A stretch of 64,000 nucleotides of DNA from Adineta vaga (lineage: Eukaryota > Animalia > Rotifera), in assembly GCA_021613535.1 (NCBI GenBank), contig CP075495.1, forward strand, positions 2,356,001 to 2,420,000. Direction: 5' to 3'. The position numbers were made by a program, and so were the translations under genes. The notes under the pieces are model-generated. The model saw only the letters and a program-made list of their open reading frames with translations. It searched no databases and was not told the origin of the DNA. How positions within the stretch are numbered: position 1 is the stretch's first letter; every line of letters begins with the position of its first letter. Positions 1 through 64,000 of the stretch are shown here, one piece after another.

Positions 1-171
1 AGTCGAAAATCTCGATTACGTTTTGCTCGACAAAATTCTGATCCAGAATCAAATATTTCATCACAAGAAACTCGACAAGTTGCTGAACAACCTATTATAG
101 GTACACGTTTTCGTATTGCTAAACCAATTATCACTTCTCAAATGCATGGCAATGAATCAAAACTTATCTAA
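1..171 (+). CDS. 3'-terminal coding exon of an unidentified gene (partial, runs off the left edge)
   Basis: Open frame from base 1 (SRKSRLRFARQNSDPESNISSQETRQ...NESKLI*) ending in TAA at 169-171, with codon usage like neighbouring genes and AATAAA at 210-215. Confidence 0.6.
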   Translation, partial: SRKSRLRFARQNSDPESNISSQETRQVAEQPIIGTRFRIAKPIITSQMHGNESKLI

Positions 172-345
172 TATAAATTCTCGTTTATAGCAATGTAATA
201 TTCTATTTGAATAAATAACTGATTTGTACTGACCTCTATCATATCTAGTAATTTGTTGGTTACATAGTTTAACTTAGTAGTTGACATCCAATATCTGAAT
301 CTGAATGTCTATTTCATTTCTTATTACAAAGAGATAAAACATTTT

Positions 346-1291
346 ATGTCATCAACACGTATGAGATCATCAACTCTCGATCGTTCATTACAAAAAACCA
401 AAGGCGATGTAAACTTTCAAGAAATTTTCTATTCAGAATAAGAATTACGTTTTCGCCTCTTGTTATTACAGGTGAATCTAAGTACATTTGCTCTACTGTT
501 CTCGGAAATGGTACAATATTCACAAAATCGTGCGGATAGTATACAAGATCTTCAGAATAAGTAAGATTTCTTTTTCCAAATAAAATTCATGCATAGAAAA
601 TGTATATATGATATAGATTGGCTGATTTCGGTAAACATGTTGGTGTACGTATACTTGATTTATTCTTTTTACGTAATGGAAAAGATAAACGAGAAGTACG
701 TCTTACTGCAATGCTTGTATTTATTCAAAAACCATTTTGGAAAGTAAGATATTCGTTACTCATGATGAACGATAGAAGATATCTTTTTTTCTGCATCGAC
801 TAGTTTTTATTCAATCGTGAAGCTGATCATCTTGAACAACATGCACAGGAAACAAAGATTTGTAAGTTCGTTGTAAAGAAAAAACAAGAAACTTCAAACA
901 GTTATTCTATATTTGTTACTAATACATTTTCTAGATTACATTATCGAACGTGAATGTTTAGTTAATAAATTTATATCTGTTCCAAAAGATAAGGGTAAAA
1001 AATAGTCTCGAATATGAAATTAAGAAAAATATTCAATCTTGTTTTTTTCTCGTTATTAGGCACTTTAAATTGTGCATCATTTGTCGCTGGTATAGTGGAA
1101 GGTATTCTCTGTACTAGTGGTTTCGTATGTAGTTCTTGATTGTTGGACATTTCTGAGAGAAATAATTATGTTTCATTTTTAAATTTTAGACATGTAAAGT
1201 TCTTGCACATCAAGGACAACGTGGTACGACGTATGTCATTGAGTTTGCTCAATCAGTTATGGATCGTGAAACTCGATTAGATGCCAAATAA
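346..1291 (+). CDS. TRAPPC5: Trafficking protein particle complex subunit 5 (Trs31 family), multi-exon
   Basis: Spliced translation includes [71 protein letters not shown] and GTTYVIEF; canonical short GT-AG introns. Confidence 0.95.
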
Positions 1292-4200
1292 AGACGTTTT
1301 TTTTCTTTTAAAAGGAGAGAAAATACAATATTTTCATTCCGATGATGTTTAAATAAATTAAACTTCTTTGTATACGTGTGTGTTTGTAATTAAAATGATT
1401 ATTTTTTCTTTTGTAGATCTTAAATTGATAAATATCATTAACATCGATGAGAAATAAATAGAAAAGGATAAAATTTCCAATAAACATAGCATTAATTCAA
1501 AAAAGATTTATTACTGTTTTAAAATTTTTCATTTTATTATTATTCTTCATTTGAATTTATCAAGATAATAACTATAACAATTAATCTCATACTAAAGTAG
1601 TATTGTTTTCATATTTATCATGAAAATAAATACGTTTAGTATTTCATTATTCAAGTATATACTTGTTCATTGTACAAAACAATGGATACTGATCAGTGAA
1701 TGAAATTATATCATGCAAGAATATGAATTGAAGTTATTGTAAACTTCTTCACTTTTGTTTTCAATGTTAAGTATCTGTCAAAATTGAAAGTATATCTTCT
1801 GTAACAGAAAGAAAAAAAGAAATAACTACAATAATCGTTCATAAGACACTTGGGATTAATAGATAAATTCTTTTCCGTTCACTTATCAAATGTAATACAT
1901 TGATAAATTCTCTCATGAGAAAAAGAAAATATTCGTTTCGATTAATCCAAATCAGATTTGTCACATCAAAGACAGTATTCGCGCGTGCATATGTCGATGT
2001 TCATTTGCGTATTTTGTACAATTAAGAAAAGTTAAGACAGATAGACAAACAAAGACAAAGTCCATCCTTGCCGCACACGCAAACTAGACATTCTCATCGT
2101 ATTTATTTGATTCACACCTTTTTCTTTTTTTCTTAAAAAAATTTAAATCTATAAAAAAAACGAAGAAGAAGAAAACTAACCGCCAACATAAATACAAACG
2201 ATCGATAATAGACAAGCAAACATCTATCCATGTGGATGACTGATCAACGTCAAGTGGATTTATATTCCATTTCTAACGTGCGAAAAGAAAATTTTCAATG
2301 AATAAAAACAAAAAAGGAAAGAAATATGCATAATCAATTGAGTAGACCGCTATATACTTTGGTGTGATGTGGGAGAGTGCAGTGTGTGCATAATCGAATA
2401 GCAATAATCATAGGTTCACTTGTTTTGTGATCTGTCGTCTGTGTCCACTATCAATCATCGTGCTTTCATTTTTTCTTCTTCTTCTTTTGCTTTCGTTGAT
2501 CTCGATTACAATGAAAAGATGTGAAGGTTAAGTGCTTGAGCTCACCTTTTCGCTTGCTTGATTGTTCTTTTTTTTCTCTCTCTCTTCTCTGATGAGATCA
2601 TCAAACTGTAACACTGCATATCTGAACGATAAATTTTCTTAATCATATATTGGAATACAATAGAGATATACGTCATTATGAGAATAGAAGATTTGCTTGC
2701 CGGTTTTTTTCTTCTCCTTTCTTTAAGATTATACTTTGAACATGATATGGTTTATCGATCTACCAAAAAATTGATGATTCAAGAGTGAGAAATGAAAATT
2801 GAAGAGGATCAAAGTACGTGTAAATCGAGTAGTGAAAGCAAAACGAAACTTGTGACGAGAAGAATAAGTGTTAAATTCCATTAAGTCAAAGTGTGTGTGA
2901 AAAACGATCAACAATGATGATGAACTTAAGTGAAAGATGTTGTTCTTTCTTAATTAGTTAAAAATCAGTAGGTATCAATGATACTTGATTTTTTAGTCAA
3001 GAACTCTTGAGAAAAGAAAAAATGTTTATCCTTGTTGAATAAAATACATTCTCATTGGAATATTCTATTGATCCGGAACATGTAGTTTGTACAACTAAAA
3101 TTTGTATATATGCGTGTGTATATATGTGGAACAAATGAAGACAATGAATGCCGAACATTCCTGAAAAAACAAAATAAGCCGCTTGCCATCGTTTCTTTCT
3201 TCTTCATTTTTTGAGTATACAGATGGAAATTGAACAAACGAAGTATGTTAAGGGAAAAGAAAAAGATTGATGGATTGTGGAAATTCTCTTGAGAAATGCA
3301 AACGGCGTCGAATAATGACAAGGGTAAAGACAAAAGTTGCTATTTTCCATGACTATTTAAGAAAAAATTGATGTTCACAATGTAAAGAGATAGAATTCAA
3401 TCATTCTTTTTCGTTTCCTATTCATAGAAAATCAATTGTTCTTGTGGAAGATAATAATAATGAAAATTTCATATATAGTCTGATATATATTTCTTTTAAA
3501 TTCAATATCTTCGTTTTCTTTTTTTCTTAATGTGCCGTATGTCACATCGTCATCTACCAATCAATCTTCGTCTGAATTTTGATTGGATGTGACAGTACTT
3601 TACTTCTTCCGATAGCAACGTCAATGCCGTTTTCTTCTTCTCCACCCTTTTCCGTTTAAGTGTCTGTTCATTTCATCAGAACTATATGCACTCAACTACC
3701 AGTATGAATCAAGGCGTTAATAAGCATCTTTCGTTCACATTTTTTTTTACATAAGAAATCTTTTTATAGTAGACAGAAATGACAAAAAAAAACTTCAGTA
3801 CAACATGACGATGAATAGAAGTTATTTCCTCTTCTATGTTTCTCTATATGCGACACACTGGCTGTAGTTCTTTTATCTCGCCCAATCTTAAACCTGCAAA
3901 TGCTTTTTCCTCTCTCTGTCTCCTTGTCTCCGTTCTTTTCCGATGCTTCGTTGTCGACAATACCCGCCAACACTCGCCTTTTTGCTTGTTCTCGCTTACA
4001 CACATGCATCTAATCGCCTACCAGCTAGAGAAGAAAATCCTCGTTTTTTTTCTTCTTCGGCCAAAGAGAAGAAGAGAAAAAAATAAGGAGAGCGAGAAAG
4101 AGTAACTCGATTGCTGAATGGTCGAGAGTAACCGTTCACATTAAGAGTAATTACAAGTGTTCGCTTGTTTCTTCGTCAGTTTTCTCTCTTTCTGTAAAGA

Positions 4201-4378
4201 ACAGCCTCTGTTTTTCTCTCGTTTTTTTCCTTCTCTCTTCTGTAGAGAAAAAAAGAGAGAGAAAGAGAGAAAGTGCGAAAAGGTGAGACGTTTGCGCTTG
4301 CGGATAAAGATTGACATCCAGAAATCTATCAAATCACACACATCGATCACGTCACATAGTCCTATTAAATTCGACAGA

Positions 4379-4384
4379 TATAAA
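4379..4384 (+). promoter_or_regulatory. Candidate TATA box of the Meis gene
   Basis: TATAAA about 270 nt upstream of the Meis ATG; weak evidence in an AT-rich genome. Confidence 0.3.
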
Positions 4385-4652
4385 GCGTATCCATTACACG
4401 CTACGACTCGACAACTGAGACGTAAATAGACACGAGACAAAACAGACTGTTATAGATAGATAGAGAAAAAGAAGAAAAAACTCAAGAACAAGAAGAAGAA
4501 GAAGAAGAAAAAAAAAACGAAGAAAACAACTGCGTTGTCTTGTTTAATGAATGATGATCCTCATCAATCCATCCATCTATCTCTAGTCGTCTTCGTCTAA
4601 CCGACAAGTAAATTAGTCATGTCGTCTTGAACACGTCGATTTCAATAGATCA

Positions 4653-7600
4653 ATGGCTGCTCAGAGGGTAATTTGTGTGATGTCAATTCTGACATTCGAT
4701 CATTGATTAGATTTATTTATTTATATATGTATATATATTTAGTTACTCACAGATACAAGTGGACCTTATTATGGTAATGGAAGTGGAAATTTTACGACGA
4801 CAACAAACGGTCCCGATGGTAATATCTCTTTATATCCTCCAACATATAGTAATGAAACATCTTCACCACCAGCATCAGTTCCTCATCATTTACCAAATCT
4901 TCTCGGATCTCTCAATGAATCGTCAACAAATGCTAATCATGCGAACAGTGTCAATGCCGATAATCAACTTAAACAACACAAAGATATGATATACAGGTAG
5001 ATATAAGTATATAGACATAAGACGGAGAAAGAACGAATAAAAAAACCTCTCGTTCTCTTTGTACTCATCTTCTGACAGAGAAAGCAAAACAAATGTAGTG
5101 TGTCTTTTTTTTAATGAATGATCCTCTTTCATATGTGTATGTCTATGCACAAGTCAATGCTAAATCATTATCAATTCGATTTTTTTAAAGCCACAAAATA
5201 CAGAAACATAGCTTGTAGTTAGATAATTGATACGATTGATATGTAGAGATCTCTTTCGTTTGCTTATTACTGTCATCTTCTTAATCGCTAGAGAAGATGA
5301 ACACCTTTTGTTTCGTTTATTCATTTATGATAATGATGAGAAAGTCGTTGAGGCAAATCACCTTCAAGCAAGTGCATGCATATATTGTACATTTCGTTTC
5401 ATTGCAGTCTCCCTTCATCTCTTTTTACATACATATACAGAGCTGTAATTTCGAAACCGATCATTATCTTCACGCTTCACGTGTTTCTCTCCTCGTGCTC
5501 TGACTTTTCTTTCTGTTTTTCTTTTTGTGTCATGTATATATGAATGATAATACACCTAAGAAAAATATACATACATAGTTCTTATTCGAAAACAAAAGAA
5601 AAGTACTCAACATATTCGATTAACATAAAGCCTAGAAAGACGTACACACAAGCACACTTTATGCATTTGTTTCTTTGTTAATCATCTTGTTCGCTTCGGC
5701 TGGTCTAGCTTTCTAATCACTCGGTTGGTTGCTATCTCTTCAATAATGTTGTTGTTATTTCTACCAGTGATCATAGTAGATGGCCTTTGTATGTGCGTTA
5801 GTGCATACCACTGACTAACTAATAATCATTCGATAGGCGAATCGAGTCTGGGAAGAAGACGAAGAAAGAAAAAGCTACCATACAATCGAGATCTTTTTCT
5901 TTGCTTATTTCAACTCTTATCGTCTCATTGGGTATTCTATGCCTTTTTTTTCTTCTTCTCAACCACAGTTACACTATGTATACATATATGTTTGCTTGCG
6001 TTTTTTCTTCCATCGAGTTCTCGCATGCGTATGACAGTGATTGATGATCATTACGCCTGCTGCTCTGAAATCGTAGGCATTGTATTTATTACGATTATGA
6101 CCTCATCAACATTAGTTTTGCTTTTTCTTACTACCATTGTGTATGAAATGTAAATCGATCTGATCGTAATCGAAATATGAAAGTATCAAAAAAAAGAAAA
6201 TCTTTCTTCCTCTCTATAATTTTCATGTATATACATAAGAATTGCTTCGAGCAAGCGACAAAAAAAAAGAATAAAAGAATAGATAGATCAATTTCTTGCT
6301 GTTTGATCATAATTATAGTACAAACTTTGCGGCAAAAAAGAAGATATGACATAGCTTTCATGTATGTTTATTTTTATTTTCCTCTTTTAGCCATCCATTA
6401 TTTCCGTTATTGGCATTAATCTTTGAAAAATGTGAATTAGCAACTTGTACACCAAGAGATCTTGGTGGACCAGGAGATGTATGTTCATCAGAATCATTTA
6501 ATGATGATGTGGCAGAATTTACTAAACAGGTAATATTTCTATATGCATATCAATGTCTTCTTCTTCTTATCATTGATTGAGTGAGTGAATTGATAGAACG
6601 AAACGAGCTAAATTGAAGTACACACATATATATATATATATATGTCTAGTTTGTAATATCGAGCTACTGCATATACACGCGCGCATGAGTCTAATGTATG
6701 TTATCGCAAGATGAACATTTGATAAGCCACTTGAACAAGAAAATAAATGAAAAGTCAATAATAGATCATATATATGGATACATATGGACGCAAGTTGACG
6801 ATTATGACCTCCTCACTTCTCCTGTCAGATTGATACTTGAAGAAACGAACAACGATAAGATCTTTAAAAAAATACGAAAGAGAAACAATATATTCACGTC
6901 ATACATATGCAGATGTTACCAATTGGATTTTCTCGACAGTCTATAAGAAATGTAACAAGAATGCCATGCTGAGTGCGAACAATATTTTTCAATGTCTTCA
7001 AGTGACACAAAGTAGAGGTGTATGTATATGTATGCCAGTAATCGAGGTAGTGGCACTCATGTCAAATGAATATTTCATCAGTTGATTTGATGAAATGAAA
7101 ATGCGATTAAGACCTCTCAAAGACATTCATTGTCTACTTACATATGTGCTTGTACGCACGTGCTATTTGTTGATCTGATCTTATTTAAGATAAAGAAATG
7201 CTCACATCATCCCATGAGCAAATCAGATCAACATTATTGTCTTATCGAAAACACTAAATAAAGGAATCGAACAAGTTAACATTTTGTATTGTTCAATGGT
7301 GTAAATGAGAAAAAAAGCTTGAGGGTATCATTAAAATGTCATTAGCCCTTTTTTTCTTATAATGTGAAGAGGCAAAAGTCAGAAGGAAAAACTTCATCAT
7401 CTTATATTTACGCAAATTGAAACGAGCTGCCAAATTTTCTTTATTCTTGTGCAACGCTCATGTCTCGATGTGCGGAAATGCTTTGTTTCGGAAGCACCTG
7501 CTATTGCTCCGTCGTCGTTCCTCTTCTTCTCCTTCTCTTGATGATCGATCGAACAAGAATGAAATAAGTTTGCTTTTCAATAGATTTCCGTTCTAAAATC

Positions 7601-10600
7601 TTTTTCCTTTGTATTGTTTTTAGCTTCAAAAAGATCCAAATTGTATTTCAACCAATCCGGAATTGGATAATGTGGTATGTATATATGAAAGATAAAGTTA
7701 GTTAATTAATCGATCAACCATTTACTCTCATTTAGATGATTCAATCGATTCAAGTCCTACGATTTCATCTGTTGGAATTAGAAAAAGTACTGTATCTTAT
7801 ATGTAGTTCATAGATAGTAGAGCATGATACCAGGAGAGTAATCATTTCTATTCGTCAGAGATCAGTGTGAAATAATAATCATGATGTGTTTTTTTTTCTG
7901 TCGACACTTGTCGAAAAAAAGAAGATTTATCTTAATCAACAGTTAGCTATTTATATTTCTTGCCTTTCTTTTTTTGCTTGCTAAGAAAATATATTCGAGA
8001 CATCTTTCCACTCATTGACCGATTTATCAGACAGATAAGAAAGGATATACTTACTCATAATATCAATCAAAAGAAAATTAACAAGAAGTCAAGTACAAAG
8101 TCATTAACAGAGAGAACAACGTTCCTTTTCGTTTTTCTAGGTCCATGAATTATGCGATAACTTTACTCATCGATATATCACTTGTTTGAAAGGCAAATTA
8201 CCAATGGATTTAGTCATTGATGAACGCGATTCAAATGTTTCATCATCGAAATCAGGTGATGATGATGATCAAGATGATGATCAAGCTAGTCCGCAACCAC
8301 CACATGGACATCCACAACATCCTCCAACAAGTTCATCACGTTCATCATCTTATAATCAACATAGTCCAGATGGTTCGACTACACCATCAATATATAATCT
8401 TCCTCATCAACAAAAATCTGTAAGTTATATTTAAAACATTATCCGATATTGTGAATGATCGTAACACCTGTTTCTATACGTATCAATTAAATGGACATAT
8501 GTAAACAAAACGTTTTTTTTTATTTCTTCGAGAAAGAAAAAGAAACTATTTTGTATATCAAAATCTCTAATCGAATGTTCCTTCTTTGATTCTTAAGCTT
8601 CGATCATCAATGACAACAACAAATTCACAATTGACACCTCTTGTTTCACCTCATAATTTTGGTCATCCTTCTCATTATCAGCATCATCTTCAACCACCGC
8701 CACCACCACCAACACATTTTCAACAACAATTACCTCCACCACCGCCTGCACATCCATCTTATTCCAGTCATCTTCTTGCTCCTCATCATCCATCACTTTT
8801 AAATCATTTATCTCAACAACCCCAACATTTTCATCCTCAATCAACTCATCATTCAATGCATAATGATGATACTCAATCGACACATTCTTCGTCAGATACC
8901 AATACTCCGAATACAACTCAACCATCAATGACTAATATGACCAATCCAACAAACAGTTATCATCTTCTTCATGATAACAACAGTGAAACGGGTATGTTTT
9001 TCTCATTTGATTTCCACAAAGAATAGAAATTAGCTATCGACATTTCATTATTACTAATATTGTCTGCAGTATGTACGTACACACGCAAGGGAACAGCTAA
9101 TCTCCAAATCACCCATTCATTCTATGATTGTTTTTATTCTTCGAGTCATAATTGCGAATAAAAACATTACCAATCTGTCTACATGTTCTGGAAAAAAAAG
9201 AAATACATTCATTTTTGACGAATAACGATAATGATGTTCACATGTCTTTCCATTAGAAAATTGTCTTTTTCTTATCATTATAACAGAAAGAAATTTAATT
9301 GAAAATTATTTTTGTTGCTTTTGTTTCTTGTCTAAAACATTCGAACAGTTGTTCGTCTTCGTTTTTCACTTTTACTAGTCATCTCATCTTACTTTCTTTC
9401 GTATAAATTAATTCAAAACATCTGTGTACTAGACTACAAAATGAAAATCATCTCTGATTTCATACTCTATTAAAAATGAACGTTTTAGTATACCGATCAT
9501 TTTTCTTTTCTTAAAATCTCTCTATATATATACGTGTGTGTGCATGTATATGGTAATCATATTTGAATGCTCTCTTGCCGATTTTAACCCTAATGCGATT
9601 TCACAAATCGACTGTCAAGACGCATTACGGCGTCCGACTAGTAGTCCTGTCAATCAATCATAATTGGCTGTAAAGAGGAGTGCGCGAAGTAAAAGGAAAG
9701 ATGAATACTCTTTAAATATATTAAGCTTCACCTTTCAATGTGCCTTAAAGCAATTTAATGTATTCGTTTCGTTTCTTTTTTAGGTGACAATTTCGATAAT
9801 AGTGTTGGTTCGGGTGGTGATAATACAGGCGGAGAAGATGACCTAGATGATAATGCAAAGAAACGTCAAAAAAAACGTGGTATTTTTCCAAAAGTTGCCA
9901 CAAATATTATGCGCGCATGGTTATTTCAACATTTAACGGTAGATTTTCAATATTCATATCAATAGAAGTTATTAGAATAATTCTTCTTTTTTCTCTCTTC
10001 AGCATCCATATCCGTCCGAAGAACAAAAGAAACAACTAGCTCAAGATACTGGCTTAACGATTTTACAAGGTAAAATTAACTTTTTATTCATTCATTTTTT
10101 ATCACTAATTTTGTTGTTTTTTTCTTCTTTTATTTAGTTAATAATTGGTAAGTGAACTTTTTAAATATCTTTGTATATATATCGAGAATAGTCAATTAAT
10201 TAGTTAGTGAGAGACGAAAATTCTTTCGATTGGTTAAAAAATTCCTTAGTTTATTTTGTCCAATTAAAATTTGCGAAAAACAAATCCGTATGTTTACTCG
10301 TCATTGAAGACTTGTTGCCATTTGACGGCATTTTTTCTCCTTCATCAGTTTGTTATTACTACATGTCGGCAATAATGATGATCAAACTTTGCGTTTCTTC
10401 TTTATATATACATATAAATATATCTGTCCGACGAGTAATCAACACATAAGGCAATCGTACGGTCAATTAGCAAAGTAAACAATGCGTTGACTGATACTCG
10501 GTGGTAATCTAGCGTGCAAATAGCAAATTAAAAAAAAACACGAAAGAGTGACAAAGATCTTCGAGTGTTATAGACATTCTCACATCTAGCAATTGAACTG

Positions 10601-13034
10601 TCAAAAAGGCATTTTCGTGAGAAAATGCGATTAGAATAGATGGATATATAGCGGTATGATTTGTCGCCTCAATGTGTTTGATGCTACAAATATGAACCAG
10701 CTGACGATATGCTTGTAGCGGCAAGACATTATCGTGATGATCATCATTATACGCATGCACGCGACTTTTTCATTATCATGTTCTAATGAAAGAAAGAGAA
10801 AGGAGAAGAGAGATCAAACGAAAAAAAATGACAGAATCTATTGCGCCAATGTCGATGTTGATGATGATAATGCGTGTAACAGCCGTTCAAAAGAGAACTG
10901 AAGAGATGATAGGTCACGTTTTTCTTCTTCTTCTTCTTCTTTCTTTTTTGTGAGAAGAGGATCTCTTACAAATGATATCGTTCATGTGAAAGTTTCAAGA
11001 AAAACATCTGCCCGGATATATTCTTACTGACAACGATCGATCGTAACTATCATTAAAATCACATTAGACAAACGAGGAGGAGAATCGAAACTTTTGCATT
11101 AGCAATGTTCTTGTTTGTATATACATATCCCAGAAGGATATGATCATTACCGTATCTATTTTTTTTTCTTCTTTACACAAGATCGACATCATTTATCATT
11201 TTCTGTTTCGTCTTACGAGCCTCCTACTGCTTGTAGAGATATGATAATATTGTAAACAAATCTGTCTATCTTTTCTTGTTGACAGGTTTTGCGAGGTCAT
11301 ATATTGATTAGAACTTGTCCTTATCGAAAAATGCTTATCATCAAAAAAGGTCAAATCAACTTGACTAATCTAATTTATTAGCGATAAATTTGATTGAAAG
11401 TATTGACATTGAAATTGTTCAATAGCTAAGAGGAATATTTTGGGCGAAATATACAACCGATGTTTATCAATAATAAATGAAAAAAGAAAACTCTGTAAAT
11501 GTATCGGAAAAACATCAGAAGATAATTAACCTCTCTAGTATCTGTTGGTGGCTCTCTTGTAGTAAAATAAACACGTTCAATTGACTTGAAAGACATGCGC
11601 GCTCTAGCTGCATATGTATACTGCTTCGTCTAATAAGCCACTTTTATCCTTCAAGTGAAAAGAATCTCATGCTGTCATGTTTTTTTAATGTATATTTAGG
11701 TTTATCAATGCCAGACGTCGGATTGTTCAACCAATGATTGATCAATCAAATCGTGCTGGTAAGTTAACTATGAATGGTAGTGAAGATCTTCATGGATCAA
11801 ATTTGTCGTACATACCGACAACGATCTGCATGCCTCCTCCTCCTCCTCCTCTTCCTTCTTCTCATCCTACTACTATGATCAAACGACGTATACATGCCAA
11901 ACGAAATCGAGGATCAGAACAGAACCAACGAAAATTATCTCGTCGACCAAATTCGACTAGAACATCTATTGATTCACAATCATCTGTCCTTTCTTATAGA
12001 ACGAAAGGCAAGAATAGTTAAATAAACATCAATTGAATAGCTAACACTATTTTACATCTAATGCTTTCTTCTTAACTTACTAAATTTATGCTATGCACAT
12101 ATACACTTTTTTCTATGGGTAAAGAATTTATCATAATCTTCCTTTTCTTTTTCCAGCCCATGCTCAAAAAGGTAGATTAATTGATTTTTTCCTACTTCTG
12201 CATTCATGTGTACATATATGTATATATATATATGTGTGTGTGTGTGTGTACACTGCTGCTTTCATTCTTATTCTAATTCATTTTGCCATTTGTGCATCAA
12301 ATGAATCCATCTATTATTCTTCTGCTTTGACAATTGCTTTTATTTCTGTCTAGATTTCAATCGATAGAAATCTCGTGTGACATTTCCACAGTTGAAATTA
12401 GATTGATTTTTTCCTTCTCCTCCTCCTTCTACTTCTTCTGCTCGTTGTCATTATTAGAAATGCAAGACAAGAGAGATTACTAGTCAATTTAATTCACAGA
12501 GACACTTGGACAATTGTTCTCTGCTATCGCTCCACCTCTTTAGCCTCTCCTTTCTTCCTTTTTGCTGTCAAAGTTAATTATTTGCACGAATGCGTGAAAT
12601 AACACAGACGATGAAAACACTACAAAAAAACCATAATCGATTCTTTTATTCATTTAAATGAATTAATTTTGTTTTCTCCTTTGTAGCGACAATTCCAACA
12701 GAATTTACGGATTGTTTCGGTCCTTATTCTCCTGATGCAGCAACAGCAGCAGCAGCGATGCATTATCAATTTGGAGGCAGTGGTGGTTATCCAGCAGCAC
12801 CTCATGGTAAACCAATGAAAGAATTATGCTAGGAAAAAGCATACATGTTTTGCGTGTATTTTTCTAGATATTTTTGGATCCTATGCTCAAATGTCACAAT
12901 TTCGAAATCCAATGATGATGATGTATCCAAGTGGTTATCCAGTAACATCAAGTCCGAATAGTATGATGGATCCGATGAACCATCATCATCATCAACAACA
13001 AGAATCATCAGCAGTTACTAGTGGAGCTGCTTAA
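4653..13034 (+). CDS. MEIS: TALE homeobox transcription factor Meis/homothorax, multi-exon with long introns
   Basis: MAAQR start; MEINOX/HM domain ([85 protein letters not shown]); TALE homeodomain [68 protein letters not shown]; stop at 13032-13034. Confidence 0.97.
9647..9656 (-). promoter_or_regulatory. Perfect PBX-MEIS/PREP decamer TGATTGACAG in a Meis intron
   Basis: Plus strand reads ctgtcaatcaatca (reverse complement TGATTGATTGACAG); a second CTGTCA lies at 9612-9617. Confidence 0.55.
12213..12250. repeat. (TA)n/(TG)n microsatellite in a Meis intron
   Basis: atatatgtatatatatatatgtgtgtgtgtgtgtgta. Confidence 0.8.
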
Positions 13035-14137
13035 AATAAAAATTCAATTGAACTCTATGCATATATACATAAAAAAATATAAATATCATTAGATCCTACA
13101 TAGAAATTCTCGAATGTGTCTCTCTTACTCTGTTTCTTTATGACCGGTGTTCGTAATTCTTCTTCTCCTTTTTTTCAGTTTTGATGTCGTTGTTTTGTAC
13201 GCATTTATTGCTTTTTCTGTATATTCGCTCTGTCATCTTCTTCAATGTCGAACACCAGCTCAATTCGTATTTGTGTATCCATTTCAGCAACAACAAGAGT
13301 CACCGTTCACCGGTTCGTAATGTTGATTATTGAGCGTCTTGTTTTCATTTTCTTCTCATTTGTATCTGTGTCTTATGTATAAGAATTCATTTAATTGAAT
13401 TGATTTCATTTTTTTGCCTTCTCGCCACATATTGATCAATACTTTCTTCTTGTCAAAAGTTTTCTTTTTTTTTCCTTTTTTTTCTGTTGTCTTGTATTTT
13501 CGTTTTTCTTCTTCAATGTCCATGACACATGAAATTTTGGGTTTTTGTTTGTTCAACAGAAACGAGAAAAGTAGAGATCATAGCAGGACAATTTCAATCG
13601 AGAGATGATTTATGTTTTGTTTTGTTTTGTTTTTTTTTGAAAATATAATATATATATAACACCAAAGAAATCAATTACTGTACATTTTCTTTTGTGTAAC
13701 GAAAAATCCTCGGTATCGCTAGTTGTATGTTCGAATAAAAGACAATGTTATTCGATGTAAGAGATAGTCATCGAAAAGGAAAGTTCACGTCTATGTACTT
13801 TTACACACGCTACATTGTTTTCATAGCGAGAAATAGAAACGTTTCTCTTGCAATCATTGAATAAAAGACAATGAAAAGTTTGATGATGTAAGATATTTCA
13901 ATGACATCAAAGAAATCTGTTTGAATATCATATATTAATTGAACAATTCTCTAACGAGAAAATCGATAAGTAAATCATCAAAGATTATTATCGATATCCA
14001 TATATGAATGTACCGCGATTCTTTGTTAGTATCATCCATTGATTTTAACACGTGTAATGATTATTGTTGTTACAGCGAAACGAAAGAACGAAAAAGAAAA
14101 AAGAAAGAAAACATTAAATTATCGAAACATATGAAGA

Positions 14138-17100
14138 ATGTCAACCGTAAGAATCGTTTCATCGACTAAAGAAGATCTTATACAACGATGGCAACGTCAA
14201 TTACTCGATCGTACGCATATAAATTTTCAAGAATTTTTACATCTTCTTCGACAACAAGTATGCATAATCGCTCAAATATCTCTTCTTGTTCATTTTGTAT
14301 TTTTAATATTGACGAAATTTGATCTTTCTTTTCTCAGCTATTGTTAGAAACGATCTTTTGCTTATTCGATCGTGATTCAAGCGGGTTACTCTCTGAATCA
14401 GAATGGATTGGATCTATATATAAAGTGGCCGAGTATGTGTACATACTATTCTTTTATTTCAAGTTGTCTTAACAAACATTTGATCATCATTTATATATTG
14501 ACAGGATATCCAATCGCACAAAAGATGTTCGAACACTTGAACCATTTATACGTGCTTATCGACATGTTTCACAATGTACTGATACGCTTAATTTAGATCG
14601 ATTCTATATTTTATTTGAAGATATCTCTGTATGTATAGATTATCTATTTGAATCTATTGATTTTCTTTTCAATTAGTTTCGACGAGATTTTGCATTATTA
14701 TTTATGAATGAATCCAGTCAATTGAATATTATGGAATTAACAGATTTACTTCGATCCGTTTCAAAGTTTGTCTGAATTTATATGCGTCAAAATACTGATT
14801 TTGTTTTTCTTTTTTATTTAGTCTTAAATCTGATACAAAATGGCTTTCTTGGCTTGCTTATCAATTTCATATAGCTATTGGTAAACGTCGTGGTTTACTA
14901 TCGAATAATACTCAATTCGATGATAGTATGGATGTTGAAACATTCAAAAATAGTTTTTATTTTAAAATTGTATGTATATTTAATGTTTAAATGAAAGTTA
15001 TTTTCTTTTTCATAGCCTGAATTAGCTGATTGTTTATTCAATTATCTTGATACGGACAGAACAGGTCGATTAACATTAGAAAAATTCATTCGAAATTTAG
15101 AATTTCTTATTGAAGCAACTGATAACGATAAAGTTGAATTTCTTTTTAAAATCTTCGATCGTGATGGTTTGTTCATGGATGAAAAAGAATCAATGAATTG
15201 AATTCATTTCTGTCTCATATTCTAGGCGATGGAAGCATTGATTTTGATGAAATGAAATTATTACTTCGTTGCTTTTTGGAAGAATCTCCATCACTTGATA
15301 TGGAAGAGACATTAGCAGAATTAACAGCAACTCTTTTTCAAGAAACAGATATTGATCAATCAGGTGATATTAGTCTGGATGAATTAGCTGATGCATTTAG
15401 ACGAAATGAACATCTATTCAAGGTTCTTTCATTGAGGTAAATTTTGTCAAGAGTTGTATTTCGATATTTTTTCTCGTGTATTTGTAGTACAAGCAGTTGG
15501 ATTCGACCAAAACCTGTTTCCTTAGGTAAATGTCATAAACGTTCATCAACAATGCGTTCTTGGATACGAAATAATATTGGTTTAATCTTTTTTTGGTCAT
15601 TATATTCATTTATTTGTACTTGCATTTGTGTTGATGTTCTTCATATGTATGTTGGTCAACAACGTGCTCATATTTTTATTGTTATTGCACGATTAAATGG
15701 TAAAAAGAAAGTTTTCATTTTTCTTATTCAAAATAGTTTCTTCTATTCTAGGTGGTATGTTGAATTTTAATTGTGCTTTAATGCTTGTACTAATGCTTCG
15801 AAAACATATTACATGGTTAAGATCCAAAGGTGGAAGTATTCTTCTTCCATTGGATCATCATATTGATATACATAAAACAATCGGAATTATAATTATGATT
15901 GAAACAGCTTTACACACAATAGCACATTTAGCTTATTTATGTTTGTATAATTTTTTGTTGTTTGACAATGAATTTAATCATTTTCTTTTCAGCTTATGTT
16001 TTTCATATTTGTTCCTTACCGAAAGATACCGGTTTTCAATGTAATACGAAAACAAATATGATAACAAAACGTTATCGATTCGATTCTTTAACTAATCAAT
16101 GTATACCATTTGAATATTTTGGATGTGGTGGAAATTGGAATCAATTTTATAATGAAAATTTATGTACACTTCGTTGTAGTAAATATTTGTTTTTTTATTG
16201 TATGATGATTTCTTCTATTCAGTTTTTTCTATTTCTAGAAGCATATCGTGATACATATCAACGATATATTGATGCTATATTTACAGCTAAATTAGGACTT
16301 GGATATATAACTGGTGTACTTGAATTGTTATTAGGTGCATTGATTTATGTTATGTGTTTACCATTTGTACGAAAAAGTGGACATTTTCAGGTGAGAAAGA
16401 AATAGATATGAAAAACGAAAGAAAGAAATATTTGATTTTAGTTATTTTATTGGTGCCATATGTTAACATTGCCATGGTTAATTATTATGCTTGTACATGC
16501 TCCACGTTTTTGGAAATGGGTATTAATACCTGGAATTTTGTATATAATTGAAAAAATTTTACGTTATCGTAAATCACGTTCAAATAAACATGGAGAAACT
16601 TTTATTATGGAAGCAATTCTTTTACCATCTCAAGTAGTTTTTCTTTTCTTTTTCAAACAAACACAAAAATGAATTGTTTGATTTACTTAGGTTATTCATT
16701 TAGTAATTAATAAACCAAGAAAATTTACATATAAACCTGGAGATTATATCTATATAAATATTCCAGCTGTTGCTAATTTTGAATGGCATCCGTTTAGTAT
16801 AAGTAGTGCTCCAGAACATAAAGGTATATTCATGATGAAGATATGAACAATGTGTTATTTCTTCTTTGTTCTTTAGATAGTCTTTGGTTACATCTTCGTG
16901 CAAGTGGCCATTGGACACGACGTGTCTATGAATTATTTCGTTTAAAATTGAAACAAGAACATGGAGGTTTATTAAATGATTGCAATGATCTTCGTCTTCG
17001 TTTATCGATGCGTTCACGTATGTCAAAAAGTTATATTGATGAATTACGAGGTACACATCAACAAGAAAATACTCTTCCATCTGATCTTAATAATAATGAT

Positions 17101-19154
17101 CAATGTTCTCATTCGAAAGCAGTATCAATTTCCTTTCCATTAGTTAAACAACAAACAAGATCGATTTGTTCATCATGTCAATCAACATTAAGTTTAAAAG
17201 ATATACAAAGAAATCCTTTGGATAAAAGTGTTCTTATCAATCCAAATGAATTAGAAAATTTAACTGTTGAAGAAATTGAAAAACTTGCTTATGAAGTCGA
17301 TGATCACGTTAAGAATGATTTACAAAGAAAATATAGATCGACAATAAAAATAAATCAAAATCGTTTAACAGTACCAGCAGTAAATGATTATTGTATTCGT
17401 TTACCAACAATTTCATCGATTGACTATAATGAAACACGTCTTTCTGATGCATTAGGATATTTACGTATGTATAAAAATCATAATCGTATACAATTTAATT
17501 CACTTCAATTCAATGATCGAGAAGATTTACAAGTAAATGAACTAGTTTTTTTTCTTTGAAAGAGAAATGAATCAATACGAATGTTTGTTTTTTTTAGGTT
17601 TTAATTGATGGTCCATATGGTGCACCATCTCAACATATCTTCGAAGCTGAACATGCTGTTTTAATAGCTGCTGGTATTGGTATAACACCATTTGCATCAA
17701 TTTTACAAAGTATTATGTGTCGATATCGAAATCGTCGACATAAATGTCCAAGTTGTGAGTTCATATGGGATAATCCTGGAAGTGAAGAACTTCGTGTGAA
17801 AAAAGTAAAGATTTCTTTTTGATTTTTGAACAAAAAAAAAGAATATTCGATAAAATCATTTTTCAAGGTTGATTTCATTTGGGTAACGCGTGAACAACGT
17901 TCACTTGAATGGTTTATAAGTTTGTTAGCACAAATGGAAATTGAACAACAACGTTTAAGACAAAATTCTGATGAAGGACCTCTACTTGAAGTTCATTTAT
18001 ATGTTACTAGTGCTCAATCACCAGCTGATTTAAAAGCGCTCAATGTTTATTTATCATTAGATTTGATTGGTCAAGAAAATTCGGCAAATTGTGATGCTAT
18101 CGATGGACTTCGACAAAGAACAAAACATGGTCGACCAGATTGGGAACAAGTAAGAAGTTATTTAGGAATTTAAATTTGTTCGTGCTTACTTTGACGTCAG
18201 AATAGTTTTCACTTTGATCACGACAAAGAAAAACCCGACATGAGTAGAACCATCGAAATAATCCCTATGAATAAATTATATTTTTTGACGGAAAAAGAAA
18301 AGTAAAATAGCGTCATAGTAAAATGAGTAAGGTGACCTTTTTTCTCAAAAAAAACACATCATGTCTACGAAAGACAAGTTTACAAATGTAGTATGTGTAT
18401 AAATAAGAATTTTTTTTAACGAGATGAATACAAGATTGAGTTGAATCTATTTAATGCTTGGATTATAAAATCATTTACCTGTGACTGAGTATTCCATTAA
18501 ATACATTTTAATAATTACAGATAATTGGAAATAAAAAGCTTTTCTTTTCACATCCGACATGCAAAATTCTATGTCGTAATAGTGTCTATTTAATATGTCA
18601 AATGTCATGTACATGAATATTTCTTTTTCCATTATTCGCACAAAGCACAGAAAGAAAATTGATCAAAACGTCCGAAACATTTGTTATTACTATTTTTATT
18701 CAAGATGTGCCTAATTTTGGAACTATCTTCTTTTTAATTAAAAGTCTATAATCAGCATATCTATTCTTAACTCATCTATCTGTCAAAACGAACATTTTCC
18801 CACTTTATTAATAGTTCTCAATAAAAAAAAAAAGTTTTTTCTCTATTGGATTTGACTCCTCCGCGCTTGGTTTGTAATACAAATATGTCAGAAATGATAC
18901 GTGCGAAAAGTATCTATAGGTATGAAGAGTATGATGACCTTCTAACTATCTTATGCACTTAGATTATAGTGAAGAAAAGTATCAGCACGTATTGATATCA
19001 TTTATGTTCATGTATATCATAGGTATTTACTGAATTATTATGTCAAAAGAAAGGCAAAATCTCGGTATTTTATTGTGGTCCGCCAGCATTATCAGCTGAA
19101 TTAACAACCAAATGTCGTCAATATGGATTTGCTTATAAAAAAGAACTATTTTAA
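14138..19154 (+). CDS. NOX5: NADPH oxidase 5-type (EF-hand) oxidase with an inserted extracellular Kunitz domain
   Basis: EF hands (DTDRTGRLTLEKF, DRDGDGSIDFDE, DIDQSGDISLDE); heme His pairs in TM3 (HKTIGIIIMIETALH) and TM5 (HMLTLPWLIIMLVH); FAD motif HPFSISSAP; NADPH motifs IDGPYG, AAGIGITPF, DFIWVTR, GRPDW, VFYCGP; terminal KELF*. Confidence 0.95.
15993..16178 (+). other. Kunitz/BPTI domain exon within NOX5 (186 nt, phase 1-1)
   Basis: CSLPKDTGFQCNTKTNMITKRYRFDSLTNQCIPFEYFGCGGNWNQFYNENLCTLRC: six Cys and the F-x-Y-x-GC-x-GN-x-N-x-F signature; flanked by GT-AG introns 15941-15992 and 16179-16238. Confidence 0.92.
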
Positions 19155-20517
19155 GTTTTAGACAAAAAACAAGCAAATGTCTCGTCTTTTCTTTTAAATT
19201 TCTACTCAGTTTCTTTTCTTCAATGTCTTTTTTTTAATTGTATTCTATTTTATTTTGTCTTGTGAATAATTTAAATTTGTATGATTAGGTAAACAATAAG
19301 ATATCCGTTTTCTTTTCTCTTCTTCTTCTTCTTTTTTGTTTATAAGAAAAAAATCAAATACGAAAGAATGATCGTTCAAAAACTACCTATTGACAAACAA
19401 ACATTACTCACTAATCAATGAAAAGTATGTGTAGGCGATGTATTTTTAACGTTTGATCCTAGCTTCAAAGATACTAATTATCAAGACCACATGTGCAGAT
19501 AAAATGTGGTTTGACGCAATCAATGATACTTTGAAAAAGTTATCAATTAGGTGACTTTGCACTAAAAACTTAACTGGTGCTTTTGTATTCGTAACTGCGT
19601 ACTATCTTGCTGACAAGATCAGAATAAGCCTAATCAAGAAAGGTGATCATATGTATGTGAAGGCATGAATTAAGTTTTAATTATTGTAATAAAACTATTT
19701 GTTTGAACTTATCTATATTTCAAGTCATTGTAAACAGGATACGAAAAAGAAAAAGAAAAATAAGAGAAATAGAGAAAATAAAAGAAAGAGAGAAAAAAAA
19801 CGAGAGAGAGAGAGAAAACTTATTGTTTAACTGGTTGAAGGAAATAGATTTTTTCTTACTATAAATTCTCTTTATTAAATATATTATCTATACATTGATA
19901 TACGCGCGCACAACTCTATTTATCCAACATCGAGAAGAAGTAATTCAATCCAATTCATGCACAGGTATGACACGTTCGTAGGGAAGATGTTTTTATCGAA
20001 GAATATTCTTTTACCTACACAAGTTGGTCAAGTTGTAAATTGCCGAAACAAATATTACCGAACAACAAGATCATCGAAATAGAAAGTTCTATGAAATTGC
20101 GTTGATATTTGTTTTGGCGATGAAACACATAATCCACAATTTCTTATTTACTTTACTGATGCTTCGCAGTTTAGTTTGATAAAAACAGCAGGACTTTTTT
20201 TAGAAGAATATTCGCAGATGAGACCTCATTTCACGCCTACTCTTTTCATTTCATATACTTTAATTGCGTGTTAAGTAAATGACAACACAATATTAATTAT
20301 TCTATTAATGTTTATTTCACTGAACATTTCTTTTTTTTACACGAACATCGTACGCTTTCTAAGCATGGAATCTGCTTTAAAATATATTGAGTGACTTAGC
20401 TCGCTTTGTTACTTACAATTTAATCCTAATACGCATCCAATTATCATAGACACATCAAATTCTATTTCCTTTTCTCATGCTATAAATTCATGAATTTATC
20501 CAATCTTCTCTTTTAGA

Positions 20518-20979
20518 ATGTTGATTTTCTCATCCTCTCTCATTGTTTTATTGAATATCTTTGGTCTGGTTTTAACGAATCCTGTTAAACAAAATTCCTC
20601 AAATGACAAATCTGAAGAAGTTACATTGGAAGAAGCTTTTCGTAAAGCAGAAAAAACTCTTCATCGTTATTACTATTTAATGGATTCTGATATTGATCAT
20701 GTAGTTCATGGTATGTTACATATGTTAATCAATCATCCAACTTCGTTTCCATTTATTCCATATCGTGCGATGGATATTGCATTTAAAAATGTGGCAAAAA
20801 AATTAGGTGAACAAGAAATAGATGTTTTAACCAAACCACTTCTATTGGCTATTGATCAACATCATCAAACAAAATCTAAACAAGCAACAACATTTAAATT
20901 AACCGATGAAATCAAAGAAAAAATTGAAGATGCTTTGGATAAATTTTTAGATGAAGGAGAGTTTGACACACATTTGTGA
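20518..20979 (+). CDS. Single-exon secreted protein of unknown function (153 aa)
   Basis: N-terminal signal peptide (MLIFSSSLIVLLNIFGLVLT), helical-looking mature region, coding-like codon usage, AATAAA immediately after the stop. Confidence 0.8.
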   Translation: MLIFSSSLIVLLNIFGLVLTNPVKQNSSNDKSEEVTLEEAFRKAEKTLHRYYYLMDSDIDHVVHGMLHMLINHPTSFPFIPYRAMDIAFKNVAKKLGEQEIDVLTKPLLLAIDQHHQTKSKQATTFKLTDEIKEKIEDALDKFLDEGEFDTHL

Positions 20980-21186
20980 ATAAAAAACGAAGAGAAAAAA
21001 AAGGAATTATATTGAAAAAAAAAATCAACAACAACTAAATAAAATCCTATGTTTTTCTTTGCGTGTATGTAATGTTTGTTTACAGGGAAGAGTAACGAGA
21101 AGCTTATGTTCAAGAATATTTAAATTTTGTTGTGTTTATATAGTTCGTCTAATAATTGTTCGAATAAAAAAAACAAAATATTCTTT

Positions 21187-24100
21187 TCAAAAATGAAATG
21201 GAGAAACGTTAATTTGTATCACATAAATTGTTGATAATCGACGACGATGATGATGATGAGATTCATTTTTATAGATATGAATTTCTAATTCATATTCATT
21301 CGAATCCATTAATATTCGATCTGTTTTTAAATTCAATCCATCTAATAGAAAAGGAAATGATGTATTGAAATTATTGCGATCAATTAATTTTCTTGAAGTT
21401 TTGTTTAGATCGATATTTGGTAATGTAAATAATATTTGATTCGATAATGTTAAACGTGGTAGTGCAAAAAATCGATAACGAATGTACATGGCTCGCCGAG
21501 GAGAACAGGTCGAACGATGAGCACATTTTGATTGACAATCTGTCACATTATAACGAATGTAATTAATAGGACAAGGAATATCGATGCATTCATAAGCACC
21601 TTGAGTATTGAAACATGTGCGATCTTGACCACAATCGATTTGAAATTGTCGACATTCATTTACATCTAAAAGTCAAATGGGATTCTTTTTTTTATGTAGA
21701 AGAATATGATATTCGAAAGAATGAATCTCTTCTACAAACCTTGACATTGTCCTAGCTCATTGATTTTAAATCCAATTGGACAAAAACACCGATAAGATCC
21801 AAGTTGATTTTCACACATATATTGACAAATATTTGCATGTTCATGACATTCATTGATATCTAAGAAGAAGAAAAAAAACATCCTAAATCCTTTCTTGAAC
21901 ATCATATAATAAAACAAAATCATATTTAACTTAATTGTTTGTTCAAAAAAAAATTATCGTAGACTTATGCTTAAAAAGATGAGCTAATAATGAGAAGGAT
22001 CAGCTTAAAAATACCTTCACATAATCCTGATTTGTAATTCTTTCGATATCCAATTTCACATTTATTAGGTCCACAGTCTGCACACACTGAAATATATAAT
22101 CAGGTCAAAAAAATATGTTTTTATTTTCTTCAATAAATGTCACATACCATGACAAAATAAACCTTGACGTTCAAAACCATTCGGGCATGTTGGATTACTT
22201 TCAGATTCCAACAATGGCTTAGCCGACCAGTCAAGTTTCTCTTCATTTTGATCATAAATTGGTACTATAGGAGAAAAACAGAGATTGAAAGTCGAAGAAC
22301 CTCCTCCTCCTCATAGACTATGTGAGTTCACATTTTAGCAGCAAAATCATCTACATGAAAAAGCTTTATAATTGTACTTACATGTATACAATTGTTTAAG
22401 ATAGTACACAGGAGATTTTAATGATGATAATGTTGGATCAGATGGTGTACAAGAAATTGTTTGAGTATAATTGAATTCTAGGTTTTGTTTTCCAATGAGA
22501 TAACCAGTGGAATAGGTTTGAAAACGATCTAAATAGAATTGTGATTATTGAAAACATGCAATTGAACTTGTAATGAATGAATGAAAGAATCAGTGTTAGT
22601 AATGACAAGTGCTAATCAAATGTTTATAAATGAAAACTTTCCTCATGATTTCATTCGAATAGACTGATTTGTTGTTTTTTTAAGATGCAAAAAATATAAA
22701 TCAAAGCATCTACGAACAACAACAACAACAACAAGAACAACAAATATAAAGAATTTTCTCTTTGTTAATAGTTGGTTTTCGATATTTTTTGTCGTTTCTT
22801 TGACCATAATGGTATACATTGAAATTGTAAACGAAATCGTTGATTTTGTTGATCTTTTCGAATTGATGTTTTTCGTTGTTGATCTGTTATTTCATTTGAT
22901 ATGGATAAATCATCCGTTGATATGGGATCATTCATTAAAGTATCGACATTTTTCATGAGAATTTGATGTGATGGTCGTTGAAAAGAATTTTCTTTACGTA
23001 ATAAATGTGAATTACATTGACACCAACAAGGAAAATAGTTTTTGATTAGAAATGGTAAACGTGTTAACAATAAACTATCACCAAATCGAGCAAATAAAAA
23101 GAGAAAACGACAAATGAAGAGCGTCGATTCAGTATATGCATATTGAATATCGTTATTATTAGTATTAGTATTGATATTTGTATGAAATACTTGATATTTA
23201 AATACATAATCATAGAATTGTCGAAGATGATATTTCATTTGAATGAAATGTTGAGGAAAAGTTAGTAAAACATATTTTAAAAGAAATAAAAGTAATAAAC
23301 GATGACATAATTGACATAATGAACGTCGTTTTTTGATTTTCAACAATGTTTCTCGTAGATTTGAATCATTAGCTTGAATTCGTTCGGATTCAGATCGTTG
23401 TTCCTGAATAAATTCTTGTGAACGATTTGTTTTATTCGACGAAGAATTTCTTATCGGTTGATTTGAGTGTGATACACTCAAACGCGTATGAGTATCACTT
23501 GTTGTCGGAATGGTTTCATAGGATGCTGTTGATGATTTTCGTTTTTCATCGGGTGATGTTATTGATGGACGTGAACTTGTCATTAAATTTTGACTAAAAA
23601 ATTTCGAATGTAATTTCAAATAGGCATCACTTTCTTTGAAGAGATTTTGATTTAATTGTAAAAATTTCGAATAACATTTGATACACGAAATTTTCTCAAT
23701 TGTCCAACGAAGATAATTCGTTAACGATTGTTGTTGATATTGACTATTGAATGAAGAATTTTGCTTCTTTGAATTGTTCAATTGAAGTATATTGAGACAA
23801 CAACAAATACAAATAAATATGAATATTAATACATCAATTATTGGTAATAAAATCATATTTAATGTTATTAAAGGAAGTAAACTGGATGTAATCGAAAATT
23901 TTGGTGTATAAAATATATAATTATAACCGAAAATTAATGCTAAAGAACCAGTAAGAATTAATGCAACATTCGTATGTTTTGTGATGAGAAAAGTTTTTCC
24001 TCGATAGATATTTAAAGAATATTTCGTCTTCAATAAACGATATGAACGAATGAAATATTGTAGAATACTTATGGAAATAATAAATAAATGAAATCCACTG

Positions 24101-27100
24101 AAATTAATAAGGATTTGTTGCAGAAGTGTTAATGGTAAAGAATAGAATGTGACAGAAGATGGATGAACAAGATTTGGATAGTAATGTTTAAGAATTAGAT
24201 AAGGAAAATAGACAAATGAAAGGCAAATATTTGAAAATGAATATGCACGTATCCAATTTCGATGTAAACAATTATAAAGTAAAGATTTTCGTGGAAGTAT
24301 TATTGAACGTGCTTGTCGTGTTTGATGTTCACTAGAGGAGAAAGGGATGTGAGAGAAAGATATTTAGATATTTAGTTTATAGATTAGAAAGAAATCTCCT
24401 ACTTCGTATTTAAGAAAATTTCTTTGGAAGATTTTTTTTGTAATGTTAATAGAAATACAAATGTATGTTCAATAAGAATAAAACAGAGAGTAAATATTTC
24501 AATGAATTGAGAAGATGATAAAACTTTTGTTAATTGATGATGATGATGATGACGATGATGATGATGATTATGATTATGTAAACGAAGCGTTTCATTTCTA
24601 TTCGGAGAAAGATTTTGTTGAGCAAATAGAAATCGACTGAAAATTGAGGCAGCATCGGATGGCTTGCTTGTTGTTTGATTCATTTTATATCAAATTTTCA
24701 AGAAAACTATGTGCATATGACAAGCAACGCAAAGGAAATTAAATATTAATCTAGAGAAATGAAAAAGACAAGAGAATTGATATTTTGTCTTTTTTTCTTC
24801 TTCTTCACTAATCAAAGGATTATTAAATAAGTGGCTTTTATCTATATATGTCACTTACGATTTAACGCTTCCTTTGCTTTTTCTTTTTAAATTTTGTCAT
24901 CGTATAATGCATGAAGATATGTATACACATTATTATCATTAGAAAAAAATGCGATATGTCATCGAAGAAGAAGGAAAAAAACATCCGAGAAAGAAAAGAC
25001 AATAGAAAAATTCCCTAGAGATGACGATGACGACGATGAACTCTGAAAGAGTATCTTTAAGTCAAACATAATATTCACTTTTTGATGCGATCCAAATGAA
25101 GAAAAGATACACAACAAATACGAATGTTTGTACGGATAGTGTTGTTGACAAGGCATTAATTTGACTAAAGATATGCATCCTCGTATATAAACTTAGTCGG
25201 AATAGAATATACGAGAAGAAGAAGAAGAAGAAGAAGAAAAAAAAAGAGATACGGAACGACAAACGACGACAAGAAATGAAAGACTTCTATTAACATGAAA
25301 ACTTGTCTGTCTATCTATCAATTTTCTCTTTTGCGTTAAGATGTTTGAAGATATAAGCAGAAATCTCTTCCTATTGTGAATAATAGCTGAATGACATGAT
25401 GTTAAAGTGTTAATTAAAATGCATCCATGCATCTACTCATAACAAACGAACATACCTCGCTCAGTTTGAATGATGGTTTCAGTAAAAATGAACTCATTTT
25501 CAAACTGATATTCATCGGAATAAGTACCATTCATTCGAATAATTCTATCCGAAACTTTTTCCATGATATGAAGATAAGAACCTAAAGTTTAAGTAGAGAA
25601 ATTTATATTTACAGTTTTTACTTCATTTTGTGATGTTGTTGGAGAGAGAGAGAGAGAAAAAGAAGAAAAAAAGTTTACCATCTGTAAATAAAATGATTAT
25701 AGTTCGTTGAAATGCATCATCGATGGAACAATATGGAGACGAATGGTTTGTTTTGGTAGTTAGGAAAAAGAAGGAAGGTGGATAGAGAAAAATAATAATA
25801 GTTGGAAATATTGATTGAAGTTTCAATGGTATTTGATACAATGTTGATTTTTTTAAAATTGAATTCCAATGAAAGACAATATTATCAATATTAATTCCTT
25901 TTATTTCACCCTGGAGATGACGAATGAATGTTGTTGAGGGAACTAGAAGAGAAAAACAACAATAGGGATTGACTTTTAGCTGTCAAGCAAGGGAAAAAAA
26001 AGTAGCAGATCTTATTTCCTCCTTCGTTGCTCTTCCTTTCTATGCAGCGTTTTTCTTTTCTCATCATGTCAGATCATATCTTTTTTTTCTTCTTCTTATT
26101 CTTCTTCATTATTTCGTTTCTGTTTCCTATTGAATCAAATGACAATCTTCATATTTCAGATTGATTTACTCGCAGAATGAAATCCATGCTTTTGCTCATC
26201 TATCTTAGTAACGAATAGAATTTGTCCGAGAGTTATTCTTTTCTTCTCGCCAGATTTCTCTTCAATTATTCAGTTTGACAATATAACGATGAAGAATGTC
26301 GCCTTTTTCTCTTCTCAATAGACAATAATAAATATCTTTTCCAGCGTCTTGGCAACTAACATTAGAACTGAAAAACTAAACATAATTCTCATCTCTTCTT
26401 CAGAATAAAGTGTCGTTCTCTCTCGATGTATGATGTAATGAACAAATTTTCCGCATTCTCTTTCGAGAACAATCACGATGATTCATTAAAGAAACATTAT
26501 AGAATCAATATAGTTTGAAATGATAGTTTTCTATCATTCAAATATTTGTTGTTAATTTCATTGATTAAACATATCGACAAGAATTATTCGTCTAGATATA
26601 ATCTATTACAATTTTCTTTTGGTCGAGATAAAACATCTTCTAAGAAGAATATAATATAGAATTTGAAATGAATTAATCGAATCTTATCTATAGAACAAGT
26701 GAAAAAACAAGAAAAGTTTCGATTTACTTTCATAGACAATCACATCGCATGTAGTCGTTGCAATCCCTAGAGCATTTTCTGCTGAACATGTATATCGTCC
26801 TGTATCAGAAAGATGTACGGGATCAATTCTAGAATAAAAAAAGTAATGACGAACAATATCGATTTCAATTGATTTTACTTCAATGAATTATTTGATAGTA
26901 TTTGTAATCGAACACCATCAATTCCTGTTAGAATAGTTCCATTTCTAGACCATTTTAATAACGGTTCAGGCCAAGCATCAGCAAGACAATTGAGTAAAAG
27001 CGTTGAACCTTTCACTAGTCGTTGTGTTACTCGAGGAAGTTTGATTGTGAATGTTGGTTGTGCTAACCATGGTGAGAGAAAAAAAACGCATATACAATAG

Positions 27101-30100
27101 ATATAGACATTAATCGGAAATGAAAAGCAAAGCGCAACATAAGAGGACAACAAAGAAAGAAGGAGAGAATGTTCAATGTCTTACTGAGAATATTAACTGA
27201 ATGATAGGATTCCATTCGAGTACCATTTCCATGGTGAAATATACATTTATAGACGCCTGAATCGGATGCCTATGAAGATAAGAATTGAATAGAATGTTAT
27301 CGTTATTATCTCTTGTCTTACGTATGTTTGATCGATAATTAATGTTCCATTTCGATAATCAATTCGATTTCGATTTAATGAATTGATTTTTAATGGTAAA
27401 CCATTATGAAACCATTCGACAGTACCAAGAAAATTTCCATTGATGACTAAATCAATTTCACAGGATAGTATTAAACGATGACCAGAAGTAATCGCACGAT
27501 TCTGACTTTTTGGATGAGCTAAATACAAAACAAAGTATATATTACTACACAATATGCATTAGTCTGAAAAGCTCGTACGTCGAACAGTAACTGTGACTGG
27601 TGAAGACATGATAAATTGTTGATTCAATGAATTATTTGAGTAACATTGATAAACTCCTGTATGTTCATCAATTGCTTTATTAATTCGAAGAATATTTCTA
27701 TCATAAAAATGTGTTAAATATTGAATATGATCAATCGAATGACCATTATGTAACCATTGAATATCTAATGGATTAATAAAATTTGTTTGACAAATTAATT
27801 CTAAAGAATCTCCATAATCGAGAATTAAATCTTTTGGTGAGATGATTAGAAAAGGAAGTTGATCTAAAAGATAAATTTTAAATCGATATTTGTTATATCG
27901 AATTTAGATAACAAAAATTGCAACATACTTGAAATTGTTTCATATCCAAGAGTTGTTGTTATCGATTGATTGTCAAGAACATTTAAACTAAATTGTTTTG
28001 TCGTTTGTCCAATAGGATTATGAGCAGAACAAAGAATTTCACCTGCATGATTTTTTCTAACATATAAAATAACTTCATTTCTTCTAATGAATACTCTTTT
28101 TCTCGTTATTACATACTCGAGCTGATCAATATACAAATTCCCAAATGAATCAACAATAGCTGTTCCAGATACATTATATATTCCATGCCATGTTATTATT
28201 GGAATAGGAATACCATTAGCTTGACAAGATAGTTTTACTGATTGACCAACAATACCCGTATAATGTCTTTCGATTTGATCGATTGATGGTGGAACTAAAA
28301 AGTCATAGATATATTCAATTGAAATTTTTTTAAAAGAAAATCAATACCTTGAACTTCAAGACGAATTTGTGCATATGTACGGCGAACAAGATTTTCCGCC
28401 CAACATAAATAATAACCTGTATCTTGAACTTGCAAATGATGAATTCTTAATGAACCATTATTCAAAATTTGAAAACCTAAAAGAATGAAGTTAATATCGT
28501 GACATTTATTCTCTTTAGATTATACCTGGTTGTGCGTCAATAGAACGACCGGCTTTCGTCCAATAAATAAATGGAAGAGGTTGACCATCTGCTTGACAAC
28601 TAAGTGTTATAGGTTTGTTAACAATTCCGATAATTTCATTATTTTCAACTGTAACTATCGGCGGAACTAATGAGAAAATCAGAACATGAAGGTTATTGTT
28701 AGTCATGTTTAGGAAACGTGCTCAAGAAAAAGAAATGAAGAATTCTAATGAGCAATAGAATATGAAATTATGTTTACCATTGACATCCAAATGAAGATCG
28801 ATGAAATCTTGTCCAGCATCATTTATTATCATACATTGATATTTACCATGATCAGATTTTGTCGTATGAAGAAGAAGTAAACTATTGGATGATGTGATTT
28901 TATATTTTAAATCATGACTACTTTCGATAAGATTCAATTCGATATTATTATGAAACCATCTGGAAAAAATGAATAGATAAAGAAAATCTTCAGAATAAAA
29001 GAATTCTTTTATATTATACTTGACAATGGGTACAGGATGTCCTTGAATAACACGACAAGGAAGTTCTATAGGCTTTGGAGCGATGACAAGATATGATGTA
29101 TTCTCTCGTTGAATTCGAGGAGAAACTAAAAATAAAGTTACTTTCGAATGTATTTGTTGGATAAGTTATTATTCAACAACCTAATACTATCAAACGAAAT
29201 TGTTGTTTAGCTTCACCAGCTTTACTATAAGCTATACATGTATAAATTCCACCTTGAGATGGATCCGCTTGAATAATTAGTAATTGTGAACCACCTGGAC
29301 CAATTCTAGTAAGAATATTGAAATATTTAAAGATGATTTCTTTACTTATCTATCTTTACCTATATCGTGCACTTGATGTGTCAACAGGTAGACCATCTTT
29401 TTCCCAAGATACAGAAGGCCATGGATCTCCTAAAGAAAACAGAACTCGGAAAATATTTTATGGAATAGTTCTTTTTAATATGTCAACCATTAGCTGTACA
29501 AGTTAAAGCTACATGATGATGTTGAATAACAGTTACATTATCTTCATTTGGTTCACGTTGAATTATTGGTGGTACTAAATTAGATCATGAGAAATGATGG
29601 AATCATTTAAAAATCATTCCTACCAAAAATTTGTAATTCAATATGATTGGATAATTCACCGGCAATATTCGTACCGATACATGTATAACGAGCATGATCA
29701 TTGACATTAACAGATTGAATTATTAATACACGATTTTCTTCGAGTAATTCATATCTTTCTAAAACAAATCATCAAATTTTGAAATCTTTTTTTTTCTCGA
29801 TTTTTAGTAATTTACTATTATCAATTTGTAATTCTTGTCCATTCATTAACCACATAATATTTGGAGTAGGTTTACCATGCATTGGACATTCAAGACGAGC
29901 TGTTTGACTTGCTTTTACCTGATAAATTTCTACTAAATTCGATCGATCAATGCTGGGTGGTGCTACAATAAACATCGTTTCCTTATTTCAAATACATCAA
30001 TATTTCTTACTAAAAACATCTAAATGATATGTTAGATTTCGTTGACCAGCTACATTTGACATATGACATGTGTATATACCAGCATCTGATAGATGAGCTG

Positions 30101-33100
30101 AATCGATTTGTAACTTATCTCCATTTCCTAATAATCTACCGATAAACACGAAGGAATAGAATTTCAATCCTCAAAAATGAGATAATTATTCATTTACCGA
30201 GCATAGGAATGAGATTCAACAAGATTTTTCTCATCTTTCAACCACTGATAATTCAAATCCGGTACACCAAATCCATGGCAAGATAAGATAATATTCTTTC
30301 CCAGGATAACATAAGGATTCAAATTAATATTTGATAATTGAATATCAGGTGGAACTAACAAAAAAGAAAATCTATTTCAAATCATTTTCTTTTCATTTCG
30401 ATTTCTTTTACCATAAATTTGAATATCGAATATCTGTTGAGATCGACCTGCTAGATTTTCTGCATGACATTGATATCGACCACGATCGATTAGAGAGATA
30501 TTTTCAATAAATAACTTCATATTATTTTCTTTAATAGATATTCTAGAATAAAAATAATGAAGAAGTTCATCGTTGTGAGAAATGAAGAATTAACTTTTGC
30601 TTTTTCAATACCTTTCAAAATCCGATAGAATTTGATCATTTTTCGTCCAGATTATCGTTGGTAAAGGAATTGCATGTAATAAACAAGTTAATACTAATGA
30701 TTCACCTTTCATTTTTGTTATTTCATTTATCATAGGCCCATTGTTCAGTATAGCTGGTGGTACTGAAAATGAAAACGTTCATTCTTTCTATTCGGTAGAA
30801 GAAATTAAAACAAACATACAAAGAATATCAATTTGAATATCTTTTTTTATTGAATCAATTTTATTTTCGGCTAAACATGTATATAAACCTGTATCATTCA
30901 ATGAAGCACGTACCACTTGGTAATATCGATTATGTCCTGAAGATAATCGTTGACTAAAATATAGTACAATGTAATGATATGATGGATTATATAAATAAAA
31001 TTACTTATTAAAATGCCAGGAAATAACTGGTTCAGGTATGCCATTAGCATTACAATCCAAAGTAAAGTGATTTCCGGCAATAGGTGTTGCTGTTGGCGTT
31101 ATAGATATTGAATCAATTGTTGGAGGTACTAAATTAATGATGAATATCAATTAGTATAACCTTTAAGAAATTTGACAAGGGGAACGGTCAACTGAATTTT
31201 TTGTTTTTTATTCAAAACTCATCATGAATAATAATAGTGTAAATATATATTACTCGATCTTTTAAACACTTAACGCACTTGTATATAGACACTTATAATC
31301 GCTCATGAAGTACTCAAAATATAGGAGAAGAAAACCTCTTTTTGCTATTGTCGTAATCATAGTGAAGTAAATTTTTGTTTTTAACGAGTCAAATAAATGA
31401 AAAATGTCTCTTCAACCTTTGTAAACTTAGTCATAATGCGATAACATTGTTCAATAGAGATAAGAACACAATGTCAGATCGTTCATTTCTCATGTATATT
31501 ATGCTTTCTTTATCAAGATCAAACGTTTTCCAATTCAGATTTATTCATACCTAAACGATTGATACGATAGTGTTGTTCAATAGTTCCTGCTTCATTCGAA
31601 GCAATACATGTATAAATCATTCGTCCATCATTTTGTATCGATGAAAGTACTACAGGTAAGTAATGATTACCATATTGTAGATGACGACCTTCTCTCAACC
31701 AAACAATCTAGAACATATATTTCTCTAGAAATGATTTCATTTATTAAATCATCTTATTACTGTTGGTTTTGGATTTCCATATGTTGTACAAGTTAAATTA
31801 ATTGTTGAATTAAAAATAAGTTCAATATTGATTATATCATTTCCAAATCGTGGTGGAACTAAATAGAAATTATTCATAATAGATTTCATTGATAATAATA
31901 TTTACCCAAAACTTGTAATTCAATTTTATGTTTACTTTTTCCTGCAAGATTTTCAGCTATACATGTATAATTTCCTGCATCACGTTCATTAATATTTCGA
32001 ATTTCTAAATATTGATCATCTCGAAATAATTCGATTCGTTTATTCTAGAAAAAAGAAAAATCATCAATTTCATTTTGTTTCTCTAAGAAAAAATCATAGA
32101 ATAGTTTACATCAATATCAAATTTTCTGCCATTTTTCAACCATTTAATCGTTGGTCTTGGAATACCTTTGACTAAACATGGCAATGTATAAGTACGATTC
32201 AATTGAACTTTATGACGATGTATTGATACATGATCAAATACTGGTGGAAGAAGAATATCAACTAAAAATTGTTTTTCACTTTTACCAATTGAATTCGATG
32301 CTATACATGTATATGTTCCACCATCATGTTCGCTATTGACAGTTATTTGCAAAATTTCTGTATGATTCGTTTTAGTTCTAAAACAGAAAATGAAAATTTT
32401 GCAATATTTAATCAGATATTAAGATTAAATAATACATGATATATTTATTACGATCGATTGTATGACCATTTTTTCGCCATTCAATAGATGCTGGTGGATG
32501 TGCAAATGTTTGACATGTCAATTGAATAGTATGATTATGTTCTACTTGAAATAATTCTTCCGTATCTTCATTGACAATTTCAGGTGGTACTAAAATTATT
32601 CGAATGAAGAAGTACAGAAGAAGAAGACAAAAGAAAAGGGAACTTTTTACCAAGAATTTCTAATTGAAATTCAAGTGAATCAAAACCATAGTCATTTGCA
32701 ACGATACATTTCCAAATTTGACCATCTTCAATTTGTACATTAGGTATAATCAATTGATTCTCATTCAATTTTAATGATTGTCGAATATGTTCATGTTCAT
32801 TTTGAAATGATGGTGGAATCCATGTCGTATTGATTATTGTGATTAATGACGAACGTTCAGTTGTATATGGACAAGAAAGAGTCAACGATGAACCGCGAAC
32901 AACACTTGGATGAGTATTGATATGACTTCGTAAGATTTCCGGTGGTCCTGAGATGATAATATTGAAATATCGTCGATCAATTCCAATATTATTCGAAACG
33001 ATACATGAATAAAGTCCTGCATCTTGTCGATCAACAGTAGGTATTATTAATTCTTTATCAACGCCATACAATTCAATTTCATTTTTAAACCTAGATAAAA

Positions 33101-36100
33101 TATGAATTAAAAATTAAATAAATCTTTTTTTCTATTTCTAACCAACGAGTCATTGGTGTTGGATATCCACTGGCTGGACATTGTAGTGTTAAACTTTCAT
33201 TTCGACGAATAATCATACGATTTGTTTCATTATTCATATTAATAGTAGGTGGTGCTTTGAAAATCAAACGAGAATAGAATATAGGAATCAATTTCATCAA
33301 AAACGTACCATATGGTTCTAATAGAAATCGTTTTCGAATTTCACCAGCTCGATTCTTTGCCATACATTCATAGATACCTGCATGATTAATCTAGAAAAAA
33401 GAATTCTTTATATTACAATAAAGTAAGAAGAAATTCTCTCAACTTGAATATGATCTATAATATATTCTTCTTCTTGTTTAGATTCTAAAACAGTATTTGT
33501 TTCAAATGACCATGTTATTGAAGGTTTTGGAAAACCATAAGCAAAACAAGGTAATGATACTGTTGAATTGATTAATGCATGTAATTTAACTTGTGTTAAT
33601 GAATCATTAAATATCGGAGGTACTAGAATATGTTTCATATGAAATTTTATGAAAATATATAACAATGAAATATACCTGAGACATCAATATCAAGATGATT
33701 CTCAGCTCGACCAGCGGAATTTTCAGCAACACATGTATAACGACCTGCATCATTTAATGTTAAATGTTCAATTTCAATATATAGACCATCGTATACAGAT
33801 CTAAGAAAGAAAAACGATATCATAAAATTCCAATCATCATTGCTATGTATTCATTCGTTCGTTCTAAGTAATCTTTAACGAAAATCATTCTTTTTTCTCG
33901 ATTATTCTTACCGTATACGCGGTAAATCAACTAGATTTCTTCCATTGAAAAACCATCGTCGAAGAGGTATTGGTTTTCCTTCTACAGAACATGGTAAACG
34001 TAAATGTTCACCATTTTTATAGAACTGTTCTCTTGCAAATATTCCATTATGTTCATGTATAAATTTCGGAGGAACTAAATACAAATAAATAACATTGATT
34101 TTAATTTTTCTCGAAAAAAAAACAACAAAACAGAATCCAATGATCTTTCTTACTCATCACATTTATATCATAGACAATATCAATTGATCCAATTGTATTT
34201 GTTGCTTGACAAACATATCGACCTTCATCATCAGACTAAATAGATAAAAGAAATTTTTCTTCTCTTGAAAAAACAAAATAATTTCCTTTCGAATTACTTT
34301 AATTTTATTAATAATGAATTTTTTTCCATTTTGTTTTATATGAATATGTCTTTTATTTGAAGGAATATCATGGCCATTGTAATACCATTGTATTTTCGGT
34401 TTCGGTATACCAATAGCTGGACATAATAATACTAGAGTATGATTAACAATAGCTGATTTCTTTTGAAGACGATTTTGATTTTCAGATTGATGTTCAAAAT
34501 ATGGAGAAACTAAATCATTCAATCGGTTCGAATAAATCAATCATCGAAATCAATTCTCTTACGATAAACAGATACATTGAATAGTCGATATGTTGAGCCA
34601 GCTTTATTCGTTGCTACACAACGATAAATTCCTTCATCTGACGGTTTAATATTCGGTAGAATATATAGATCATTCGTATCGAAGATTTGCAATTTTTGAT
34701 CATCTTTAAACCATTGAATAAGTGGTTTTGGTGTGCCAATAGTTGGACAGATTAGATTAATAGAAGTATTAACTGCTGCTTGAACAACGGATATTTCTTC
34801 AGCACCAGTAATTGAAGGTGGAACTTGAACAAAGAAAAGAAGAAATGACTCTTTTATTTACTGTAAATGATTTTCATACTGTTCACATTTAGTTGAATAT
34901 GTCGCGTGATGGTTCCTGCTGGATTCGTTGCTTTACAATGATATTGATCATTATGTATAGGTTCAACTTTTCGAATTTCTAATGAACCATTTTCATGTAA
35001 ATAAGTATTTATATCTTGATTAGCTAAATGAAAAAGAATGATGACACGAATGTAATTATGAAAAAGAACTACATACGATCTATTGGATTGTTTTGACGGA
35101 ACCAAACGATAGTTGGTGGAGGATGTGCCATAACTGAACAAGGTAGAAGGATTGAATTGTAAATGTTGATATCGAGTTCAGTTTTGTTAGAATTATCTTC
35201 TGAACTAGGTGGTTCTAGAACGATTCGATATTTATAGAAAAATAAGATGTTATAGATTAAATTATGTTTGGCAACAAAAATAAGTTGAGGTAGAGTCTGA
35301 AGTATTGTTAGCGAGGATACATTTCAAGCTGAAAGACATGCAAAGATCTTGTTTCGATGAACTTCTTGTACTGGTTTCTTTTCTTTATAATTAAAACGAA
35401 TAGATATTCAAATGATATCATTTGCCTATTGAATAAAAAAGTTTCATTTCAATGTGTAACATCTCGTCTACCGTATCAGAAGATTACCCATGGATGATGT
35501 TACAGAATTAATGTGTATCTCAAAAAGAATCTATAGTAATAAATGTTCTTAATTTAAGTTTCAATCCTTTAAAATGAAGACTCATTCTACAACTTCATCT
35601 TTCGCTATAATTCCCCTGGATTTAGAAAACTTTACCATAAACATCAACTTGATATTGTTGTTTAGCTTGTCCAATTTCATTCTTAACTTCACAAATGAAT
35701 GAACCACGATCGATTGTTTTCAATGAATAAATATTCAATGAACCTGTTGAATCCATTATTATTCGATTCTCTTCGAATATTAATTCCTAAATATCCAAGG
35801 TGTATGTCGTCATAAAATAATACATCATCTTTTCTCTCTTTTACTTTATCATCTTTAAACCATTTCACTATTGGTTTTGGTAAACCAATATGATTACAAG
35901 GCAATATTAATGCTTTGGAAATAATTCCGTATAAATATCGTTCGGCTTCGAATGTAAAACGTGGAATCACTAAATAAAGAAACGAAAATGAAATTCTATT
36001 CAAAATTCATTTCTTGTTTAACGAACTTGTAACACTTAAATGAATATCAGCACTTGTATTACCGAATAGATTCGTCGCTAAACATGTGTAAATACCCGTC

Positions 36101-39100
36101 TGATGCTGTTGACTATTTGCAATCAAGATTTCCGATCGATCATCATAATTAATTAAACGTTCTGTTTTATTTTGATACCACCTTGAAAAGAATAATGAAT
36201 AAGTCTGAAACAAGGATATAAATATTTACATACATTATTTGTGGTTTTGGAATGCCATAAATGTCACATATCAATTGAATTTGTTCTCCAATTTCAACTT
36301 GAATATCTTCTTTTGGAATATTTATAGTTGGTTTAACTAGAATGAAATAAACCAAACAAAGAAGTATTTTATAAAATTACAAATGATTTCATCATACGTC
36401 CAACATCAAGACGAATCGATACAGATGATGATCCAACAGTATTTTGAACTAAACATGTATAATTTCCATCATCTCCATCTTCTGAAGCATTTCTTATTTC
36501 TAAATGTCCATTTTCACTTGTCTGATGGCGAGTTACCTAGATTAAAAAAAAGAGAATTTCTCAAAAAGTAATCTCTTCACTTTTCTTACCAATTCATTAG
36601 CTTTAAACCATCGTATATCAGGAAATGTTTCACCTGGTACACTACATATTAAATCAACATTTTCACCTGGAGAAATCAATATATGAGAATTATTTGTTGA
36701 TACCATTGGTGGATCTATAAATCATAGAAAGATATTTCATATCATCTTTAGATAAAATTGATTTACCAGCATAAATTAATTGAGCAATTTTAATATCTTC
36801 ACCTGCTGTATTACTTCCAATACATTCGTAAAAACCTTTTTAAATTGACAAATATGTCTTATCGATTAAAATTGAAGATGTGATTTTTTATCGTACCTTC
36901 ATCAGCTTTTGTTGCCATCATAATATTTAAAATACCATTATGACTTCTTATTGTTGATGATTGTTCAATTGGATTTTGACTATATTGTCGTCTCCATATT
37001 AACAATGGACGTGGTATTCCATTCATACCAATACATGTCAATGTTATATTCCAATGATGTGAATATATAATCGATTGTGGATAAATATAAATAAGTGGAA
37101 TTTCTACTCGAAAGAAGAAATGAAAAATAAAAATTATATGAAACAACTCTACCTTGTACATGTATTGTTATTCGTTCTTGTGTTTCACCACCTTCATTAC
37201 TTACAATACAAACAAATATTGATCCATCATCAGATTTTTGAATATTTCTAAATAGGTGTATACATTCAAAAGCTATGCATTCTTCAAAATAATTTACCGA
37301 ATTTCTAGTGTTCCATTCTTATGAATACTTGTTCGATCTTGTCGTGGTTCCATCTAATACCGATGAAGATAAATCTTGTTTCCATATTAAATTATAATCT
37401 TTTATATCATCTTGTACAATACAATCTATTGTAACTGTACTATTAATCAATGCAAATAAAGATTTTGATGGTACGGTTCGAATCAATGCTGGTGCAGCTA
37501 GATTTTTATAAAATAAATTTAAATAATTCATTGTTTCTTTTTCATTCAGATGTTTGAAAACATACCGAGTACATCAACTTGAATCTCTCCCGTATCAAAA
37601 CCACTTGCACTCGTTACATTACATAAATACAATCCTTCATCATAGATTTCTGTTGGTTTTTCGATAAAATATTCAATTGTTGTTATATCCGCACTAAAAG
37701 AACTCTCAAAAAGATGTACTCATTTCAAAATAAAGTTCATGTATACATACGGATGATTTGATGTGGAAAGTAATTGTCCATCTTTAAACCATTTAACTTG
37801 ATATGCAAGTTGACTTTGAATATGACATTGAATGTTTGTTGGAGCATTTGATTTGATTTGAATAGAATTCATATCAATATGAACAACTGGTTTTAATGGA
37901 ATGTAGGATGTTAAAGCTGTTGAACTTAAACGTTGAAAATGATGACCATCACTATCAATACCAGTTAACTACAAATCAATTCATGTTTCAATTTATCAAA
38001 GAAAAAACATAAAAGTAGAAAAGAAATATACTCGAATATAAAAGAATAAACTATGAATAGGTGGTAGAAATTTATTCATTGTAGAATAAAATGTTTGAAG
38101 TTGTTGATTGATTTGAATTGGTTCATTAACAAGAACATTACCAAATAGATCAACTAATTCAATATGTTCACCATGATGAATATCATCTATATGATTGACT
38201 TCCACAGTTAAATGTGTTAATGAACCTAAAGTTATTTTTTTTCTTCAAATGATAGAAAGTTATTAGAATCGATATCATATTTCTACCTTGAATTGGTTGT
38301 CGACGTGTTCGAATCAAATCCGTCATTGGATTTGATGAAAATCCATGTCGAAATGTTAATCGACTAAGTCCAGTTATTCGTATTGAATGTGCGGAAGAAG
38401 ATGTAACTTGAATTTGCCATTGACCTGTCTAAATTTACACAAGATAATTAGAAAAGATGCATCAACGGAATATCTTCATTAAATATGACACATCTCTCCT
38501 AAACGAAAGTTCAGTTCTTCATAGAGATAATTTACCATTGGATGTTTAATATTAAGAATATAAACTTCTTTAAGACGTAAAAGACGAGTAAACCAATCAC
38601 GTGGATTTAATGTCTTATCTATTGACAGACAAAAATGTGATATAATACAAATTATTGAAAATCAATTCATACTTGATGGATCGATTAATATCACTTGTGG
38701 ATTTGCACCACTGACTGATATGGTAAATTCGAGAAGTTTAGAATCCACTGCTAATGTATAGTTTTCTTTGTTTCGTTTAATACGATCAATAACTAAGAGA
38801 TTAACTTTTCGTGTTTGTGTTGTATATTGAACAAAATTAAGAATCTATTTAAAATCAAATCTTATGAATGAAACTTAAATTTGAATTTACTTCAATCATA
38901 CTTCGCTAACTTGTTGTTTATGTAAGGTAAATACTTGTCCACTACTAGTTGCAGCTATTTTATGAAAGATTTGATAACCAATATGATTTTGATCACCACA
39001 ATCACCAGTCATAACAAAGACAACCTTTTAGGTTTGTTTGAAAACAAAAAGTTAAAATAACATTATGAAAAAGAAAACAATGAAGAGATTACTTGACTTT

Positions 39101-39594
39101 GTTTTTCTTGAATTAATTTGAGTACAATATCACCTAGTTTATAATCTTTTGAACGCGCATCTGTAAAAACATATATAAACGAATTAGGTAAGGATTGCTC
39201 AAGTGCTAATTTAATTGCTGTAATCGTCATTTCAGGACAATCACCACCACCTTGAACAATCAGTTCTTGTAAACCACGTTGAAAACGTGTAGAATCACGT
39301 GTTTTTAATACAGGTCCAACATCTACATATCAACATTGATAGATCAATTTTGAAATTGAATTATTTCCTACCCGGATCAGCAAATGGAATGAGAATATAA
39401 TCATAAATCGAATATTCTCGTCGAAGAGTTGCATTATAGATATGTGTTGCACCTTGAATAACTTGCAAAAGATCATCATGCATCGATCCAGTTACATCAA
39501 AGACAAACGTTACACTTGATGTTCCCAATGGTGGATTCATTTGATTCGAAAATCGAATACATACTAATAGAATCAATCCAATTATTGTTCTCAT
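21187..39594 (-). CDS. HMCN: Hemicentin (vWA, ~27 Ig, G2F, EGF, fibulin C-terminal); apparent 1-nt frameshift near 37350
   Basis: Signal peptide; vWA ([45 protein letters not shown]); about 27 Ig repeats starting PP-x-I/F (counted by eye); divergent G2F exons at ~25943-25681, ~25580-25456 and ~22528-22382; cbEGF ([15 protein letters not shown]); C-terminal INVSPFHF*. Confidence 0.93.
22765..24683 (-). CDS. Divergent 7-transmembrane (GPCR-like) protein, ~615 aa, nested in a hemicentin intron on the same strand
   Basis: Exons 24683-24403 and 24331-22765 join in frame across a 71-nt GT-AG intron; seven hydrophobic segments, long loop between TM5 and TM6, Pro in TM6 ([10 protein letters not shown]), His-rich N-terminus. 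Confidence 0.75.
25213..25238. repeat. (GAA)n trinucleotide repeat
   Basis: About eight tandem gaa units in the hemicentin intron upstream of the nested gene. Confidence 0.8.
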
Positions 39595-42360
39595 TTGTGT
39601 TTAGTTCAATATTGAATATATGTGAGTTGGTAATAACCGTTTATTATATGTATAAAACATATACTCGTCTTCCTTCTTTTTTCTTCTTTTAGTTTCTCTC
39701 GTTCTTTTTTTCTTTTTTTCATAGGCATGTATGTAAAGCCTTCAGGATGTGTTCAATCGGCAAAACGAGAACGTATGAATGATGACCTAACAGATTAAAT
39801 CAATGTGTTACTATCAGTTTGATCATCAAGATGTGTTTATGCATGCATGCATGCACGAATAAAACGACTAGCGGTTAGATGAACTTAAAGTAAAGTTATT
39901 TATTATTTTGTCTCTCATCATCGTCTTCTTCTTCTTCTTTCTTTAATTCTACATGACCAATCAATTGATTCTCTTTTAGATTTGTATATTTAGACATATC
40001 AGCCTTCAGGTAAAACACAATTGTTCAATTAATCATTTAGTCTTCATGAACCAAAATATATGATAGAATTGTTGAACAAGGTCAAAAAAAAAGAATTTGA
40101 CATTCAAAAAAGAGACTGTTGTTATCAACGAATCATTCAACTCTATATTTATGAACTTTTCAAACAGCAATTGTTTCCATTTCCACAACCGTCAAATCAA
40201 TTAAATATAGTGTCTGATATTTTTAAACATTGACATAATATTATTTCATCTATAATTAACTCTTTGATAAAAAATAAGAAAAAAACCTATTGATTATATA
40301 TAATTTATTCACTGAATAACAATAAAAGCACAATCTTATTAATAACTTAAACGAGAATAAAAGATAAATTATCTCATTTTATATTTGATTTATATCCTGT
40401 CAGAAAATATTTTTCTTTCCAAAGGCGGGTAAATACTATATCCATTTCAAATTATATATGACCATTTTGTGTCCTGATGTTACAATATTCTCCAAACTTC
40501 TTTACATACGCACTTACGCGTAGAATAATTCATCAAATATATTCATGTCATTAAGTACTTTTTTTATTCAATTCTGACTAATATAAATATCTCAAATAGG
40601 ATGTATCGAGACACTCCTATTATCGATTTTCATATGCATGAGCGTGAGTAGCATTAGAACAAAAATAGATCTGCGTAAATAAGGTAAACGGTTCTCTCAT
40701 AAAGAGAGAAAAAAAATTACTATCTAGCTGTATGACAGAAATGCGTGAGAAGTTAGATTGATCGATCTGCATGTCTATTAATATTTCGTAATGTCCCCGT
40801 TGACAGATAGAAGAATTTTAGTCGGCATGAGAAGTACATCAAATGATTATATTCTTATTCTATTCGTTGTCAGTGCCTTAGAGTCGAATAGTTTTATGCG
40901 GATGAAAGAATTCTAACAACATCCCTAACATTCATAGATTCTGACATTAAGAAAGACATACCGTTATAAAGGAAGATAGAGAAGGCAAATTTCTCTTCAT
41001 TTCTCTTCTTTTTTTATTATTGTAGATGGATAGTGTGTTTGACAGATAACAGGAATATTCAACTTTCTAACTTATCATTCACAATAATAAAGGTAAATGA
41101 ATATATTATTTCTTGAAGATATAATTTATTTGATTAAGTTGAAATTTTGTTTTTAAGTAGAGAAATAATCGAAAAATGAATGTCAATTTTTTTTGCTTCT
41201 CATTGATAAGCAAATAGGGGGGAAAAAGAAGAAGATTCTTATTCAAATAATGATCTTTTTGAGAAGTAGAAAAGAACTGATGTGTTAGACGTTCATATTA
41301 CAAGAATGTGCGTATTCATGTTTGAGACGTCAAATTTCTCATGTGACATTCGTTACTAGATAATTGAACACGAGAATGAATAGTTCTTCTGACTGACATA
41401 TACATAAGTAGCAAAAAACAGAGAGAAAGAAAAAGAAGAAAAAAGCACGAGTCATTAGCTTATATTCATCAATGATGCTTAGAATACGCATGTCAAATGA
41501 GTTAGATCTGTTCGAGTTGAATAATGAATAGAATAACTCGGTAGCCAATTAATAAATTTGATGAAAAAAAAGAAGAAGACTGGAGACAATATGAAAAGAA
41601 TATCTACTTAGTTTTCCTTTTTTTTTAGGTTAGATCAATTATGATCTATTGTATAAGATATACCCTACAGAGAAACAAGAAACTTCTCGAAGAATACTTC
41701 AAGTCTAATCATGCATTTCAGTAAACATATATAGAACAAAAGAATGTGACGAAAAAATAAAAACTGTGCATAATAAAAAACAAAGTATGAAGTATATATA
41801 TATATATATGTTTGATTGAAAGAGTACTCGAAAAATGATTCTCTCTTCATCTTCTTTCTGACAAATCGTTCGTTATGAAATTATATGCTGTGAAATAGAG
41901 AAGAATGGGAAATGAACACTTTATAGAGAAAAGTTGTCTATCGAATAAAAACGACTAACGTTCTATAACTTGACATAAGCACGATCTATTTGTTGTCTAC
42001 TTATTTTCTATATCTTAGAAATTTCTTTAGAGATATATTTCTTCTTTTTTTAAAATAAAAGCCAACCTTGTTGCGCTAATCTACCTTCTACCTTCTTTCT
42101 TCTTCTCTTAACTCTTTTTCAAATCTTATCGTGTGCATCCGCTGTCAGGCGATACATATCCTTTTCCTCTCTTTTACTACGCAAATATGACGTATTATTC
42201 ATCAATATGTCTCTGTTTCTTGATTATTAAGTGTTCATTTTATTTCATATATATATATATATTTACGTCAATTGTGTAGAGGCCTAAACTAATTCTCTTT
42301 TCAACGTCATTCTATTCAATGTTTTATAAACCATATAAATTAATAGACGCAACAACAACT

Positions 42361-42378
42361 AGAGAGAGAGAGAGAGAG
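42361..42378. repeat. (AG)n microsatellite upstream of the RASD-like gene
   Basis: agagagagagagagagag. Confidence 0.8.
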
Positions 42379-42719
42379 TCTGTTAGTGTTTTTTGTTCCT
42401 TTCTTCATAGTTCCCCTCTCATTCTTCTTCTTTTTTTTTCTCTTTTTTTTCTACATTATCATTGACTCATCTTTCTAATACCAATTATTATTAGTTTTTC
42501 TCCCTCTCTCTCTCTAGTCCTCACGTCTTTCTATATATATATATATAAAAGAGAGAAAGAGTTGAGCGTTCCACATCGGTGTTTGACAAGAATAAAATCT
42601 GTGCAAGCATTTTCTTTTCTTTTTCTTCTCCTACTGATTTCACCTCTAGTTAGATTTCATCAAAGATTGTCATTGACATTGTCATTATTATCTCAACATA
42701 CAAATTCACTTCAATTAAC

Positions 42720-44458
42720 ATGGATATACAGGAAAATGAGGTATGCAATTTTCTTAATGATTTATTATAAAACTAGACAGAAAAAGAAAACTAGAGAAAA
42801 ACGTTTCTTTCTTCTATTTTGACATTAACTATAGTTATAACTATCGAGATTGGAAGATAAAAGATAAAACAGACGTTTTCTTTTTTGTTTATATATGATT
42901 ATTAAATGCACGTTGAAATTATATTTAGTTCTGGTTATTTTAACAGATTAAACTGTATGTAACTATTGTTGATATATAAATATATAAGTTGTTTTTTTCC
43001 TAATCGTGTTAAGTTACTGAATTTGTATATCTCATATTCTATTTCGAATTTAGAATTCATGTTGATTTCTAAAGATAGATTCAGTGTCATATGAACACAA
43101 ATATCTAATGAAGAAGAAAAGAATATCAAATACATGTTTTGATCAGTCTGAATATTAATCATATGTTATTTTCTTGAATAAAACGTTTTTATTCGTAATC
43201 AATCTTTCTCTTCGTACACGATGGGAATTTTCTTCTTCTTTTTCTCTTTTTGTTAACAATGTTTCTCACTTTAACCGATCATAAAACACGCAAAAACCAT
43301 GCACGAGTTGATACCTGATGTTATTGACACTTTCTTTCTTTTTTTCTTCATATACTTCGACAGTAATTTTCAGCGTTTGTAGTCTTTTTTTCCCCGGTTT
43401 CCTCTCCCTCTCTCCATTGCATTTCCTTTCATCAAGTTCGTCAAAATAACTGCATTTTGACAACTGAAGTCTTTGTCTTTTGTATCAAAGTCCAAAGAAC
43501 ATATGACCTATGAGAAGCTTAGTTTACGACTTTCTTTTCCACTTCAATAGTTAATAAAAAAATATCTAAAGAAAATTCGTCTTTTATTTAGGATTTTGAC
43601 GGATCATTCGTCGTGCCGAATAGCCCCAAACCAATCAATATGACTGATCAAGATACACGTTATCGTCTTGTTCTACTAGGAGCTAGTCGAACAGGCAAAT
43701 CCTCTATAATTCAAATGTTTCTAAATGGAAAATTTCTCGATACATACAAAGAAACTGTAGAAGATTTACATTATCGAGAATTTACTGTTGATGAAAAAAC
43801 TATCAAAGTTGATATATTAGATACAGCAGGTAGAGAAAAGACCAATGATTTATTTTCAATCATTATTATTCTCTTTCTAGGTAATATGGAATTTCCTGCA
43901 ATGCGTCGTTTATCCATAGCAACATCACATGCATTCATACTTGTTTATAGTAAATTGAATCTATTCTTTTATTTTCTTATCAATAGATTTTCTCTAGGTG
44001 TGGATAGTATGTCATCATTTGAAGAAATTCGTCATATAATTGAACAAATTAAAGAACAACGCACAAATTATGCGGAAATTCCGATTGTTATTGTTGGAAA
44101 TAAAACTGATCGAACATCAGTACGTGAAGTTGAAGAACAACATGTTCAAACAATGCTCAATGAACTTGGCCCATTGCACTGTCGTTTTACTGAATGTACA
44201 GCATTAGATCGTGCATCGACAATTGATATCTTTCTCAAATTACTCAGTCTTGTTCAATTATCAGCAGCAAGACAATTAAGTCCTATTCTACGACGAAAAG
44301 TTAGTGAACGATTGAAGAAAAAAGAATTCGAAGATAAAAGTGACAAAAGTATTAATCGTAGTCGAAGTCTTATACGACGAACATCTATGAAAAAGAAACC
44401 AACATCATCTACTGGTGATAAAAATTCACCTGAAACGCCTGATTGTTTAGTTTCTTAA
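42720..44458 (+). CDS. RASD: RASD family (Dexras1/Rhes-like) small GTPase
   Basis: Exon 1 MDIQENE (42720-42740) splices to 43592. P-loop GASRTGKS, effector TVEDLH, DTAGNMEFPAMRRLSI, NKTD, basic C-terminal extension and CAAX box CLVS. Introns 43830-43880 and 43950-43997 are in frame and are read through in the ORF track. Confidence 0.9.
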
Positions 44459-44661
44459 GGTGAAGAGAAAATTCTTTGCCGTCTGTCTATATATTATATA
44501 CGTCTTTATATTTCAACCTATTTTCCTTTCTTTGTCTTTTCTTTTCTGCAATAAAATACTATTTATCAAACATAAACAACAGATCTTTTATTTTCATTAG
44601 AAAAGCTTTGTGTGTGTGTGTTTTTCTGTCTTCATATATATATATATATATTAATTCTTTT

Positions 44662-47277
44662 CTAAACAGATATATTGTTTGTTCTTGCCCATGATCGCAT
44701 TACTCTAATCATTTGATCTCCTAGAAGAAGAAAAAGCAACATAGTAGATTTATATCATCAATCTATTTTTACCTTGAGAATGGTTTGTATTTCGTAATAA
44801 TGTTAAAAGATCACGTAGTGTATTTCTAATAGTATGAATAAAATTCTTCTAATTAAAACATTGCTTTTTCTTCTTCTTACCTCGATTCTTGTCCAACGAT
44901 AATTTGTTGAAAAGTTCCTGCACAAGCACCATGTTTACCATCTCGATAAGATGAATTAGGATCCAGACGTTCCAAAATATCAAAAGCACGAGCAGCATAA
45001 AAATACTTTTCACACTAAACAAAATTTTGAATAATATAAAATTTCTTCACATTCTATTTACTTTATAACAATCATTTGCAATCAATTGAAGTAATGAAAA
45101 TGATTCTTTTGAATGTTCTAATTTCAAATATAATTCCCAGGCAAATCGTGCTTTATTATTATAAATATAACATCGTGTTAACCATGATAAATAAATGTAA
45201 TTAGATTTGATTGTTTCATTTTGAATAAGATGAAATGCCTTTTTATACATGAGAATAGATACATTATGAGAAATTTCATGCTCTATTCTTTTACTTCTTC
45301 TGCTTCAATCCATTTCTCTTCAGACGCTTTCGCTTGTGCATAATTAAAATTGAATATATCATCATTAGAAAAATATGTCTAATGAAAGAAAGAATACTAA
45401 TTAGGAAGAAAAAAACTACATTAAAATTTGATGAAATTCAACAAACTTTAATCGAATTTAAGTACACAAGAACATCATAAAAACGTTTATGAAGAAAATA
45501 ACAAGCAGCCATACATTGTCGTCCTGAAATCGTATCTGAAAATAATCGATTTCTAATAGACATGACTTTTTTTTTTCAAATATTAATTTCACACTTCAAA
45601 AAGAATATTTTCCATAATTTTGATTATCAAATGTGAAATTATAAAGTATTGCTAGATCACACTTACCACATTCATTTGGTGAACTACCAATGTGTTGGAA
45701 ATAGGTTTGAGCATGTTTTATATGTTCATACTAAAATAAACCCATATTTATTTCTAATTTCAAGAGAAATGAAAGTAAATAATATTACTGAACGATGTTC
45801 TTGTCCATAAACAGCATTAACTACACCTTTTAAAATATATTCAATTGTATTTTTTGGTTGAATATTTTCTATTAACTCAAAAGCTTGTTGGAAATTATCT
45901 AGAAGAATATTTTCATTGAAAAAATGATTTTATGACTAAATATATACTTTGTTTAAGATTATAAATAACTAAATTATAACGTGCTTGAGGAATAACATCG
46001 ATTAATTGAGTTAATACTTGTAATGCACGATCATCATTTTGAAAAACAATCTTGAAATTTTCAAATAGACAAAGAAAGTATTTCTTGCATCAATCTTACC
46101 ATATTATGTTGAAATAATTCCTTTCCATAATGAAATGATGTATTGATTTTGTCGAGAAAATGTTTTAAATCATTCTAAATATTTCTTATAACTTTTAATC
46201 TGAATTTGAGATTCTCTTACTTCTGCTCTTTTTCTATTGTATAATTTATATTGAATACATGCTTGAATGTTAATTGCTATTGGTGAATCAGGATATTTTT
46301 TCAAATAGACATCAAGTAATTCTTGAGACATATCATAATAATCTAATTTGTAATAACAAAATGATATATAAACATTCAATGCAAGATAATTTCTAAAAAA
46401 AGAAATCAAATTTTTAGTTTTTTGTTTTCTTTTTGAAATTGAGACAAAAACTATAAGTACCGATTTTCAACTAAATAACGTTTATAAATATCAAGTGCTT
46501 TTTGATATTGATTTTTCATATAGTTTATACTGGCAAGACACATTTGATCTTGAATATTATCTTGTAATTGTTTTTGAAAATATTCAAATTTATCCTCATG
46601 ATTTTGTTTATATGCAATATGATATAAAAGTCGTATTTGTAAAGATGATTTTGAACCTATTTTTACAAATGATATAAATCAATAAGAATGGTATTTTGCT
46701 TTTTTTTCTTTTAAAACCTTTCAATGCAGTTTGTTCGGCTTGTTCATAATTATCCAACATAAAATAACAACAAGCAAGATAGATGTAGATTTCATTACTT
46801 TGTGAATCATTTTTTAGAAGATTTTCATATTCCTATCGAGCGAAAAGATGTCAATTAAAATATTTAAGAACTTTTTAAACTATAAAATTAGATACATCTC
46901 GGATTGTTTTCTACTTACATCTTTAGCACGTTGATAATCTCCGGCATGAAAGGCAGCAAATGCAAGCCAAAGATCAAGATCTTGAATATCTGTTCGATTT
47001 TCTCGACAAAACTACGTAGAAGATCAGGAAAAAATAAGGTTCATACATAATCTATGAATTTCAATATAATACGTCAAGAAAAGCAATTGCACCAGTATAA
47101 TCACGTTGAGTAATCAAATCTTCCAATTCAATTGTATTCTTTTTCGATTTATCTGAATTAGATGTAGTTGCTTTTTTCTTCGAATCTCCGACGGATTTCG
47201 TACGTGAAAGTATCTATTATCAACATTGAAAGGATTAGGTATTCATTTCTTATTCCATGACTATCTTGACTTACCAT
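44662..47277 (-). CDS. IFT56: Intraflagellar transport protein 56 (TTC26/DYF-13), multi-exon
   Basis: MILSRTK...[95 protein letters not shown]. Confidence 0.94.
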
Positions 47278-47361
47278 ATCGATTCTTTGATAGCAAAAGA
47301 AAATGATGGAGAAGAAGAAGAAGAAGAAGAAGTAACATTATCTATTCCATAGATAATGAAT

Positions 47362-47374
47362 TTCGCCATGCAAC
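47362..47374. promoter_or_regulatory. Degenerate X-box (RFX)-like element upstream of IFT56
   Basis: TTCGCC-A-TGCAAC, two mismatches to GTNRCC-N0-3-RGYAAC, about 90 nt upstream of a ciliary gene's ATG. Confidence 0.3.
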
Positions 47375-47936
47375 ACCTCTAGATCCGTTTACTATCGACA
47401 TGAATAGGTGTCGCATGCCTGATTATGAGAAAAGAAGAAGACTAAGAATAAGCTCTCTTTGAAAAAGACATTCATGCGATGTGTAATCAAGATTTATTCA
47501 TGGTGATTGCACATTAATAAAAATATCTTATGATTTCTTTTTCATAATCACAACGTAGGAAAACCACATTTTCTCATCATTAAAAATAGAAGAATTCAAT
47601 TGGAAAATCATAAATTAAATTTATATTTCACTATTAAATGAGTTTCTTTAGCACAATATTGTATCTGACTGTTGCCTAAGATGAAACTATATATTCAAGA
47701 GTCTCTCATACAACTCATATTGAAATTAAGAATAGGAACATAAACACTAGATTTTATTTCTATGAAAAAAAACATGTCAAGATGTATTCAGTATTGAATG
47801 AAATTTAATGAGTAAATATGAAATAATACGATCAATTTTATTTCTGTATACATTTCTAAATATGAAAACTAAACTAATCATTAGCTTTCGTTTATATTGT
47901 CAAAAAACAAAAAGATTGACATAAAACAAAGAACTC

Positions 47937-50900
47937 TTAACAGATAACTTCACATGAACTTGTTGCATCCTAGAAGAAAAACAATTGAAATAGAAGTTTT
48001 ATCTTATAATATCTCTCATACTTTGCATTGACAAATAAGACATTGATGCACATGCCATTTTGTACCATTTTCATGTATTTTTCTTGTATTTTGATCATAA
48101 CAATGTGTACCTGTCGTTAAACGTTTATCAAATGATGCAAACTAAGTTTCAAAAGATAAAGAGTAAAATTAATTTCAATAAAATAAAGATATTTTTTCAA
48201 TAAAACCTTTTGTAAAACATCATCAACTTGTTGACGAAGTTTTTGTAAATCTAATTGATCATCTTTGGTTACTTGTTGTTGTTGTTCTTCTTTGTCTTCA
48301 TCTTCTTCAACTTCACGTTTTTGTCGTGATACTGTATCGATTGTTGATGGTCGATAATTAGGAAATGGATCAAATGAAAGAATAGCAGGTGTATTACAAA
48401 CTAAGCAAAATAGATCATATTTCATATGAAATTAAATTCTTCTTTCAAACCTGCATTCTGTCCAATCATATTATCTTGACAACATCCTCGCCATGGTTCA
48501 AGATTAATGTCTTCAATACTTGAACATGATACATAATCACGTGGATACATCGCATTAAGAAAAACATTCTGCGGAATACGATCAATACGATCACCATTTT
48601 CACAAAGAACTTTTGCTAAGGAAGTCTTTTGTAAAGATTTCATTTGTTCCGATGTAAATATATCAGATTTTTCATGCCAATATCTATGAAATAGAATATA
48701 AATCTTTCGTTTTAAGAAAAAGAAAAAAAATGTTTACCTATCACCATCTCGTAATGCTTTGAATTGTTTTATAATTAAACATCGAAAAAGGGGACCAACT
48801 TTGGCACCTGGTAAATTATCTTCTAATATTCCACCAACCCAAACATCAATATTATCGACATGTTTATAAACATCACGTAAAATTTTTCGAGTTTGTTCAT
48901 CTTTAATATCTTCACGTAAATCATCAAAATCTTTGATTTCATTCGGAGGTAAATGACACAATTTTCTCCATTCTGTATACGATTGTAAACCATGATCACG
49001 ACTACGTTGAATATTAGCTGCAGCTAAATCCAATGATATAGCACGTGTTACATGAAATAAACGTTCTGTCAATTCAACATTAAGAATTTCTTGAGGTAAT
49101 TTGATCTTTGCTGGTACACCGAACATACCACGTATAAGTGGATCAATACCACCTTGTTCTTTCACACGCCATGGTGAAAAAAATGCATCGCGAAGAAGTA
49201 GATTACCTTCTGGAATTGGTTCAAGACTGGCATTCAAACGATAAAATACAGGATTAATTAAACCATGACCGAAACTAAAAGATATAAAACAAAAAATGAA
49301 AATATTTGACTTGAATATCGAATTGATTTACCGAAATGCAGCTGTAGCAAAGACATTAGAAATAGTTGGATTAATATTACGACGATAGCCTTTATATGTA
49401 CCAAGCATATTCATTCCTTCATCACCAACAATGTATGGTAACCAATGTTTATATGTTATAATTTGTAATTGTGCTTCAATAATTTTTCGTGTTTCTTGAT
49501 AAACCTGTTCATCGGACCATTCGGGATTGATTGAACTCATACGTTTAGCTAAACGATTATGTTGACGTACCCAAATTGTATGCATAGCAATTAAAGCTAC
49601 TTGTTCATTAACTCGATGATCTTGAATAAATGGAAAGGCAAATTATTAGTAAAGAAATAATCTATTTCACATACCTCCAGCAAGAAAACAACCAATTTGT
49701 GAAGCTTGTCGATCACGTTGACAATCAACGGGTGTGTCGGTACTGAATGGGAGTAGACCTTTTGGAAACTGTGGTGTACTTTCAAAAACAAAAGAAATGA
49801 AGTTAAGAATTTCGAAAAAAAAATTAATTTTTTCTTCTACCTATGAATTCGAAGTAGACCTTTGCCTGAACTACGTTCTCGTAAATCCCAAGCATCCTGA
49901 ACAGTTGAACCATAAACATTTGATGCATCAAAAAATGATGTTAAAGAGTTGATTTGTTCACGTCGATAAGGTAAATGAAGAAATGATGTTTCACCACTTA
50001 AACAGATCGCTGCTGAACGAACAAATTCTAAACATGAACCACGTTCTTCACGTAAATGATCATCATCAGGTACACGAATTGGATAACACGGTGGTTCAAA
50101 TGAGCATGATGACAAACAACGAAGACTATCAGAAAAACGTGTATTACTCGTCGCTTGTACTGTCAATGACATATCATGATCTAAAATTGAAAAATAAAAT
50201 TTCATTCTTTTTCAAAAACATAAAATTTTTCACCTTGAAATTGACCCCATTGCATAAGCATATGAGTAAAAGCTGGATCAGGTGTAATCGTTTTTGTTGC
50301 AATCAATCTTGATGATACTTCACGTGCAGATGGTAAGATAAAACCATTGTATAATTTACTTGTATTCCAACCACGTGGAGTATTAAAACCATTTTCATAT
50401 TGTGCATGTAACCAACGTGATAAAGCTGTTAATGATGCACCCCAAAATGGTTGTTTTAAATTATTACATGTACCATCAGCAGTACGATAGGCCATACATT
50501 TTTCGTTACATTGAGATTTTAATTGATGTACAACACAACCAGATACAAGTGCAAGACGTTCTAATTGACGTGATGTTAGCAATTGATCAGGTCGAAAATC
50601 TATAACAAAATAAAATATTGATTTAATCTTGTTGAAATTTAATTGTTCATTAATTACCAATAGTACGCATTTCATTTCTTGCATTTTCATGAGAAAATGT
50701 TATATTATCCACATAACGATGAACAAGATCGAGAGCTCGTTCGAAAATATCTTCCGTTTTTGCTAAAGTTAATTGTAATGGTTTGGGAAATTTCATGAGT
50801 GACATTAAATCTCCTGGTGTTCGAGGTCGACGACGATCTTGTAAATGACGAACAGTTTCAGCAACGGCACGATTGACTTCTAAAGATGCTTGTTGTACTA

Positions 50901-52199
50901 AACGATCGATCAATTCATCAGTGATTTGATTATCATCTAGATTAATCGAGGATGTTTTTTGATACAAGATAATCATGAAAACTTACTAACTACGTTCATC
51001 CAAAATGAATGAATATCACTGCCTGCATAATTTTTTGCTTCACATGTATAATAACCTGATTGATTAGCCATGACATGAGGTAGTAGAAGTGATCCATCAT
51101 CTTTTAAGATATATTGCATGTTATATTGAATAGGTATACTATCACGAAACCATTCTATTTTTGGTTCTGGCTCTCCTGTTGCTCTACATTCTAGTTCAAC
51201 AGATGCACCATCATACGTAGTTAAATTTGACATACGTCGTGAGAGTAATGGTGGTGCTGTAGAAGATTTTGTATTCAAAAGAGAGAAGATATTGAACAAA
51301 TAAAGCTCTTACTAGGATCTCGAACACGAAGATCAGTAGCAGCAGATATACGTTGAAGAGAATTTTCTGCTACACAAGTGTAAAGACCTGTATCTTCATT
51401 TCTCAATTCACGAATACGTAAAATTTGACCATCTTCAAGTAATTGCATACGATGTGATTGTCGAATCATTGTATCTACATAGTTTCATAGAAAACGAATG
51501 GTATATAGTAAAACTATCTATGTAATTACGTGATTTATGCCAAGTAATTTTTGGTTTTGGACTACCATGAACTCGACATTGTAATTCAACAGTTAAATTT
51601 TTCAAACCAACACGGTATGTATCTGGTAATGGAGTAAAACGAGGTGGAACTAGAAAGTAATTAGTTATAGAAAACTCTAGCGTCCATCGTAATGAATAGC
51701 TTACAAAGTACAGTCAAACTTGCAGATGCTGTTTTCATTTCTACTGCATTACGTATTGTACAAGCATATGTTGCGTCATCACTTTCATCAACGCTCAAAA
51801 TTTGAAGATGTTGATTTGTAATAAAATGTTTTGAACTCGTGCCGATTGGTGTATCATTCTAGATAGGGAAAGATAGATAGAGAGTTATTGTTTAGATGAA
51901 AATCGAATGATATACTTTCGACCAAATAATTGGACTTGATGATGAACTGCAATAGAATATAGCATGATTACCGAGTGGAATCTTTATGGATTGTGGTCGA
52001 CGCGAAAATACTAATGGTTCTTGAATTTTAACAAAAATAGACTCAATCTTATGGATAAAATCTATCTGAAGTTAAACATACCTGTTCGTACCGGTTGTTC
52101 AGCTTCGTAATCATCATAATCATCATTATTAGGTGATTGAGAATTTACATAGGCAATAACACAGATAGAGATAATCCAAAAGATATATTTCGAGTACAT
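47937..52199 (-). CDS. PXDN: Peroxidasin-like heme peroxidase: signal peptide, 3 Ig, peroxidase, partial vWC, no LRRs
   Basis: MYSKYIFWIISICVIAYVNS signal peptide; three Ig domains; YRTADGTCNNL; MQWGQF/LDHD distal His; GDHRVNEQ; AAFRFGH proximal His; LDLAAANIQRSRDHGL; RQKR convertase site; truncated vWC (NGTKW...CLICQCKDATSSCEVIC*). Confidence 0.93.
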
Positions 52200-52803
52200 T
52201 TTCTCTCCAGTCTATAAACGACTAAAGCTTATATCATGGAATCATACATGATATTAATAAAGAAAAACAGGCAATGTAATCTATCTCTTATCTTCTTTCT
52301 GTCTCTATCTCTCTATTTCCTGTGGGCTTTTTTCTGTATGATAGATAATGAATGTACATATCAGATTGGATAGATGAGCTTATGTGTCTGTATTTCTATA
52401 AGTACAGAGAAACGAAGGAAATAATATTACTAATAAAGATCAAAAAGCTGTTGAAAATATCTGTAGAGTGTAAATGAATTTTGTAAACAATGATAGATGC
52501 ATTATCTTTCCGTGCATTTATGGAACTAGTTGATGATATACATAGACTTTTCTGGTATAACGCCAACGAGAAAAGGAAATATGACGTCAAAGAAATGTTG
52601 ATATGTTCTCTTAGTATAAATTTTTGACTTTCAAATCTTTCCATATTTACAACTGAACTAAGAATTCATTTCATTCTTGGTTACCATCAACATTTATTTG
52701 TTTAAGACCAGAGAAAAAAAATACATATACAATCTTTTAGAAAGAAAAAAAAATAATATCATTGCATATCTGACATGAGAAAAAAGACGAGTATCTAGTT
52801 GAT

Positions 52804-54464
52804 TTATGCTCGACATAATTGATGCATCACCGTACAGAGAAAATCCATTAATTGTAAATATTCATCAGCACCATCGAGTAAACATCCATCGACAATCTAA
52901 GTTAAATATTTAATTGAATACAAAGTTTTACAAAATCATTCACAATGCTCCTTGTCTTACCGCTATTTTTTCGAAAATAATCGCTTTTTGTTCATTAGCT
53001 AATGCCATTTGTCCCAAAATATACTCATGTAATTGTAATAATAATTGATGAGCTGCATAACCTTCTAATAGTACATTCTAGGAGAAGAAAAACGTATAAA
53101 AATATCATTGATAAAGACATATCCTAGTTCGTTTTTGTTTACCTTAACAGTTGTTGCTAATTTTTCATAAGAACCTGCATGGCATACTTGAAAGAGACTC
53201 GCAATAACATCATCCGGAATGACCTACATATTTCATAAAGAGAGAATTTCTTCATTGCAAACAATCATCTCGATTACGTACACCAGTTATTTCATGTACA
53301 TCTTTTGCTGTGATTGTCAGATTTGTACGGAATCGAGCAACACTTTGTAAAAATGTTACTGCTTTACGCATATCACCTTCTGTACATTTAACTAATTCAC
53401 AAATGGCCTAATAAATAAAAACATTCCGATATGCATTTGTCTAAGAAAGAAAATTACAACAAACCTCCGATTCACAATGAACATTTTCATTATTGCAAAT
53501 CGCTTGTAAACGTTGTTCAATAATGTCATTGCTTAAAGGTTTAAAACGAAATTTTGCACAACGACTTGTTATTGGATCAATAATTCTTGAATAGAAAAGT
53601 TCAAATTTATGATTTGAAAGAAAATTCATTTCTTACCGACTGATATAATTACAAATTAAACAAAATCTTGTTGTTTTAGATTCACGTTCCATTGTTCGAC
53701 GAAGTGCAGCCTACGAAAAAGTTTGATAGATATATAAAAACTCAGATTCATGAAAGATTTCTTTATTACTTGAGCAGCTTTTGTCATGGAATCGCATTCA
53801 TCAAGAATAATCAATTTAAATGGTGGACAATAAACACCACTATATAATTATTTTAAAAAAAACGATATTTTCTTAGAAAAATCTTACTCAGTACGTGTTG
53901 CTATGACTGAAAATTGTGCAAATTTTTTCACTTTTTCACGTATGACATTAATACCACGTTCATCAGAAGAATTCAATTCCATAACTCGATCTCGAAATAA
54001 TTGAGGACTAACAAAATAAGAAATCTACACAAATCTATGATATGATTAAGTCTACCCAAAAAGTTCATGTGCAGCAGCAAGAATCGTACTCGTTTTACCA
54101 GTACCTGGTGGTCCATAGAATAGCAAATTAGGAAACTAAATTCAAATGATTCATATAGAAAATAAATCATTCATTGTCTGTACATACATCACTTCCAGCA
54201 AGACATTTAGTTAAAACTGCAACAACTTCATCTTGATAAGCAACATCGCTAACTTTCTTTGGTCGACTAGAAAAGATAAAATTAAGAAGAATCATTCAAT
54301 CGAAATCGATAATCTTACTATTTTTCAACCCATGGAACTAAACGATCTGGTTTGGCTTGATTCTCTTTATTTCCTTCTGATTTTTTTGTTGGCGATGATG
54401 AAACTGGATTTTTTGTAAACATCGCCGGTACGACGGTTTTCTTTGTCACTGATTTTTTCGACAT
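52804..54464 (-). CDS. RFC4: Replication factor C subunit 4 (37 kDa; yeast Rfc2 type)
   Basis: [66 protein letters not shown] motif, C-terminal DGADEYLQL. Confidence 0.93.
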
Positions 54465-54576
54465 ACTGACGAAATAAAGAAAATTATCTAAAAATAAACA
54501 AAATCCCATCAAATACGATATATTTTTTTCGGTAGAAAGAAAAACGAGATTAAATAACAATAATAAATAAAACATT

Positions 54577-55289
54577 TTAACTCGATAATCGTTGTAATTC
54601 TTGTATTAATCGTTTAATCCCAACGATAAATCGAACAACCTATAAGTAAACAAAATAACGTTCTCGTTAATCATGTTTGATTAAATATAAATGTCTTACT
54701 TCTGAACTTGCGTTTCGAACTAAAAGAATATGTAAATCAAATGCTTGTTGTATTTGATTTGAACGAAGTTCTTGAAAAATATTTGATAATGTTTGTTTCG
54801 TATTGGAGGATAATTTATTTTGAGACCATTCATCAAGCATAATTTGAAATTTTTTCATGATATCTTCGAGAATTTTTTTCTAAAAAGAAAATCATGTTTT
54901 GTTTTTTCGTCTCCAATATGAAAATATTTACTTCAACATTTGATAATTTTTCAATTTGTTTTTGAAATATTTCATTCATTTCTTCAATACTTAATAATTC
55001 TGTTTGTATCGAAGTAGTATCATCTGTAGATTCTGTTGTTGCTGATGCTGATAAAGTTGGCGGTGGAACCATTAGCACATTCGTCGCTAAAACAGATATA
55101 AATATACATTGGATAAAAATGATTCGATTTGCGAGTCCTACGATTATTTGTTGATGTTAAATCTTGATTAGTAAATGGAACACGTTTATTAAGTAGAACA
55201 CGTCTTGTTGACATATTATCGGATAATGTAAGATTAGCTGGTGGATCATTCCATCCATCAAGATTGGTAGGTTTATTTGTTGAATTCAT
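54577..55289 (-). CDS. SRA1: Steroid receptor RNA activator protein (SRAP)
   Basis: N-terminal GWNDPP and RRVLLNKRV; C-terminal helical domain EWSQNKLS...AFDLHILL...FIVGIKRLI. Confidence 0.88.
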
Positions 55290-55486
55290 CTGAATATTTC
55301 ATAAGAGAAATATAAAGAAAAAAAATTGATTATAGATCATGTTGTTTATTTCAGACAAAAAAAAATCTACGAGTTAAAGTTGTTACAGAGGACAAAAGGG
55401 GAGAGAGAGAAAGAGACAGAGCAAAAAAAGAAGGAATCAATGTTCTCTAAGATATGTTGGAAAAACGGATTGATACGCTATTGAAT

Positions 55487-56067
55487 TTAATCGACGTTGT
55501 CTTTGTAAAGTAATTTGAGAACTAAAATTATAAAGAAAAAGAAAGATTTGATAAACTTTTGATGAGAATGAATGGTTCATTTACGTTTAAGACGATCTTT
55601 AGCTTTCAAATGATTGTATACACTTGAAGTTACTTGAAAGAGTACATAAGCAACGATAACACCTTGAACGGCAAATAAGAGTTTGTCGCGTGGCATCATT
55701 ACCCATGTTGGTGTTGTTTTATTTCTCTAAAGGAAGAATTCGATCAATGGAAAAGGTTCTTAATAATCAAAATCATATTTACTAGAGCAAAAAGTTGTAA
55801 TTCTTGAATATGACGAGTACGGTTTTCAACATATTTATCAAGTGTACCTTTTGTACGTTTGACTTGTGTGATTGTATCTGTATCGCCTTTATATGGTGTA
55901 CGCCAAAGATTTACACCTTCCCATGGTGCTCCATGTCCATCATGACCATGACCATGACCACCTGAAACTGCTCCATGTGCTGATGTTGGAGCTACGGTAT
56001 GAGCACCGGCTACTGAACCTGAACCGGTCGTAGCGGTTTTTGTTGAAAGAAAACGAAAGAGTGACAT
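55487..56067 (-). CDS. Small mitochondrial single-pass protein, probably cytochrome c oxidase subunit 7A-like
   Basis: Three exons. MSLFRFLSTK resembles a targeting peptide; GHGHGHDGHG segment; IQELQLFALRNKTTPTWVMMPRDKLLFAV followed by one TM, loosely resembling COX7A. Family call is tentative. Confidence 0.55.
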
Positions 56068-56314
56068 TTTTTGCTTCGGTATCACCGAAACTCTACAATA
56101 AAAAGAGAAAACAATTAAAATTATTCAAGTTTTTCTTTGCTTATTTTTATCCAATCAATTTTTTTCTTTTCTTTTCTTTTCTCTTATAAAAATATCAACA
56201 CTCTAGATAGAACTAGGCGAGAAGAAAAAAACGACCTGTTTGCCTCTAATGTCATCTAAAAAGATATCCATATACATTCTCATAGAATTAAATAGGAAAA
56301 AAACATACTTGAGA

Positions 56315-57621
56315 ATGGTACGATGGTATTTACTATTCGTCGTTACAGTCAAAATCTGTGTATTAATACAGAGAATTCAAACTGTTGAATATGATACATA
56401 TCTTCATGTTTTTTCAAAGAGAAACGTTGATAAACCGGTAACTATCTTGTGGACAGATACGAAAAAATGGGGAGAAAATAACTCATTTCGAACGTGTTCA
56501 TTAAAATTAATTGCACATGGTTATGCTGAACGATGGAATATGGATTGGCGATGGGATTGGGTTAAGGATATGAAAAATGAAATGCTTAGTAATAAAACAA
56601 AAGAAAATCTTTGTGTAGTTGCTATCGATTGGGAAAAAGGTGCAAGAGAAGTGAATTTTATTACAGCTGTTGGTAATGCGGATATCGCAGGACAACATTT
56701 AGCTGAATTTATACAAAATAATGACATAGGACCAAAACGATTACATTGTATTGGATTCAGGTAAGAAAAGAAAAAGTGTTTTTTGTCGCTATATATTAAA
56801 CGAATCGTTTTCTACTTAGTCTCGGTGCGCATCTCTGCGCTTTTGCTTCAGCTCATTATTTTCGATTAACGAAAAAAACAACGAAATTTGCACGTATAAC
56901 TGGTCTAGATCCTTCGGGTCCTCTTTTACGTAAAGCATCGGTCGACAAACGTTTATCACGTGATGATGCTGATTTTGTTGATGCTATACATACGTCAGCA
57001 ACATTCGGTTTACAAGAAAAAAGTGGACATATGGATTTTTTTCCTGATGGTGGAAAAAGTACTGCAAATGGATGTGAAAAATTAATTGAAATTAAAGATG
57101 AAGAAGAAGAAGAAGTAAAAGTTGAAAAACATCATCGAATAAAACGATTCTTTTTTAATAAGAATAACGATAAAAATGATACTAATGAAGATGATATACC
57201 ACGAAAAAATGTTATCGAAAAACTACGCGATCAAATTGGAAAAATTCGTCCATTTAAAAAGGTCTTTCTCAATATTCATGCGTATATAGGCTGTAATCAT
57301 CTACGTTCACCTCATTACTATATCTCATCAATTAATCAATGTCAATTTCGAGCGAAATTCTGTACGTCATGGTCGGATTATCTAAGAAAGAAATGTAAAG
57401 ATCCAACTGATAATAATTTAACTTATCCACGGATGGGTTTTTATGCTGAACAAAGTGATTCAATCTATCAACGTGGAAATGGAAGTTTCTATTTAAAAAC
57501 AAAATCTCAAAAACCTTATTGTTTATCGGAATCTTTACCTTCTCTACAAAAAAATCAAACAAGTTTAACATCAAAAATAAAAAAAAAACTTTCTAAAATT
57601 CTTCCTAAACGAATTGGTTAA
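56315..57621 (+). CDS. Secreted pancreatic-lipase/phospholipase A1 family enzyme, no PLAT domain
   Basis: Signal peptide; LIAHGY, VAIDW, LHCIGFSLGAH (nucleophile motif across intron 56761-56819), ITGLDPSGP, DADFVDAIHTS, GHMDFFPDGG, CNHLRS catalytic His. Confidence 0.92.
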
Positions 57622-58149
57622 AATCTTTTCAAAAATAAAACAGAAACAAAAGATATTTTTATGTATGTATATGTGCAATTTTCTTTCGTTTGGAATATCA
57701 TACAAAATAAACTTGTTTCTGATCAATACATATCAGTCAAAAAGAAAACATGATACAGAGTATTACAACATATAAACAGCAGACGAAGAAGAAGAAGAAA
57801 AAATAAATAAATAAGACACTGAAGGAAAGAGAACAAAAAAAAGTATATATTTCCATAATACAATCATACAGAAGAAAGAAATAAGAATTCCTTTATTATA
57901 TTAGTGAAAAAAAAAAGAAAAGAAGCTGTCTTTAGATCATAGATTTACAATTGAATAAATAGAGAGAGAAACGATGAACACACGGTAATATGACATTTGT
58001 GTTCACCGGGGTCATCAAGACGTAAAACATTATTTAAATTCCAATAACAGTATAATGAGCAAACGAAACAAAATATTTCAAAAGACAAACAATAACAACA
58101 AAAAAAATATAGGAAAAGTTGATTAATTCCAGAAAATCGATTGTTTGTA

Positions 58150-58816
58150 TTATTGACAAAGACCACCGAACATTTCTTGACTAGCATAAGTCATGTAGAG
58201 AAAACCATCGTCATCCTTAATAAATCAGAAAACAAAATAATCAAATCATATCTTTCATTCTATTTTACTTTATCATCACGATAGATTTCAGCCATGGACG
58301 TAGACATTGATGCAATACTTTTATTGTTCACCAGTAAGTAAAAAGCTTGATTAGCATTTAATTGCATACGATTTCTATTGAAGATGAATATGAAATAAAA
58401 ATGAAATGGTCGATATGCTTAAATTTCTATTTACCGTATAATTGTCACAAATTGTGACATGGTCAATTCTTGAGGTACCAAAAATTTCGTTTTATCTAAA
58501 ATAAAATAACTAATTGAAACGAATGAATAATAGAAAATTAAAAATTTGTACCTAAGATTGGGAGATCTTTTTCTTTATGATAACGTTCGACAATAACTGG
58601 AATTTCTAAGAAAAATTCATTTCATTCTTGATGATATAATCAAAATAAACAACATACTATTTGGAAATTTACTACGAATGCCTGCAACTTCTTCTTTTCG
58701 TGTTGCTATAAATAACAAATTAATCGATTTAGAAGAAGAAGAAAAAAAAACAAATCTTTACCAAAACTTTTTCGTTGTTTAAATGTACGTGTATCAACAT
58801 TCGATGAAGATGGCAT
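58150..58816 (-). CDS. MAP1LC3: Atg8-family LC3 (LC3C-like) autophagy protein
   Basis: FKQRKSFATRKEEVAGIRSKFPNKIPVIVERY, LDKTKFLVPQELTMSQF, QAFYLLVN, DDDGFLYMTYASQEMFG-GLCQ*. Confidence 0.95.
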
Positions 58817-58979
58817 TGTTATTGTTCTTTTATATTCGTCGTTAAATCTAAAAGATGAAATATTTAAATAATAATAATAATAATACAATAGTCGAAAGTA
58901 TATGTCTCTCTTTCTCTCTATCTTCGAAGATAATAAAATGACGATGGTTAAATAAATTTCTCGAGAAAATGACACAACA

Positions 58980-59017
58980 GTAAACAATAAAATCTAACTC
59001 ATTCGATATGACGTCAT
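58980..59017. promoter_or_regulatory. FOXO element plus palindromic CRE upstream of LC3
   Basis: GTAAACAA at 58980-58987 and ATGACGTCAT at 59008-59017, 165-200 nt upstream of the LC3 ATG. Confidence 0.5.
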
Positions 59018-59920
59018 CTTGTGTATATGTAAGCCGAACACTGCTTCTTAAAAGAAAATAGAAACGAAAGAAAGAAAAAAAAGAAATAGACGATTTAATC
59101 ATCTTTTGTTTATTTGATTCGATTGATCATCGGACATTTCGATCGAATTAATGGAAAAAAAAAGAAGAGAAAGGAAAACGTAGGATGAATATAGAGATAC
59201 AATCGATTCCTCTGTTGGCATATATATTAATAACGACGAAGAATAGGGGGGCGGATACTTCTTTCTTTTTATTCTTTACTATATATGCATCAAACTCCAA
59301 CTATCTATTACTGACGAGCTGCTGCCTATATCTATGTCTATTATATTTATACTTCAATGCGCACAGTGATACTTTTCGCTTTCTTTACCCTGCAGAATAT
59401 TTAATCATCGTATCGTTTCACTTCACTTATTATTCAATGTAGAAAGCAAAAAATAACTAATTGGACTAAAACGACGGGGATATTATCTTTTTCTTCTCAT
59501 ACTCATTACATATCTAAACAAACAAAAGATTTGCTCTATATACAGTATTCATTTGAAGAAAAACAAAATAAGAAAAAAAAGAAAATAAGCTATTATCGTT
59601 TAATTTAATCTGAAACTTTCTTTTCTCTTCTTAATCTGCTATAATGAATGAACAAAAAAAATATATATAATATAAGCAGTCAAATAAGCATCATTTGACA
59701 ATAAAAACAAAAGAAGAAAAAAAAATCCTACTGTACAATTGAAAGAAAAGGAAATTTTTTGTTTTTTAAACATTTTTTTTTCTCTTTTGTACCCACAGTT
59801 TCGTTTTGTATGCATATATACATAGAATGTCTTAATATTAAAAAGTTTGTTTATGGAAAGAAAATCTCAAATGTATCGTTTTTCGTTTAATTTTATTGTT
59901 GTTGTTGTTATTATTATTAT

Positions 59921-60751
59921 TCACGAATAATTTGTATCATATGAAGAATTCGGTCGATTATTTGATGCAGCTGATGATTGTCTTGAATTATGTTGTTGTG
60001 AACTTGATGAATAACGTGATGAAACTGTTTTAATATGATGTTGATGTTGTGATAATAATGGATATAAAGATTCATCAAGTGTATCCGTTTCACAATAAAG
60101 TTTTATTGTACGTAAAAGATAATCAGTTTGAATAAGTAAATGATTAGCAGCAATGAAAACATCATCACGATTACTATCACGAAAATAAGCTTTCAATGTA
60201 TTACTAAAATGTTTACTATATTTGATAAATTCTTTCTTTTCATTTTCCAATGCTTGTCGTCCATCAAGTGTTTTAAAATATTGATAAGTATTGGAAACAC
60301 TATCGAGTGTTTTCTTAATTGCACTTGCTATTTCTTTGATTGTTTCAAGAAAATCACGTTTTTCATTGATATCATCAGGTATACGACTTAAGATACGTTT
60401 TAAATTTCTTGAACGTGCATTTAATTCTTGAAATTCTTGTTCACTACGTGCTGATGAAATATAATACGGTGATTTATCACAATATTTTTCAAGTTTAAGT
60501 GTTAATTCATTCATATTCATTGTTGCAGATAATAATGGTGTTTCTTTATTAATAAATGATTGAAGAAAATTACTTGAAAAACCTGGATAAATTTCTTCTA
60601 ATTTAAATAATGTTGTACGAAGATCTGATTGAATATCTTTATAACCTGATTTATCTAATTGATTAACAACAGGATATAAAATATTGGGTAAAACAAGTGC
60701 ATTCGTTGGATTAACATTGGACGAAGATGAACCTTCGTTAATCATTGCCAT
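59921..60751 (-). CDS. PDCD10: Programmed cell death 10 / CCM3, intronless CDS with a Ser-rich C-terminal extension
   Basis: ILYPV, EEIYPGFS, EQEFQELN, LKRILSRIPDDI, FLETIKEIASAIK, ALENEKKEFIKYSKHFSNTLKAYF, VFIAANHLLIQT. Confidence 0.93.
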   Translation of the reverse strand: MAMINEGSSSSNVNPTNALVLPNILYPVVNQLDKSGYKDIQSDLRTTLFKLEEIYPGFSSNFLQSFINKETPLLSATMNMNELTLKLEKYCDKSPYYISSARSEQEFQELNARSRNLKRILSRIPDDINEKRDFLETIKEIASAIKKTLDSVSNTYQYFKTLDGRQALENEKKEFIKYSKHFSNTLKAYFRDSNRDDVFIAANHLLIQTDYLLRTIKLYCETDTLDESLYPLLSQHQHHIKTVSSRYSSSSQQHNSRQSSAASNNRPNSSYDTNYS

Positions 60752-61408
60752 TAGAACTGATCTAAAATTGAATGATGAACAAATCAAAATTGAAATGTAA
60801 TAAAACAAAATGCGGAAGATTGAGCGTCATTTTTTTACAGTTCAATGTTCAGTCGCATCACATCATTTTCGTAGTCCTTCAATCTCTATACGGTTCTGTA
60901 ACCTTACATAACATTGTCGAATGACAAGGTACAAAATTCTGATTTTTTTTTCTTCTTCTCTATAAAAACTTCATATTCTAGAATACAGATAGGAAAAAAA
61001 AGGAAACTTTCAATATCATTCAAATACGTATTTATCGATGCTTATAAAACAATTGTCGCTAGAATATTTGGATTATGAAGTTATATAAATCTTGATTTAT
61101 TTTATCGAATAACATTCCTAAAATATTCCTTATACATAAAAGATCGAAAAGATCTCTGATAATTAAATTGAAAATAATATTTGAAATATAATCATTCACA
61201 AAAAAAACAAAACACAATAATAACAAACTCTCGTGTTCGCCATAACTGAATTTCAATAAACATCATGAAACCTCCTCCTCTTCTAAAGGAAAAAAATCTC
61301 ATTGGTCGATAGAATATTCCAATAAATAATTCTTCGTTGATGACTGAGACTGATGATTGTTGATGAGAAAACAACTAATGTTGTATCTATTATTTGATTG
61401 AAATAATA

Positions 61409-64000
61409 ATGTCGAATATAAATTTATTTCCTGAATTGGATAATGATCAAGGACATAAACAAGATTATAATAATGGTCATTATCATGAAAAAGAAGAAGA
61501 AGAATTAATTGTTTTTGGTTATTCATGTAAATTATTTCGTGATGATTTTTTTGCAAAAGCAATTGATCGTGGACAAAGTCTTATACCATGGAATGGTGAT
61601 GAAAACATTATGATTGACAGGTGTGAAAAAAACGACTTTTTGTTTGATTTTGAATTTTTTGTCTTTCGAAAAAACAATAAGAAACTTAATCATTTCATCT
61701 CTTTTCTCATTCTCTATATGAGATTTTAAGAAAAAGAAATAGAAAGAAAACATTCAGATAACCGAATGGTAAGTATCGGTAGTGTTTATTTCCGATTTTA
61801 GGATAAAATAAAATAAAATCTAAAATTATGAAATGGCTTTTATCAGGTGAGAAGCTGCTATATGTCCTTCAATTTGGTAAGTTTATCTTATCACTTTATA
61901 TATATATATATACATAAATATCTCGAATAAAGTTTGTTTTCGTCAATGTTTGTTTTTCTATTTATATACATTACTTTTTCTTTTATTGCAGCAGTACAGA
62001 CAATTCATCTCGACAGTTCTTTAATTAGAAATAATTAAGAGCATGATTGAAAAGAAAAAATAAAAGCGAGAGTAGAATTTCCATATCAGATAGAAGAAAA
62101 TATCATGATCAAAAAATTAAACTTTTCTTTTTTTTTTTCGTATCTTTATAGGTATGATTGTCGTGGACATTTATCGGATTTAACATTATGGGATAGTGAT
62201 TTATTACGAAAAAAACCAGGATATAATGAAGAACAATATATGAATGAAGAAGAAAAACGAATAGAAGAAGAATGTGAACAAGAACGATATTTAGAATTGT
62301 ATAGAGATATTGAAAAAGAAACATTACAACAAGGTTAAATTGATGAATCTCTTCTTTTTCTTTCGGCTTTAATTTGAATATTTTGTTTTAGAAGAAGAAT
62401 TAAAACGAAAGAATGCAGATAAAAATACATACAATCAAGTGGGATTTAATTATCAAGAATCGAATCCAACAGTAACAAAAACAACAGAAGGTAATAATAC
62501 AATTAACGAAAAGATTCATATACTTATTTGCTTCAATTTTAGAACCATCACAATCACTTGATGATGATGAATATGAACCATTTTATCCGTCGGAAAAATT
62601 ACAGATACCATATGGAATGGATATTGTAAGTATTCTCGATTGATTCTTAATTTTTCTTTTTATTTCGAATACTATTCTAGCCGGAATCTATCAAATTAAA
62701 TGCTATCATTGAAAAAACAGCTAGTTTTGTGTCAACATCCGGTGTTCAAATGGAAATTGTTCTCAAAACTAAACAAGCAAATAATCCTCAATTTGATTTT
62801 CTCAAATATGATCATTATCTCAATCCATACTATCGTCATTTAATAATTATGATTAAATCAGGCAAATATCGACCGAATGTCGATAATAATTCAAATACAA
62901 ATAATGCGAAGAAAAATTCGAATAAGAATGGTGAAGAAAGAATATTTAGTTTGTTGTCTATTCATCGAAATTTTTCTTTAGGTGTTGATCAAAATAGTAG
63001 CCATGATGAAGATGAAGGTGGTGATTCTTATTTACATCCATTATTACGTGGTGGAGCAAATACTGAGAATGCAAATGCATTAAAGAAAACTGAAGAAATA
63101 CCACGTAAACCAGCAGTTCCATTGAATATTCATAATACAGCTTATGGACAATTAATTAAAAAATACGAACATCTTCGACAACGTGATAAGTATGTTTCAA
63201 TAGTATGACAAATGAAACGAATTATTTTAATTTAAAAATTTAATTTAGAATTGCGAAAGAAAATGAAGAAGATAAAATGTCACCAAAATCGGATGATATT
63301 AAAAATGAAGAATCATCGTACGTATTAAACAGTAGTATTAATCTCTTCATTCATAGTTTTATTTCATAGGCCACGATCGGAATCATCATCCTCATCAACA
63401 ACTGTTATTCCACCTCCACCTGATGTTAAACCAATAATTGATAAATTAGCTGAATATGTTGCACGTAATGGTAAAGAATTTGAACAATCTATTCAAATCA
63501 AAAATGATCCTCGTTTTGGATTTCTCGAACGTGATCATATACATTACAATTATTATCAATTAAAAGTACAATTATGTACAGTAAGTTAGTTATAAGATAA
63601 AGAGCAAATAAATGAGATTTTTCTTTGTTATTTATCTAGCAGAATATACTTCAAAGTAAAACCGAAGACAATCAAAACGATTCGGATAATAATGAACTAA
63701 ATATTCATGGTAAAAGTGTTAAATTAGTATTAAAAACAGCGACAGATGAATCATTAACACCGACATCATGCCGTGAATTTCAATCCGATGAAGATTCAAA
63801 TTCAAATCAACCAAGTAATTTTCTCATGAAAAGAAATATTTATTGATAATTGAAACATTCAAACTACTCATTTTTGGATATTTCATGTTGATATAAAAGA
63901 ACGATTTGAATGTGCTACATGGCGCATTTCTTCTCTTTTATTCAAAATGATCTTACCTTGTAATTTCATTTGAATATCTCTCAACAAGCATAATACAATA
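61409..64000 (+). CDS. SFSWAP: Splicing factor SWAP (suppressor of white-apricot); 3' end not resolved, last recognisable exon ends near 63814
   Basis: DRY_EERY domain ([37 protein letters not shown]) and two SURP modules (IIEKTASFV...QFDFL...NPYY; [21 protein letters not shown]...DPRFGFL). Confidence 0.93.

What the first reader, a model, noticed from the sequence alone, without database searches (positions are those of the whole stretch)
15941..16238. NADPH oxidase (NOX5) carrying an exon-shuffled extracellular Kunitz domain
Seen: immediately after the heme-ligating TM3 (…HTIAHLAYL) and before TM4 (…GYITGVLELLL), a 186-nt exon with phase 1 introns on both sides encodes a full six-cysteine Kunitz/BPTI fold, and the NOX frame is intact across it. 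Established: the TM3-TM4 loop (loop C) of NOX enzymes is extracellular and lies over the outer heme where O2 is reduced; phase 1-1 modules are typical of exon shuffling of extracellular domains. I know of no described NOX with a Kunitz domain. Inference: a Ca2+-activated ROS generator that docks on, or is gated by, an extracellular partner such as a protease, matrix protein or peroxidase. Because the exon is symmetric, skipping it would give an ordinary NOX5.
Basis: partly seen in the sequence, partly recalled or inferred. Interest (0 to 1): 0.92.

Follow-up and report, generated by a model that had tools for sequence, protein, structure and literature searches.

The report
Rotifer NADPH oxidase with built-in Kunitz domain
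A calcium-activated NADPH oxidase (NOX5) gene of a bdelloid rotifer carries a real, expressed Kunitz-type domain in the outward-facing loop next to its outer haem; all sampled bdelloid rotifers have this design, no other NOX5 found here does, and no paper I could find describes it.

Summary
Window 15993-16178 is a 186-nt, phase 1-1 exon flanked by GT..AG introns. It encodes a Kunitz/BPTI domain (Pfam PF00014, 49 bits) between TM3 and TM4 of a 17-exon, 1092-aa NOX5-type gene (CDS 14138-19154, + strand).

Spliced contigs from four runs in three studies join the exon to both neighbouring NOX exons. Skipping the exon in this copy gives T+AA, a TAA stop, not an ordinary NOX5.

The design is not unique to this locus. 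The ohnolog on another chromosome has it too, and the scan flagged that copy separately as s1-502090. So do the NOX5 proteins found for Adineta, Rotaria and Didymodactylos, on the same exon and in the same intron phases. Brachionus and about 110 other NOX5 proteins lack it. A tree needs only one gain.

The six cysteines and 21 of 61 positions are invariant. Purifying selection acts on the exon (omega about 0.23, against 0.02 for the enzyme core). The canonical protease-binding loop is lengthened, has Asn, His, Gln or Pro at P1, and usually carries N-glycosylation sites.

The best reading is a constitutive, rigidly mounted ectodomain that caps or docks, not a classical protease inhibitor. The function is inferred, not shown. 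This is a new variant of a known kind. The proteins sit in public databases as unnamed products, and no paper I found describes the design.

The parts
14138..19154 (+). Complete CDS of the NOX5-type gene: 17 exons, 1092 aa, all introns GT..AG (46-80 nt, except the last at 873 nt)
   Evidence: Model built locally, guided by the A. ricciae ortholog P0155 and by RNA contig junctions. It is 957 identical residues to P0155, 84% of that protein's 1141.
14138..15436 (+). Exons 1-7: N-terminal cytosolic EF-hand region (14138-14257, 14338-14432, 14505-14628, 14677-14765, 14822-14969, 15016-15166, 15226-15436)
   Evidence: Pfam EF-hand_1/6/7/8 hits on 15016-15165 and 15183-15437. Junction 14257>14338 seen in run X2.
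15488..15699 (+). Exon 8: TM1 and the start of TM2
   Evidence: RNA contig X9 record 13 joins 15228-15434 to 15486-15698. Helix positions come from the AlphaFold model of the ortholog.
15752..15940 (+). Exon 9 (phase 1-1): end of TM2, loop B, and TM3 with both haem-ligating histidines (..DIHKTIG.. and ..ALHTIAH.., 14 residues apart)
   Evidence: Pfam Ferric_reduct hit. The histidines are invariant in a 101-sequence NOX5 alignment.
15941..15992 (+). Intron 9: 52 nt, GT..AG, phase 1
   Evidence: Removed in spliced contigs of runs X1 and X9.
15993..16178 (+). Exon 10: Kunitz/BPTI domain, 186 nt, phase 1-1, residues about 447-509 of the model
   Evidence: PF00014, 49.2 bits. PDB Kunitz hits. Included in RNA contig X9 record 14 between exons 9 and 11.
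16179..16238 (+). Intron 10: 60 nt, GT..AG, phase 1. In frame and free of stops, so retention would add 20 residues
   Evidence: Removed in spliced contigs of runs X2 and X9. Open frame seen.
16239..16390 (+). Exon 11: remainder of loop C (..AYRDTYQRYIDAIFTAKLGLG..) and TM4
   Evidence: Aligns with loop C and TM4 of Kunitz-less NOX5. Junction 16390>16442 seen in X1, X2, X3 and X9.
16442..16633 (+). Exon 12: TM5 (two haem histidines 13 residues apart) and TM6
   Evidence: H250 and H263 are invariant in alignment A1. 88% identical to the ohnolog.
16691..16823 (+). Exon 13: FAD-binding domain with the HPFSIS motif
   Evidence: PF08022, 52 bits.
16877..17532 (+). Exon 14: poorly conserved insert of 219 aa within the dehydrogenase domain
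   Evidence: No Pfam hit. 45% identical to the ohnolog and 77% to A. ricciae. Covered by RNA contigs.
17598..19154 (+). Exons 15-17 (17598-17804, 17868-18149, 19023-19154): NADPH-binding domain and stop codon
   Evidence: PF08030 hits on all three. Junctions 17804>17868 and 18149>19023 seen in RNA contigs.

Best explanation
SHOWN.
- The gene is a NOX5-type, EF-hand (Ca2+-activated type) NADPH oxidase of a bdelloid rotifer.
- Its extracytosolic TM3-TM4 loop (loop C) carries a Kunitz/BPTI-fold domain on a separate phase 1-1 exon.
- The exon is spliced into the mRNA. It is present in both ancient duplicate copies (ohnologs) of this genome and in the NOX5 proteins found for three bdelloid genera. 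It is absent from the monogonont Brachionus and from all other NOX5 sampled.
- So it was gained once, in the bdelloid stem lineage, and has been kept under purifying selection.

INFERRED.
- In the model, the TM3 helix runs straight into the first Kunitz cysteine. The domain's C-terminal helix leads through short helices into TM4. The domain is therefore rigidly mounted on top of TM3.
- Its base then lies over the outer-haem, O2-reducing face. Its reactive-loop end points away from the membrane.
- That loop is lengthened (19-35 residues against 15), has Asn, His, Gln or Pro at P1, and usually has N-glycosylation sites.
- The domain therefore most likely acts as a disulfide-braced, usually glycosylated ectodomain. 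It would shield or shape the extracellular face of the oxidase, or dock it to an extracellular partner or matrix. It is unlikely to be a classical substrate-like serine-protease inhibitor.
For: Domain and gene identity: Pfam and PDB sequence hits.

Catalytic residues intact: four haem histidines plus the HPFSIS, GIGITPF and CGP motifs.

Expression: GT..AG-spliced contigs hold junctions 15940>15993 (X1, X9) and 16178>16239 (X2, X9). A 1463-nt contig runs from exon 9 through 10 and 11 to exon 14.

Ohnolog transcript: it has 274 letters between the equivalents of 15939 and 16281. That is exactly 1+231+42, its own 231-nt Kunitz exon.

No productive skip: the skip junction is TAA in this copy.

Distribution:
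- PF00014 lies inside NOX5 in Didymodactylos carnosus, three Adineta steineri proteins, two A. ricciae, Rotaria magnacalcarata, R. socialis and R. sp. Silwood1, plus environmental fragments.
- It is absent from Brachionus calyciflorus and about 110 insect, vertebrate, mollusc and other NOX5.

Tree: the Kunitz-bearing proteins form one clade (SH-aLRT 100), sister to a Kunitz-less clade that includes Brachionus.

Gene structure: same exon and phase-1 introns in A. ricciae, Rotaria and Didymodactylos.

Selection: omega 0.23 (bootstrap 0.11-0.47) for the Kunitz exon against 0.02 for the core, A. vaga against A. ricciae. 21 invariant positions, including all six cysteines.

Reactive loop: loop lengths, P1 residues and N-glycosylation sequons in 10 of 11 sequences.

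Structure: AlphaFold model of the orthologous TM+Kunitz segment has pLDDT 86, pTM 0.83, helix 93-130 continuous to Cys1, and a beta-hairpin plus C-terminal helix. Foldseek matches the NOX5 TM domain (5o0t, 8u86) and Kunitz domains.
Against: - The function is untested. No coordinates of the model were available, so the position of the domain over the haem pocket follows from connectivity and known Kunitz geometry, not from measurement.
- The window's own copy has the shortest loop (19 residues) and no N-glycosylation site. The glycan argument does not apply to it.
- Some natural Kunitz inhibitors have unusual P1 residues, so inhibition is not excluded.
- Contigs drop rare isoforms, and 9 joints were not displayed. 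A minor skipped form of the ohnolog (junction GAA, in frame) cannot be excluded.
- The isolated window exon folded with low confidence (pLDDT 48.5).
Confidence: 0.55

Rival explanations
1. The domain is a working, membrane-tethered Kunitz protease inhibitor. The protein is then bifunctional, producing ROS while locally inhibiting an extracellular, gut or pathogen serine protease. Alternatively, a protease binding the loop gates the oxidase.
For: The scaffold is a bona fide Kunitz fold with all disulfides and the conserved secondary loop (..F.Y.GCGGN..). The reactive-loop end should face outward and be accessible (inferred). Fast evolution of the loop (dN about 7 times the core) is also typical of inhibitor-protease arms races.
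Against: P1 is Asn, His, Gln or Pro, never Lys, Arg or a large hydrophobic residue. The loop after Cys2 carries 4-20 extra residues exactly where a canonical inhibitor must be rigid. In 10 of 11 sequences it also carries 1-3 N-glycosylation sequons.
Confidence: 0.15
2. The exon is a regulated cassette. Isoforms with and without the Kunitz domain are both made, and the skipped form is an ordinary NOX5.
For: The exon is symmetric (phase 1-1). In the ohnolog and in Didymodactylos the skip junction would be an in-frame sense codon (GAA and ACT respectively).
Against: In the window's copy the skip junction is a TAA stop. Only inclusion junctions were listed, in four runs of three studies and for both ohnologs. 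No database protein of the clade lacks the domain.
Confidence: 0.08
3. The insertion is a tolerated passenger. A Kunitz module landed in a permissive loop and persists without contributing to function.
For: The domain evolves much faster than the enzyme core. Omega between the ohnologs is about 0.77, though synonymous sites are saturated. Loop length drifts between 19 and 35 residues.
Against: The domain is retained with an intact frame, six cysteines and 21 invariant positions. This holds in both ohnologs and in three genera, including the early-branching Didymodactylos. Omega is 0.23, with an upper bootstrap bound of 0.47, well below 1. Bdelloids have no Kunitz-less member of this NOX5 orthogroup.
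Confidence: 0.1
4. Artefact: the Kunitz exon belongs to another transcript, or is a chance open frame.
For: None found.
Against: Single RNA contigs run through exons 9-10-11. The Pfam E-value is 5.8e-13. The exon is conserved across species.
Confidence: 0.01

Closest known systems
NOX5 (EF-hand, Ca2+-activated NADPH oxidase; human NOX5 cryo-EM 8u85/8u86, Cylindrospermum NOX5 TM domain 5o0t)
   Same: N-terminal EF-hands. Six-TM ferric-reductase domain with four haem histidines. FAD_binding_8 and NAD_binding_6 domains. It groups with proteins named NOX5, and the TM model superposes on 5o0t (TM-score 0.86 by target) and on 8u86 (rmsd 2.0).
   Different: Loop C holds a 62-77-residue folded Kunitz domain. 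Loop length between the aligned anchor columns is 96-103 residues, against a median of 27 in 101 NOX5 sequences. There is also a poorly conserved insert of about 219 aa in the dehydrogenase domain.
DUOX1/2 (NOX-family oxidases with an extracellular peroxidase-homology domain; 7d3f, 6wxu)
   Same: The only well-known NOX-family enzymes with a folded extracellular domain over the outer-haem face. They are also EF-hand regulated. The TM model matches them by Foldseek.
   Different: In DUOX the ectodomain is N-terminal, needs an extra TM helix and the DUOXA partner, and has a peroxidase fold. Here a small disulfide-rich Kunitz fold is inserted inside loop C.
Kunitz/BPTI domains in membrane or matrix proteins (APP KPI domain 1aap; collagen VI alpha3 C5 domain 1knt/2knt; HAI-1)
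   Same: Six-cysteine scaffold, beta-hairpin plus C-terminal helix, and a domain carried on its own exon. The APP KPI exon being a symmetric cassette is from my own knowledge.
   Different: The Cys2-Cys3 segment is 19-35 residues instead of 15. P1 is Asn, His, Gln or Pro. N-glycosylation sequons lie in the loop. The domain sits inside a polytopic membrane enzyme rather than in a type I or secreted protein. In being probably non-inhibitory it resembles the collagen VI C5 type more than BPTI (own knowledge).
Extracellular loops of NOX2 and NOX4 (glycosylated loops C/E of NOX2; the extended E-loop of NOX4, linked to H2O2 release)
   Same: Precedent that extracytosolic loops over the outer haem are glycosylated and influence product and maturation (own knowledge; not tested here).
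   Different: Those are unstructured or short loop extensions, not an inserted autonomous domain.

Membership tests
NOX5 subfamily of NADPH oxidases | N-terminal EF-hand Ca2+-binding region | tested here: met
   EF-hand_1/6/7/8 hits on 15016-15165 and 15183-15437. Orthologs carry PF13405, PF13499, PF13833, PF13202 and PF00036.
NOX5 subfamily of NADPH oxidases | Six-TM ferric-reductase domain with two histidine pairs (TM3 and TM5) ligating two haems | tested here: met
   PF01794 partial hit on exon 9. H100, H114, H250 and H263 are invariant in alignment A1 and present in the window exons. The fold matches 5o0t and 8u86.
NOX5 subfamily of NADPH oxidases | FAD_binding_8 and NAD_binding_6 dehydrogenase domain with HPF(T/S), G-x-G-x-x-P and CGP motifs | tested here: met
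   PF08022 at 52 bits. PF08030 on exons 15-17. Motifs read directly from the sequence.
NOX5 subfamily of NADPH oxidases | Clusters with named NOX5 proteins rather than NOX1-4 or DUOX | tested here: met
   All best hits are named NOX5. Tree.
NOX5 subfamily of NADPH oxidases | Ca2+-dependent superoxide production | not testable with these tools
   Needs expression and a ROS assay.
Kunitz/BPTI domain (PF00014) | Profile match above the curated threshold | tested here: met
   49.2 bits against a cut-off of 21. All 10 bdelloid copies match, best E 1.9e-14.
Kunitz/BPTI domain (PF00014) | Six cysteines with 8/15/7/12/3 spacing | tested here: met
   Six invariant cysteines. Spacings 7/12/3 are exact. 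C1-C2 is 9, and C2-C3 is 19-35 instead of 15.
Kunitz/BPTI domain (PF00014) | Fold: beta-hairpin followed by a C-terminal helix | tested here: inconclusive
   Met for the A. ricciae ortholog within the TM+Kunitz model (E156-162, E167-173, H186-192; Foldseek TM-score 0.7-0.84 to Kunitz chains). The window's own exon folded alone gave pLDDT 48.5, with the right secondary-structure order only.
Canonical Kunitz serine-protease inhibitors | Rigid canonical binding loop with a P1 Lys/Arg (or Leu/Met/Phe/Tyr) directly after Cys2 | tested here: not met
   P1 is N (window) or H, Q, P, N in the others. There are 4-20 extra residues in the loop, and sequons in 10 of 11 sequences.
Canonical Kunitz serine-protease inhibitors | Measured protease inhibition | not testable with these tools
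   Needs recombinant protein.
Exon-shuffled class 1-1 module | Domain on one exon with phase 1 introns on both sides | tested here: met
   The same holds in the ohnolog, A. ricciae, Rotaria and Didymodactylos. Exon 9 is also phase 1-1, so the symmetry is not unique to this exon.
Exon-shuffled class 1-1 module | A phase-1 recipient intron at the same site in relatives lacking the module | tested here: not met
   Brachionus calyciflorus encodes the whole TM region on one exon. P0159 and P0163 are intronless. Intron loss in these lineages cannot be excluded.

The most novel reading that the evidence does not exclude
The Kunitz ectodomain is a ligand-sensing or gating module. Binding of an extracellular partner (a protease, matrix or eggshell protein, or a peroxidase) to its exposed, fast-evolving tip would be transmitted through the rigid TM3 connection to the outer haem. 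That would make this the first NOX5 regulated from outside the cell as well as by cytosolic Ca2+, possibly tied to bdelloid-specific biology such as desiccation recovery or cuticle and egg cross-linking.
Probability: 0.12. Interest if true: 0.85.

Novelty: new variant of a known kind. Interest (0 to 1): 0.6.

Why it matters
NOX enzymes are intensively studied, and their extracytosolic loops sit directly over the site where O2 is reduced. Apart from the N-terminal peroxidase-like domain of DUOX, I know of no NOX-family member with a folded extracellular domain.

A natural NOX5 with an autonomous disulfide-rich domain inside loop C shows that this loop tolerates a whole domain. The insertion has been kept through the divergence of three bdelloid genera and in both ohnologs.

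It also offers a ready-made experiment on how the extracellular face controls product identity, stability or partner docking. The natural control is the Kunitz-less monogonont enzyme.

Finally, it is a clean, datable example of a domain gained within an ancient asexual lineage: one gain, before the bdelloid radiation and before the divergence of the ohnologs.

Tried and rejected
- **Isolated exon fold.** Folding the window's Kunitz exon alone with a 10-sequence alignment gave pLDDT 48.5. This is uninformative. I relied on the TM+Kunitz model of the ortholog instead.
- **Run labels.** The look-up of sequencing runs labelled no holder as RNA on record. The laid contigs lack the GT..AG introns, so they derive from spliced RNA.
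- **Automatic intron picker.** It misplaced introns 7 and 8. I corrected them from RNA contig X9 record 13 and the GT..AG rule.
- **Architecture search choice.** I considered using the 157-aa open frame 15932-16402 (Kunitz, read-through intron and TM4) and rejected it. Multi-Kunitz proteins would probably fill the 150-hit list. I used a NOX-only exon instead and then database full-length orthologs.
- **Ohnolog dN/dS.** The value of 0.77 for the Kunitz exon is not trusted. Synonymous sites are saturated. I used the A. vaga against A. ricciae pair instead.
- **Neighbours and RNA families.** Neighbouring open frames gave no meaningful Pfam hit. An Rfam scan of 13500-19800 gave nothing. The 873-nt last intron has no conserved element shared with the ohnolog.
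- **Third NOX locus.** The C6 locus (about 40% identical, with an EF-hand-like N-terminus) has no Kunitz exon.
- **Joined protein.** The joined (spliced) protein was assembled only inside local scripts, to check frame, length and identity. It was not sent to any search or fold tool. Searches were made exon by exon by reference, or with database orthologs.
Full report
**What is in the sequence**

The window is AT-rich (about 29-33% G+C), and the introns of this gene are very short. On the + strand, 14138-19154 holds a 17-exon gene. Every intron is GT..AG, 46-80 nt long, except the last at 873 nt. The model encodes 1092 residues.

- Exons 1-7 give EF-hand matches.
- Exon 9 gives a ferric-reductase TM match.
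- Exon 13 gives FAD_binding_8 at 52 bits.
- Exons 15-17 give NAD_binding_6.

The two haem-ligating histidine pairs are present, in TM3 (exon 9) and TM5 (exon 12). They are invariant in a 101-sequence NOX5 alignment. The HPFSIS, GIGITPF and CGP motifs can be read directly. This is a NOX5-type oxidase with its catalytic residues intact.

**The finding itself**

Exon 10 (15993-16178, 186 nt) lies between a 52-nt and a 60-nt intron, both phase 1. Its 61 whole codons score 49.2 bits (E 5.8e-13, cut-off 21) on Pfam Kunitz_BPTI. They also match solved Kunitz domains such as bikunin, boophilin, APP-KPI and collagen VI C5.

Spliced, the protein reads ..HTIAHLAYL-S-[Kunitz]-K-AYRDTYQ... The domain therefore starts eight residues after the outer-haem histidine of TM3.

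Joining 15940 directly to 16239 makes T+AA, a TAA stop. In this copy, skipping the exon cannot give an ordinary NOX5.

**Expression**

One call laid the contigs of four public runs on 14100-19200. The contigs lack the GT..AG introns, so they come from spliced RNA.

- Junction 15940>15993 is present in runs X1 and X9.
- Junction 16178>16239 is present in runs X2 and X9.
- A single 1463-nt contig (X9, record 14) runs from exon 9 through 10 and 11 to exon 14.
- No 15940>16239 junction was among the joints listed.

Two caveats apply. Nine joints were not displayed, and contigs drop rare forms.

A second, more abundant contig is about 82-85% identical. It has 274 letters between the equivalents of 15939 and 16281. 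That is exactly 1+231+42, which is what the ohnolog described next would give with its own Kunitz exon included.

**The genome and the second copy**

The assembly has 100,824,805 bases in six contigs, and the window lies on contig 2. This fits the six-scaffold haploid Adineta vaga assembly, whose chromosomes 1-3 are homoeologous to 4-6 (PMC8494291). The species name is my inference. The closest proteins are from Adineta ricciae.

Contig 5 holds a second copy (locus L004, minus strand). Its NOX exons are 72-93% identical. It has a 231-nt Kunitz exon at the same place and in the same phases, with six cysteines kept and 15 extra residues between Cys2 and Cys3. The scan's first stage flagged that exon independently (s1-502090).

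A third locus on contig 6 is about 40% identical and has an EF-hand-like N-terminus. It has no Kunitz exon. Further NOX/FRE-type loci exist in the genome but are more distant.

**Distribution**

I searched 1.84 billion representative proteins with the NOX-only exon 16. Among about 58 long NOX5 representatives, exactly one had a Kunitz pattern: P0004 from Didymodactylos carnosus.

Searching 5.8 billion proteins with P0004 found PF00014 inside NOX5 in:
- D. carnosus;
- Adineta steineri (three proteins);
- A. ricciae (two proteins);
- Rotaria magnacalcarata, R. socialis and R. sp. Silwood1.

It was absent from Brachionus calyciflorus and from the other roughly 110 listed NOX5, which came from insects, crustaceans, a spider, molluscs, a hemichordate and vertebrates.

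A search restricted to the TM3-Kunitz-TM4 segment found only these proteins, plus an environmental bdelloid-like contig. So did a search with that segment as a short query, to reach fragments. It found three short fragments with bdelloid-type flanks.

In a quick maximum-likelihood tree the Kunitz-bearing proteins form one clade (SH-aLRT 100). That clade is sister to a Kunitz-less clade containing Brachionus. Didymodactylos branches first, followed by the split into the two ohnolog types. One gain suffices.

The same exon with phase-1 introns is present in A. ricciae, R. magnacalcarata and D. carnosus.

**Origin**

The phase 1-1 symmetry fits exon shuffling, but the recipient intron is not demonstrated.
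- Brachionus encodes the entire TM region on one exon.
- The nearest Kunitz-less relatives, P0159 and P0163, are intronless.
- Exon 9 is also phase 1-1.
- In Kunitz-less relatives TM3 ends ..HLINLYFVC.., which aligns with the bdelloid ..HLAYLGYVFYIC... The first five or six residues of the 'Kunitz exon', perhaps including Cys1, may therefore be old TM3 sequence rather than imported module.

How the module and its two introns arrived remains open.

**What the domain looks like**

Across 11 bdelloid sequences, 21 of 61 positions are invariant. These include all six cysteines and the ..F.Y.GC.GN.N.F.. core.

Between the window and A. ricciae, the Kunitz exon has dN 0.163 and omega 0.23 (bootstrap 0.11-0.47). 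The core exons have dN 0.024 and omega 0.02. The exon is constrained, but evolves about seven times faster than the core.

The variation is concentrated right after Cys2, where canonical inhibitors have their rigid P1-P4' binding loop.
- The Cys2-Cys3 distance is 19-35 residues instead of 15.
- P1 is Asn (window), His, Gln or Pro.
- 10 of 11 sequences carry one to three N-x-S/T sequons there.

The window's copy is the exception, with the shortest loop and no sequon.

An AlphaFold model of the orthologous TM+Kunitz segment was built on 101 aligned NOX5 sequences. It has pLDDT 86.2 and pTM 0.83. The TM3 helix (93-130) continues up to Cys1. A beta-hairpin and a C-terminal helix follow, and two short helices lead into TM4. 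Foldseek matches the NOX5 TM domain (5o0t, 8u85-8u87) and, separately, Kunitz domains.

**How it most likely works**

Established NOX topology puts loop C outside the cytosol, next to the outer haem. A disulfide-rich domain fits that compartment.

Both ends of a Kunitz domain lie at the pole opposite the reactive loop. Here both ends are tied by short, structured connections to TM3 and to the remainder of loop C. The domain should therefore stand rigidly on the extracellular face with its variable, mostly glycosylatable tip pointing outward. This rests on the secondary structure and on known Kunitz geometry.

I therefore favour a constitutive ectodomain that shields or shapes the O2-reducing face, or docks the oxidase to an extracellular partner or matrix (confidence about 0.55). 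The rivals, in order:
- a classical tethered protease inhibitor (0.15);
- a tolerated passenger (0.10);
- a regulated cassette exon (0.08);
- an artefact (0.01).

**Comparison with what is known, and novelty**

The enzyme passes every sequence-level test for NOX5, and the insert passes the tests for a Kunitz domain. The insert fails the test for a canonical inhibitory loop.

The nearest functional analogy is DUOX, the only well-known NOX-family enzyme with a folded ectodomain. DUOX uses an N-terminal peroxidase-like domain and an extra TM helix.

Full-text searches found no description of this design. I tried NADPH oxidase + Kunitz + NOX5, then bdelloid + Kunitz, then NADPH oxidase + Kunitz domain + domain architecture. 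A comparative ROS-gene study that included A. vaga NOX genes did not turn up in the search that required the word Kunitz.

The proteins are in public databases as 'unnamed protein product / NADPH oxidase 5' with an automatic PF00014 hit. The architecture is therefore visible but undescribed. I class it as a new variant of a known kind, with interest about 0.6.

The joined protein was built only inside local scripts, to check frame and length. It was not sent to any search or fold tool. Searches used single exons by reference, or database orthologs.

Noticed in passing
window 16040-16062 (Cys2-Cys3 loop of the Kunitz exon): The window's copy has the shortest reactive loop of all bdelloid copies (19 residues) and is the only one without an N-glycosylation sequon. 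Relative to A. ricciae it lacks about 9 residues, including the NQS site. This looks like a lineage-specific deletion.
   Followed up: partly
L004:5391-5621 (minus strand; G000 contig 5, about 14890890-14891120): The B-type ohnologs (A. vaga contig 5, A. ricciae P0158, A. steineri P0157) carry a seventh cysteine in the Kunitz domain (..RDCGFPC..). The environmental B-type copy has Gly at that position. An unpaired cysteine could form an inter-loop or intermolecular disulfide.
   Followed up: no
window 16179-16238: Intron 10 is 60 nt, in frame and free of stops, so retention would add 20 residues. Several database 'proteins' (P0269, P0271, P0272) are prokaryote-style gene calls that read through such bdelloid introns in frame.
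   Followed up: partly
window gene against L004 and L007: Apparent synonymous divergence between the two ohnologs in one genome (dS 0.3-1.0) is lower than between the A. vaga and A. ricciae orthologs (0.7-1.45), although the ohnologs are older by protein identity and by the tree. Likely causes are saturation with shared AT-biased codon usage, or gene conversion between ohnologs. This was not resolved.
   Followed up: partly
window 18150-19022: The last intron is 873 nt, more than ten times the length of the other 15 introns. The long length is conserved in the ohnolog (824 nt) and in A. ricciae (about 850 nt). Sequence conservation is only about 115 nt near its 5' end against A. ricciae. There is no Rfam hit and no long ORF with a match.
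   Followed up: partly
L005 (G000 contig 6, 11614000-11623999, minus strand): A distant NOX paralog (36-46% identical) with an EF-hand-like N-terminus and a short loop C without a Kunitz domain. PF08022 and PF08030 scans show about ten NOX/FRE-type loci in the genome, mostly in ohnolog pairs.
   Followed up: partly
L006 (Brachionus calyciflorus), L011 (Logan SRR8185553 contig): The closest Kunitz-less NOX5 relatives are intron-poor or intronless. P0159 and P0163 are single ORFs of about 3.06 kb. The Brachionus TM region is one exon. The bdelloid gene, by contrast, has 16 introns.
   Followed up: partly
window 20515-20976: Downstream ORF of 154 aa with an N-terminal hydrophobic, signal-like segment and no significant Pfam match. 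Any relation to the NOX5 gene is unknown.
   Followed up: partly
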